Assembly (NCBI GenBank): GCA_001244265.2 | Contig: CDLV01000015.1 | Location: 310,001 to 374,000 of the forward strand | Direction: 5' to 3' | DNA length: 64,000 nt | Source of the DNA: Microbotryum violaceum | Taxonomy: Eukaryota | Shown: in pieces, positions 1 to 64,000 of the stretch | Numbering within the stretch: position 1 is the first letter of the stretch | Layout: every line of letters begins with the position of its first letter | The notes under the pieces: model-generated | The model's database searches: none | What the model saw: only the letters and a program-made list of their open reading frames with translations | What the model was told of the DNA's origin: nothing | Position numbers and translations under genes: made by a program

Positions 1-587
<587 letters not shown>

Positions 588-787
588 AGTTCGTTCGTGG
601 GCTGAGAGGAAGGAGGAGAACGGATGGAAAGGGGCTGAGAGATGAGAATCAGGGATGAGGGGGAAAAGATGAAAAGAAAATATGGGACGCGACGCGCGTT
701 TGGCCGGGCCGGATAAATGGCGCTGGCTGGTGCTGGGCCACGGCGGCGGGCCGGCAGGCTTTGACGCGTCGAAAACGATTGCTGCCG

Positions 788-841
788 GGTTCCGACGCGC
801 TTTTTGGTTCCGACGCGCTTTTTGGTTCCGACGCGCTTTTT
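788..841. repeat. 3 x 18-bp perfect tandem repeat GGTTCCGACGCGCTTTTT upstream of gmd
   Basis: Read directly from the sequence. Confidence 0.95.
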
Positions 842-1351
842 GTTCTGTCGATGCGATCGGGGTGTACTTACAAAGCCAACTTACCCCGGATTGTACCACC
901 GATCGAGCCTAGCAGATGGCGATCGGGAGCAGGCCACACACTACTAGCAGTCTTTTCGCCCGCCACTCTTTTGGACTAGTATTGGGCCATACGACCGGCA
1001 TGCTCGCTCTCCGAATTTCGATCGAGAGGTCCAACCGGCAACCCCGCCCCCCTGGGCATCTCACTCGACCAGGTATTATTCAGTCGACATGTAATTGCTC
1101 ATTCATTTAGAAAACAATCCTCTACGACCTAGATCGTGGGTTATTGCTTCTGGAAAACCTAGGTAATAGGTCAAATCCAAAATCCAAAAGAGCTGACCCT
1201 GGCTGATCGGTCCAAGAGGTCCAAGCGGTAGTGCGCTGTGGTGGAACCTTCCATGCCTCGCACCGACCGCTCTCGCTCGCTCGCCCCCTATGCCCCCCGC
1301 CCCGGCGCCGCCCCCTACCACCACCGCGCTCCCTCAATCGAACACCAAAAA

Positions 1352-1908
1352 ATGGCCATCTTCCCACCACGCCAACCCCCACCACGCATCAAGCTTCCCC
1401 CCGTCCCCGTCTCCGCACTCCCTCAAACAGTCCTCCCAACGCCCTTGTCGAGGGGGCTTCAGTTGGGCGCGTTCGCTTTCACTACCGGTACGTTAGGTAT
1501 TGAAGTGTAGTTGCACTATGGGGATCTTTGAAGTTCGAGTACTGATGCTTTAGTTGTTGGATGCTGGGTTGTGATAGGTATCACCTTTTACGCGGTGCTG
1601 ATCTATGATTTCGGCGAGAAGGAGCATTGCTTCATGCCCGTAAGCTCTCTAGCATCCCACCCACCCCACAATCAAAGCACCATCCACCCCGCCCTACAAC
1701 ACTCATCCCTTTCTTCTCCCACCAGATCCGCCGATGGTTCGACGCCCAAACCTCGGGTCTCTTCACGCTCAGTGATCGAGAAAGAGCGGCAGTCGATCCG
1801 AGGGTTAGGGCCACACCGCTTCCTGGAGCGGTCGAACGGGACAATATGGTCAAGCCTGATCAAAGGACACCGATCGAGTACTTCAAGGAGAGGGAGAATG
1901 AGCGTTGA
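1352..1908 (+). CDS. Small 3-exon hypothetical protein with one hydrophobic segment
   Basis: MAIFPPRQPPPRIKL...AFAFTTG / ITFYAVLIYDFGEKEHCFMP / IRRWFDAQTSGLF...ERENER*; canonical GT-AG introns. Confidence 0.7.
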
Positions 1909-2145
1909 GGAAAGGTTGTGTGATTGTTCGTAAAGCATTGTCCCCGTTCTCGTGTTGTAATCTCAGGCTTTAGTCTCAACTCCCCCAATCTATGAAGCTT
2001 TTCATCACCCAGCTCGAGATCATGAGAACGCAGTCCACGTCATGTAGCATTCCCAACCGTATGTTTATTTTATTCGAAAATAAGTGTTTGTGTCCACAAC
2101 TATTCAGAGCTTTCCTTTGGTTGTCAAACTGGCACCGTCGGCGAG

Positions 2146-3893
2146 TCAAAGGTTCTCCTTGAGGAACTTGATCGAGCTCTCGAAAGCGCCTTCCTTGGCC
2201 TTGCGCGACTGTAAAGATGGGCAACTGGGTGAGTGAGTGAGAATCCTTAGCTCGACTTAGCTCGCGTCCACTAGGAAAGCGAAGATTTTTGGCACGAACC
2301 TTCTCGTCCTTGGGGTCACCTCGGATAGCGAAACCGTGGCTCACGCCCTCGTAGTCTGCGATTCCACCAAGCAGACAAGATACTTAGTACAGCCCGCCTT
2401 GGTCGACTGAACCTCAACAGTCTGTAATGGTGACCCACAGTTGCGCTGGTAGTTCTTATCGCCCTTGAAAACCTCGTCGGCCTTCTCCTGGCACTCCTTG
2501 GGCCACTGCGATAAACCACAGGATAAAGATTAGGGTCAGTCAGCTGCAACGACAACGTGGTAGAACTGGAAGTAGCAGCTTGTTTCTGTCTCACCATTTG
2601 GTCGGTCTCGCAAGTGTTCCACAGGAAGGGGATCGACTTGGCCTTGATGGCGGGTAAATCCTCGTCAGGCTTGAGCAACGAAGGGTGGCTGACGATCGCG
2701 ACCTTGAGGTGACCCTGGGAATACGAATCAGAGACCGATATCAGTATCCTATAATGTGGCACAGTTCTTCTGTGCTTCCTAGCAGGACTACCGAACCAGC
2801 TAGAGTAGAGCGGGAAAAAAAACTTTCGGGTCTGGAATAGGGAAAATACTGACATCAAGGACGCAATCGACAACATAGCGACCACCAAAGCAGTAGCCTG
2901 TCGCGGCAAAGTCCTTGACGCCTTGCTGCTTGAGGCCCTCGATGGTCTTGAGGATGTGGGGGTACGTTTCGGCCTTGCCGTGCTTGCTGAGCCACGCCAT
3001 CAAGTCAAAGTCCTTGTTGCGGCTCAAGGCATCCTCGGGGGCGTCGTCGCCGTTCAGGTCTATTATGGTAAGAAACAAGGGTATTAGGATATGGTGGGCT
3101 TGTTCAGTGGCAGGAAGTGTGCTAAATAGTTCATGCATGTTTTCCTTACAGTCAACAGCATAGGTCGCAAAGCCCTCGGCGGCGAAAGCATCGGCGACAA
3201 GCTGAAGAGGAGCATCAAAAGATCGTGTCAGCGATCGAGTGGAGGCTTTGCGCGGCAGAACATATGTCACCAACCTGTCCGTTGGGAAGCGAGTTACCGA
3301 AGATGCTATTTCGGTGGAAAGAGAAGGCAAGGACCGAGGAGAGAAAAGTCAAGACTCCGAGTCGCGCAGAAACTGCCGGTACTCGGATGGACTGACTCGG
3401 TAAAGAACAACAAGGCCTTGGTCTTGTCGTAGTCACCCTTGGGGAGCGCTTGGTCTGCGTTCGAGATAAGGCAGATAGATGCACACCCTGATCAGCAAAG
3501 CCGTCGGAGTCTTCGGCGGACGGAGAGCGAGTGGGGCCGGTCAGCCGGTCGTCACCCGAGTCGATGACGCACGAGCGCCCGGGACAACGCGCAGTCGAAG
3601 CCGGTGAGGAAGGGTAGTCCAAGGTCAAGTCTGCGTGAGGAGACTTACACACACGTGTACCGTTGATGGTGGTGAATTCTCCGGCGGGGGTGCCTTCGTG
3701 CTGTAGAAAGGGCCAGGAATTGCAAGGTTCAGCGACTGGGGTGGGGCATCGACTTACTGAATCGCAGCGCGTGGTCGTGAGGTAGGGCACGCATTCGCTG
3801 CCGTTCGACGGCTACAGCTTGACACAGTCGATGGGGAAGTGGAACGTTGTGACTGACCTTGACACCGGAAATACAGCAAGATCCAAGCGACAT
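2146..3893 (-). CDS. Dienelactone hydrolase family protein (AIM2-like), copy 1, multi-intron
   Basis: MSLGSCCISGVK / HEGTPAGE..., nucleophile motif GYCFGG, HPS, HGFAIRGD; ends ...SIKFLKENL*. Confidence 0.9.
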
Positions 3894-4019
3894 GATGGAT
3901 GAGATTCGGTGATGGATGAGATTCGGTGTTAGCAGGTGAGGTGGTGGAGGAGCGATGGGGTGGTAAGGATTGATCGGTTGGAGCAAGCCGTACACCGAGC
4001 TCTAGCAATCGAGCGTCGC

Positions 4020-4293
4020 TTTTTTTATTTTCATTTGATAGACTTCATTAACAGCATAATTATATTAATACTAGAAATCTTCGGAAAAGTCGGAGGGAAT
4101 GCTGTTACGCACACTGACAGAAGCCAGTAGTGTAGGACTCATTGACCCTAAACCAGGATCAACCATACCCACTAAAACCCCCTTTGGTGTCTTACAGAGA
4201 CACTAGGCGACCCTTGGACTCCTGGATAGAGGCTCGAAGCCCCTCGAACTCCGTTTCGGTGATCGGTTCCAAAAGATCCGACGAGAATCGACG
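4020..4293 (-). repeat. Left inverted arm: 5'-truncated LINE 3' end (last ~100 nt of ORF2, 3' UTR, A-rich tail)
   Basis: Block-by-block comparison with 9318-9591 gives 5 substitutions and 1 indel over ~273 nt. Confidence 0.97.
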
Positions 4294-4440
4294 CCAGGGC
4301 GAGCACCGGAATCATTTCATTATCCATCAACGACCTCCGTTATTAGCTTCGTTCTTGAGCCTATTTCGAGCGCCCGCGCCTAGAACCGGACTTAATTTTG
4401 ACGCCGATTTGGCCGACTTGAAAAAGGAAACTCCTATTGG

Positions 4441-5869
4441 ATGGACAACAACAACAACACCAACAACGCCAGCCATGCTGCTATACCACCTCTTCGCCCT
4501 GACCCTCCCGATCCTCCCGGCCAAGCCCCCGCCACCACCACCAAATCATACTCCGCCGCGGTCGGCGCCCGCTCCGCTGCGAAGCACGGAAACGCCACCG
4601 CCAACGCCTCGACTGCCGTCGCCGCCCATCCACTGATGCACAACATCGAGAATTGTGTCATCATCAACACCCCACCCTCAACCTCGGTCGAGCAAGTCCT
4701 CCTCGCGCTTGACAAATACTACCCTGGCCTTACCGGCGCAATGCCATGCGTCATCAAGAGTCAGCGCGGCCTCCGCTTTCCCAAGGCCGCCGATCTCGAC
4801 ACCCTGGTGGCCAACGGCCTCATTGTTGGCAAGACTCTGTGCAAAGTCGAGAAGCTGTACAGCTCTACTAGAGGAGGTGTTGTACAATGCACCCTTAAGG
4901 GCTTTTTCTCCGACCCGAGGGCCTCTGCCTATTCGATGAGCAGATCGCTGCCTATGGCACGGTCCTCCGTCGTCGCATCCAATACATTGGAAAGACGAAA
5001 CACATCTCTGGGGTGTACGACTTTATCCTTGCCCTTAAGGATGTAGATGTTTTGCCCCCTGCCTCACTTTCTATTGCTCGTGACGGTGTCACTGAGCGAA
5101 TCCCACTGAGGATCACCGGTGGCATGCGCCACTGCGTCTTCTGCCGTTCCGCGGCTCACGTCCGTAAGGTTTGCCCCGTCGCCCCGGCGTGCAAGTCCTG
5201 CGCGAGCACCTCGCACGCCACCCAGCACTGCCCGGCCCGTCATGCGTCGAGCCCCAGGGACCCCCACGTCACATGCCCCGCAAGCCTCCACCGCCCCACC
5301 GCCGCCCCCACCGCCGTGTCCAAGTCGATCTCCCCGGCCTCCGCCCACGACCGCATGACCAAAAAACGTCGAGTGGAACAGGATCTGGCAGCCCAGACTG
5401 AAGATCTGCCCAACAGAGCTCAGCCCGATTCTCTGTCAAAGAATGCCCGCCCCGAATTCTCCTTCAATTTCCCTTGCAAAATGCCACTCCTCCTGCCCCC
5501 CAGCCTGCCTCCAATCAGGGAATTGCCTACTCCCTCGTTGAAAAATCCTCCGAGTCCCCCAGCTCAGAGACCACTTCTCCATCCCCAAGCCCTCCTCCGG
5601 CCACGCCAAAGTCGATCATAACTCGATCCAAGTCGATTGCCGTCCTTTCCAAGCCAGCCACTCGTGAAGCCCCTCCCACTGCGCCTGCCCTCGAAGCCTC
5701 CGAGCCGAGCCCCGAGCCGTCTTCGCCCACGCCGTTGCCCTCAGCCGCGCCCAAAGCCCGACCCGATGACGCCGACACCGACGACGAGGCCGACGAAGAA
5801 GCCGAAGACCAAGAAGCACCTCCTAAGGACGTGGAAGACGCTATGGACCAAGATGATGAGCACAACTAA
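4441..5869 (+). CDS. LINE ORF1 (gag-like nucleic-acid-binding protein), 2 apparent frameshifts
   Basis: CVFCRSAAHVRKVC and CKSCASTSHATQHC (CX2CX4HX4C x2); Pro/Ser-rich and acidic C-terminus; no introns. Confidence 0.85.
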
Positions 5870-8800
5870 AATCCCAAACGTGTCTTCTGCTGCTGCCAAC
5901 GTGCAGTCAATCAATGAAGACCGTAAGCGTGCCTCTCTTTTCTCCAATCTCCGCTCCCATAACGCCGACGTCTTTCTCCTGAGCGAAACTGGCCGACCTT
6001 CCCCGAAAGGGTGGCCCAGTGGACTCAGGAGTGCCAAGGCTTAAAGCTCTCCGCTCTTTTCACTCCTTTCAACAACACTGCCATACTTTGGAAGAGCGAC
6101 TCCGTGGTCATTACTTTTGATCCCGAGTCGCCTCCAAACACTCTTCGTGCCTCTTTCTCTTTCCCGGACCGAGTCACCGACGCCACCTTTTGTGTGGGTG
6201 ATTCAAAAGTCCGGGTTGTATCAATATACGCGCCTTCCTCCGACAAGCCAGACAAAAAACGCTTCCTCTCACGCCTCAGCACCGCCCTCCGACAAGTTGT
6301 ACGTGACGAACCCTCGCCGCCTGCGCTCCTAGTCGGGGGGGACTGGAATTGTGTTGAGTCCCAGCCCCTCGATTCGGAGAACCAAAACGGAACGAATTAT
6401 GGGGGTCAGGAGATGCGCGACCTTGCCACGGCCAACAATCTTTTCGACGCCTATCGGCTCCATCATCCCAAAGGACGAGCCACGACGAATCGCTCAGCGC
6501 CCGGCACGTGCCGTCGCCTTGACCGCATCTATGTCTCGCCTGATTGGGTCGACCTCTTCCATGATCACAAAATTTGGGCTCCTGTCCTCAAATCGACGCA
6601 CTCAATGGTCGTGGCACGGTTCCAAGTGCCGGGCGCAATCGACATCGGTCCGGGCAAATTCAAGCTGGGTTTGCACGTGATCGAGGGCGACGCGACCTGC
6701 GAGTACCTCACCTCCACTGTCCGCACCCTTTACAACAAAGCCCTCCTCCAGACGCCCAACGATCCACCAGCAGCTTGGATGTCCACCAAACACCGCCTGC
6801 TGCCCGAGCTGCAGGCTCTGGCCCGGACTTTCGCTCGGTTCCGTCGTGGCGGGTCGGAGCAAGAGAGGGCTGACCACTCGCGCTACGGCGCGGCCCTGCG
6901 GTCCCGCCTCGACCCATCTCTGGCGGGTCCCTCTTCCATCTTCATCCGCCTGCGCAAAGTGCGAGCATCCGACCTGATCCCTTCGCTCACGGTCAACGAT
7001 GTTGTTCATTCCGACCCTGATTCGAAGCTTGGAGCGGCCGGCGACTACTTCGAGCGGGTCTAGAGGACCGCCCCATCGATGACGCGGTCCTGAAGGCGGT
7101 CATCGACGGCCTCGCTTCAACTCGCCTCTCCCCCGCGGACTCACTCAAGCTCGAGGAAGCGTACCCGTTGGAGATGACAAAGGCTCAAGCGGCGTGTAAT
7201 TCGAACTCTTCGCCAGGGCCTGACGGCCTCCCGGTTGAGTTTTATCGCGCTACGTGGCCGGCCACTGGCCCGATTCTTCGAGACGTCATCAACTCGATCC
7301 CCACCGAGGCCCGTCAGCCTGGACCTCTTCCCCGCAACACCGCCCACATCCATCTCATCCACAAACGCGGCGAGAGGGATCAGCTTTCGAACAAACGCCC
7401 CATATCGCTCATCAATGCGGACGAGCGCATCATCTCGCAAGCCCACAACCAGCGCCTCGCTCCCTTGCTCGAGTCCCTGATCGGCCCAACCCAACGTGGC
7501 TTTGTTCCGAACCGTTGGATCGGCACGAACATCGCTGAAGTCCAATGTCTCATGGACCCTGGACTTCCGGGCTCAACACCCGTGTCTGGCATGCTAGCGG
7601 TGATGGACTTTGAAAAGGCTTACGATCGTCTTTCCCACCCGTACCTTGATGCAGCCCTCTGCGCCGTTGGCCTCGGCCCCAAAGCCCGCCAATGGTACCG
7701 AGCGACCTACACCAACCAATCTGCCTCGATCTTCCTCAACGGTTGGCTCTCTGCCACTTTCGACATCCTGTCGGGCGTTCGGCAAGGTGATCCTTTGGCT
7801 CCGTCTCTCTTCGTCCTGGCGATCGAAGGTTTTGCCTGTCAGATTCGATTGAGAGTCAAGGGCATCGATATTGCGGGCCTCCAAAACGTTCGCGAACTCC
7901 TTTTTGCCGACGACGCTTGCTGCGCACTCCACAACCTCTCGGACTTCGACCACCTCAATCGGGCGATCGAGCTTTACGAACGGGCAAGTGCCAGCAAGCT
8001 CAGCAACGTCAAATCTTTCCTCTACCCCCTTGGAGCTTTTCGGGATCGGTCGATCGCCCCAGATCTCGGGACCTGGCGTCTCAGCAATTCGCAGTTTCGC
8101 TACCTTGGTATTCAGGTCGGGGTGGAGATCGCCGAGGATGCGGGCTGGGAAGATGTCAAGGCCTTGACCATCGCTCGGATACGCTCGATTCCGATGTACG
8201 ATCTCCCATTTGCAGCCAAGTGTTCGATCATCAACATCTACTGCTACACAAAGATCTTGTACTACAGCCGATTCCTTCCCGCCCCAAGAGCGTTGTCAAG
8301 GAGATCGAGGAGGCCGCCATGCTCGCCATTCACGGTCGAGCTTCGGATGGTACTCAGCGACGTCCGAAGGTCTCCCGGTCACGCCTCTGCACCCCTCTTG
8401 ATCACGGCGGCTTCGGTTTGATTGATCTGCCTCGGCGTCTAGCAATCGATCACGCGAAGTGGGTCTTCCAGCTCCGGGCCCCGGACGGCTGCTTCACACG
8501 CCACCTCTTCGACATCCGCATCCGCCTCCAGGCACCAAACGAACCAACCCCTTTCACCTTGTCCAGACCGGCCCCCAACCAGCATCGTTGCCCTTGGATT
8601 TGGATCTGGTGGGCTTACTTTTGCCATCCTCCCCAAAGTGGGACCATGCGGTGAGAAAAACAACAAAACTTCTTCCTGCTCGTTGGGTCCGATACTTCGA
8701 AGCCTGGGCGTTGGTGACCACGCTCAATCCCCGGAACTCTCCAAGAGCCAGAACCTCGAGCAATGGGCGACGCACGTACTCTACTTCCCAGCGGGCCACG

Positions 8801-9419
8801 GAATACAACTCTCGGTAAACCCGACGCTTTTTCGAGGGCCCGATGGCGAGGTGATGACCCCGTCTTCGTTTGTGAACGCGTTCAAACGCCACCAAGTCTT
8901 CATCTTCCCCCTTATCTTCCCCAAGGGACACCAGAAGGTATTCGATCTGCTTGAGCAACGCTGGAACGCTTGGTGGAAGGCTTTGCGCAAGGTTCGCCGG
9001 GTTCACTCGGACGCCGAGGATACCGGCCACCTTCCCTCCCTGGGGTCCCTCCATCCGGGAAGCCAAGTCGCCTCCCCAACCAGCCCACATCCCAACAATC
9101 GATCTACCTCCTGTGTGATGTGCGTCTCGGAAGCACCCGAGTGCCTGGTTCACCTCGCGGTCGGCTGCCCATTTGCCCGGCGCCTCTGGTCTGCTCTGTC
9201 CCGACCTCCCACCCAGTCTTTATGGACTTTGTATGCCCGGTCGTGTCTCGCTCGGAACGTCGACTTGTCGAACTACGAGTCCTCTTCTTTCACTCGATCT
9301 GGAAGCTCTGTCGCCGTCGTCGATTCTCGTCGGATCTTTTGGAACCGATCACCGAAACGGAGTTCGAGGGGCTTCGAGCCTCTATCCAGGAGTCCAAGGG
9401 TCGCCTAGTGTCTCTGTAA
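5853..9419 (+). CDS. LINE ORF2: apurinic-like endonuclease, reverse transcriptase and C-terminal zinc finger, 6 apparent frameshifts
   Basis: APE motifs ANVQS, LSET, SIYAP, GGDWN, RLDRIY, STH; RT motifs SPGPDGLPVEFY, RPISLIN, DFEKAYD, RQGDPLAPSLF, LFADD, YLG; GGFGL; CVMC...H...C. Confidence 0.93.
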
Positions 9420-9591
9420 GACACCAAAGGGGGTTTTAGTGGGTATGGTTGATCCTGGTTCAGGGCCAATGAGTCCTACACTACTGGCTTCTGCCAGTGT
9501 GCGTAACAGCATTCCCTCCGACTTTTCCGAAGATTTCTAGGTATTAATATAATTATGCTGTTAATGAAGTCTATCAAATAATAATAAAAAA
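9318..9591 (+). repeat. Right arm: native 3' end of the LINE
   Basis: Reverse complement of 4020-4293. Confidence 0.97.
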
Positions 9592-9731
9592 TCGGGTTGC
9601 TGACAAATCCACCCGCGATATCTTTATATCTCTAGCGCGTGGGCGGTGAACACCGACTTCGACAATCCGTGAAATCATTCACGCCCTGTCATTCTGGCAC
9701 CCGTCACCTGGACTAGAGAGGATCCGTAGCC

Positions 9732-11130
9732 ATGCCTGATCATTGCGAAGAGTACGTGCATACTCAGTACAACTCCGCCTCTAGGTCGAAGTCCCTTTTG
9801 ATCAGGATTGCCCGCGTGCCCCACTTGCTCCGCCCACTGCAACTGCCACGACGATCTGCGGATCCCCACATGGAGGGCAGCTCTAATTGAACGCTGACGG
9901 GACCCTCCTCCGTTTCCCCTCTTTCAGCTGTTTGAGAGGCGCTCTCCACTCCGGAACCCCTAAAGGGTCCATGACCACGATAGACGGCGTCGACACTTAC
10001 GTCACCTTACCCGCAGCGGGCAAGTATGACGAGACCTTGGCCGTCCTCTTTCTCGGTCAGTTTCACGCCGAAGACGAGGGGACCGTGCGGCGGGAGATTT
10101 CTGATTATATTCACTCGATGTTATGTTGCAGGTGATATCTATGGAATCTATCCTAACGCCCAGGTCAGTGCGCTGACCTCGTGACTTCGCCGACAAACCT
10201 GTCTGCTTCGAGATGTGTGCGCCCGAGCTGATCAAACATTTCCGACTCACCCCACAGCTCCTATGCGATAGCTTCGCGGATAATGGCTATGCCACGTATT
10301 TCCGTAAGCAAAGGCGATGTGGTGCGCGGATAAGTCGAAGACCAAGACCTTTCGCTTTCGCATTGCAGCCGACTACCTCGACAAAGACCCCGTACCAATT
10401 GAGGAGATGAACGCCGGTCGCTTTGACCTCGGAGCTTGGGTAGGGCGACTCCTCTCCATTTCGTAGTGTACATGGGGGGTGCTCAACCCATCGTACTTGA
10501 TCTAAATGAAAGAGCAAGAACCACACCGAGGCACATACCCGCCCCACCCTCGACAAGGTCATTGCTGCGCTCAAGAAGCAAGGCGTCACAAAATTCGCAT
10601 GCACAAGTTACTGCTTCGGGTCCGTCGCTTCCCTTCCGAGATAAAGCATTGCACTAAGCGGCTGGCCCGTGCTTATTGTCATTGTTAACAGTGGTAAATA
10701 CGCCGTCGCATTGGCAGTGGACAACGTCGTCACCTGCGCTGTTGCGGCTCATCCCTCGGGCATCAGAGTTCCCGAGGACCTCGATCTCTTGCGTGAGAAG
10801 AGTAAAGCCCCTCTCTTAATCAATGCGTGTGAGACGGACCGTACCGTGAGTCCCCATCCCCACCCATGGTGGTGAGTCTCATAAACGTTCTTTTGCTGAT
10901 CAGAAGGTCATCCATCTTGCCCACGCCGTCAGTGGCCGCGCGATCAGCAAGACAAAGCCGAGGAGATGATGGGCGGAGGGCGATACGCTCCAGGCTGGAA
11001 GCAGAACTACTATCCCGGCTGCACGCACGGTTTCGCCGTCCGAGGCGACATCACGGATCAGAGGATCAAGTTCGGCAAAGAAAATTCGTTCAAGCAGACC
11101 GTTGCATGGTTCAACAAGTACGCCAAGTGA
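9732..11130 (+). CDS. Dienelactone hydrolase family protein (AIM2-like), copy 2, multi-intron
   Basis: MPDHCEE / CLRGALHSGTPKG..., SYCFG/G, AAHPS, THGFAVRGD, ...WFNKYAK*. Confidence 0.9.
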
Positions 11131-11173
11131 GGGGGGATCATACGCATGGGAAGTGGGAGGTTGCCGTTCTGTT

Positions 11174-13659
11174 TCACCTCTTGTTCTTCTTGGAACTTGT
11201 TTTCCCTGTTGGGGCTGGACCTTCGGCGAGAGCGTGGCCTGTGACTTTGATATGGTCGAAGAGCTTCGTCCGAGATGGGAAGGCCACGGAACAGACGTGG
11301 CACTTCTGCTCTCAATGGGAAAAGGTAATCCACATCAGCCATCTTTCCGACATTGAAAAAATCTGATACCCCGAGTCAGTCACCTCCTCAGTCCCCGTCC
11401 CAGCCTTCTTCGCCGCCTCCTTCAACCTTCTCTTATCCTTCTTACTCATCTCCGCTTCTTCCGCCATGGCCAATTCCAGATCCTCCTTCGCGCCTCTTGA
11501 CTCAGTCGGGGTACTCATCCCCCCTCCCTCGGCAGGTGTACTGGAGCCCGATCCTTTAGCCTCTTTCCCCTTCCCCCTTCCCCTTCGCCCTTCTTGGGTT
11601 TTTCCACCGCTAGGTAGTAATACCTCTTTGACTTGTTTCCCAAGTGCTTCATACTCCTCGAGATCCGATACCGCGTCCATCTGAAACGGTGTCGATATCC
11701 CAGACTGTCCCTTCTTCTTCCCCTTCTTGCTCTTCTTCGCGATCCCTAAAGTATCCAAATCCGGCTCGTCCAAGATAATCTCATCCATTGAGGTGGCTGT
11801 CGCAACTTTCCGTCGTTTTTTCTTCTTTGTCTTCGTAGGTAGGGGAACTTCACCATCTGCTTCCGGATCGTTTGTGCTCGCGAGATTGAAGGCGGCGACA
11901 TCTTCGGCGAGAGAGGATGTCGGCGATGGGGAACGCGAGGTCGATGCGATGGGAGGGGAGTCCCCGTCTTCGCCTTCGTCGTCATCGAGGTCTTCTTCCT
12001 CTCCGACATTCTCTTGTCCAGCTTCTTCTGCCCGCCCTAGTCCCAAGGCTTCATCCTCTTCTTGCATCTCCTTGATAAGTCTGCATCAAGACTCGCCGAA
12101 GAAACTCTGTCAGCGTCTATCGAACGCATACTCCTATCACCAAAATCCCCAAACATACCTCTCCAAATTCTTCTGATGCTTCCTACTCCTCTCATGATTC
12201 TCCCAAGCCCCACCACTCATGAAACCTTTCCCACAAGCCACACACCACTGTTCATCCTCATTCTCCCCCTCCTCACTCCCCTCGTCTCCTTCACTCCTCT
12301 CCTCCCATTGTTTAAACACCTCGTCATTCCCCTTCTGCCAATCTTGAGCTTGGTACTGCGCTGCGAGCTGTCCATTCTCCAAAGCACGTTCCTTCGCTGC
12401 GAGGAGGAGGTCGGCCCGTATTTTGGCGAGTTCGGCGGCGCGTTGTGCTTCGGGGGATAGGGTCGATTGACCGGCTTGCCACCGTGGGTCGCGACGACGG
12501 ACGTAGAGAACCAAGTTCTGCGAAGGTGCGATTGCGACGAACTCAACTTCTTCTCACGTCCACAGGCTAAATAAAAGGTGCGATCCCCGGACTCACCCTT
12601 ACGGTCTCATTGTACTCCCTCCTGCCTCCCTGTCGTAGCCTCTTGTTCTCTTGCTCGATCGCCCTCTTCATCCTCCTCTCCATTCCATCCTCGAGTTTAT
12701 ATTGATCCAACCACCCAAACTCCTTCTCCGTAGCGAAATCCAACCATCCCGTATAGAACTTTTTGACCACACTCTCATAATCCGATTCCTTTGTGCCGAA
12801 GGTCGGATAGGTATATGTAGATCGTAAAGCGTTTTCCTCCGAAGCGATGAGAGCGAATAACGTTCGAAAGGTGGTGTAGAATCCGGTCGCGGATTCGTCA
12901 AAACCGGACCAGGAAGAGGTGGTGAAGAATTTCATGAGTTGGGGGATCGTGACGCCACGGGTGGAGGCGGACCGGGGTTTAGGAACGCTGGTGCCACCTC
13001 GCCGGAGCGAATCGAAATAGAAGGCTTCGGCTGCTAGGTCTGAAAATGAGGTAGGGGAGAGCGCAGGGTCAGTAAAGCAACTTTCAACTCCTTCATCATG
13101 TCCATTCTCTCTTGACCGCTCGAATTTGAAAAGCGCACCTTGCGGTCCCTCCTTCGCCTGTCCATCATTCAAAATTTGCTCGCGATGATCATCGTACCAA
13201 GCCCTCTCTTGTTCATCCGAAAGCACCTCATAAGCAGCTTGAATGATGGCGAATCGTTTCGTGGACCCTTGTATATCGTGGGGGTTCTTGTCGGGGTGTT
13301 CACGGAGGGCGGCTTTGCGGAAACTGAAAGGAGAGGAAGGGGTTAGTGGGGGGTCGAGGCGATCCGATGTCGAGTCAGGGTGAGTTGGGAAGGGACAGCT
13401 TACGCTTTCTTGATCTCGTCCGAGGTCGATTCGGTCGAGATACCTAGGACTGTGGTCGTCGACAATTGATAAAAGAGAAATAGTTTCATGTCAGAAGCCC
13501 GTCAAGGCACACCCGTAAGAAATGGGGGGACCGGACCCGATCCACGTGACCGCGAAGGAGGGATGACTGACCCTCGTAATGATCGAGCGGAGCTCCGGGT
13601 TTCCGCTGGCCTGAGCCTGCCGATCCTAAGCCACTCTCCGTCGATGCGTTGGCCCCCAT
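11174..13659 (-). CDS. JJJ1: JJJ1/DNAJC21-like J-domain protein with C2H2 zinc fingers
   Basis: [54 protein letters not shown]...HERSRKH, terminal [23 protein letters not shown]. Confidence 0.88.
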
Positions 13660-13895
13660 CTTTTTCCTTTCCCTATTCCTTGCTTTCTGCGGCCGAACGA
13701 GCTGAGCGCTGGTGATTGAGACTGATGGCTGGTGATGGCTAGTGATGGGTCAGCTGCGAAGAAGCGCGAAGAGGCGGCGCGCGGATCCAAGTCCAAGCTC
13801 ATCCTCCTCCGCTCCTCGAACCAATCCCCCGCCTTTCCCTCCTCCCATCCCTCCTCATCAAACGCCCTCCACCACGCCCTCCTCACCTCGTGACC

Positions 13896-15466
13896 ATGTC
13901 GAACCCGCGTTGCTTCTTCGACATCTCGCTCGAGGGCGAATTGCTCGGCCGAGTCATCTTTGAGCTCTTTGCCGATGCCGTGCCCAAGGCCGCTGAGAAG
14001 TACGTTCCTTCTGGACGTGCTCACCTGTACTGCCATCGAGGAAGATGGGAGCTGATGATTAATCTCGTCTCTCTTGATCGCTGCCTGTGTTGCGTATGCT
14101 TGCGATGGTGCCGTCAATCAACCCGTCCAGCTTCCGAGCCTTGTGTACCGGTTCAGCAGGCGTGAACGAAATGGGTATCCCCTTGTACTACAAAGGCACT
14201 CCCTTTCATCGGATAATAGCAGGGTAAGACTACGACTGTATTGCACTGTGCCTCAGGCTCAGATACGCTGGCGATGCTCACTGATTCCCGACCTCGTCAC
14301 TTCTCCAGCTTCATGGTACAAGGTGGTGATTTCACATTGAGGAATGGAAAGGGTGGTCAATCCATCTATGGAGCTACGTTCGAGGATGAGGATCTGAGGA
14401 GGGAGATTGATTCCGAAGGGTAAGTCAACCTCGGTCCCCATGAGGCTCGAGTACCGAGCTAAAAGCTGAATGCGTGAGGGTGCACAGTTTGTTGGTCATG
14501 GCCAATCGAGGCAAAAACACCAACGGGTCGCAATTCTTTGTCTCGCTTAGGCCGTGTCCCCATCTCTTGGGCAAACACGTCGTCTTTGGTCGAGTCGTAA
14601 AAGGTAGGTCTGACTTTGGAACATAGACCGAAGTGGGTCGTGGCTGATTCGCTCTCGACCGCTACTCAAACTAGGCTACGAAGTGATTGAAGCTATTTCA
14701 AAGCTTCCTGTCAACGAGAAGGATCACCCCTTGCAGCTGGTGACGATCTCGCATTGTGGTCAACTCGAACGAAAAGGTAAGGCTCATCAAAAATTCCCCA
14801 TCTCGGCACGCGACCGCCTTTTATCACTAGCTAACCCTGATTCCCTCCGTAGCTCCGGTCAAGAAAGCGCGAACACCAACATCTTCCCCTTCCCCCATTT
14901 CCGATCGTTCAAAATCACACTCACGTTCCCGCTCCGCCTCTCGCCCGCGTTCAGCTTCCCCCGAACCCAAGAAGAGAAACCGGTCCCAATCTCGCTCCCG
15001 TTCGCGTTCGCGCTCGCGTTCCCACTCGCGCACCCCTTCTCAATCCCGCTCTCCCTCTCCCAAACGAAAACCCTCCAAACGTTCCTCCCGACATCATCGT
15101 TCTTCCAAGGCTGATCGTAATTCTCACAAACGTCGAGCGCGATCACCTTCCTCTTCTCCCGAATTAAGTTCCGAACAAATCGAGGCTTTGAAGGCGCAGG
15201 CTTTGAAAGAGGAAGAAGATGAAAGGATGAAGAAGGAAGCTAGGTTGACGGAATTGAAGGAGTTGAAGATGAGGGTTGAAAGAGAGGGTCAGAGGGGACA
15301 GACGAGGAGAGGGGATGGGAGAGGGATGGGGCATTGGAGGGATGAACCTGTGGGGAATGGGGAGGGCAGTCGTAATGGGGGAGTACTTTATAAAGGAAGG
15401 GGTAAGATGTCGGCGCCTAGTGAGGGTTCGAGGAGGAGTACAGGCATGTTGGGCTGGGATGATTAG
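13896..15466 (+). CDS. Cyclophilin PPIase with Arg/Ser-rich C-terminal region (PPIG-like)
   Basis: [14 protein letters not shown]...[46 protein letters not shown], then RS repeats. Confidence 0.9.
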
Positions 15467-16430
15467 TCAAAGGTTTGGTTCTTACGAGTTTAGGTCTGCG
15501 TGTGTTGTGTTAATTTCTAAAAGTCGTTTCGGAAGCAGGAGGGTCCCCGGTCAGTGAAGTGTGCTATGTGCGCGTGGGCTCTGTAAAGGCGCGAATTGAG
15601 GGTCAAGTATGAGGGCACTAAGCCGTGACAAGGTCTGGCAAGTATGCAATGCGAGTTTTGAGTGCGTCTCCGGTACGACCGTATGCTCAAACCCACCCGT
15701 CAGGGGCTGGGCATCGGGGAGGCGCGTGAGGCGCGCCCTTGCCCAAGCATGCCGAATACGGGCCGAATCCGAATTCGGGTTTGTATTTGGGCGGGCAGCG
15801 GGCAGAGCCAGCCGGACGTTCAACTTGAGTCCTTGATCTGGTACCCCCAACTCCCAACTATTCGACCGTTCAACACATCCCAACGCATACAACACACGAC
15901 AACAACTCACCCAACTCTCGCTTTTTGCTACGTACCCTGTTTGTAACGAGGTCAGTCCCAGAAAGCGTACCTGCTTCTCGCCGCGGCTCCACGTCATTCG
16001 TCAGGCGTCTCGGGATCGAGGCTGCGCCCGGCCAACCGGACTCGTGTCGCAACGGCGTTCGCAAGCCATCGGGATCGCCGGGCCCAGACGGGATCGAGCT
16101 GGAGTTGGTCGTCCCAAGTTCAGACCCACTACGGACACTACTCGGCATATGTGACTGTCTGCAGTACTACTTTGGACGGTAGCAAGGACTACGCCCAGTA
16201 GTGGACGAATACGGCGCTGAACAGACGCGGACTTGTCAGGTCGGGGGAGGCTGACGCCGGACCTCGGCTCGTCAAGGACTCGGCTAGAAGCGACTCCGGG
16301 CTCATGACAAGCCATGAACTACCCTGCGATGATATGGAGCACTGACCTCTAGCTGTGACGCACCGCAGTTTTTCATCAAACACAACCCCACCGCACCTTG
16401 AGCTCAATTCCACCCGGCACCGCAGCCACT

Positions 16431-18303
16431 ATGCTCCGACTTTCGACCAGAATTGTTCCCGTCTCCCGTCCCTCATCGACCATCGCCATGATGACGGCGA
16501 CTCATCGGTTACTACCGATGTTTACGCTAGCACCTCTGCAACATACACTGGTCCAGACAGCGTTGCTGCATTCGTCGGCTCAATCACGCCTTGACACGGA
16601 GCGCTCAACGACCTCCACTTCATCCTCGTCGTCCTACCCACCACCCACCTCGTCCTCCCGGAGATGGAACGCCTCCTCCACCACGACCGAACCCCCGATA
16701 CCGACCCCTCCTAAGCCTCCCATCCCACCCCCCGTCGATGCGCGTCTCACCAAACGTCGCATCACCTCCGTCACCGACTTGCCCAAATCGTTCGGGCGCA
16801 ACCAGATCATCGCCGTCTCGGACGAGGTCAAGATGGAATTGGAGGAAATTCTAGCCGATTTCAAGGCACCCGTACGCTTTGCATTCGCCTATGGTTCGGG
16901 CGTGTTTAGGCAAAAGGGTTATGCGGCGAGTGTGGGTCAACTTTTCGCTTGCGAGACTTGAAGACAAGACGAATGTGGAGGGAAAGGAAAACGCTGACTG
17001 TTTCTAACGAGCCTTGGCCCACAGGAGCAACCCATGTTGGACTTTGTCTTTGCCGTCTCGCACCCCTCGCATTGGCACGCGATCAACATGGCCCAAAACC
17101 CACACCATTATTCGCTGCCGATGCGCCTCTTGGGCTCGGACGCTGTCGCGTGGATGCAGGAAAAAGGGTTGGGCGCGAACGTGTGGTTCAATGTCGATGT
17201 GCAGATCAAGGGAAAGGTGAGACCCCATAAAGTGCTTTGATGGTGTGTTCGGAAACTGAACGCTCATCGAGATTCGTGGCTCGGCTTTTGCAGACACTCA
17301 AGTACGGCGTCATCTCGATCGATGCGCTGTGTCGGGACATGCTCGATTGGGAAACACTCTACGTTAGTGGGAGGACGCAGAAACCTGTAAGTAAAAGAAA
17401 ATAAAGCTGTCGTGGGAAGCTAGTAGAGAGGCGATCTGACGCGGCCTCGATTCCGCATTTTCAGGTCCGCATCCTCAAGGACGACGCTCGGGTCCGTCTC
17501 GCGAACCAAGTCAACCTCGCTTCGGCCCTGCGTACAGCCCTCCTGCGCCTCCCCGAAGATTTCACCGAAGTAGAACTGTTCGAAGAGATCGCCGGTCTTT
17601 CTTACCGCGGCGACTTCCGTATGAAAGTCGGTGAGAACCCTCTCAAAGTACGCAACATCGTTGCTGCGCAACTCGACGCCTTCCGATCGTTGTATGGAGG
17701 CTTGTTGAAGAGTTTCTGGAAATCGGTTCATGTGATTGGGGAGAGACCGGGCGAGTTGGGAGAGGTGAGGTTGATGAGGCAGGACCGGGGTGCGGAACAG
17801 AGGGCCACGACGGCGAGCAAGTTGCCTATCGGGTTGAAAGGGAAAGTCTTGGCACATTATGAGAGGAAGTGGAATCTCAAGAAGGCTTTGGGTGAGGAGG
17901 AGTTGAGGGTGCAGAAGGAAGGGAGCGAGACGGCCTTGTGGGAACGCATCGTGCAGGACGACGAGTTTGACGTCATGCTTGATAAGAGTGAGTTCCAGAT
18001 AATCTCTTTTCGCGATCGTGTTGATGCTAATAGTTGTACAATTTCGGCTCTTCTCGAAGGTCTAGCCCAAATCGTAGGCCGACCGACGTTCAACCAATCG
18101 TTGAAAGGCATCCTTTCCGCCGGACCGGTCAAGTCATTGCGATACGTGAGTATTCACCATCCGTACGTACGCGCTTGAGGTCTAGAGAACTGACCGTGAC
18201 CTTTTTTAATCACAAATAGATTGGCCCTAAGTTGAAGAAGAAGTGGAGCAAATCCACGTCGTCGAGTTTGCCCGCCCCCGTCGACCAAGCAACCAAGCCA
18301 TGA
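16431..18303 (+). CDS. TAM41: Mitochondrial phosphatidate cytidylyltransferase Tam41/Mmp37
   Basis: Presequence-like N-terminus; RFAFAYGSGVFRQ, LDFVFAV, KYGVIS, DWETLYVSGRTQKP, SYRGDFRMKVGENPLKV. Confidence 0.92.
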
Positions 18304-18809
18304 TAATCGGCCTACCTCCAAATATTTTCCTCGCACCATTTTGCGAAAGCGCGCTTTCTCGACAACGGTGTTCTTGAGGCCGCCATCCGACACCACGTTT
18401 GACACTGTCTCTTTTCGTCCTTTCTTCTTTCGAGCCCCACCCTCGTTTTGTTTCAGATTGTAGTTTCCGTAGTTTTACCTTCGCATTCTACAGATCGATT
18501 ACTACTTGTGTAACATAGTCTACTTCGCAACATGTCACACCTCTGAGCTGGGCTGTTGTGACGCACGACACGCCCACAGCACTTGCCCTGAGAACTCGGC
18601 CGCATCAAACGTTACGGAAAGCGAGTGTGTGTACCGCCATGTACTTTCACAGGGTAAGTTTCGGCGCAGAGTTTGTTTCATCACAAGCCATATGTAATTG
18701 ACGAAAAGTTCAAATTCTTTCCGCGCCTTTCGTGCAAAGTTCGGCACTCGATCCAATTCGTTCGAGTGAAGCTGGAGAAGATGTTTCTGGTACGTCGTGG
18801 TATGATCAT

Positions 18810-19359
18810 TCAGTGCTTTGCAGCCTCCTTGTTTCCTTCTTTCGAGGCGGCGTGCTTCTCCTCATCAGTCTTGTTGCCGACAGCCGAGACGGCGCTGAAG
18901 AGGAGGAAGGGGAGAAATAGGAGCTCGATGGTCAGTCGTCGACGCGGTTGGGTAGGAGTGTGGGTCAGGACGGGTGACTTACGCCGAGGCACGGTCTCCA
19001 ATTCCGGCACCGGTGTTGCCCTTGGCGACCTCTATAGAAGGGGAAGGTGAATCACGTGGCGGGGTCAGTACTCCGTCCTTAGATCGACAGTGAAGGGTGG
19101 CGTCGGAGGCGTCGTCGGGTTATTGATGTTTGAACGGCATCGAGACACTGACCCTTGTCCTTCTCCTTCTGGGCAGCACTGTATGTATGAAGGGAAGAAA
19201 TGTAAGTGCGTAGTCCGCAAGACAGTGTTGAAGGACTCAATGCCCAAAACGGGTGTGGGGCGAGGAACAAGGGGGAGAAGAGGCTTACGCGGAGTTCTCG
19301 CCGAACGAATCCTTGACGGACGAGGCGGCGTTGGAGATCTTATCACCGATGGAAGACAT
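18810..19359 (-). CDS. grg1: Glucose-repressible protein Grg1/ccg-1 family (~75 aa, 4 exons)
   Basis: MSSIGDKISNAASSVKDSFGENS / AAQKEKDK / EVAKGNTGAGIGDRASA / AVSAVGNKTDEEKHAASKEGNKEAAKH*; resembles Grg1 family by recall. Confidence 0.8.
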
Positions 19360-19490
19360 GTTTATTGATCGAGTATTGGGTACGGTTGGTTCTTAGTAGA
19401 TTATGAAGTGGTGTGGTGGATAGAAGAGAAAGAGGGGGAGCGTTGATCCCATTCCAAGTCAAGGCCGACGTGAGGGGGTCATCGGGGTCA

Positions 19491-19498
19491 TGACGTCA
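19491..19498. promoter_or_regulatory. Palindromic CRE/ATF site TGACGTCA ~130 bp upstream of grg1, with nearby AGGGG (STRE-like) motifs
   Basis: Exact motif match; function inferred. Confidence 0.4.
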
Positions 19499-20413
19499 AA
19501 CCCGTCGGGAATAAACACTTTTCGATTTCGAGGTGCAACTGAGCGCGACGCGCGATGCGCCCAACGTCTACGACAGCCCGGAAAAAGCGGAAGCCTTGGC
19601 TGGCGAAACGGCACCAATCACGATCGCCCAACCACTTTTATTAACGCGGATCACTCAAAGGGAAGGCATGACGCAATTATTTGCGAGCCTCGTGACGGCC
19701 ATGTCACACCCGCGCCACTGGGCGGACGCCGGGCGGACGCCGGGCACCTCGCTCGGACGACTTCGGCGCAGTTGCACATGCCTGCAGGCATGTGGGGCTC
19801 GAAGTGCTCGCAATGCCACGAGTCCCGTTTTTTCTGCCGTGATGGTAGATCTTCTCAGGTGGCTTCAGAATAAGAAGGTATTGCAGGGAGATTCCCTTAT
19901 AACTACCCGAATCTCCACGATGAAGTGGATCGATGAGCCAACGCAACGAAACGGATGGCGAAATGAGTCTAGGTTCTTGCGCTCACGGCCCAATGTGGCG
20001 CAAGCCGACGTCACAAGCGTAGTCCCTTGAGGGCTTTGCAACTTGTTTGACCACGCATGCCACCTCGACGCACTCACCATTGCGCGAGCAGCACTCTTAC
20101 CAGCAACAGCTTTTAGCTCGTCATGCGTGCCCCTTGCGACTTGCCTTTGAAGGCCCTTGATCATCCGCCATCCCTGGCAACCTTTCTTGCCGACCGAGCA
20201 GCCGGTCATCGGCAAAACCTGTTACGTCTACAGAGGCGATTATGCGCATGAACTACAGGGGTTGCATTCCAAATGGTTGTTTAACGCAAAATACTCAGAG
20301 CCAGAACCGAACTACGAGAAAAAAATTGTACAGAACTAAGGTGCTGGGAAGCGTGAACAGATCTAGAGGCACGAGCCGGCGAAGCATACCGTTCAAACGG
20401 AGGTATATTAAAC

Positions 20414-22584
20414 TCAGTCAAACGAGCCCTCCTTCATGAAATCGGCGACTACTTCGCCTGAACGAACAGCAAGAACACTGTGGCAGTCATAAAAGCTTCT
20501 GTCAGTACCGGCAGCATACGGCGACACCATAGCTAGGGAACGGCTGACTTACCTCAGGAGAGAATCACTGATTCCATGAGTCGACTCGCAACTGCCCTGT
20601 AGCCAAACCCGGGGCTTAAAATCGCCACCATCCACGGTCTTGGTGGGCAACCGTAGCCGGTAACTCTCGGTTACGCCGTAATCGTTGGAGGAGGTTTTGT
20701 CCGCCTTTTGATACGACCCTCGCGACGGGGCAGGGGATGACGCTGCGCTCGACGAGACGGCCGAGTTGGAGAAGAGAGGACTCTCATTGGCTGATGTCGT
20801 TTCGCGAGAATGACTCTGGGAGCGATCGGACAAGTCGGAGGCGTGAAGAGCTTCCGGTAGGGAGGGCCAGTCAAGCGAGGAGGGCGTCTGTACTAGTTCA
20901 AATAAAGTAGCAAGGGGCACAGTCTCGGAAGGGGTGGCCGTCAAGTCTTCCGCCGACTTCGAGAACAGCAGCCCCTTCCATGCCTGTCGATCGTATCCAG
21001 TACCGCAAACGACGGCGTCGAACTCTTCCGAATGCACCGTCGACGCGACCAGGTTCCTTAGGACAAGCGTCAAGGAGGAAGGCGACGCACCCGAAGTCGT
21101 GGCGCCAACAAGCTCGGTATACGGGTGAATAATCAGCTTAGGAGACCGTTTGAGCGAGTCGAGTGTCCCGTCACGCTTGGCGATGTCCTCCTCGACCTGT
21201 TGGGCGTACATCGCCTCGTAAATGGACAATAGTGTCTTGGGGTTGACCACAGAATAGTTCGTCGCCTTGGCGTCGCTCATAACGATCTGCCGTCCCCTTG
21301 GCTCGAGCCCGTAAACGGCTTGCGACATGGCAGGATCAAAAACTTCGTTCGAGAAAGGAGAATCATCCGCGGGGCGTAATGTCGCCTTGCGAATGAAGAG
21401 GGTAATCTCAGGTCGGTGGGCAATGTCGTGGGGAAGGCGAGCGGCCAGCTCGCGGCTGACGGCGAGGAAGGTCTCGGCGGCCGATTGGCCCGACCCGAAC
21501 GAGGCGAGCTTGAGAGGTCGCGAGGCCGGCAGCGACGACAGGCACGAGTCGATCATGCCCTGGACGCGATCCAAAAAAACGGACGAGTGAATCACACGAC
21601 CTGTTGCTCGAATTCCGGGTGCATTGAGCGCCTTCGGTAGTCGCGCATAACCACCGGTCGAGAGGACGAGATTTCGCACCAGTCGCTGCTTCAACTCTCC
21701 CGTGGCCACACTTCGCGAGGTGACTTTAACCAGCTTGACGTCGGCACCGGTTTCCACAACGCCCTCGACACCAACGACTTCCTCGCCGTAACCAAATTCG
21801 CCGTTCTGACTCTCGAGCTCGGCTTCGACCTTCCGTGCGGCCCATGCAAGGTAATCGGTGTACTCTCTCCGGCTCGGTGTGAAGGTTTCGCGAGAGATGA
21901 AGGAGACGAGACGAGAGGGTGTGAAGGAAGCGAGGTACGAGAGGAACGTATAGGCCGACTGGGGGTTGCGCAAGGTCGCTAGATCCTTGAGAAAAGCTGT
22001 GAGACAACGGCAATCTCCGATTCAGCCTCCTCGGCGCCATTTCCGCTTCCGAGAAGCCAACACGTCCTCAGCTCAAAAGCGCTCGCTCGTTCGGCAACGG
22101 TCACTAAATGATGGGCGCGACCACCTACCAGCACCCATGCCGAGTTCGATTGACTTACATATTTGCATTGTGCTGCCATCGAGCATCATGCCAGGGTGCC
22201 ATCGGAACGTGTCGTGCTTCTCGATGAAGCAAACCTTTATCGGACCGGACGTGGACTGTGCGAGCGATATTTGCGGCGGGAGTGATGCATAATCAGAATA
22301 ATATGGGTTCGATATAAGTGTGGTCTCCGGGATCGTACCTTGATACCAGGTCGATCTGCTGGATCGGCACTCGCAGCGTTCGGCTCCGACCCTCGATTGC
22401 GAAGCTCCGAGCCATCGCGAAGCGCCTCTTGTAGGCCTCCTAGCGACGAGTAGACGTTGGGCGTCACCGATTGTGCTTGTTGGTTCTGTTCAACCAATGC
22501 TACAGCCAAGGCCAAGCTGGCGGGGCCGAAGCCGACGCAGAGAAGATCAAAGATCGGAAGCGAGCTGGGCATCGCAGATGACAT
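20414..22584 (-). CDS. sid1: L-ornithine N5-monooxygenase (hydroxamate siderophore step 1)
   Basis: DLLCVGFGPASLALA, WHPGMML..MQISFLKDLATLRNP, GSGQSAAE, DDSPFSNEVFDP, TNYSVV, DAVVCGTGY, LQGSCESTHGISDSLLSVLAVRSGE. Confidence 0.95.
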
Positions 22585-25231
22585 CGTCGGGCCGGCGGCG
22601 CGGAGAGAAGCAGCTGAGCTAGCCGAGTACGAGGCTGGGCGAGCCGAGTCGAGCGATTTATCGAGTAAGGGTTTGAGGGACCGGCGGGGCTAAGCTGTAA
22701 GCCTGAGCTCGTCGAGAAGATGCAAGGAAAAGCAAGCGTGTGTAGAAAGCGAAGAAGGCAGCAACGAAAGCCCGCCAGCGTTTCGTCGTCCTGAGAGCGA
22801 AATAGCCATAAATCGCGCATCGACGTTAGCGCCATCGTCATGGCGGCTCGGCACCGGCCTTGCCGCGGCGCGCCGTGGGACCCCGCCCGCTCAGACGGCC
22901 GAATCGCCCGACGCCGGGGTCCGCAACTTCAGCTCACCCTGGCGCACGTCGTTGCATCGACTTACACACTACCACCTACGTCCGGCCGACTCGTTATGTC
23001 CCTTCAAATTAATTTCTTGATGGCCTGGCACACCTTAAATCTCGCGGTCAAGTTGACTCGGACCGGTATTCGTTTCGCAAATCCCGCTCGCAAAAGTCCC
23101 TCATCCCAAGCCCCTAGTTTTTTAGTCCGTATGTCATCAAGGCCCGGGCACCTTGGCATGCGTCATCGTTCACTTTGCTGCGTGCTGTTCTCGTTCCTTG
23201 GTCACCGAGAGCAATGTCGGACACATATTGTCGCCTTCTTGTCATTGGCTACACTGTTCCGGCTTAAATGCACGAGTTGGTGCCTCGGCTGGCGCTTCCT
23301 GGCAGACTGTCTGCGATGAGCAATTCCTGTCGGCCGAACAGGGGCGTCCCACATGTGACCCTGCTTTTCACGTCATCATCTGGTCTCGTATCGTCCGCTA
23401 AGAATAGGGAGTTCTGTAGTGGGATTGCATGAAGATAGTCCCTTGGGGCCTGATCGTGACTCGCCAACCGTCACTTCATATGCCTCTACGCTGATATGTC
23501 GATCCCGAACAAACCGGGCTCAGCTTTTTCTTCTTCATGGACCGGCAGTGCAGCGCGAAGCGCTATAACCTTCCAAGTCGAGTCATCATAATCATGTGAT
23601 GTTCGCTCAAAATTGATCCGCGCCAAGGTGTTCATGACTATGCCAAACTCTCGACGAAAATCCACATTTCAAAGGAAGAAAGTGGGGGCAGTCGACCTGA
23701 AGTGCCGTTCGACCCACCGTGTAGATCCCTTCGCCAACTGGGCGGGGGCATCCTCAGTTACTTCAACTCATGATCATCACCAACGTCAGCAATAAGATTC
23801 CGAGCTTACCTATCGAACGCACTGGGATATCAATCACTCTCCCCGGAGTTGAATCGATCTCACTTCCAGCTACATATCATCGGCGGATGTGGAACAGGGG
23901 CTTGCCATCGCGAGGCTCGCTCGAGGTCAATTTGGTTTTACGGTCGTCCAAGCCCCATACGCGCGCTAGGCACATCCTCTCCCGTCTATTCGCATCCAGT
24001 TCTTCCATGGTGTGCCACATCGTCCTAACACAGTGCGATGGAAACGCGTGCCACACCAAACGAAAGCGGAGGTGAGTATCACCACCAAAGGGTCGGGTGA
24101 GTTGAGCGCAGATGAAGATTAGGACGGTGAGTCAGTCAATATCGACGGTCCCGCACCGTTCGGGAGAAAACTGTGGGCGTTGTGGGGGCCGTATCGATCT
24201 CGTTAGGGTGGGCCTGGCGCACCTCAGGCCGCAGGGGCTGAAACCCGAAACATCGCGCTAGGGGTAATCTCTAGATCCCCATCTTAATCGCCTCAGCGCG
24301 CCGGTCTGAGACTTGCGCCAAGGTCCTAATCGTGCGTGTAAACTGGGTACAAGTATATCCAGGAAGAAGACTATCTAGGATACTGATCATTCTCCTTGTG
24401 TGTGAACATTCTTCTTGCGAATCAAGATTTTTGGCTCGGTTTGAGGGGCCAATCACTCAGCGCGCGCCGGCTGCCGGGATGCCACTCAGGGGCAAATAAG
24501 CAGTCCACTATGCAGGGCCTGGACCACATGTTGTTTCGCTTTATCTAAATGAAAAGACCCCGAACCTCGAGCCCTGTGCGCTGGCTTGCAATCTCATTGT
24601 TGTATCGCAGGATGCACTGGGACTTACCAGAGGTGACGTGACGCGTCGCGCCGCGTCGCGTCGTTCCCCGACTGACTGGTGAAACCCGCCCAAGCCGAAG
24701 CGGTCGAACTACACCGTGGTAAGTAAGAAAGTGCCTAGGCTACTTAGTTAGTAGTCAGTAATCACCCACGGAACGAGGTTCGTATAGCCGTGTTCAAGCT
24801 GAAGTCGGAGAGAGTCCAACTGCCACGGGTGGTCTGCGGGGGGGTCTCTGGAGTTATGTGGGGGAAGCCGATCGAGGCATTGTGAGGGCGGGCTCCGTGG
24901 CCCTGCTGCGCAGCGTCTCTTTTCACGAACCTTCGGCGATTGCTGCCGCCTGCTGGCACCTGCTGCAGGGGACTGCTCAGTGACCTCTCGTTTCAGAAAA
25001 GAAACACCTCGATCTGGTGCCGTCCAGTCCGGGCTACGTGGTAGGCAGTTCTTCTGCTCGTTGACCTGCGCTCTTCGACTACGACTTCGTGCTCGGACCT
25101 ACTCCACTTGTCACGGTCACGTGAGATTGACAATTGGCAGGCCAGGGAGCAGGCCAGGAATCTGGGTGGAGGGCTCGCGGCTCAGCACTCTCGTACCATA
25201 CGTCACAACTTGTCTTGCCACGGTGGTCGTC

Positions 25232-27578
25232 ATGCGTTCCCATTCGATCTGTTTGGCATTGCTGGTCGGGACAACGATGGCCAGTTATGGCGCAGTCTAC
25301 GATTCGTCTGCGGAGGCGAGCGCAGTACAGAGCCTCGCCGAGCAACCTTATCTTGGAGTCGGCGACGAAGCGATTCCTTCGACACCTTTCACGGGCGAAG
25401 AGTCGTTCTCGAATGGGGTACCCCTGGATGATTTTGGTTCAGTCGGAATGACCTGGGAAGACGGCAATTCTTTCGATCACGACAGTTCTGCAGGCGCAGC
25501 GGAGGACGACTCGTTCGAGAACCGTTTTATCCGAAGAGCTTTCAAGAAACGAGCCGTTTCGTCCACCTCGTCCCAAGCCGCCACCTCTGCCACCTCATCC
25601 CCAGTTGCCACCACGTCCACGAACACAAAGAGTACATTCACTTCGTCTTCGCATCGACAGTCTGCAAGCTCCTCATCCAGCCACTCGTCCACTCCTTCCG
25701 CAAGCAAGCGCCGCAGCATTAGCAGCCAAGCATCGTCGACCAACCGAACCGGGTCCAGCTCGAGTCGCTCGTCTACAACCTCAAGAACCTCGACGACATC
25801 ACGCACCACTAAGACTACAACCAAGACTACTCCAACAACGAAAACGGCAAATATCAAGGCGATGGCCACTAGTGAGCAAAGTTTCTGATCTTGACTCGTT
25901 GAGGCAGGTGAATTGATCAGAGCTTCCCACAAACTTTAGATACCTGTGCAAGTGGGTATGCGGGGTCTCATACCACAATTTCTGGAACAGGAACCTTGCC
26001 CAGGCCAACGACGTGGGTGAAGAGGAGTAGTCAACAGCTGACTTTGAACGGCAAAAACTTCCGTATGGTCGGCCCCAACATCTATTGTGAGTGCCAACAC
26101 CATTTCTGGCCACCCGGTATACTGTACTGAACCGGACCGGACCTCCTCAGGGCTTTGCAATGACGAAAATGTTGGCACCAGGGGCTACCCGACTGACAAG
26201 GGCCGAATCCGGGAAGCGCTGGCGATCGCCGTCGCGATGGGCGCGAACTCGATTCGTTTGACCACCTGCGGGGTCAGCGTCGGATCGAGGTACTTGCTCG
26301 AACCTACGCGCGGTCGGTTCGACTCCAGTGCTTGGGACATCCACGATTATGCTATTTTCGCCGCTGGTCGTTACGGACTCCGAGTCGTACTTCCTCTTGT
26401 TGACAAGTTGGGTCCCAGTCAAAGTTTTGACGCTCCGCATCCCACCGAGTACTAGAGAGTGCTGACGAACGGTGCCTTGTATATCAGCTACGCCTACTAC
26501 CATGGCGGCAAATACACCTTTTTGAAGTGGTTCGGCAGCAGTGAAAGCAACTTTGGCGCGAACTTCTATACCAATAAACACGTGGTCGACGAGTTCCGCA
26601 ATTACGTCACGACCGTCATGTCGCGCTACAACCCCTACACCAAGAAAGCGTACAAGGACGATCCGACGATTATGGCTTGGGAAACGGGTGAGCCATTCGC
26701 CTTCATAAACATAACGCTTCGGTGTGGGGTCGAAAGATCATATTGATCACTGTCCCCTGTTTTCATTGTGCGCAGGAAACGAGCTGGGAGGTTACATGGG
26801 CAACGACGGCTACCCACCCTACGCATGGACCAACTCCATCGCAGGCCTCATCAAGAGTCTCTCCCCTAAATCTCTCGTCATCGACGGAACGGACGGGATC
26901 TACAACTCTTCCACCAAGGCCGTCGCTCCGGGCGGAGGATCCAAGTACGTCGACATCGTTACCGACCACGCATACCCGCGCTCATATGCGCTCATCAAGT
27001 CCGAAATCCCAATTGCGAGAAAGTTCAAAAAGAACCTCTTGATCGGAGGTGAGGAACCATCTTGGACCCCTGTTGAGCTCGAGTGAGGCGTTACGGACAA
27101 AATTGGTCTCACACTGGTCCTCTCGAACTTTCGATCCGCCAGAATTCGACTGGACGGGTAACAAAGGTGGCGACGACCTTGCTGGATACCTGAGGAACGT
27201 CCTCAGTCAATCCACGATGGGTTTGATGGTGTGGAGCGTCTTCGGACGTGATGCCAGGTGCTGCAACTACGTCACGCACAACGACGGCTACTCGATCTAT
27301 TACCCGAATGGGAACAGTGTTGCCGATCAAGCGAGGGTGCTGGCGGTTTCGCAGTTCGTAAGTTGGTCGAGTTGGGGTTCATACCGGATGATGAGGAATG
27401 GCGGCTGATCTAGAACTCCGGCCTTTGCTTGAGAAGTTTTATCGGTAGGTCCGAGGAGGTGAAAGAGGCAGAGAAATTTGGTGTTCGTCGAGCTGATCTT
27501 CTCGTCACGCACAGGGCAACGGGTCGGAGCGTTCCTCGTACCTTGGTTGGTGTGGCTTGTCCTCAGCCCGTGTTCTAG
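25232..27578 (+). CDS. Secreted GH5 glycoside hydrolase (beta-mannanase-like) with long Ser/Thr-rich N-terminal region
   Basis: Signal-peptide-like MRSHSICLALLVG; LNGKNFRMVGPNIY; YKDDPTIMAWETG/NEL (acid/base); IG/EFDWT (nucleophile). Confidence 0.87.
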
Positions 27579-28084
27579 GCGAACATCATGTCGCTGCCCG
27601 GTGCATCGACCCCCGTTCCGACCGCCACCCACAGTGCTCCTTAGGCGAGACATACCTGCTCCGATGTACGATCAGTATACCCTAATCTGTTTCTTGTTGT
27701 ATCATACCCTCGTCTTGTCCCTTTCGATCCATAGACGCCGTATTTATACTCATGTTATAGACACACCTCGATTGAATCACCTGCCCCGTCCCGCCGTACC
27801 TGCAGTGGAGACTTGACAGGATCGGAGCGAAGGCCCCTCTGCAGAGCTCGAGGCAGTACCAGATGGACGCTAGAGCTGCCTTCAAGGACCATAGGTATGC
27901 ACCGACCTCGTCCAGTCGGGCAAAGAGGTTATCGAACAGATTGCGTTCACAGCGCTTGGACGGACCATCCCTCGAGTCCCACCTCTCGGATCGACCACGC
28001 TCACATTGTCTTCGGTGTACCAGTAACCACGAATCGGAATTCCAAAACCTGTCTACACTCCTACACGAACGGTCCCTTGCGAAG

Positions 28085-28763
28085 CTAGGTCGATGGTTGT
28101 GCCTCTTCCGATCGTTGCAACAGCCCCAAGCCCAAAATCCCACTGTCGGTCGTCGTCTCAATCTCTTTCCGCTTCTGATCCAACTCGACCTTGGTCTTGG
28201 TCAGGTACTGCGACTTGATCTTCATAGCCCTCGAAATCTGTGTAGTTGTGGGGAAGAGAAAGACATGCCAAGAAGGTGGTGATGAGCATGGGTAAAGAGG
28301 AAGCACTTATGGTTCGGAGGTCTCGAACGAACCTCTTTTGTGCGATGCAAGCATTCTAAGTAGTCCTCCTTGGGTTGAATGCATTCGTGCAGCATGTCGG
28401 CTTTGGAATAGCAAGCCGAGAAGTCTAAAGTACACCATGTCACGGTCAGTGATAGTGCTCGGTGCTGGAAGCTTCGCCGTCATTGCGGTGTCTGGCCTCC
28501 CAGCACCCCACCACTCTCTGTCCCTCGTCCGACTTGAATCGCAGACGCACCTTGCCAGAATGCGAAGCATCGAGATCGTCCTCCTGCGTAACCGAATCCT
28601 GACTGTGATCGTGTGAGGAGGTGAGGCGAGACGTAACAGGAGAGAGGCGGTCGAATGGCGGAGCGGCGGCACGACAGTCGACAAGATCAGGGGATACAAG
28701 CGAGTTGAGTCAAGGTCAGTACAGGGGTCGAGAGTAACTCATATGGGAGGTACGTACTGCCAT
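28085..28763 (-). CDS. NDUFS5: Complex I 15-kDa subunit NDUFS5 (twin CX9C)
   Basis: MA / SGFGYAGGRSRCFAFWQ / DFSACYSKADMLHECIQPKEDYLECLHRTKE / ISRA... Confidence 0.88.
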
Positions 28764-29128
28764 GTTGTAAGGGTCGGTGTAGTGGGTGTGGGACGGATGG
28801 GCAAGGTGCGAAGTGAGCCCGCGCGGCCACTCGCAATACCGCAAGTGTCGATTAGTCCCGATGGCAATTGTGCATTAGCAAACAAGCTCCTCAGCGCCAA
28901 GCTGGCCAAGCTCGCACTGCACGGAATCCGGCTTGGTTAGCGGACAACGATCTCGAGCACAGCATCTATTCTCCTACACGACTCGACCGCGCACACTCGC
29001 ACGACAAGGCACACGATCGGTTCAGCTTGACCAGTCGATTCTACGCGTTCACGCTCTTGTAGCATCGCTCTTGGCATCCTCCTATCCCGGCAACTTCCCA
29101 CAAGTTCACGCAACCTTTCCTCACGAGA

Positions 29129-30137
29129 ATGAGGCCCAGCACCGCATGGTCCGCAGTAGCGCTGTGTGCGCTGTGTATAGTCCAACTCGTCGCAGCTCAG
29201 AGCGCCGTCACGACCACTGTTGCAAATGGAGAGTAAGTTAAATCGACGACACACGTCCTCGGCTCGGTTGGTGGCTCTTTCCCCTTTCCGCAGTCTGGAC
29301 GAAACAAGCCCCGACCGCTCTCCGGGGAAGCGGGAGCAGAGTGGGTCGATCCTGGCGCATAGGCTGACCCTCCTCCTTTGATGGGATGCGACCGCGTCTT
29401 CCGCAGTGGCACAGGGACGGTCGAAGTTCTCTACGAAGATTCCGACGGTGATGTTACTTCGACGAGCATCCTGAGCACCATCACCATCACCACCGCCACC
29501 ACCACCATCGCGAACCAAGGCCAGGCCGCGCCGACGACCCTGTGCACAACCGACGGCTGCTCCGCCTTACCCAGTAAATTCGAACAATCGATCGAGCGTG
29601 ATGAAACACACAGTGTATTACTTGACTGAACACTCCTTATGGGTTGGTCCCATCTCCGCAGCCACCTATACCGTTGCGACGACGATCAAGTGAGTTTCTT
29701 TTTGGGCCGTCTAGGGGCTCGCCGAGGCGCAAGCGGAACAAGCGATGCATCGCAAACTTGACCGCATGCAGATATTGACGAAAGTGATCTTTTTTTACGT
29801 GTGCAGTGGCGTCGCTACACAAATTATCGCGACGTGGTATGCCTCCACACCCGAGACCGCAATCCCGACCTGGACTTCGTCGGGTTCGATCGAGGCGCTT
29901 GCTTCTTGTCAGTCCTGTGTTGGTCCAGAACGGTTTCCTGACGATGGGTAGATTGATCGGAACCCAAACCCATCCTTGCGTATCCTAATAGATATCACCA
30001 CTACAATCACCGTCAAGGGCGGTAGCACGAGTTCTGGCTCGTCGCCCTCGTCGAGCCCATGGTCCGTCAGCGAAAAGACGGTCGTGGTTCTCGGTGCGAT
30101 CTTTGCAGGCGTCTTTGGAGCGGCCATCGTCTTGTGA
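29129..30137 (+). CDS. Small secreted Thr/Ser-rich, probably GPI-anchored protein
   Basis: Signal peptide MRPSTAWSAVALCALCIVQLVAAQ; Thr-rich exons; hydrophobic end VVVLGAIFAGVFGAAIVL*. Confidence 0.7.
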
Positions 30138-30628
30138 TCGCGCACCCCTCGACCATGATGACGTTTCCGTATTTCTTTTGTTCCCGTTCCACGACCTAGA
30201 AGGCGTCTTTGCGGGGAGTGGTCACGTGACCCTGCCCTCTCGGACCTTTACGACTTTTTTGTACTAGTTACTTCCAATGGCCCACTGCATCCACCCTCTG
30301 AATAGACACTTTTGGTCCCTTTTTATTCACTATACTATGCTTTTTACTTTATTTGGCTCAGCTGTTCCTCACTGTCTTTGTAACACTGATCTTAATGCGC
30401 ACCTGCACTCGCACCATCTTTCGGTGATTGAATGATGTCAGATCACGGGGGGCGTGCACGGACCCGGCCCACCTTTGGAGTCGGCACGTCTTCGCAAGCG
30501 TCTCACTCACTCCGGCATCGTCGTCTCTTGACGACCAGCAGCACCCGGTACCCCCTCTCTAGCTCTGTCCAAGCGAAAACTCTACCCCAACACCCAATCC
30601 AGACGCTTTTGAGCCCCCCGACGACAAG

Positions 30629-32309
30629 ATGCCGACCGTCGTGGATGAGACGTATTACAAGCTGCTCAAAGTCTCGTCGTCCGCGTCCGGCGACGAAATT
30701 CGGAAAGCGTATCGCAAGCTCTCGTTGATTCATCACCCCGATCGACAAGCCGCCAAAGTCGATGAGAAAGGGAACCCGATCCCCGTTAATCATAGTCAAT
30801 TTCAGGAGATTCAACAGGCTTACGAATGCCTTTCGGATCCGGAGAAGAGGGACGAGTATGATCGCTATGGAAAGAACGGTGGGGGCCGATCGGGGGGAAT
30901 GCCGGATATGGATGATCTGTTCGAGCATATGTTTGGTGGTGGTCGTGGTGGTCGTGGGATGCCTCGAGGTGGTGGTGGAGGAGGACCGAATGGACAACGG
31001 CAGAAGAAGCCCCAGCCCGCTCGTTCGTCCCAAGTCGAATTGGCCATCTCGATGGAGGACTGTTACAACGGAGCGCAAAAGACGATCCAAGTCGAGAGGG
31101 TTCGCAAGTGCGTGACCTGTAAAGGGTATGTTGGCACCCGCTCTCGGTCGCTTGGTTCTGCTCCCGAGGCCACACGTGACTGATCTCTTATGGGCCTCCA
31201 CTCCTCTCAGCTCCGGCGCAAGACCCAATACGAAACGCCGCCAGTGCGCGACGTGCAAAGGGTCGGGTATCTCGTACGCCATGCGTGTCGCCGGTCCGTT
31301 CATGACGAGGCAAGAGATCGACTGCCCGGACTGTGATGGCCAAGGCTATAGGATTCGAGCACAAGATGCGTAAGTCACGAACTTTGAAGTGCCGTTTGAA
31401 ATCTCGTTGGGCTGGATCAACGGTGGGCCCGTAATTTTCCTTACGCGTCTTCTCGAGATCCTTGCTCACAGTTGCAGAAAGTGCCATGGAAAGAAGACCA
31501 CTTTGGAAAAAGTCAGAAAGACTTTCGATGTCGAGCGAGGCATGACCCCCGGTGACAAGATCGTACTCAGAGGCGAGGGCGATGAATCGGTAGGTGATTG
31601 AACATTAGCGGGCGATCGGTCTAATACCAACTGCGCTAACTATTATTGTTCACTCTGCATCACAGCCCGACTCGTCAGCCCCAGGGAACCTGATCATCTT
31701 CCTCACCCCTATCGCTCACCCTACCTTCAAGTTGTCCCCACCGACCTACACGCACGCCCCCCACAATCTCACCACCAAACTCTCACTGACCTTGTCCGAA
31801 TCGATCCTCGGATTCCATCGTCTTATCATCCAACACCTTGACGGACGTGGTCTGGTTGTACACCAACCTGCGCCTGGTGAAAAAGGCTGGCGCGTGCTCA
31901 AATCGGGCGACAAGGTACTCGTCAAGGGGGAAGGCATGTGGAAGCAAGGTGAGGTCGGCGACTTGGTGCTCGAGATCGAAGTTGAGATGCCCGACGAGGC
32001 GTGGGCGATGAAGATTCGGGATGAGAAGAGGGCGTTGGATGATTTGGAGAGGTTGTTGCCGAACAAGAGGCAGGATGTCGAACATCCTCAGAACACGAAA
32101 GAGGTCAAGTTGGCCGAGTATGTCGAGGGTACTAGGGTGAGTTTGTGTCTCATCCTTCTCGTGGTAAGACTACTTCATGGACCACTGGTGCTGGGCTTGT
32201 GAAATGCGTGCAGGCTAGATCCACTGGGGGGTACCGTCGTGCGACCGAGTCGGACGAAGACGAGGACGAGGACGAGGACGAATTCGGACCCTCGTGCCAC
32301 CAACAATAA
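30629..32309 (+). CDS. Type I DnaJ (Ydj1/Xdj1-like)
   Basis: J domain with HPD, G/F-rich region, four CxxCxG repeats, C-terminal CaaX-like CHQQ*. Confidence 0.92.
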
Positions 32310-32949
32310 TCGCAACCCTTTCAGGCGCCGAACACCTTTTAAACAGAAGAGTATACATCGCATCAAATTAGCAGTCAGCAACCAAGCAGTTACAGCAGCA
32401 AAGAAGGAGTCGCTACCACAGCAACAGGGAAGCATCCTGGACGCTTCTAATCACCAATCTTCTTCCCCTCTTCAAAGTAGTCCCTTGTTGTAGATGTCTC
32501 TCCGGGTAGGCTACCTTCAACATCAATTTACAACATGGCTGAAAGCGGGAATGAACCTGGGTCGGAGTTGAGCGGGGTCACCCAAAAACCTGCCGGAACG
32601 GAGCTTTCTTGGCACCCCGAGTTTCGGCACACCAAGAGTGGCTCCCTGCTGGAGTCGAAGTTAGGGGCTGCCACACACAAGTTCGCCAGCAACTTCGCCC
32701 GATTTTATCGTCTAAAGGGTTGTGATTGAGCAGCGACGCTACATTTCAAGGGTGTGCTGTCCGCTTACTCGGCGACACGGCGATGAACTCCTTGCGATTG
32801 TCCGCGATTACCTGTGGCACCTCTTGCCTTCACGCTTTCCTCGACTCGACTTCGCTGCCCCCCCGCCAATTCGTAACGATCTCCCACATTGTTCAACTTT
32901 CGCCCAAAACGGCTTCCGACGAACTGATATCATTCGACCACCAGAAAGA

Positions 32950-35747
32950 ATGTTATCCAGTACCAAGTCGCACGAGTCGTCCTCCGCCGAAGGCGGAACC
33001 CAGGCCAACAAGCCCTATGCCGCCGACGTGAGCCACGCGCAAACCGAGGTCGATGTGCGCTCTGTGGCTGGATCGGACGAGGCCGAGTTGGCGAGGATGG
33101 GCTACAGGCAAGAGTTCAAGCGTGAATTTACCAACCTGTCGGTAAGTTTCTGGGCTGAGCTTGAAGCGAAGGGATTCGTCGAGCTGCTGGGAGTGGCGGC
33201 AGGTGGCGGCCCGCCGTAGCTGCGAAGAGGGTTGCCGCGACTGGCCGGCCAGTAAACCACCACGTCCCACACCCACCGATTAACGTCGATTGCGATTGCG
33301 ACCCGAGAGCTGACCATCCTCGCTTGATGCATTGCTGTCGTTGTACTACTGCACTATGGACGATTATAGACCATCTCGTTCGCTTTCTCCATCATGGGTG
33401 TAGCCAGTTCGGTCGCGACGACCTTCGTGAGTACCGCGATCGCACAGTCGCCGCTGGCTCGCTCACTGCGCCGCGGGCCCAGGCCGGGGTCGTGCCCACC
33501 ACCGGAACCCCAAAACACTGACTGCCAGTTGCCCGGGTCGAACGACCTCCGCAGAACACACCCTTCTTACTCGGTGGCCCTTCCTCTGGTGGGTAATCTG
33601 AGCAGCATGTCGTTGCAAAAGCGTTGCTGATCGGAGCTGACGTGAATCCTCCTCTTGCCCTCTTCTCAGTCGTCTGGTGTTGGTTCCTCGTAGGTTGCCC
33701 GTTCCCACCACTTCGGGCCGTCGACGCTCGCGCTTCCGACACGCTCCGACAGGGGGCAAGCGCGCGCGCGAGCGTCTCCGGCGACAGGCAAACGCCGCAT
33801 CGTGTGCGTGGGAGGTACTGACCCGTGCAACTTTGTTTCCAACAGGGATCGTTCATGTGTTTCTGCCTCGGTACCTCGATTGCGGGTCAGTACCTTTATG
33901 TTTACTTCCCCCGTCGATACGTGCGATCTGGTTGACAGGCTATAGTATTGCTGTTCGTATCTAGAAATCGTGTCTGCTTGTGAGCAGCATCTCGGGTGCA
34001 AACCTTCAATGTGGCAAGGATGGCTGACACCCATCGAATGATCGCAGACCCTACGAACGGTGGTCTCTATTCGGCTTCGGCGTACCTCGTCCCCGCAAGT
34101 ACAAGGCCATCACCGGATGGGTTGTCGGATGGTCAGTCGCCGCCTAGGCTGAATGAGGCTTGCTCAGCGCCCTTTCTGTGGCGCTGACAACCTCTGGGTG
34201 GTCTCCCACAGGCTCAACTTGCTCGGACAGGTTGCGGGTGTGGCCTCGACTGAGTACGGTCTCGCCCAGATGATCCTTTCGGCGGCCTCGCTCTCGACCG
34301 AAGGCCGTTTCGTCGCCACGACCGCACAGACGTACGCCGTCTTCCTCGGTCTCCTCATCATCCACGGTCTCATCAACTCGGCCGGAACTCGTTTCCTCGC
34401 CAAGGTGACGCAGACCTTCGTTTTCTGCAACCTTGGTTCGTGCTTGGCTATCATCATCGCCTTGCTCGTTACGACCAAGGAGAAGCACACAGCGTCGTAC
34501 GTCTTCACGTCGACGATCAACGGCTCGGGATGGTCGTCGCAGGGCCTCGTCTTCTTGTTGGGCTTGTTGTCGGTGCAATGGACCATGACCGACTACGACG
34601 CGACGGCGCACATTTCGGAGGAGGTCAAGAGGGCTTCGATCGCTGCCCCGGTCGCCATCTTCGTTGCCGTCATCGGCACTGGTATCGTTGGGTACGTCGC
34701 TTAACGCTCCAACCAATGCTTTTTTCTTCGTGCTGGCCTGATCTTCTCGCCTCGTTCACAGATGGATCTACAACGTCGTCTACGTGCTCTGCTCCGGCGA
34801 CATCTCTCGCTTCGATGGCTCGATCTACGCCCCCGCTCAGATCATCTTTGACAACGTCGGCCCCCGCGGCTTCTATGCACTGTGGACGTTTGTCTGCCTG
34901 ACCGCCTTCCAAGTCGTTGCGACCGCCATGCAAGCCAACGCGCGCACCTTCCACGCCTTCTCTCGCGACCACGGTCTTCCCGACCGCGGATTGTTCGCGC
35001 GCTTGTCGAAGCAACGCATTCCCGTCTTCAGTGTCTGGCTCGTCGCCTTCATTTCGGCTTTGATGGTCTTGCTCTCGTTCGCCTCGATCGTGGCCGTCTC
35101 CGCCGTCTTTGCGTTATGCGCGATGGCCTTGGACACGTCGTACGTTATCCCCATCGCCCTCAAGATGTGGTTCCGTGACCACCCGAGGTCAACTACAAGC
35201 CCGGACCTTTCGACCTTGGCCGAGGGCCGCTCATGTACATCGTCAACTTGATCGCTATCTTGTGAGTGTCCTTCTGAAGGAATACGGGATGTGCTCGACA
35301 CAGAGATCGTTGCAGCTGGACCATTATCGACTGATTGCTCCTCCTGTATACGTTCTCGCTAGCTGGACCACCTTTGTTGTGATCATTCTGGCCCTTCCTA
35401 CCATCATGCCCGTCACGGCGGCGAACATGAACTACGCTTCTGCCGTCACTGGTTCGTCATCGGTTTACTAGCATGGGAGGTGCGCGATGGCTGGCTGACG
35501 ACAGATTCGATTCGCGTTTCACAGGTGGTGTCATGATCCTCAGTCTCATTTGGTACTTTGCTGGTGGTCGCAAGCACTACGTGAGTCTCCGGTTTGTGGG
35601 TTACTACGCTGTGACGAATGCTCACGCTGCCCCCGCGCCTCTGTTCGACTACCGCAGACCGGCCCACGCAACCTCATCCAAGAAGAACTCGAGCATGCGC
35701 ACGGCACCGTCAACGGTACCGAATACACCAATGAGCACAAGGTCTAA
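32950..35747 (+). CDS. APC-family amino acid/GABA/polyamine permease (UGA4-like); many short exons, two single-C deletions
   Basis: LARMGYRQEFKREF, ISFAFSIMG, EIVSAYPTNGGLY, WTMTDYDATAHISEE, FSRDHGLP, NMNYASA. Confidence 0.9.
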
Positions 35748-36337
35748 ATGGCCTGGGCGGTCCTGCGCCACCCCGCAGGCCCGAACCAGCGGGACGGCGC
35801 GCTTCTTACTAATTTTAATAAAGCGACCGGCAGCCATCCTGGCTCACGCTTCCCTGTTTAATTGTTTTCGATCGACCATATCGATTGCGTGCCCGCCTCT
35901 CTTTCCTTGTTCCCCTTCACTTGAATGTCCGGTTTCAACATTTATCGGATGCGCCTTCGGTTTCACACTCTTTTCTTGGGTGGTTCGATCGTCCTCACGT
36001 CGTTGCTCTGCATTTTTTGGCTTGGTCTTCTCTCTCTCTGTGTATTTATTTTGTTTTCCCCCCTTCCATCTGTGTGTGCGTCCGACTCAACTCGGGAGTT
36101 TCTAGTTTTTTTTTAAGCTTCATATACAAGCCTGTACAAACATAAAATAGCCGTGCAAGCCAGCGTTCTACTTTGTCGACTCACAGCGCGGCTTTGACCA
36201 GATCTAGAGATGTCAAAATCACTTGCGCGCGCGCCTCGGCCGATCGACAAGCGAAGCGTCATCGCCTTCAATCCTCCTCCGTCATCGTCGTCGTCGCCGA
36301 CGCATCCCAAATTCCCAAACCCTACCAAACACTCACC

Positions 36338-39300
36338 ATGTCGCGTTCAATAGGTTCGACCTCTCATCTAATCTACTCGCCATCTCGCCCCTTCTCGAAC
36401 CCAAGTCAACCCAATTCCCCCGCCTTAGCGTCGTCGTCGTCGTACCCATCCCGAACTCAAGACACCGCCCGAGAGCGTGATTCGGACGATGAGGAGGATG
36501 ATGAAGAAGCATGGGACGAGGTGGACGTGATGGCGGATACTTCAGTGACGGCTTTGAATACCGCGAATGCGAAGAATAAAGAAGGCTTATCGATTGTGAT
36601 TGGTAAGATGGATAAGAAGAAGGGAAAAGGAAAGGCGTGAGTCAGCTCGTTCGTTTCACTAGTCACGATGGAAGGGGCAAGGGGCAAGGCTCAGAGACGG
36701 GACAAGACGTGTGCGCAGCGCTCGTGATGGCTGATGAAGGTTTTGAGGAGTTCGAGCAGTAAAGCCGATGGGTCTACGACGAGGGAAAGAATGGTTCGTC
36801 AACAACGTCACAAGGCTCACGCCGCTTGTCATCTCGCCTTGGGCATGATTCGCAACCGTCAGATCAACGACAAGCTGCTGCAGGTCCGTCGATCAGGGTG
36901 TGCTACTACCCCATTCAATGAACGAGGAGCTGACGCGACTTGCAACAGGCACGACTGATGAGCATCACGCCCTTGCACCTTCAAAATGCCTTCTTCAGCT
37001 TCAGCAAAGCGACCCATCCGAACGAACGAGATCGGATACGGCTCTTTGATGCGGCGCTCAAGGATTTGCTCGACTGGTGGGATCAATACTTTGAGATTAA
37101 CGACCACGCCGGCGTGCGTCGAAGACCGGTCACCGAGGTCGAGGACGAACTCAAGAGGTGGGCGATGAACACGAAGAAATCGGTCGACGAAGTGGCGCAG
37201 ACTTATCCGTGGGAGGACCTCACCTCCGATGACGACATCATCATCGTCGAACCCCCTTCGAACGCCAAAGGTCAGAGCAAAACCTCGTCGTCGTCATTCA
37301 AAAAGAAGAAGAAGAAACCAGCTCCGAAAGAGCTAGCGAGAAAGTGGGGGGCGGCATCGGAGAAGACATGGGAAATTGTCAATGGGCCTCACTCGCTTGC
37401 CAAGTATGCTCTGCTTCGACGAGGATCGAGGGACGTCTCGGCCCAACTCTTCACGTGCCTTTGTCGCGCCCTTGATATCCCGAGCCGGCTCATCTTCAGT
37501 CTTCAGCCTGTCGATTGGCGTGCACCCTCAGCCAGCGTCAAGCGTAAGGTACGTGGGACGGTGACAGATGACGCTGGCACGACCGACAGCGAAGCAGGGA
37601 CGATCGCTCGGCGGTTCAAAGGTAAAGCCAAGTCGCAGAGCCGTCGATCGAGCGCGGCCAATTCGGGCACATCGGGACACGAAGACGACAGTGGGACCGA
37701 TGGGTGGGAGGATGGTCAGGGCCGACTGACGTACAAGCCTCCAAAAGTCAACCTTCGTCGATCCAAGCCGGCTCAAAGGGTTCAGTCCGGCCAAGCGCTC
37801 GACGACGATCCGGCTCGACCACCGGTGTTCTGGACTGAAGTTTGGAGTCGCTACACCCGGCAATGGATTACAGTTGATCCGATTCGGCGCAAGATGCGAT
37901 GCAAGTCCATCATGGAGCCCGCGAGATCGTCGGTCGAGAATCAACTCGCGTACGTTGTCGCCTACGAAGAGGACAACACGGCGCGGGATGTGACACCACG
38001 GTACGCCAAGAGCTTCAATAACTACACGACCAAGGTTCGAAGCCCTTCCAAACGAGGCTCGGACTGGTTTGCTGCCTTGATTATGCTATTCGAACGCACG
38101 TACCAACTCAATCGAGATCGGGAAGAGCAGAAGGAATTGTGGGATCGCATCGCCAACGAGCCGTTTCCGACTTCGGTCGGTGGGTTCAAGAGCCACCCTA
38201 ATTATGTGCTCGAACAGCATCTCCATCGCGATCAAGTCATACGACCCGGGGTCAAGCCGTTGGGTCTGTTCAAGGCGACCGAACCCGTGTATCCTCGATC
38301 GGCCGTAGTTGAGCTCAAAAGCAAGGAGAACTACTGGCGCATGGGACGGGTGGTCCGAGACGCTGAGATCCCTTGGAAGTTCGTCAAGTCCCGGACGGTG
38401 ACGATCAATCGCAAGCGAGCCGAAGCCGTGGCTCAGATGGACGGCGGTGAAGCCAAACAACAACCTCTTTACGCTCCCGAACAGACCAAGATCTACGTCC
38501 CTGATCCTGTCGTGGACGGCAAGGTTCCCAAAAACGATTTCGGCAACATTGACCTCTACGTCCCCTCGATGCTTCCCGATGGTGCTGTGCATCTGACGAG
38601 CAAGCAAGCGGCCAAGTGTGCCAAGACGTTGGGGTTCGACTATGCCGAGGCGATTGTGGGGTTCGAGTTTCGGCAGCGCCGCGCGAATCCTATCATCAAT
38701 GGTGTGGTCGTCGCGCAGGAAAATGCTGATATTCTAATTCAGGTAAGGCTTTTTCAAATAGATGAAATTGATGGGCAGGTACTGACAATGAGTGTACACT
38801 CTCAGGCCGTGATGGACAGTGAGGAAGCGGCGGACGAGAAGGAGTTTGCCAAGATGCAGGACCGGTGCCTCAAACGATGGAAGAAGCTCATCCTTGGCTT
38901 GCGCATCCGTCAACGCTTGCAAGCCGCTTACCATGACAAACCCGTCAAAGTACCTGCTGTAAAGACTATCAAGAACAAGCCTGATGAAGCGACGAAGGCA
39001 CCTGCTACAAAGAAGACCGCCACACGTGAATCTTCTCCGCCGCGAAAGAGGGTTGCGATCGCCAAATCGACTCCTACGCCTCGCGCGACTCGAGCGAGCA
39101 AAATGATGCCTGCTGCAGCGGAGGATCAACCTTCATCCGGATTTAAACACTCCTCGACCGGTCGTACGCTTCAACTCACTCATTCGGCATCGAAAAACCC
39201 GTCCCAACGCACGACTCGCGCTCAAACTGCCAATAATGGAAGTCTCAAATCGTCCCCGCCTGCTCAAGCACCAGTAGTGACGGTCGCGACTCCGACGGTG

Positions 39301-39351
39301 GATAGTGGTAGCGAATCGGATGTTTCTAGCCTCGAATACGAAAGTGATTGA
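36338..39351 (+). CDS. RAD4: DNA repair protein Rad4/XPC
   Basis: GSRDVSAQLFTCLCRAL, PVFWTEVW, YVVAYE..RDVTPRY, FKSHPNYVLEQHL, VPKNDFGNID (BHD domains). Confidence 0.95.
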
Positions 39352-39579
39352 GTTGCGGATTGAGTGTGCTAGTGAAGCTTGGTGATGTTGTTGTAATCTC
39401 GCACGCCTCGAGCCTTTTCATTTTGAGCACTTGTGATTGAATCGTTGAGGACACGATTGAGCTCGGACCACTTTCGGACTGAAACCTCGTCGTCGCGTTA
39501 TCCTCGGCGGGTGGGCCCGGGAAGCTCTTGGCTCGTTGACCTCTCCCCTACGTCTCGCGGGACAAACAATTCGTGCGAG

Positions 39580-41310
39580 ATGGTCTCGCAAGATGTCTGG
39601 GTCGTATTAGGAGGGATCGTTTCGTCGGTCTACCTCTATCGTCGTTCCCTCGCTACCAAATACCCCACCCTTCAACTCGAAGCCGTAAGCGCTCCACCTT
39701 GATCGCAAAATGACCCTTACACACCTTTGACCAAAAGTCCACTTTGATCCCCCCCCCCCCCAGATCCTTCTCTACCCTATCAAGTCCCTTCCACCTATTC
39801 AAGTCAGCCAAGCGACTTTGGCAGAAAGGGGTTTGCAAGGCGATCGCACGTTCATGCTCGTTTCTCCAAAGAAGTCCAAAACGAAGGCCGGGGATGGGAA
39901 TGGTGATGGTGATGGGAATGATTTAGGGAAGGGAGAAGAGGATGAGTGGTTCGGGCATTATATTTCGGATAGACCAAAGGTGAGTGGGTGGATGGCTCTA
40001 TTTTGGTGGGGGTTTGTAGCTGGGTGAAGGAAAAGCTGATGTCCGAAGGGTGTGGTGATAGAACGCCCTCTTGATCCCCACCCTCTCATCGGACCATTCC
40101 TTAACCATCACCGCCCCAAACGGTGCTCAATACACAACACCCCTTTTACCCAACTTTACGACCGAAAATCGTCGTATCAAGATCACGATGCATTCCTCTT
40201 CAGCGGAAACGATCGACCTGGGGGACGAAGCGAGTCGATTCTTCACCGAGGCTTGTGGGACGGTAGGTGAGGAGGTTAGATTGGTGTATATGGTGCCGAA
40301 GGAGAGGAGGGAGGTGTTGGGATCGAGGGGGGGGGGGATTTTGATCGGTGAGATTAGGAATGGACCCCGAGGGGCGAAGAATATGGTGTGAGCTAACAAG
40401 TTTTCCATCTTTGTGAATTCTGGTCCCGAGTAGAGGTCTCGCTTTCCAAGATTGGTAAATTACCCCCACCCTATTCGCAGTCGCACGAAGATCCGAACTC
40501 AACCCACCCTTCACCACCTTCCAGTGCCTCGTACATGATCGCTTCCTCTGCCTCCCTAGAAGCCGTCCGTTCCCAACTCAACGAACCCCTATCCATCATC
40601 CCCTTCCGACCAACGTTCTTGGTCTCCCCCCAAAGAGGACGTTCTCTTGCTCCTTGGGTAGAGGATTGGTGGGCTGAATTACGGATAGCTGAAAAAGGTG
40701 ATTTAAAAAACTGCTTTGGTATGGGGTTGTGATTGGTGGGAGGACGTTCACGTCTAAAAGTGGGTCGTTTAACTTTTGTATGCAGTTTCGATTCGCCTGA
40801 CTTCGAATTGCGTGAGATGCGTTTCCCTCAACATCGACTACGCGAAAGGTGATTTCAAGACAGGATCTAACTTACCTTTCAAGTAAGTCATCGCCTGTCC
40901 AGAAGACTATTCAACTTTCGTACGAACGGGTTGGGCCACTGCAGGAGATTTTTTTTTTAATACGACGTGATTTGTCCCCGGGACGAACGCAGGGTCTTGA
41001 CCAAGACTAGGTTGGTCGATCCGGGTCAACCTTTTAGTCCGGTATTTGTGAGTGAAGTCTGACTTTAATTCGGAGGGAGCTATCTCGGGAGGAAGAATAT
41101 AATGTACGGTTTTTTGATTCCAAAAACAGGGTCGTTATGGTTTCTCGCAGAACGTTGGTCAGTGTCGAGACGAGGCGGCATGATCGTGGGCCCAGTAGGG
41201 AGACTGACCATGGCTCTCTTCTGTCTGCAGGTGAGACCATCTCGGTTGGAGATGTCGTCAGGGTCACAAAGTTGAACAAGTCCAGAACTGTTTTCGATTG
41301 GCCGTTGTAG
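39580..41310 (+). CDS. MOSC-domain protein (mARC-like) with N-terminal membrane anchor
   Basis: LYPIKS, GLQGDRTFML, LAFQD, SSASL, PFRPTFLV, WVEDWWAEL, CVRCVSLNID, ISVGDVV. Confidence 0.8.
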
Positions 41311-41775
41311 AAGTTGTACTTGATGTAGTGCCAACCCCTCTTGACGAGGTTTGAGCCAAAGTTCTCCCGCATGAACAAGAATGGAGAGCCGAGGTTTTTT
41401 GTGTTTGGAAAGCGCATTTTGCTGATTCTAGGTTGCAAGCTGAGCATCCGTCGATCCAAAGACTACTTAGACAATGAAAGTAACTCTAAATCATGATCGA
41501 CCCCCAGACTCGTTCCCCTGGTCTTCTCATCCACCGTCGATCTTCGAATCACGAAAAAACCGATCCTCCTCTCGCGATTACACCACCATCTTTCTCCACC
41601 TCTCCCCAATGTCGTCAATGAAAGAAACACATAAAACAGAAAGTTGAAACACGAGAACGCATGCAGGTCCCGACCAAGAAAGGAGACGGTCTCCCTCTCG
41701 ACGCCGAGTTTTGTTGTAATCGAGAAAGCCTCGCCTGATGTTGATTGTTTTGCGTGCGGAGCCAACTTGTGTTGT

Positions 41776-42679
41776 TTAGTTTCGGTTGATGTTCTTGGCC
41801 TTCTTGGCGACGGCGGCGGACTCCTTCCTCTCGGCCAAACGCTTGGCCAAGATCTGCTTGTACTCCTCGACCTGAACCTTCTGCTGCTCCGTCTTTCGGC
41901 GCTTGAGCGAGCGCTGGTGGCGACGTCGTTGCAGGCGTTCGGGGGTGACGAGGCGTTGAATCTTGGGCGCCTTGGTGTAAGGCTTGGCGCCTTCCTTCTT
42001 AGGGACGACCTCGCGGCGGATGACGAACTTGCGCACGTCGTCGGTCTTTTCGAGGTTGAAGAAGCGGCGGATCTTGGTCGCGCGCTTGGGACCGAGTCGT
42101 TTGGGGAGCACGGTGTCGGTCAAGCCGGGGATGTCGGACTCGCCCTGCTTGACGACGACCAAGGCCAAGGCGCGGATGTCGGCACCGACGATGCAGCCTC
42201 GGACGGACTTGCGCTTGCGCTCACCCGTCTTGCGCGGGCGGTAGCACGAGTGGCCCTCGGAAAGCAAGAGCTTGACTCGGTGGGGGACGAGCACACCCTG
42301 CTTCATCGGGAAACCTTGTTTCTGTGTGAAACGAGCGGTGAATGATATGATCAGTTCGTCGGGTTCTAGGTTTGATGCGGTGTGTGTGTGTGTGCAATGT
42401 ACGTCGTTACCACCGGTGATGCGGACGACGTAGCCCTTGAACTCGTCTCCGAGCGAGTCGATGGCGACCTCCTGAGCCATGCGCTTCTCGTAAAAGATGC
42501 GGCTGTGATGGGAGAAAAAAGTGTTGCATCAGCTTTGGCGTTTGATGAGGGGCAGTAAGAGGGCTGAGCTGCGAGGTGGGTGGTGGGTGGTGCGGCGTGC
42601 GAACTTACACCTTGCGCTCGTCATCGATCTCGATCGTCTTTTGTTGTCCCGTAGCCGGGTTGGCGAAGTTGAGCTTCAT
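41776..42679 (-). CDS. RPS6: 40S ribosomal protein S6 (eS6)
   Basis: [23 protein letters not shown] / ...GFPMKQGVL...[11 protein letters not shown]...[10 protein letters not shown]. Confidence 0.98.
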
Positions 42680-44129
42680 CTGTGCGGGGTGCAATGCAAT
42701 GTAGAGTGGGGGGGGGGGTGAAGGCGAGCGGTGTGAGAGCGATCAAGTGCGCGAGGCGTGGCGGTAAGGGACAGGCGTCAGGCGAAGGTCGTGCCGGGCG
42801 TGGGCGTGGGCGTGGGCGTGGGCGACGCAAAAAGTATGGGCCAGAGCGACAAGCCGGCAACGAGCGAGCGACACCGGACCAATAAAGACAGCAAAACAAC
42901 GTCAGCTCATCTGATCTTTTACTACACCATGTGTGCTTTCTGTATCGAATCTGTCCCCTTCTTCCACACCAGCTTCCTCTCTGTCTCCGCAATCGGACCG
43001 GCTACAGCATGCAACGTCGGTCGTGTGTAGCGTGAGCGTGCTCGTCTCCCGCCGTCGCGGCGACTCGCCCAAGAGCCCTGAGAGCCTCCGCCATCCTCCT
43101 CTCCTCCCTACATCCTCCGTGTCAATGGTCGAGTGGGCCGAGTCGTAGCTTGTGAGGAACTGGAAACCCACGGCGACGATAGAGACAATACGCCTTCGAG
43201 CAGTTTATGGGGGGCAGGGCTTACGATGTGCGAATGTGGGCTTTGCGAAAAGGAAACGGGCCCTCCCTCGAGGCGCGACTACCCACAGCGCTCGCCTCCG
43301 CCTGGTCAAAATCGGTTGGCTTGGCTAAAAAGCGCGCGAATTCGCTCACGCTCGCGCTGGCTCAGGTCTCGCAGGGAAAAAAATGCTTCTGTCCCGCTCT
43401 GTCCTCTGTCGCGCATTGGCTCGAGCTGCGGCTTTCGCTCCCTCTCTCGTCGTCTCATTCTCAGTCCTACGCCCTCCCCCCCCCCCTCAAGAGGTTGGTC
43501 AAAGTCCCCATGCTTGCCATCACTCGAATCGAACGCATAAGACCTCTTCTTATCGTGCCCGCTCTCTTTCTCTTTTGAGGAAGAGTTCACACCTGCGTTT
43601 GAACGCGTGGTGAATGTCGACGACGACAGAGCGCGAGCTCCAGCCAAACGCATCTCCCAGCCTTGAGTCCGCACTGGCGGAAAGGCACAGCGCCAGCCCA
43701 TCCCACCTACACCACCTTCACCGTTCACCTCCTACGACGAGCTCATCCCATGTGCAATGATGTCGCAAGGAATCAGGGATGTATAGCAGGATGGGTCGTT
43801 GGGGAGCTCCCGCCGTCGTCTGGTCTCATCACGCCGTTTCTCGTGTGGGCGGTCGTTGTCGTGCCCTGTCTCCTCGTTGGGACTGGCTAGCAGCGATTCA
43901 GCACTGGGGCCGCGTTCGACAAGAGCAGCGCAAGCTTGCTTCTTTCCTTTCTGGCTTTCCAGGCGCTGATTTGCTATGCGAGATCTACTTTTGTGTCAAC
44001 TTGGTCCTTTTTTCCATATAGATCGTGAGTTGACACTATCCGTCGTTCCCTTTCTCGCTCGCGCGCTGAGCCTCATCGTTACGCTCTTACAGTTAACCCC
44101 TTCTCCGACCACCACCACCTAAATTCAAA

Positions 44130-44663
44130 ATGGGACGTATGCACAACCCCCACAAGGGTCTGGCCGGTTCGGCGTTGCCTTACAAGCGCTCCGCGCCCAA
44201 ATGGCTCAAGTTCACCGCCGACGAGATCCAAGACCACATCTTCAAGCTCGCTCGCAAAGGTCTGACCCCTTCGCAAATCGGTGTTGTCCTGCGTGACTCG
44301 CACGGTGTGGCCCAAGTCAAATCCGTGACCGGTAACAAGATCCTTCGTATCCTCAAGACGAACGGTCTCGCTCCTCAGATCCCCGAGGATCTTTACCACT
44401 TGATCAAGAAGGCCGTTTCCGTGCGCAAGCACTTGGAGAGGAACCGTCACGACAAGGACTCCAAGTTCCGTTTGATCTTGATCGAGTCGAGGATCCACCG
44501 TTTGGCGAGGTACTACCGAACCAAGGCCCAGTTGCCGCCTAACTTCAGTACGTTTTGAACTAACCACAGCGCGCGCGGGAAAGACAATTTTACCGTTCAA
44601 CTGATCGCATTGCGTGTTCGTACAGAGTTCGAGGCCGCCACCGCTTCGACCTTGATCGCTTAA
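44130..44663 (+). CDS. RPS13: 40S ribosomal protein S13 (uS15)
   Basis: [20 protein letters not shown]...[18 protein letters not shown]; last exon ...ATASTLIA*. Confidence 0.98.
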
Positions 44664-45050
44664 GCGACTCGTTCGATTCGAACACCCCCCAAAAAGCCCC
44701 TTCCGTTCGCTCGAAGGGTGTAGGAAAGGACCACGGGAATGCGTTCTGTCTCTGTCTCCTGTTGCGCGGATCTTTCTTTTCGGAACAAAGACATAAGGTG
44801 CAATTTCATATTTTCGAAAAAGCAGAGCAGTCTTTTCCCCTCCATGCTTTGTTCAAGAAGCACGTTCCATCGTGTTGAACGCGCTCGCTCGTCGTACAAG
44901 TGGGCATCCAAAGTTATCTCACTGGAAAAAATCTATTCGCACCTCCCAAAGTAAACAAATCCAAAAAAAAAAACCAAGATTACTTGCCAGACCAAGGTAA
45001 TCCCCAACCGGGCTCCCTCCCCCCCCCCTCTCTCCCCGCTCCCTGAACCC

Positions 45051-46381
45051 TTACCCCTCCAAACATTCGCTCAACAAAGCTTGCAAATCGTTCTCCAACA
45101 ACCGTTTATGAACCACCCCTTGAGAATCTACCCATTCCCTGAACGATTTGGTCAAAGTTTTTTCGAAAGAACGAATTAACGACTTGCCGTTATTGGAAGT
45201 ATGAATGTAGGAAAGGTGAAGAGTGTAGAGAGGGTAATCGTCGGCGGCGGCGGTGGGGTTTGTTTGGGTTTTAGTTTTGGTCCAATGGGAGAAGGGAAAG
45301 TTGTAAGGTTCTTGAGGGATCGAACGGGCAGTAGAGGAGAGGGATATCGTTTCGGTAGAGATCTGTGCGTGTGTACGGGGTACGGGGTCCGGGGTACGGT
45401 TTCGGGATTGGGGATGGATGAGTGAGGGGAACGTGTAGGAAAGGATGAGAAAAAAAGGGTTCTCTGTAGGAGTGGTGGAGAGGGGGAAAAACTTACTCTG
45501 GAAGCAAAGGTCCTTCGTTTGCCTTGAAAGATGGTTTGCTTCTCGACGTAGGTGACGTAAAGCCAGTACAACGTATTGAGGATGGAATAACTAGATCACC
45601 GAAATCAATTCATCAGCTGACCAGCTTAGGCTCCCTTTACAAGTTTGACAAGAGAACGTACACGATGACGCCGATCGTGGACCCAAACTTGGACTGGTGG
45701 AACTCGACGACGTAACCGTAATAACCCGTAATGGCGGACACGATTACGGCTGACCAACCGAGGATGAGACGCACGTCTTCGTGGATATGGGAAGGGGTGA
45801 AATGGGAGGGTCGGCTGAAGAACTGGTGTGGCGATGAAAGGGAGCGCACGGAATAGGAGAGTGGGGGGTTAGTTAGTTCGGGACGCTCGTCGCGGGAGGG
45901 CACCCCATGCCACGTCACCCATGCTACTCTGATGATGATGATGCGGAGGAACTGAGCTGACCTCTTTGACGAGGTCATCGACGGCCAATTTGAGTTCGGT
46001 CAAGGAGGCTTTGTTAACTTTGATGGGTGCAGCAGCGGAAGCAGACACGGCCTTGTCCTCCTCCTCGTCGTCCTCGTCGTCCTCGTCGTCGTTGTCGTCG
46101 TTCGTGGAAGGCTGCTTCTCATCGTCTGGGTCGGGAAGAGTGGTGGCTTTCATCTTGGGCGAACTTGCGGCTGGTCATTCGAACAGCGGGGGAAATCGGT
46201 CAGTTTGGTTCGTGGGAGGATGAAGGCTGACGTCCGTAAGCGGCCGAGAGTTGTAGGTTCTTTGCTCACGTGTTACAGCAGCCGCAGCCGCAGCCGCAGC
46301 GGCGACGTCCTTTTTGTCCTTGGCCGCAGACGACGGTGTCGCAGGTGCGGCGTGGGCGGATTTGCTCTTCTTGTTGGCCAT
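45051..46381 (-). CDS. SPC2: Signal peptidase complex subunit 2 (SPC2/SPC25)
   Basis: KVNKASLTELKLAVDD, SHIHEDVRLILGWSAV, two TM segments, YPLYTLHLSY, FREWVDSQG. Confidence 0.8.
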
Positions 46382-46619
46382 GATCTGGCGACCTTTGGAG
46401 CTGGGGGCTGGGTGAGTGAGAGAGGTATGAGGATGAGCGCAGACGGGAGGGGAGGGTTTCAGGAACACGACAGGCAGCGCGAGGCTGTTCAAATCGAGTG
46501 GGGAGCCTCGTGTTCGGTTTCAGACTTTTCCTCTGGCACCCACTTGATCGTGGAGACACCCACCCGCGCAATCGACAATGACAGCATCCATCCACATCAG
46601 CACATCACCCTCCACACAC

Positions 46620-46664
46620 TGACCACATGACCACATGACCACATGACCACATGACCACATGACC
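46620..46664. repeat. (TGACCACA)5.5 microsatellite just upstream of ATG 46671
   Basis: Read directly from the sequence. Confidence 0.95.
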
Positions 46665-46670
46665 TAAAAC

Positions 46671-48580
46671 ATGACGATTCCCGCACCGACCCCGTTCGGG
46701 CCCTTACCGACCGAGCTCGAGCACCTGCACTCGACCTTTGGCTACAAGTTCGATCCGCACCTCTACCTCCATCTACGTCTCGCCTTGGCCTCTGGAGCAT
46801 CGCACCTCTTGGTTCGACTGAGTTCGACCACTTTGGATCAGCACGAACGCGCAGAGGCGGTCGCCGCGCTGGTTGCCCAAGTCGATTGGGTCAGTTGCAG
46901 AGTGGCGAGCAGAGTGGCATGCCATCCGCTAACTCGGTGTGTCGTTCTCATCAGATCTGTCGCACCCTCTACGGCCTTGAAACAAACGCAGTGCAATGCC
47001 CGCGCCACCCCACCTCGGCCAACGCGTTCCTCAGATCATGGCTCGTTCCCGATCCGAACCATACCGCCTTCGTGCCCGATTCAGCTTCAACGAGATTCAC
47101 TCCACGTCTTGCCACCGTGCCATCGACATCTCGAGCTGTCTCACCATCTACGAACCCCAATCCTGCTTTGGCGAACCCCAGTCGATCGATGAGCCAACCG
47201 AGATCGCCTCTCGTCGGCCTCGATATCGACATTGAGCGCAACGCCTCCTCATCCCTCCTGCATGGGCTAGCCGAGTCGGGTAAACCTTCGATCCTAACCG
47301 GCTCAACTTCTCGCTCCACCTCGCACGAACTTCGACCGGACCCCCAAACACAAACCAGCCTCGACCTGACCCCGCGCCCGACCCACTCCCCGACCCCCGA
47401 TCACTCGGGCCTTGCCACCCCCATGACGACTTCAGCAGTCCAGTGGGGTCCCACCTCCCCCACCATCTCCTCCCCAACCTTTGTTCAACGTTCCAAACTC
47501 GATCTTTTGCATCTAAACAGTCCAACCCTGACTCGACAAAGACGATCAACCATCACCGTTCGATCATCGAGTTCTCTCCCCCTTTCATCGAGACGACTTC
47601 CCCAAGTCGTCATTCTCGAACGAATGGATAGGACATCTCCCAGGACGCAACAGGGGATACTCAAGACGTTGAGGGAGCGAAGGATCACACTTGATCGGCC
47701 GGTGAATACTTCGTCGGGACTTGGTCTAGGGAGGGACCCAAATTCGACCGGCACACCGACGTCCACAACCACGACTACCACCACCACGGCGATGGGGTCG
47801 GGATCGGGAGCGGGAACGTTGAATGGTTTCTTGAGGTCGAGGAGGGCTAGTGAGGAGGTGCAGAGTGGAGAGCATCGGAAGGAGGATGTTGATTGGGTCT
47901 TGCCGGAGGGGTTCTTGTGCATTGCGATTGTGCTTGAGGAGGGAAATCGTGGGGACTGGGGTGGACTGGATCGATACCTCGTGAGTCTGAAGCGGAAGCG
48001 GGGCGAGGGACTTGTAGCGCGAGACACAGTGAGCTTGAAGCTGATGCAAAGAACCTCTCTTCGAAAGCTCGACCAATTCGCCCTCTCCCTAACGATCCAT
48101 CCAGACACCTACGACTTCCGACACCCACCCACGCACCTCTCGCACCCCCTCTCGAACCCACCCATTTCATCCCTTCCTTTCCCCTCCACGATCCTACCCT
48201 CGACATTTTCCGACGCTCTAATCAACTACCAAAACGACCTCATCTCAACCCTTCGTCACCACCCCCAGTTGGACGGACGGTTCCTCACCGCTCGCGCAAG
48301 TAAAGATCTCACCACCATTCTCAAAACTTCCATCGTCCTACGTCAAGGTCATTCTGTCACCCCAAACCAAAATGAAGAACGCTCACCTCCGAATCCAATA
48401 GTCTTGCCGAATAATGTCATTCACGTCTTGTTACCCGTCCTTGGGCATAGGTTGAGGATTAGGAATGCGAAGGATGAGAAGAGTGTATTTTGGGGGAGTG
48501 AGATTGGCGCTTTGGAGAGGAGACGGGCCAGAGAAGGGGGCGTCGAGAGTGTTATTAGGAAGGTGACGGAGGAGGTGTAA
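46671..48580 (+). CDS. Hypothetical protein with a possible degenerate AAA/AAA-lid C-terminus (MTC2-like?)
   Basis: Long spliced ORF; LPQVVILE, LDQFALS, LRHHP..LTARA, LLPVLGHRLRIR; family call tentative. Confidence 0.6.
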
Positions 48581-49455
48581 GGGGGTGTAGAGGGTGTAGA
48601 GGGGTTAGAGGCGGTAGAGGGTTTTACTACGGACTGGTATTGACGGAGGAGCGTTGTACATGCATTGTAGTGAAATCGTTCTTGTTGTACAATTTATAAT
48701 CCGTGTAACAACAGGTATATAATTTGACGTAACAACATGCATCGCTCCCATCAAGCACTTGTTGTGTTGCATCTATTTCCTCTCCCTATGACAGCGGAGC
48801 AGAAAAGGCGCTCTCAACCGCTGACTAAGCCGACTTCGAAAATAGCGCACCCGGCAACCGGTTCGTTCGCCCGCTCAATTTGTTAAAAAGACCCCGGCGG
48901 GACGATGAAAGCCCCTTTCGGCTCCTCCAATGATTCCAATCCCTTTGGCCCCTGGTCCCTTGTGCGCAATTTGTACTCCTATATGACATCACCCTTTGGG
49001 TATGATAGATCGGGAGGTCGGGACGGTCCAAATAACAGCGAAAACCGCTCATCGCAAGCCTGTTGAACAAAGCCGATGGCTTGGACATTCATCGAATCTG
49101 GTCCCTATTCCCTCGGCGTCCGACTCCCGTCCTCGTCTTCGTTCGCATCTCCGGTGCTACATGCTGTACCACACTTGGGCACAGCAGATATGAACGGGAG
49201 GCATTGATCCCTTTAAGTGAATTTGCCAAGCCTTGCTGAACACCGGTTTTTCCCGATGCGGTGAGATGAGAATGGGAGCGCCGAGGGCTAGGCTAGGGGA
49301 AGAGGTCTTTCACCTTCCGAGTTCCTCCCCTCCCTTCCTTCGTCCTTCCTCTTCGCCTGCCCCGTCACCCTTTTGGTCTCTCGATACACATATTGTCACA
49401 GCTTAGTACATCTCTCACTAGTCTACAGCACGTCTCTCCTCCACTCGATCCCACC

Positions 49456-52054
49456 ATGCTCGCCTCCCCCTCCGAGTGGTCCTTGTCAGCGGGAGCGCTG
49501 GTTGAGCGAGCCAGCGCTGAGGCCGTCGCCGCGCTTTGGCGCCGCCACGACACGTCGAGTTATACCGCCGCGGAAAAAGCCGAAATGCTGATCGACCCTT
49601 ATGAAGAGGCTCCTAAATGTAAGCTCGGCAGCTTTCTTCTCGGTTTTTCAGACTTGGGCCTATAAGAAGAGCTTTGGCAATCTTCTGGTGCTCGATCGGG
49701 GTTGTGTGTTATTCTTGGACCGTGTTTGAATCTTTATACCCTTCACAGACGCCCTCGCGGCGATTTATTTCATCCTCGCTGGGATTGGCTTGGCTGCCAT
49801 TGGGAATCTGTTCACCGTCTTGCGTCGGACTACGTCAGTACCTCTCCCTCATTTCGTATTATTATACTTGAACTAAATGTTCACTGCTTCTTCCTCCCAT
49901 TCAGTTTCGGCCGCCGCATCGCCGCGAACCGTGTCGTGCGCCGCTTCCGCGCAGGCTTTCGCTGGATCGCCTGTTCCCAACCCCGGGCGATCGGCTGGAT
50001 CCGCTTCCCTACCACAGGCACAATCCTCCTCATCTCCTCCTTCTGGATCTTCATCCTCGTATGGTCCCTCTCCATAACACCCTACTACCGTTCACGATGG
50101 AACGTCGGTTCTCCACCCTTAGCGATCCGAACCGGTCTTTTCGCCCTCGGCATCTTCCCCTTCATCCTCGCCTTTGGAGCCAAATGGAATTGGGTCACCT
50201 TCGTCACGGGATACAGTCATGAGAAGTTACAGGTCGTGCATCAGTGGTTATCGCATTTGTTCTTGGTCTTGTCCTTGTTGCATACATTCCCTTTCGTGAT
50301 GGCGGGGAGGGAGATTAGGCCTAATACGGATGGCAAAAACCCGCATCTTTACTCTCAAATATGTTAGTGCTCTTCACCCTAGTCCCCTCACCCATCCCCC
50401 CGACCATCCAGCTGACCAATCCCCTCTCTTCCTTTGTTGTACAGACTACTCCGGTTGGGTCGCCCATAAAGTCTACTATTGGTCTGGCATCGCCGCTCTC
50501 GTCCCCCTCGCTTGGCTCTGCTGGGGATCCGCCACCCCGCTCCGTAATCGCTTTTACGAAATCTTCAAATACCTTCACTTTGTTTCGGCGATCCTATTCT
50601 CGGGCTTTTTCTACATTCACTGTAATCGCGTGAGTTGGATTGCGTCAGGCTCCCAAGTCGTTCGATAGAGAGCTGATGGGAGACTGTTCGGTTCGGGATA
50701 GCTGTTGGGGTCTTGGCACTATCTCTGGGCCACCGCGATCCTCTGTGAGTCATTGTTCGCCTGTAGCTCTTCCTTTTGCTATCCATCCACTCACGTACCA
50801 CCGCCCACGCAGACCTCTCCTCCGTCATCATGCGCTTCGCCCTCCTATTCGTGCGGAACGGTCGCTCAATTCCCCGAGCGACCGTCGAGCTCCTCCCCGA
50901 ATCGACCGTACGCGTCCTCATCTCTTGCCCACCGGGTCATCGTTGGAAGGTGGGTCAACATGTGTTTCTCAACTTTATCAAGGCGCGACCGCTGGAAAGT
51001 CATCCGATTACCGTCGCCAATGCTCCTTGGTTGCATCCCAATGCCAAGGTCAGTCTTGATTGAGAGCTGGGTGCTGCGCATCCCCTAAGGGTAGAATATA
51101 ATGCGCTAACCTTCCTCACCCCATGCGCCCATGTTTTCCATCTAACGCCAGGCTGGTCCAAGAACCATGATGATGCTTCTCCGCATTTCCCCCCGCTCTG
51201 ACCTGGGACCCTCCCTCCTCGAATTAGCATCCACCGGCTCTTCCACTCCCGTCCTCATCGACGGTCCCTATGGTGGTCTCATGACCTCGGACCTAGGGGT
51301 GCATGAACATGTCGTCCTTCTTGCGGGTGGGGGTGGGGTCAGTTTCGTATCTTCAATATTGCAGGATTTGTGTGAGAGGAAGGCGAGGAATTTCGAGGGG
51401 ATTGCGACGAGGAAGGTTGAGGTTCATTGGGCGGTAAAGAATGAAGGTTTGTCAATGGTAAGGCGAGCTTAATTGGGTTCACCAGTGACTCATGTTGGGT
51501 TTCATTCTTTTGTTCGGACAGAGGCTCGCGCATGGCTCGATGATCACTTCGCTTCCGTCGTCGCCCTCGTTCCCGACGATTTCGTTCGCATCCATTTCTA
51601 CGTCACCAAGTCCGCCATCACATCTGACGACGTCGCCGAAGCCGCGATCGTTCCAGCAGTCCCGGCGATCGCGGAGGAGAAATCCGAGGCACACGAGTCG
51701 TTGAATTCGAAGCGATCTTTTACTTCAGGGTGCGTACCTCACACGCATTTCAAATTGGTCTTCGCCGTCCGCGGTAGCTAACCCCCCTTTTTACCCACTT
51801 TCCATCTCAACAGCTCTCCTACCCCTCTCTCCTATTTCACAACCCACCGTGGGCGACCCCAACTCCCTCTCCTACTCTCCCAAATATTCCTATCCTGCCC
51901 GTCTACCCAATCAGTCGGTATCGCCTCCTGCGGTCCTTCCGAGTTCACGACCGCCGTTCGGAACGCCGTTGCCAAGAGGCAGAAGGAGATTTTCCTTGGG
52001 GTTGCTGAGGGAGCTCAAGAGGTCAACCTACATACGGAGGAGTTTGATTGGTGA
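49456..52054 (+). CDS. Ferric reductase (FRE-family transmembrane oxidoreductase)
   Basis: SHEKLQVVHQW..LHT, YEIFKYLH..H, GQHVFL, ESHPITV (FAD), IDGPYG, LAGGGGVSF, HRGRP, HTEEFDW*. Confidence 0.92.
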
Positions 52055-52307
52055 GGAAATGCAGGGCGTGTCATCTCATACCGGGACTTCCCTTCTGTTC
52101 TGGGTCATCCTGAAGGGTGGGGTCCTGCTGAAGAGGAGAGGTTTTCGAGTTGTTCTTGGTAGTCTTTGGTATTATTTCTTTTTCTCATCTCTTGTGTATT
52201 TGTCGCCCACTCGGTAACACTTCACGACTCTCCCTTAGGCCTTTTTTCTGGTTTTCTTTTTGAACATGATAATTTGCAAAGATAAACCCCTCCCCAACTC
52301 TACTCCA

Positions 52308-55300
52308 TCAAGTTCCCCTCCCTTTCCCCTTCTTCCCACCCACCCCACTCCCACCCTCACCTTTCCCTTCCTCCATCTTCGCCAATTTAATATTCATCAC
52401 CTGATACCCGCCCAAAAACATCGAAGTCAAAACCGGTTTGCTCCCCTCCTCTTCCTCAAGCCCGACCACTTGCTCCACCTCGCTCTCCTCAACCTTAACT
52501 CTCACATTTCCCCAATCGACGTCCCTCCCTCCCTCCTCCGTCCTTAGACCATCACCATTCGAAAGTAATCTCTCCAACCTCTCCCCACTCTGATGCGAAA
52601 TAATAACCAACGGTACTAATCCATCTTGGTACTTCACAAGTTCTTCCGGTTCGGCAGAAGGGACGAATCCATCGTCCGAAACTTTTGGAGAATTGATGAT
52701 GATGACGCCTAAAGCTCCAACTTGATGAGCTAAGGCTGCTTTAAGGATGAAGTTGCATTCACCTCGGTGGAGGAGAAGGATGTGGCCTCGGAGGGGGGTG
52801 TGGGGTGTATCGGAGGTGAGGGATTGGAAGGAGCAGCCGAAGGGGGAGAAGGGGAGGAGGAGAAGGGGCAGAGAACGTTGGGAGAAGGAGAAGGGGAGGA
52901 CGGGGTCGTTCAAGGTTGGACCGAAGGAAGCGGCGATCCCGGGGAGGGTCATGACCGTTGTTGCGGGGGGTGGAATCGGGGATTGAACCCCGCCGGAGGA
53001 CGAGGTTGTTGATGATGATTCTGAGGTATCAAGGGGCAGCGGCTCGGTTAATTCGACCTTGATTTGAACCCGCTCGGGTCGGTTCACAGCAGTTGCTTTT
53101 CCCAATACCAGCGGATCGTCGATCACGATCGTCTGTCCCGGAGCGATTTGGTAAGGGCCGACCCTCGAGACTCTGTACTGATCAGGTCCCGAAGTATGTG
53201 TCCCCGTCCGAGTCAAGGCCAAGCGGAGGCCGTGGATGCGGTGAATGATCAGGCGATCGTTGGGGTGAGAGGCGCCGTTCACGGGTGGGCTTTGTGCTGG
53301 AGGTGATAATGATTCAATCATGTCCGGTCCGGGTGATATAACCTCATCCGCGACGTTGTGCGAGAACACGAGTTCGAGGGTGTAGGCCTGCTTGAGCAAA
53401 GATCCCATCAGCTCTGTCCTCGCTGGCAACCAGACGATGCAGGAAAGCAAGCTCACCTCCATCATTCCCGCATCACACCACCCATAGTGGAACCACAACC
53501 CGTTCCGAACCATCTGCTTCTCACTCCCCACATCAATCTCATGCCCAACGAGATACCTAGCCTGCTCAAAGTCGGTCCTAGTTCTCACCGAACTCAACAA
53601 ATAATGCTGATGTGTGTCCGTCCCCATCGGATCATGGCGAGGGCATATCGGCGCACGACTGGACTGTGTCGACGATGAAGAATTTTGGGTGCTTGAGGGC
53701 TTAGATTTGGAAGTTTTCCGCCTCCTCTTCTTGGGCTTCGGTCGATCAACCAGTTCGAGCATGTGCGCTTCGGTCGAAAAGACCATGTTGGAATCGTCAT
53801 GGTTCCATGGATTCCCTTCGTCAAAAGTGAGATAAAGATATTTGAGGGTCTACCAGGTCATGGCGCGGTGAGATCAGCTCGCGTGCTCGGAGGCTGGTCT
53901 GCGGAACACAAATCACTGACCTCGGAAGTGAAGAAACTCGGCATCTTGTCCTCGCGTTCACCCGAGATGATGTTGAGAAGGGAAGCTGCGCCACAGGTGA
54001 CTTTGACGCGCGAGATGAGGTCTTGAAGGATCTCTTCCGCCATCTCGAGGTACCAGTCGTCTTTGGTCGCTCGGTAGAGGTAATAGTTCGACTCTATGAA
54101 CTCGGGTCGAAGAGGGTACACTTCATGCACGAGGGGTCAGACCGACTCAGTTTTGCCGCCTCGTCACGTTCAACACCCTCTCCTCTCTCGGACTGACCAA
54201 GGTTCACAGCCATCCGTTTACTGATATCGAAAACCTCTGGCAAAGCATGGTATCGTTTCCACTGAAAGGCGTAAATGGCGTGGGCCTTGATCGCGGCGTC
54301 GATGTCCCCGACAAGCGTTTGTAGGCCGGGGAAGAAAGCGGACAATGAGTCGACCTGGTAGTTGGCGATTTGTCCCGTGTGCATGTTGACAGGGCGGTAC
54401 TACGGATGCAAGGCAGCTTCAGTATCGGCGAAACGAGACGGCCAGTATCGAGCCGATGGGCGCAATTCGTACGCACCCAAAAACCATCAGGGGCTCGGAC
54501 ATGCGTCATGATCGCAGCGTACATGTCGTTCCACACTCTCAAATATTCGTCATCCCCAAGCAGAATATATGACTTGGCCGCATATCTGAGGAAGCGCCGT
54601 AATGAGTTCAGTTCCCGCCCGGACGAGACCAATCGAAGATCTACGATAAAGACTCACTCAAATATCGAATCAATCCCCGCTCCCGTTGAAGTAGCGGTGG
54701 TCAACCACTTGCCATCATTCGCCATGATCGAGTTGCCCACCAATCCCAAATCACTCTTCTGATTCCACACCGCAAAGAAGGCCTTCTTGGCCTTGTCCTC
54801 GTAAACCTGCTTGCCCGTCAATTTCGACAAGGTCGCGAACTCTAGCAAGAGCGACCCTGCGCCTGCAGAACAGGTTTCGGTCGATTCGAACCTCTTGACG
54901 CCTTGCCGGAGATGAACGCGAGCATATGGTATCCCCGTGCGGGTTTTGAAGGCCGGTAAGAGGCGTCGGCCTAGATCGTCGGCAAGGTCGAGCATTTCGT
55001 TCCGGTACCACGGAAGGTAGAATCCTCTGGTCCGAGAGGTGGCGAGGATATGGCTCGATAGCTATGTGACGGATATCGCATGATCAGTGCTGAATACTCG
55101 TTTCAGGTCCAATTGACGACGCACCAGTCCCCCGAGCTGTGGAACGGCAAGTATTCGGAGAGATCAGTTTTGACGGATGAGCTCTGCTCGACGACTCTGG
55201 AAAAACTGACCATTCGTATTGTCACTTCAAAGACCTGGACTTTTGCATCCCTGTCAAAGTTGACCGTCTCGATCACTTCCTTGACGCCTTGTTCGAATTT

Positions 55301-55713
55301 GTCCTTCTCGCCCAAAATCTGCGCCGAGGTGATCACCGAGGAAAGGTCAACCCCAGATAAAAAGGTGACGTGGCATTGATGATTGAGAACGCCTAGAGAC
55401 TGACGGCAAAGCTGTCGAGTGTATCGACCAAGGTCAACTGAAAGTCGCCAAAGACGTCATTGTCAAAGACGTTCTGATGTGTGCGATTGACGCCTACGCC
55501 TTGACAGGACAAGGGTTTGAGTTCGTCTAGAGGATAGGCATGGCGCTTGTAGGCGTCGTAGGAATGGTGGAAGAGCGAGCGCGTCTGTTCTCGTAGTTGA
55601 AGCTTGCGTTTGGACGAGAAGAGAGCCGAGGTCGGGGCGGAGAGGTGCGAGAAGACGAGAAAAACGAAGAGTAGTATTGGCAGTGTTGACCTGGGTTGAG
55701 CGTGGTGGCCCAT
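52308..55713 (-). CDS. MNL1: GH47 ER-degradation alpha-mannosidase-like protein (Mnl1/EDEM) with PA domain
   Basis: Signal peptide; AYPLDELKPLSC, TLVDTLDS, VFEVTIR, AGAGSLLLEF, GAGIDS, YPLRPEFIES, DKMPSFFTSE, VFSTEAH; PA motif RGECNF. Confidence 0.9.
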
Positions 55714-56312
55714 GATGGCCGAGCTGGTGCAACTGGCCGAGTCGAATCCCGGTCCGTCTGACCGAATCGACAGCTACCTTCGTACTCGACACAGGTCTAG
55801 TTCCGACTTGACTTCCAACGAGGGTATAATCCAATGTGATGCTGGGCATGCAATCTATGCTGCGTTGAAATCCAGTCGCAGAAGGTGGTACGACCGAGTG
55901 AGTCGCAGCCGAGGCTCGCACTGCCTGGTATGCGCGGAGTGTCGTCGACGACCGACGACGATGACGGAGCGAAGGGGTCGTGCGAGACACCGAAGAAGAC
56001 GAGTCGGCTTGCTCGATGGCCGGGTGCGACCCAAGTGGTGGGGTGGCAGCAGCTATTGCTTTTAGCCGAGAACGCGCACGAGGCGCCGATCGAGAAGGCG
56101 TACGACCGACACAAGCAATCGACGTCGCACAAACGACAGGAGAGTCGCAGATAGTCCGCGAGCTGTGCTGAGCTGTCTGTCGAACTGGCGCAGAGTCGCG
56201 CGTGCGATGACGGCACCACCGCGCTTGTCCTCGGCCCAGCTCACACTCACACACCACACCACCCGATTACGACCCCCGAGCGCGTTGCTCCTCCGTTGCT
56301 CCTTTCCGATCA

Positions 56313-57752
56313 ATGGCAGATCAAGCCACAGAACAGTCGACGTCGACTCGGATCACCCAAAGACACTTGATCGACGCCATCGCCAAGCTAGACGAGGCCT
56401 TCCAACCGTCCACCTCCACCTCGTCCTCGTCCTCGTCGTTGCGGAGCTCGTCCAACACGACTTGCACAGCTCGCAAGAGGTGCGCGCAGACCTTTGCGTC
56501 TATCGCATGTATGGCCAAGCTGACAACACCCTCGCGAACCCCTCGCAGACCACGTTCCGCCTCAAGTCATCACTCGACCGCTGCTCTCGAAGCCTTACTC
56601 CCCACCACTTCCCACCACCGTGGACCTGCATCCGATTCCTCCTCCCTCCCGAAACCGCCCACCTATGAGCCCACCTCTCTCCCCTCCCTGATCTCCCGTA
56701 TTCGCACCTACCGCTCCACCACCTTCACCCCCGGCAAACCGTCCTCCTTGGACGCGCTGCACTGCGCTCTCCTCGGCTGGGTGTCCCACAAAACCCAAAG
56801 GGACCAAATTGAATGTACGACCTGTCATGCCCTCCTCTCCGTCGCGCCTTTACCGAGTCCGCATACGTGGAGTTCCGAACCGGGGCGACTGTTGGCTCAG
56901 AGGTACGAGGGGGAATTGAGGTTGGCTCATCTGAGGACGTGTCCTTGGAGGGTCAAGGGGGCTTCGTTGAGGTTGTATCGACTCCCTCAGTGGGGGAGGA
57001 AGGCGTTGATACAGGAATTGGGGCAACAGGCCAAAGAGCTGCAGCAGACGTTGGGCGATTTGCACGGGTTGACACTCCAAGGTCCCTCGGGTGAACCACA
57101 CCGCGTCGCACTTCGGCACTGCTTCGACATTCTTCAACAGGGCTTTTCCAGTGCCGACGAAATGACACGAGAGCATCTTTTCCTAGCACTATTCGGGTGG
57201 TCAGCACCTGCAACCACACCCGTACCCAGCGCACCCTCCACAACCCCGATACTTGAATGTCGTTACTGCACCCGGACCGTCCTCCTCTCGCCCCACTTGT
57301 CGACCCCATCGAAACCCTTCGACCTGATTCAACAACACCAATCCTTCTGTCCCTACGTCTCCCATCTACCCATGGACGATGTAGGACTCGTCAACCCTGT
57401 CCAGAGTAAGGCAGGTTGGGAGACACGCATCGACACGATTTTGCAACGCAAGTCGAGAGGAGGCGCGACTTTGAACTCGACGCCCACGGGGAGTCAAGGA
57501 TCGAACAACGAGTCATTAGGAGCGTTCGAATGGTTGAATAAGAAACATACCTCGTCGACAATCGCTTCCGAGGACGCTTCGGGACCCATGGAGATCGTGA
57601 CGACGGGAGTGAGTTCCTCTTAGCTTTTTCGCCCTGGATCCCACATCGTGACTTCGAGATCTGACCTAGGTTTGCAACTTGGATCCGTAGCAAACGAGGG
57701 AGTTGTTGAATCACGTGAGAACATTGTTGGGGCCGCGAACGTCACCGAGTAG
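56313..57752 (+). CDS. zf-C3HC/Rsm1 protein (NIPA/Pml39-like)
   Basis: LISRIRTY..CALLGW..CTTC..H...CPWR; LALFGW..CRYCTR..FDLIQQHQSFCPY. Confidence 0.85.
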
Positions 57753-58248
57753 AACCCGGGTTCAGTAGTCGAAATTAGAATGCAATCGGAATCGATTGCG
57801 CAGTCGAACAAGGTTTGCCTTGACGCTTCCATTCAAGATTTCCGAGTGACCGCCGCGGGCTTTGCTTAGCATCGGTACGAGTCGACTTTTCCTGAATCTT
57901 TCCACCTAAGTCGTTGATATTCACAGCGCGCAACAATAATAATTTAAAGCTAGGGGACCAAACTTGACGGATGCCGTAAAAGGACTTGAGAGTAAAAGGA
58001 GCGTGATTGGCGGATCGCCAAGACGGGATCGGATTTCAGGACGAGAAAAGGAAACAAGGCATAACTCGGGGGCTCAGATGGGAGGGAAGCGGAGTAGAGA
58101 GGTCGGCGAATAAAGACAGAGAGTAAATGTAGACTCGGTCCGGAGTCGTTCAGGCCACTTGGGAAGGTCGTGGTGTTCTCGGGAAGGCCAGCTTCCGTTC
58201 GAAACACTGCGTCCGAGGACCTGGGGACGTGAGGCGCGGTGAAGATGC

Positions 58249-60652
58249 TTACTTTCGGTGAGACGGATGGCTGCGGTGGTGCTTGCGACGGTAGTGGTGG
58301 TTGACTTTGTGCGGCCTCTTGATGCCTTGGTGCTGTGGAACAGCGGCAAGGGAGGGGGCGCCTGAACTGCTGGAATGACCGGGACCATGATGCCGATGCT
58401 TACGAGAGGAGGCGGAAGCGACAGAGTGCTGATGAGAGGAAGAGGAAGAGTGGGAGCCACTTTGACCCGTCTTCTTGATGCCACCACTCTGGGTGCCGCC
58501 ACTCGGCTTGGTTTGCTGGGACCCCGGTTGGCCAGTCGCCTGGCGGAATACAGGGGTAGACTTCACCTGCGGCTTCACGTTTTGGATTAAGCTCAACTCG
58601 GCTTGCATGGCCGTCTATGGGCAGTCAGCAAAAAGACAGAAGAATAATTAGGTGCCGTCCATTTTCTCAATACGTAATCAAGCACAACAACTGGGATTAC
58701 CTACGGGTATGACACCATACGTATGGGCTCCCCGCCCTCCTGTGAATGTGATCGTTTCCAGACCCATCGGATTGGTGGGGCACTGCTCGCCGAACACCGT
58801 CATAATACTGATTGCAGTTTGAGTCAGGGTGAATTGATTATTGCCCAAGAAGCGCACGTTGTTGATCACAACACCGCTGGTAGGAGGCTGCCCTTGGCTG
58901 CCGTCGTTGGTGTAGTCTGAATTCGGGGGATGGCAGATGTGCCGGTGAAATTTTGCCCGACGCGGTCAAGCAAACCTTGACGAGATCAACTCACTTTGTT
59001 GCAGTATGACGCCAAAACGTTGGATATCCGTTCCCTGCATCACGAGTAATCGGTAAATTTTCAGAATGACGTTAATTAATCCGCAGCATCTGAGAGCGCG
59101 ACCTACCACATTGCTCTCGTATGTGATGCCATCGACGATCGCGTTCTTAGCGTCTTTCATGGTCTTGACCCTCACGCCGTTCACTGTTTTATCGAGGTGG
59201 TTGAAAGCGATGCTGACGTTGGTGACCTTAGCATACCTGATAGTTGAATGGACCGCAGCAATGAGAGCTCGGGAGATCAATCACTGGGGTCGGCCGAGGG
59301 AGCTCGGATGTCTAAAGCTCCGCATCAAGCTAACTTACGATCGGACAGATCCAATGGAAATGCCGTGACCCCCGTGACATGTGTTGTTGTGGACTTTGAT
59401 TGCGCTGCCCTCGCTAATTGCGATGCAATCCTGGAGGCGAGGAGATCATAAAGGAAGTGTCAGCCCTGCCATCGAACGGCAAATCAATTCAGTTTACTTG
59501 GCGTGTGCTCACATCTTGACAAGTGATGGTGCATCCGGTGATTTCGAGGGGGGCCTGCGCTTTCACATCCATACCATCGGTACTGCAAGACCACTAAAAC
59601 ATCAGCGTATCACTCAAAAGCATAGTCGATTGCTCGCACCGTCCACATGGTCGAGGATGTGACCTTCGCCTCGAGACTTACTTGACCGCGCGACCTTGGC
59701 CGGCAGAATTGTCGACGTTGACATTGCGAACGATAAGGCTGCCTAGGTTGCCGATGAAAATGGCTTGACGAGGGGAATTAACAACGGACAGGTCTTGAAC
59801 GCTTCCGCTACACATTAACCCCAACACTGGCGTCGGTACGTCGTACAAGACTGGTCGGAAATGGATCGCCAACTACGGTCAGCAGCCCGCCGTCGCAGCG
59901 AGTCCCAAAACCTTAACTGACTTGGTCCGGTCTAGGAATGGACACAAGCGCGTGGGCGGATAATCCTGATTAAGCCAAAACAAAAACAAAAACAATCAAA
60001 CAGCCTGTTTAGGCACTCACGGATGGGGGCCTGGACACAAACCCTTAAAGCATGATGAGCGGTCTGCTCTGGTCGACCCGTTGCTTACACCGATGTCGCG
60101 GGACGAACTCACCAGTACTTTTGACCGTTGGCCACGATTTTATGATTGTTCCCCATGAACGTGATATTCTGGCCTTTGACTAGGTTGGTGAGAAGGTTAC
60201 GAAGAATGAAATTCAAGTCAAGAGCATGTCAATTGGGTGACAGGAGACACTTCAATGCGACTTACTGTATATCATGTGCCCATTCTGTTCTTTGTAATTG
60301 TCGAATGTGATATCACCAGCTAGATTGCCAGAAATGTGACACACACATAGGGGAACGTAGGGCAAAGTGATCAGCCTTCGTGTCACAGGCGTGGATCAGG
60401 GGCCAAAGGGCTCTCCGTACTCATATGGACCGTCGCGCCCGGGCACAGCTCCAGCCCCAACGTCTTTCTTGACGTGACGGTGAAGCCACCGAGATGAACC
60501 TCTTTGCATCTGATGGCGTTGACAACATCGGATTCTTCCCTGATCACGCCGAGGCAGTTCTGACAGACCGGTTGACCGGCGAACACGACGGTCGGAAGTA
60601 GTAGCGAAGCCAGGGTGACCATGCCGAGCACATTCGGGCCGTGCATCAGCAT
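58249..60652 (-). CDS. Secreted GH28 polygalacturonase with basic His-rich C-terminal tail; many introns
   Basis: Signal peptide; NSPRQAI, TDGMDV, DCIAI, GGHGISIG, GVRVKT motifs. Confidence 0.88.
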
Positions 60653-61073
60653 CTTCACAGAAAATGGTGGTTGGCGTCGAAGGGAGAAAGAGCGTCGATA
60701 ATGAGAGTTCGAGAGGGGAGAGGGAGGCGGTGAAGCAGATGATATGTGGGAAGGAGAACAAGAGCGAAAGAGAGGACGGGCTGAAACCTGAGAGGGCATT
60801 CCCTCGGCATATTGCACGCGGTACGAGTGGACTTCTGTATTTTACTCGCCTGTTTTCGGGGATGGTGGGGCTTTAAGGAATGAAACCAGCTGTTGCGACA
60901 GGGGTGAGCACAAGCTCTGAACGCGCGAAGCGTGTGACGTCGTCAGGACTCAGGAGATCGGTCGGGAAGTTGCAGGGGTCGGTGTTTCATCGAACTGAAC
61001 AGAGCAATGTTTATCAAACTGGATAGGACGATTCTATGAAAAGCAAGAAATTTAGCAGAGTCAAAGTATCGTT

Positions 61074-61199
61074 CCTTTTCAGTTTCCTTTTCAGCTGGAG
61101 TAAGCACTGACCACCCCTTTTCAGTTTCCTTTTCAGCTGGAGTAAGCACTGACCACCCCTTTTCAGTTTCCTTTTCAGCTGGAGTAAGCACTGACCACC
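61074..61199. repeat. 3 x 42-bp perfect tandem repeat CCTTTTCAGTTTCCTTTTCAGCTGGAGTAAGCACTGACCACC
   Basis: Read directly from the sequence. Confidence 0.95.
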
Positions 61200-61914
61200 C
61201 GACCAGACTTTGCGAGACCAGAAACTTGAGCAAGCTACTCGCAGTCGAAAGAAAGGACCTTGCGGATGTCTCGCCTCTTGCTTTTCCGAGCTGACACCGA
61301 TATTTAGTTTTGAGGAGGTTCAGGCGTGGCAGCTTTCGCCTCCTATGCTCGCTTGGGCCGTCGATCTGCAACGCTGCGCGGCTGCGCTTGATCGGTGACG
61401 CAAGGCGTGCGGATAAACTCACCAACCGTCGCGTGTCAAGCCGAACACATGGTAACAGTCGTTCCAATTTCTGGTGTCAACGCGCTGCGGTCTTCCCGGT
61501 CGGTTAGGCATCGGTCTCACCTCCTTGGACTGAGTAGGTGCTGCCATTCGTGTCACCGTTCACATCGGCGAATTGTTGTGACTCTATTACGATCGGCAGC
61601 CTGATTCTTGCCGCCGCCGGTCGTCCGATCCATGATCGACCCCGGCCCCTGACCAAATGCCGCGCTTGCTATGCAGGACTTGCCGCACGCCCAGGAAAAG
61701 CATAGTTTATCCCCACAGCCGCTGGACGTGCTATACTTCCTTTCAAAAGTCGATCCCCGCTTAGTTTCGCTCTCCCAAGGGGCCCCGCTGCTTTATAGTC
61801 CCTAATCGCACACTCGGGAACGCTCGAGTCGGCGATCCCACCTCGTCGCGGTTCGTGCCTGCTCTCAACGTCCGGCAATCCGGCAACCCGACACGCCTCT
61901 CCACGAAACCCACC

Positions 61915-62586
61915 ATGTCACACAAGCCGTTGAACGTCTCTTCCCCACGATCGCAACAGTCCTCCCCCTCTTCCCAACCCTTCTCGTCGCTCCCCACATT
62001 ACCCAACACGAACACGTTAGCGATCAGTCCACGCAGCGCGTCCGTACCCCATTCGCCTCCCCTCAGCGCTGGCGGAGCGGCCAACCGTTTTGGGAGCAGC
62101 TCGCCCCCACGATCAACGTCTAATGTTGGGCTGGGGTTGGGTCTGCCCAAGTCGCCTCGGCTTGGGGTGGGGACAGCTAGATTGGCGTTGAACGATGACG
62201 AGATGACGCAGGTGACGAACCCGCAGGAGTTAACGAGCTATGTACGCCATGCGTGGGACTGCTCGTACCTCCATCCTTTCAAATATGGACCAAATCTAAT
62301 GCCTTCTTCGTACTCGCAGGTTGATAAGCTGTTGAACGACCTCGAGGCCAGGTTCGACGGGATGAGTGCGGACGTTCTCTCGCGACGTAGGTCGTCCTCA
62401 ACCAGTCCACTCGAGCTCTCCTATTTGATACACTTTGTTCTTCCAACAGTAACATCCCTCTCAACACGTGTTGACTCGCTCGAAACCTCCATCTCGGATC
62501 TCATGTCCGGCAACGCGAGTGTCGCGTTAGGGCCCGGTACCGAATCAGGCGCCTCGTCACCAACCGCTGAGAAATCAACAACCTAG
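61915..62586 (+). CDS. HSBP1: Heat shock factor-binding protein 1 with Ser/Pro-rich N-terminal extension
   Basis: Spliced ELTSYVDKLLNDLEARFDGMSADVLSRLTSLSTRVDSLETSISDLM. Confidence 0.85.
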   Translation: MSHKPLNVSSPRSQQSSPSSQPFSSLPTLPNTNTLAISPRSASVPHSPPLSAGGAANRFGSSSPPRSTSNVGLGLGLPKSPRLGVGTARLALNDDEMTQVTNPQELTSYVRHAWDCSYLHPFKYGPNLMPSSYSQVDKLLNDLEARFDGMSADVLSRRRSSSTSPLELSYLIHFVLPTVTSLSTRVDSLETSISDLMSGNASVALGPGTESGASSPTAEKSTT

Positions 62587-62746
62587 GTATGATGGAGGGG
62601 TCCTATTTCTTCTTTCGAAACCCAGTCTTTGTTTGTACGAGTGTATGTTGTAAACATTTCGTTTGGTCATCTCAAGCTCAAGGAGGGCTGTCTGTGACGA
62701 CCTTCAATTCAATTCAAGCCGAGTCAAACTGGCACCACCTCCCGGC

Positions 62747-63678
62747 CTACCACTTCTTGTACGGCAACCATTTCCCCACGAACGTCAACTTGACCCGATC
62801 TGCGCCTTCCTCATTGACCTTCTCGACGTTGGCACGGAAGTCGATCGCGGACATGATGCCGTCGCCGAACTTTTCATGGATGACGGATTTGAGAGGGTAG
62901 CCGTAGACGAGGATGACTTGTGGAGAGGGGGAGAGAGAGAGTCAGATCCAAGCGTGTGCTCCATGAGGTTTTTGTAGAATTGTCGTACGTACTCTCGTAG
63001 AGGCGGTACAAAAGCGCATCCGTAGGTGGCGTAACGCCCAGACCTCGCTCGGGGTAAAAGTGCTCTCCCATCGTCGAGACGAGTGACTGCACGGTATCAC
63101 CAACCAATACACAATCAATTCCATTCAGTTTTAGCGGGTCGAAAAAAGAAGAATGAACCTTTGACTTTGTTACACGTACGTTGTGGTCAACTCCCAAACA
63201 TTTCGACAAGCCCTCGAGGTCCTCCTTGGTTGGTTTGGCCTGTTAGTCGAAGAGCATTGAGTCGAGGTGCAGAGAGGAATGGCATGTCAGCTGTACCCGA
63301 GTCGAATTGATTGAGCCAACACTGTTTTCCCTGACCTGACCGTAAAACACTGCGGCTACGTAAACCTCGTTGCGGCCAAGGTCCTTCGCGATTTGATCGA
63401 AGGTGAGCCCTGCTCGAGTTCAAGCGACGTCCACAGCTCAGCACTGAAGCTTTGGCCAAGTCATCAAGACTGCACGACGTCCAGTTCCTCACCTTTAGCA
63501 GCTTTAGCCTCGAACAGAGACTGAGTAGAAAAGCGAAACCACTTGAATCAGCATCATCAGGTTTTTGTGAGCTCGTGTTCGGAGAAAGCGGTCGACCAGA
63601 TCGCGCTCGATCGCCACCACACAAAGTGGGGCTCACCTGGTTCGCGGAAGCGAGTGAGTTGATCACGGAAGCTGACAT
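62747..63678 (-). CDS. CYN1: Cyanate hydratase (cyanase)
   Basis: [66 protein letters not shown]. Confidence 0.95.
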
Positions 63679-64000
63679 GGTGGATGATTCGGAGAGGTAG
63701 AAAGAACTTCTTCGATTGATGCTGTTTTAGGGTCTTAGGTCCTGGAATCGGGTTCTCCGATAGTGCGCGCGACGTGTAGGAGACGGTGAGTGAAGCACAC
63801 GGAGACGGTCGCCGCGATCGCGACGTCACCCTGCTCGGTCTTGCGACGAAAAGACCGAGCAGTGCCCCGCTTCGCCACTTCAGATCGAAGCTTTGGTAGG
63901 TATTGTATTGCCGTCAACCACCTACTCATGAAAGTCCGACGTCACTCGTCCTGGTCTTGTAAATCTTTAGAATAGTTAACCACTTTCGATGATCTTCAGA

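Follow-up and report, generated by a model that had tools for sequence, protein, structure and literature searches.

L1-like LINEs of the APE type couple an upstream ORF1 to an ORF2 bearing APE, RT and a C-terminal zinc-binding region, carry an A-rich tail and leave many 5′-truncated copies, all of which is matched by the element described here; it differs in showing no target-site duplication at its one empty-allele site and in a nick site that, as read from the flanks, is not T-rich. LINE insertions without target-site duplications are known. Neighbouring or nested LINE insertions offer the nearest likeness: there too, a 5′-truncated tailed fragment and a long copy of one family come together by independent insertion, and nothing essential differs at the present locus, where the long copy is strain-polymorphic with an exact empty site, and the inverted order and 87-bp gap mimic terminal inverted repeats. 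Twin priming, reportedly described by Ostertag and Kazazian in 2001, places an inverted LINE segment beside a sense segment; that segment comes from further upstream in the same RNA, arises in one and the same event and brings no second tail, whereas the inverted part here is set apart by unique DNA, and we reject such a product because the inverted segment copies the 3′ end including its tail and occurs without the long copy in one sequencing run (X4). Two tailed LINE/cDNA pieces at one junction are also seen at L1-induced breaks, where junctions with two poly(A) TPRT insertions form by recombination of two such breaks, with rearrangement (bioRxiv 10.1101/2024.12.14.628481); in contrast, the pieces here were gained at different times in a colinear locus. 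DIRS and some Penelope-like elements use a tyrosine recombinase or a GIY-YIG nuclease, and their inverted termini belong to the element; we discard this affiliation, since a Pfam scan of six ORF pieces recovered only APE and RT domains and the left terminus is a separate insertion.

Within a 64-kb window (the whole stretch of DNA analysed), we found two copies of one multi-copy L1-like LINE family lying in opposite orientation 87 bp apart, which very probably stem from two independent retrotransposition events, an arrangement of a known and ordinary kind (Table 1). A repeat search of the window recovered two adjoining inverted pairs, 4071-4293/9318-9540 (223 nt, 99%) and 4021-4071/9541-9591 (51 nt, 96%), and blastn of the element against the window gave one match between 4021-4293 and the reverse complement of 9318-9591 (274 nt, 97.81%, E 4e-132), with no further copies of the element in the window besides this inverted arm and no other match there for the spacer at 4294-4380. 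In a global alignment, the arms differ by five substitutions (two in the A/T-rich tail and three G/A) and a 1-nt indel, with an extra T at 4020. The match is far beyond chance, and it bears out an earlier note on this DNA, which had described 4020-4293 as the reverse complement of 9318-9591 (with five substitutions and one indel). Translated from the minus strand, 4293-4195 is 100% identical to the C-terminal 33 residues of the sister-species protein model P0122, and the A-rich tail of the left arm shows up on the plus strand as a T-rich run.

Table 1. Features of the LINE locus (window coordinates).
Feature	Position	Strand	Remarks
Left arm	4020..4293	-	Probably older, solo, 5′-truncated copy of the LINE 3′ end; 97.8% to reverse complement of 9318-9591
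Left-arm content	4020..4293	-	Last ~102 nt of ORF2, 3′UTR, A-rich tail
Unique spacer	4294..4380	.	87-nt host DNA; 0 differences in X4 record 10
L1-like LINE insertion	4381..9591	+	Full-length or near-full-length, 5,211 nt; 1-nt ambiguity at the boundary
ORF1	4441..5869	+	ATG at 4441; from translation; frame-shifted near 4913 and 5477
ORF1 zinc knuckles	about 5133-5231	+	Two CX2CX4HX4C, read by eye
ORF2	5853..9419	+	Predicted start codon; APE, RT, C-terminal zinc-binding region
ORF2 APE	about 5900-6700	+	PF03372, E 1.1e-5, 25.7 bits (cut-off 24.5), match on 5963-7063
ORF2 RT	about 7350-8120	+	PF00078, E 6.1e-22
ORF2 C-terminal zinc-binding region		+	zf-RVT PF13966, 0.0046, weak, below cut-off
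Right arm	9318..9591	+	ORF2 end, 3′UTR and A-rich tail of the full-length copy
A-rich tail of long copy	9575-9591	+	

The locus was compared with contigs of four public runs from four studies (X1, X4, X8 and X9); run X22, with next to none of the locus words present, was left out. The empty site is documented by one contig of one run: record 10 of X4 (30,387 nt, depth 58.5, the single-copy level) carries window positions 4264-4380 with 0 differences and then directly 9592, its positions 30271-30387 (4264-4380) and 28359-30270 (9592-11500) being contiguous. At the joint 4380->9592, a stretch of 5,211 nt is skipped with one ambiguous letter (both=1), placing the LINE at 4381-9591 (about 5.2 kb), and the skipped DNA runs exactly to the final base of the A-rich tail, the pattern that a pre-insertion site should show. 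This contig enters the arm by 30 nt only, one below the 31-nt bridging rule, and record 9 of the same run joins the left flank to 4020-4054, the outermost 35 nt of the left arm; together, these contigs give X4 the left arm and the 87 nt of 4294-4380 joined to the right flank without 4381-9591, and the arm thus exists on its own. A stop 30 nt into an arm is usual for k-mer contigs at a repeat boundary. The zero depth in X4 of a 1-nt deletion private to the window copy at 8728 is a second line of evidence that the long copy is absent there: contig depths are 0/3542.3 in X4, 9.8/420.5 in X1 and 22.6/1093.4 in X8, and the contigs with the deletion in the latter two are at about single-copy depth. 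The long copy is present in X1 and X8, whose right-flank contigs (records 8 and 22, respectively) start at 9552, within the tail; none of the listed contig pieces from X1, X8 and X9 covers the filled site's 5′ junction (4380/4381).

The earlier note had called for a search for the empty site in other strains, and X4 provides it, with the arm retained and 4381-9591 missing. Of the origins proposed there, a separate second insertion is supported by the X4 state of arm and 87 nt without the full-length element. The label of a double-tailed LINE has to be given up, since the arm pre-exists alone in X4 and the LINE begins at 4381; likewise, the sequence after the left arm had been read as the element's 5′UTR, and 4294-4380 is instead unique DNA that is kept in X4 without the LINE. 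The 4293/4294 junction is neither the 5′ end of the LINE nor a LINE-LINE junction.

We posit that a 274-nt 5′-truncated copy (3′ end and tail) would first have inserted on the minus strand at 4020-4293, and that a roughly 5.2-kb full-length copy would later have landed at 4381-9591, this time on the plus strand and with no target-site duplication, both presumably by TPRT. The 3′ ends common to both copies would then form the 274-bp inverted repeat around the element, and the closeness of the two insertions would most likely be a coincidence or reflect, at most, a shared permissive intergenic spot. No target-site duplication was visible by eye in the flanks of the composite, for which the earlier note had already remarked as much, nor in those of the arm or the long copy, and at this one site the empty (X4) and filled (window) states share at most one letter, so the long copy has none. 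No common motif was seen in the flanks of the two insertion sites, and the family flank consensus downstream of the tail reaches an agreement of only 0.53-0.55 (over 5-7 contigs), so that no sequence-specific target is evident. In an anther-smut-type fungal genome, this LINE insertion is polymorphic between strains, its empty site is exact and it lacks a target-site duplication; the locus also cautions that two adjacent insertions of one LINE family can pass for a new element architecture, a case that a strain without one of them resolves. Lying 5 kb from each other, the 274-bp inverted arms could give rise to an inversion or, if read through, to hairpin RNA.

Contig depth within the LINE, given as a sum and hence not a copy number, is ~13-260 times that of the flanks, which marks a multi-copy family. 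Summed depth in X1 climbs toward the 3′ end (155-860 inside and 1,848 in the last bin vs 11.5 in the flanks), and loose contig ends mark other truncated copies at 9241 (four of four runs) and, in X9, at the position corresponding to 9366, pointing to short tailed 3′ fragments as a common product of this family. Dozens of close ORF2 models, up to 97% identical, are found in named Microbotryum species; in metagenome scans, a 25-nt word of the 5′UTR and a 27-nt word of the 3′UTR gave 0 matches each. One Microbotryum genome has 392 annotated LINE copies (PMC4469406), which, placed uniformly over ~24 Mb (a genome size taken from contig totals), would yield per genome about 0.6 pairs of LINEs lying within 100 bp of each other, and about 0.15 in head-to-head order. 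Since the window is gene-dense, otherwise free of transposons and not a transposon nest, same-family insertions 87 bp apart are a priori uncommon by this estimate (about 0.15-0.6 per genome).

This rarity and the otherwise transposon-free setting would favour a second insertion drawn to the first, for instance through pairing of LINE RNA with the antisense fragment or through a local hot spot, an explanation that we regard as unlikely, the case being single and picked from a scan of many windows, with no motif common to the flanks of the two sites and the low downstream flank agreement given above. Its more specific form, in which LINE RNA or nascent cDNA pairs with the older antisense 3′ fragment and guides integration within about 100 bp, is a shade less likely again; if true, it would mean that an APE-type LINE homes, assisted by homology, to relics of itself and systematically generates inverted-repeat pairs able to form hairpin RNA. 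Two independent insertions also account for the locus better than a single composite event such as the earlier note had entertained, with two LINE RNPs priming cDNAs at either end of the same break, the cDNAs joined head-to-head, and 4294-4380 taken as filler or 5′UTR. The outward-pointing tails of both arms, the absence of a visible target-site duplication and the human cancer junctions with two polyadenylated TPRT insertions (bioRxiv 10.1101/2024.12.14.628481) would fit such an event, but X4 contradicts it: there, the arm and its 87-nt spacer run straight into the right flank and the long copy is missing, which a composite origin could explain only through a later deletion that began 87 nt into the unit and stopped precisely at the final base of the tail. 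We consider the composite event very improbable. Less probable still is an assembly artefact in which a fold-back or chimera produced the inverted arm: assemblies are prone to errors in repeats, and C or A runs hold 9 of the 12 single-nucleotide differences listed between this copy and the family, but the flank/arm junction is bridged in all four runs, by 32-40 nt (records 1, 9, 15 and 23), the tail/right-flank junction in two of the four (X1 and X8, 40 nt each; the listed X9 pieces stop short of it), and the arm/spacer junction is present in X4 with 0 differences, so that these contigs give no sign of a chimera. A family-wide integration mode in which the 5′ end is regularly capped by the element's own 3′ terminus in antisense, as also proposed earlier, has the structure of this one locus in its favour and deserves hardly any credence, given the arm alone in X4, the 87 nt of unique DNA between arm and LINE, and no recurrent 4293/4294-type junction among the contig joints and loose ends listed.

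In ORF2, the APE domain sits N-terminal to the RT, whose best solved relative is human L1 ORF2p (E 6e-32; R2 proteins 1e-12 or weaker), with further matches to plant and vertebrate L1-like RTs; of the earlier assignment to L1/Tx1-type elements, the L1-like part accordingly holds at the superfamily level. ORF1 has no Pfam match, and its CCHC knuckles set it apart from mammalian L1 ORF1. The ORF1 start methionine is shared by the sister-species models P0122 and P0124 (97% over 159 aa), which require frame changes; a single fused ORF1-ORF2, as hinted by P0124 (1,628 aa), was rejected because that model joins both ORFs by a predicted intron. Relative to the family, the window copy carries at least 10 frameshifts, its ORF2 being broken near 6000, 7062, 8281, 8630, 8728 and 9199. 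Some of the roughly 19 indels within 4381-9591 may stem from homopolymer assembly error, but this was dismissed for the frameshift at 8728, where X1 and X8 contigs at single-copy depth show the same state as the window, so that at least this one is real. RIP-type mutation was likewise set aside as the source of divergence, a TCG/CGA context occurring at only 3 of the 17 listed sites with window T/A vs family C/G. Such damage in the supposedly younger copy is odd for a recent insertion unless the template was a dead source, and a polymorphic copy full of frameshifts raises the question of whether dead copies of this LINE family are mobilised in trans.

The long inverted repeat that the earlier note placed around an L1-type LINE is present as described. 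A repeat search of the window recovered the inverted pairs 4071-4293/9318-9540 (223 nt, 99%) and 4021-4071/9541-9591 (51 nt, 96%), and a blastn search with 4020-9591 returned a single inverted match (274 nt, 97.81%, E 4e-132) and no further copies in the 64-kb window; in global alignment, the two arms differ by 5 substitutions and a 1-nt indel, and the left tail has an additional T. The classification of the element held at superfamily level: because it displays endonuclease and RVT_1 domains, and human L1 ORF2p chains come out as the best solved relatives of its RT piece (E 6e-32), ahead of R2 proteins (1e-12 or weaker), it is an APE-type, L1-like LINE. Its nearest named proteins are Microbotryum gene models, with identities of up to 97% to those of M. 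silenes-dioicae. Metagenome scans with one short word each of the 5′UTR and the 3′UTR returned 0 hits.

Most of the stretch is contained in 21 public sequencing runs from seven studies, and Logan contigs of the runs X1, X4, X8 and X9 (four studies, four organism labels) were aligned to 2500-11500 at 85% likeness. The flanks are at single-copy depth (~11.5 in X1, 60 in X4, 25 in X8 and 4-7 in X9). Within the element, contig depths add up to tens to hundreds of times the flank value and increase toward the 3′ end, although the tool warns against reading such sums as copy numbers. A profile of this kind is typical of a multi-copy LINE family in which many copies are 5′-truncated, and other truncated members are seen as loose contig ends, at 9241 in all four runs and, in X9, at the position equivalent to 9366. 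A contig joint at 7195-7656, skipping 460 nt with one T between, is found in all four runs at high summed depth (99, 835, 322 and 70) and may represent an amplified subfamily with a deletion toward the N-terminus of the RT region, its shorter side of 26 nt being weakly anchored. In X1, X4 and X8, the loose ends "before 9311" and "behind 9316" have a short motif in common, which suggests another family copy with a small insertion or another element there, possibly with a 6-nt duplication.

In X4, a 30,387-nt contig (record 10, depth 58.5) joins 9592-11500 to 4380 back to 4264 with no letter between (joint 4380->9592: "skips 5211", side 117, both 1), and a second contig (record 9) extends out of the left flank as far as 4054, 35 nt into the arm. 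Both end ~30-35 nt within the arm, the point at which a contig built from k-mers has to break off when it runs into a repeat. The order in X4 is therefore left flank, arm (4020-4293), the 87 nt of 4294-4380 and right flank from 9592 onward, without 4381-9591. The skipped DNA stops precisely where the A-rich tail does, which marks this junction as a pre-insertion site and not a random deletion, and X4 thus supplies an empty site for the long copy. The X1 and X8 strains carry that copy, as their right-flank contigs start at 9552, within the tail. A 1-nt deletion at 8728 that is private to the window copy provides a second line of evidence alongside the empty site: contigs of approximately single-copy depth bear it in X1 (9.8 of 420.5) and X8 (22.6 of 1093.4), and none do in X4 (0 of 3542.3).

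Because the arm occurs without the long copy, and unique DNA lies between them, what had been labeled a double-tailed LINE is two insertions of one LINE family. The architecture is that of an ordinary neighbouring pair, one member being polymorphic between strains, and of the origins previously proposed it is the separate second insertion that the X4 arrangement supports. We posit that the solo 5′-truncated copy would be the older, minus-strand insertion, and that the 5,211-nt LINE would have inserted on the plus strand with the arm already in place. The 87 nt formerly taken for its 5′UTR are a unique spacer, as the X4 joint has the LINE begin at 4381. At this one site, comparison of empty and filled states reveals neither target-site duplication nor deletion (≤1 ambiguous letter), in keeping with the earlier reading that no duplication is visible; the nick site (4380/4381, 9591/9592), read from the flanks, is GC-rich, not T-rich.

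Chance is an adequate explanation of the proximity, as the locus was chosen from a very large scan: from 392 LINE copies, the number that a published annotation (PMC4469406, Table 2) gives for one Microbotryum genome, and assuming uniform placement, comparable species and a genome of ~24 Mb (from contig totals), our own arithmetic gives ~0.6 LINE pairs within 100 bp per genome, and ~0.15 head-to-head. An alternative is that the second insertion was drawn to the site by the first fragment, which we regard as very improbable. The joining of two RNPs head-to-head would find precedent in human cancer genomes, where a preprint (bioRxiv 10.1101/2024.12.14.628481) attributes junctions with two polyadenylated TPRT insertions to two L1-induced breaks that recombined with each other; here, it is excluded by X4, which has the arm without the long copy and unique DNA between. 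The same solitary arm and unique spacer refute a family-wide antisense 5′ cap. Twin priming does not fit: there, a single event inverts a more upstream segment copied from the same RNA and no second tail arises, whereas this locus has one. DIRS- or Penelope-type termini are dismissed, as the element encodes APE and RT enzymes and its apparent left terminus does not belong to it.

Features of the LINE locus and of the remaining window (window coordinates)
Feature	Position	Strand	Remarks
Solo 5′-truncated copy, putatively older	4020-4293	minus	last ~102 nt of ORF2, 3′UTR and tail
Unique spacer	4294-4380		87 nt; not 5′UTR
LINE	4381-9591	plus	5,211 nt
LINE 5′UTR	upstream of ORF1 ATG 4441	plus	~60 nt
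ORF1	ATG 4441 to stop 5869	plus	start Met as in sister-species gene models P0122 and P0124
ORF2	~5853 (putative start) to stop 9419	plus	
Endonuclease/exonuclease/phosphatase domain	5963-7063		between arms; profile match
RVT_1 domain	7021-8421		between arms; profile match
zf-RVT	8443-9408		between arms; match below threshold
Gene products: zuotin-like DnaJ, Tam41, L-lysine/ornithine N-monooxygenase (siderophore-type), Rad4/XPC, ribosomal protein S6e (RPS6e), GH47/PA-domain protein, NuBaID, HSBP1, among others	11312-62586		

Relative to the window copy, family contigs have one extra base at 4913, 5251, 5260, 5293, 5477, 6000, 7062, 8281, 8630, 8728 and 9199 and an extra GGA at 7169; seven further indels add to these 12 sites. 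Each single-base difference shifts the reading frame into the next open piece in the ORF translations, and tblastn with intact-looking sister-species models places frame changes at the same places (~4917, 5480, 6008, 7060, 8301, 8633, 8731 and 9210). As nine of the 12 sites are within C or A runs, some could be homopolymer assembly errors and others real decay; for the deletion at 8728, both X1 and X8 give read support. Against six long, high-depth X1 pieces, the long copy has 24 substitutions over 2,154 nt (~1.1%). Differences from the family across 4759-9466 are mostly transitions, and of 17 listed sites at which the window carries T or A, only three fall in TCG/CGA, the context reported for RIP-like mutation in Microbotryum. 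It is mildly odd that a strain-polymorphic copy is so heavily frameshifted; this could be explained by trans mobilisation of a dead source copy, by lineage sorting of an older insertion or by assembly errors that persist.

ORF1 features two CX2CX4HX4C zinc-knuckle motifs (~5133-5231, read by eye from the translation), and the piece bearing them matches no Pfam family at E<=0.01. The sister-species gene models include artefacts: the single fused ORF1-ORF2 protein that P0124 seemed to offer is rejected, as this model connects the ORFs via a predicted intron. Another, P0134 (2,087 aa), in which the LINE's RT occurs together with integrase and copia-type domains, is probably a nested-transposon artefact. 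No other transposon domains were found among 16 ORFs scanned in the rest of the window, which is gene-dense, ordinary fungal DNA.
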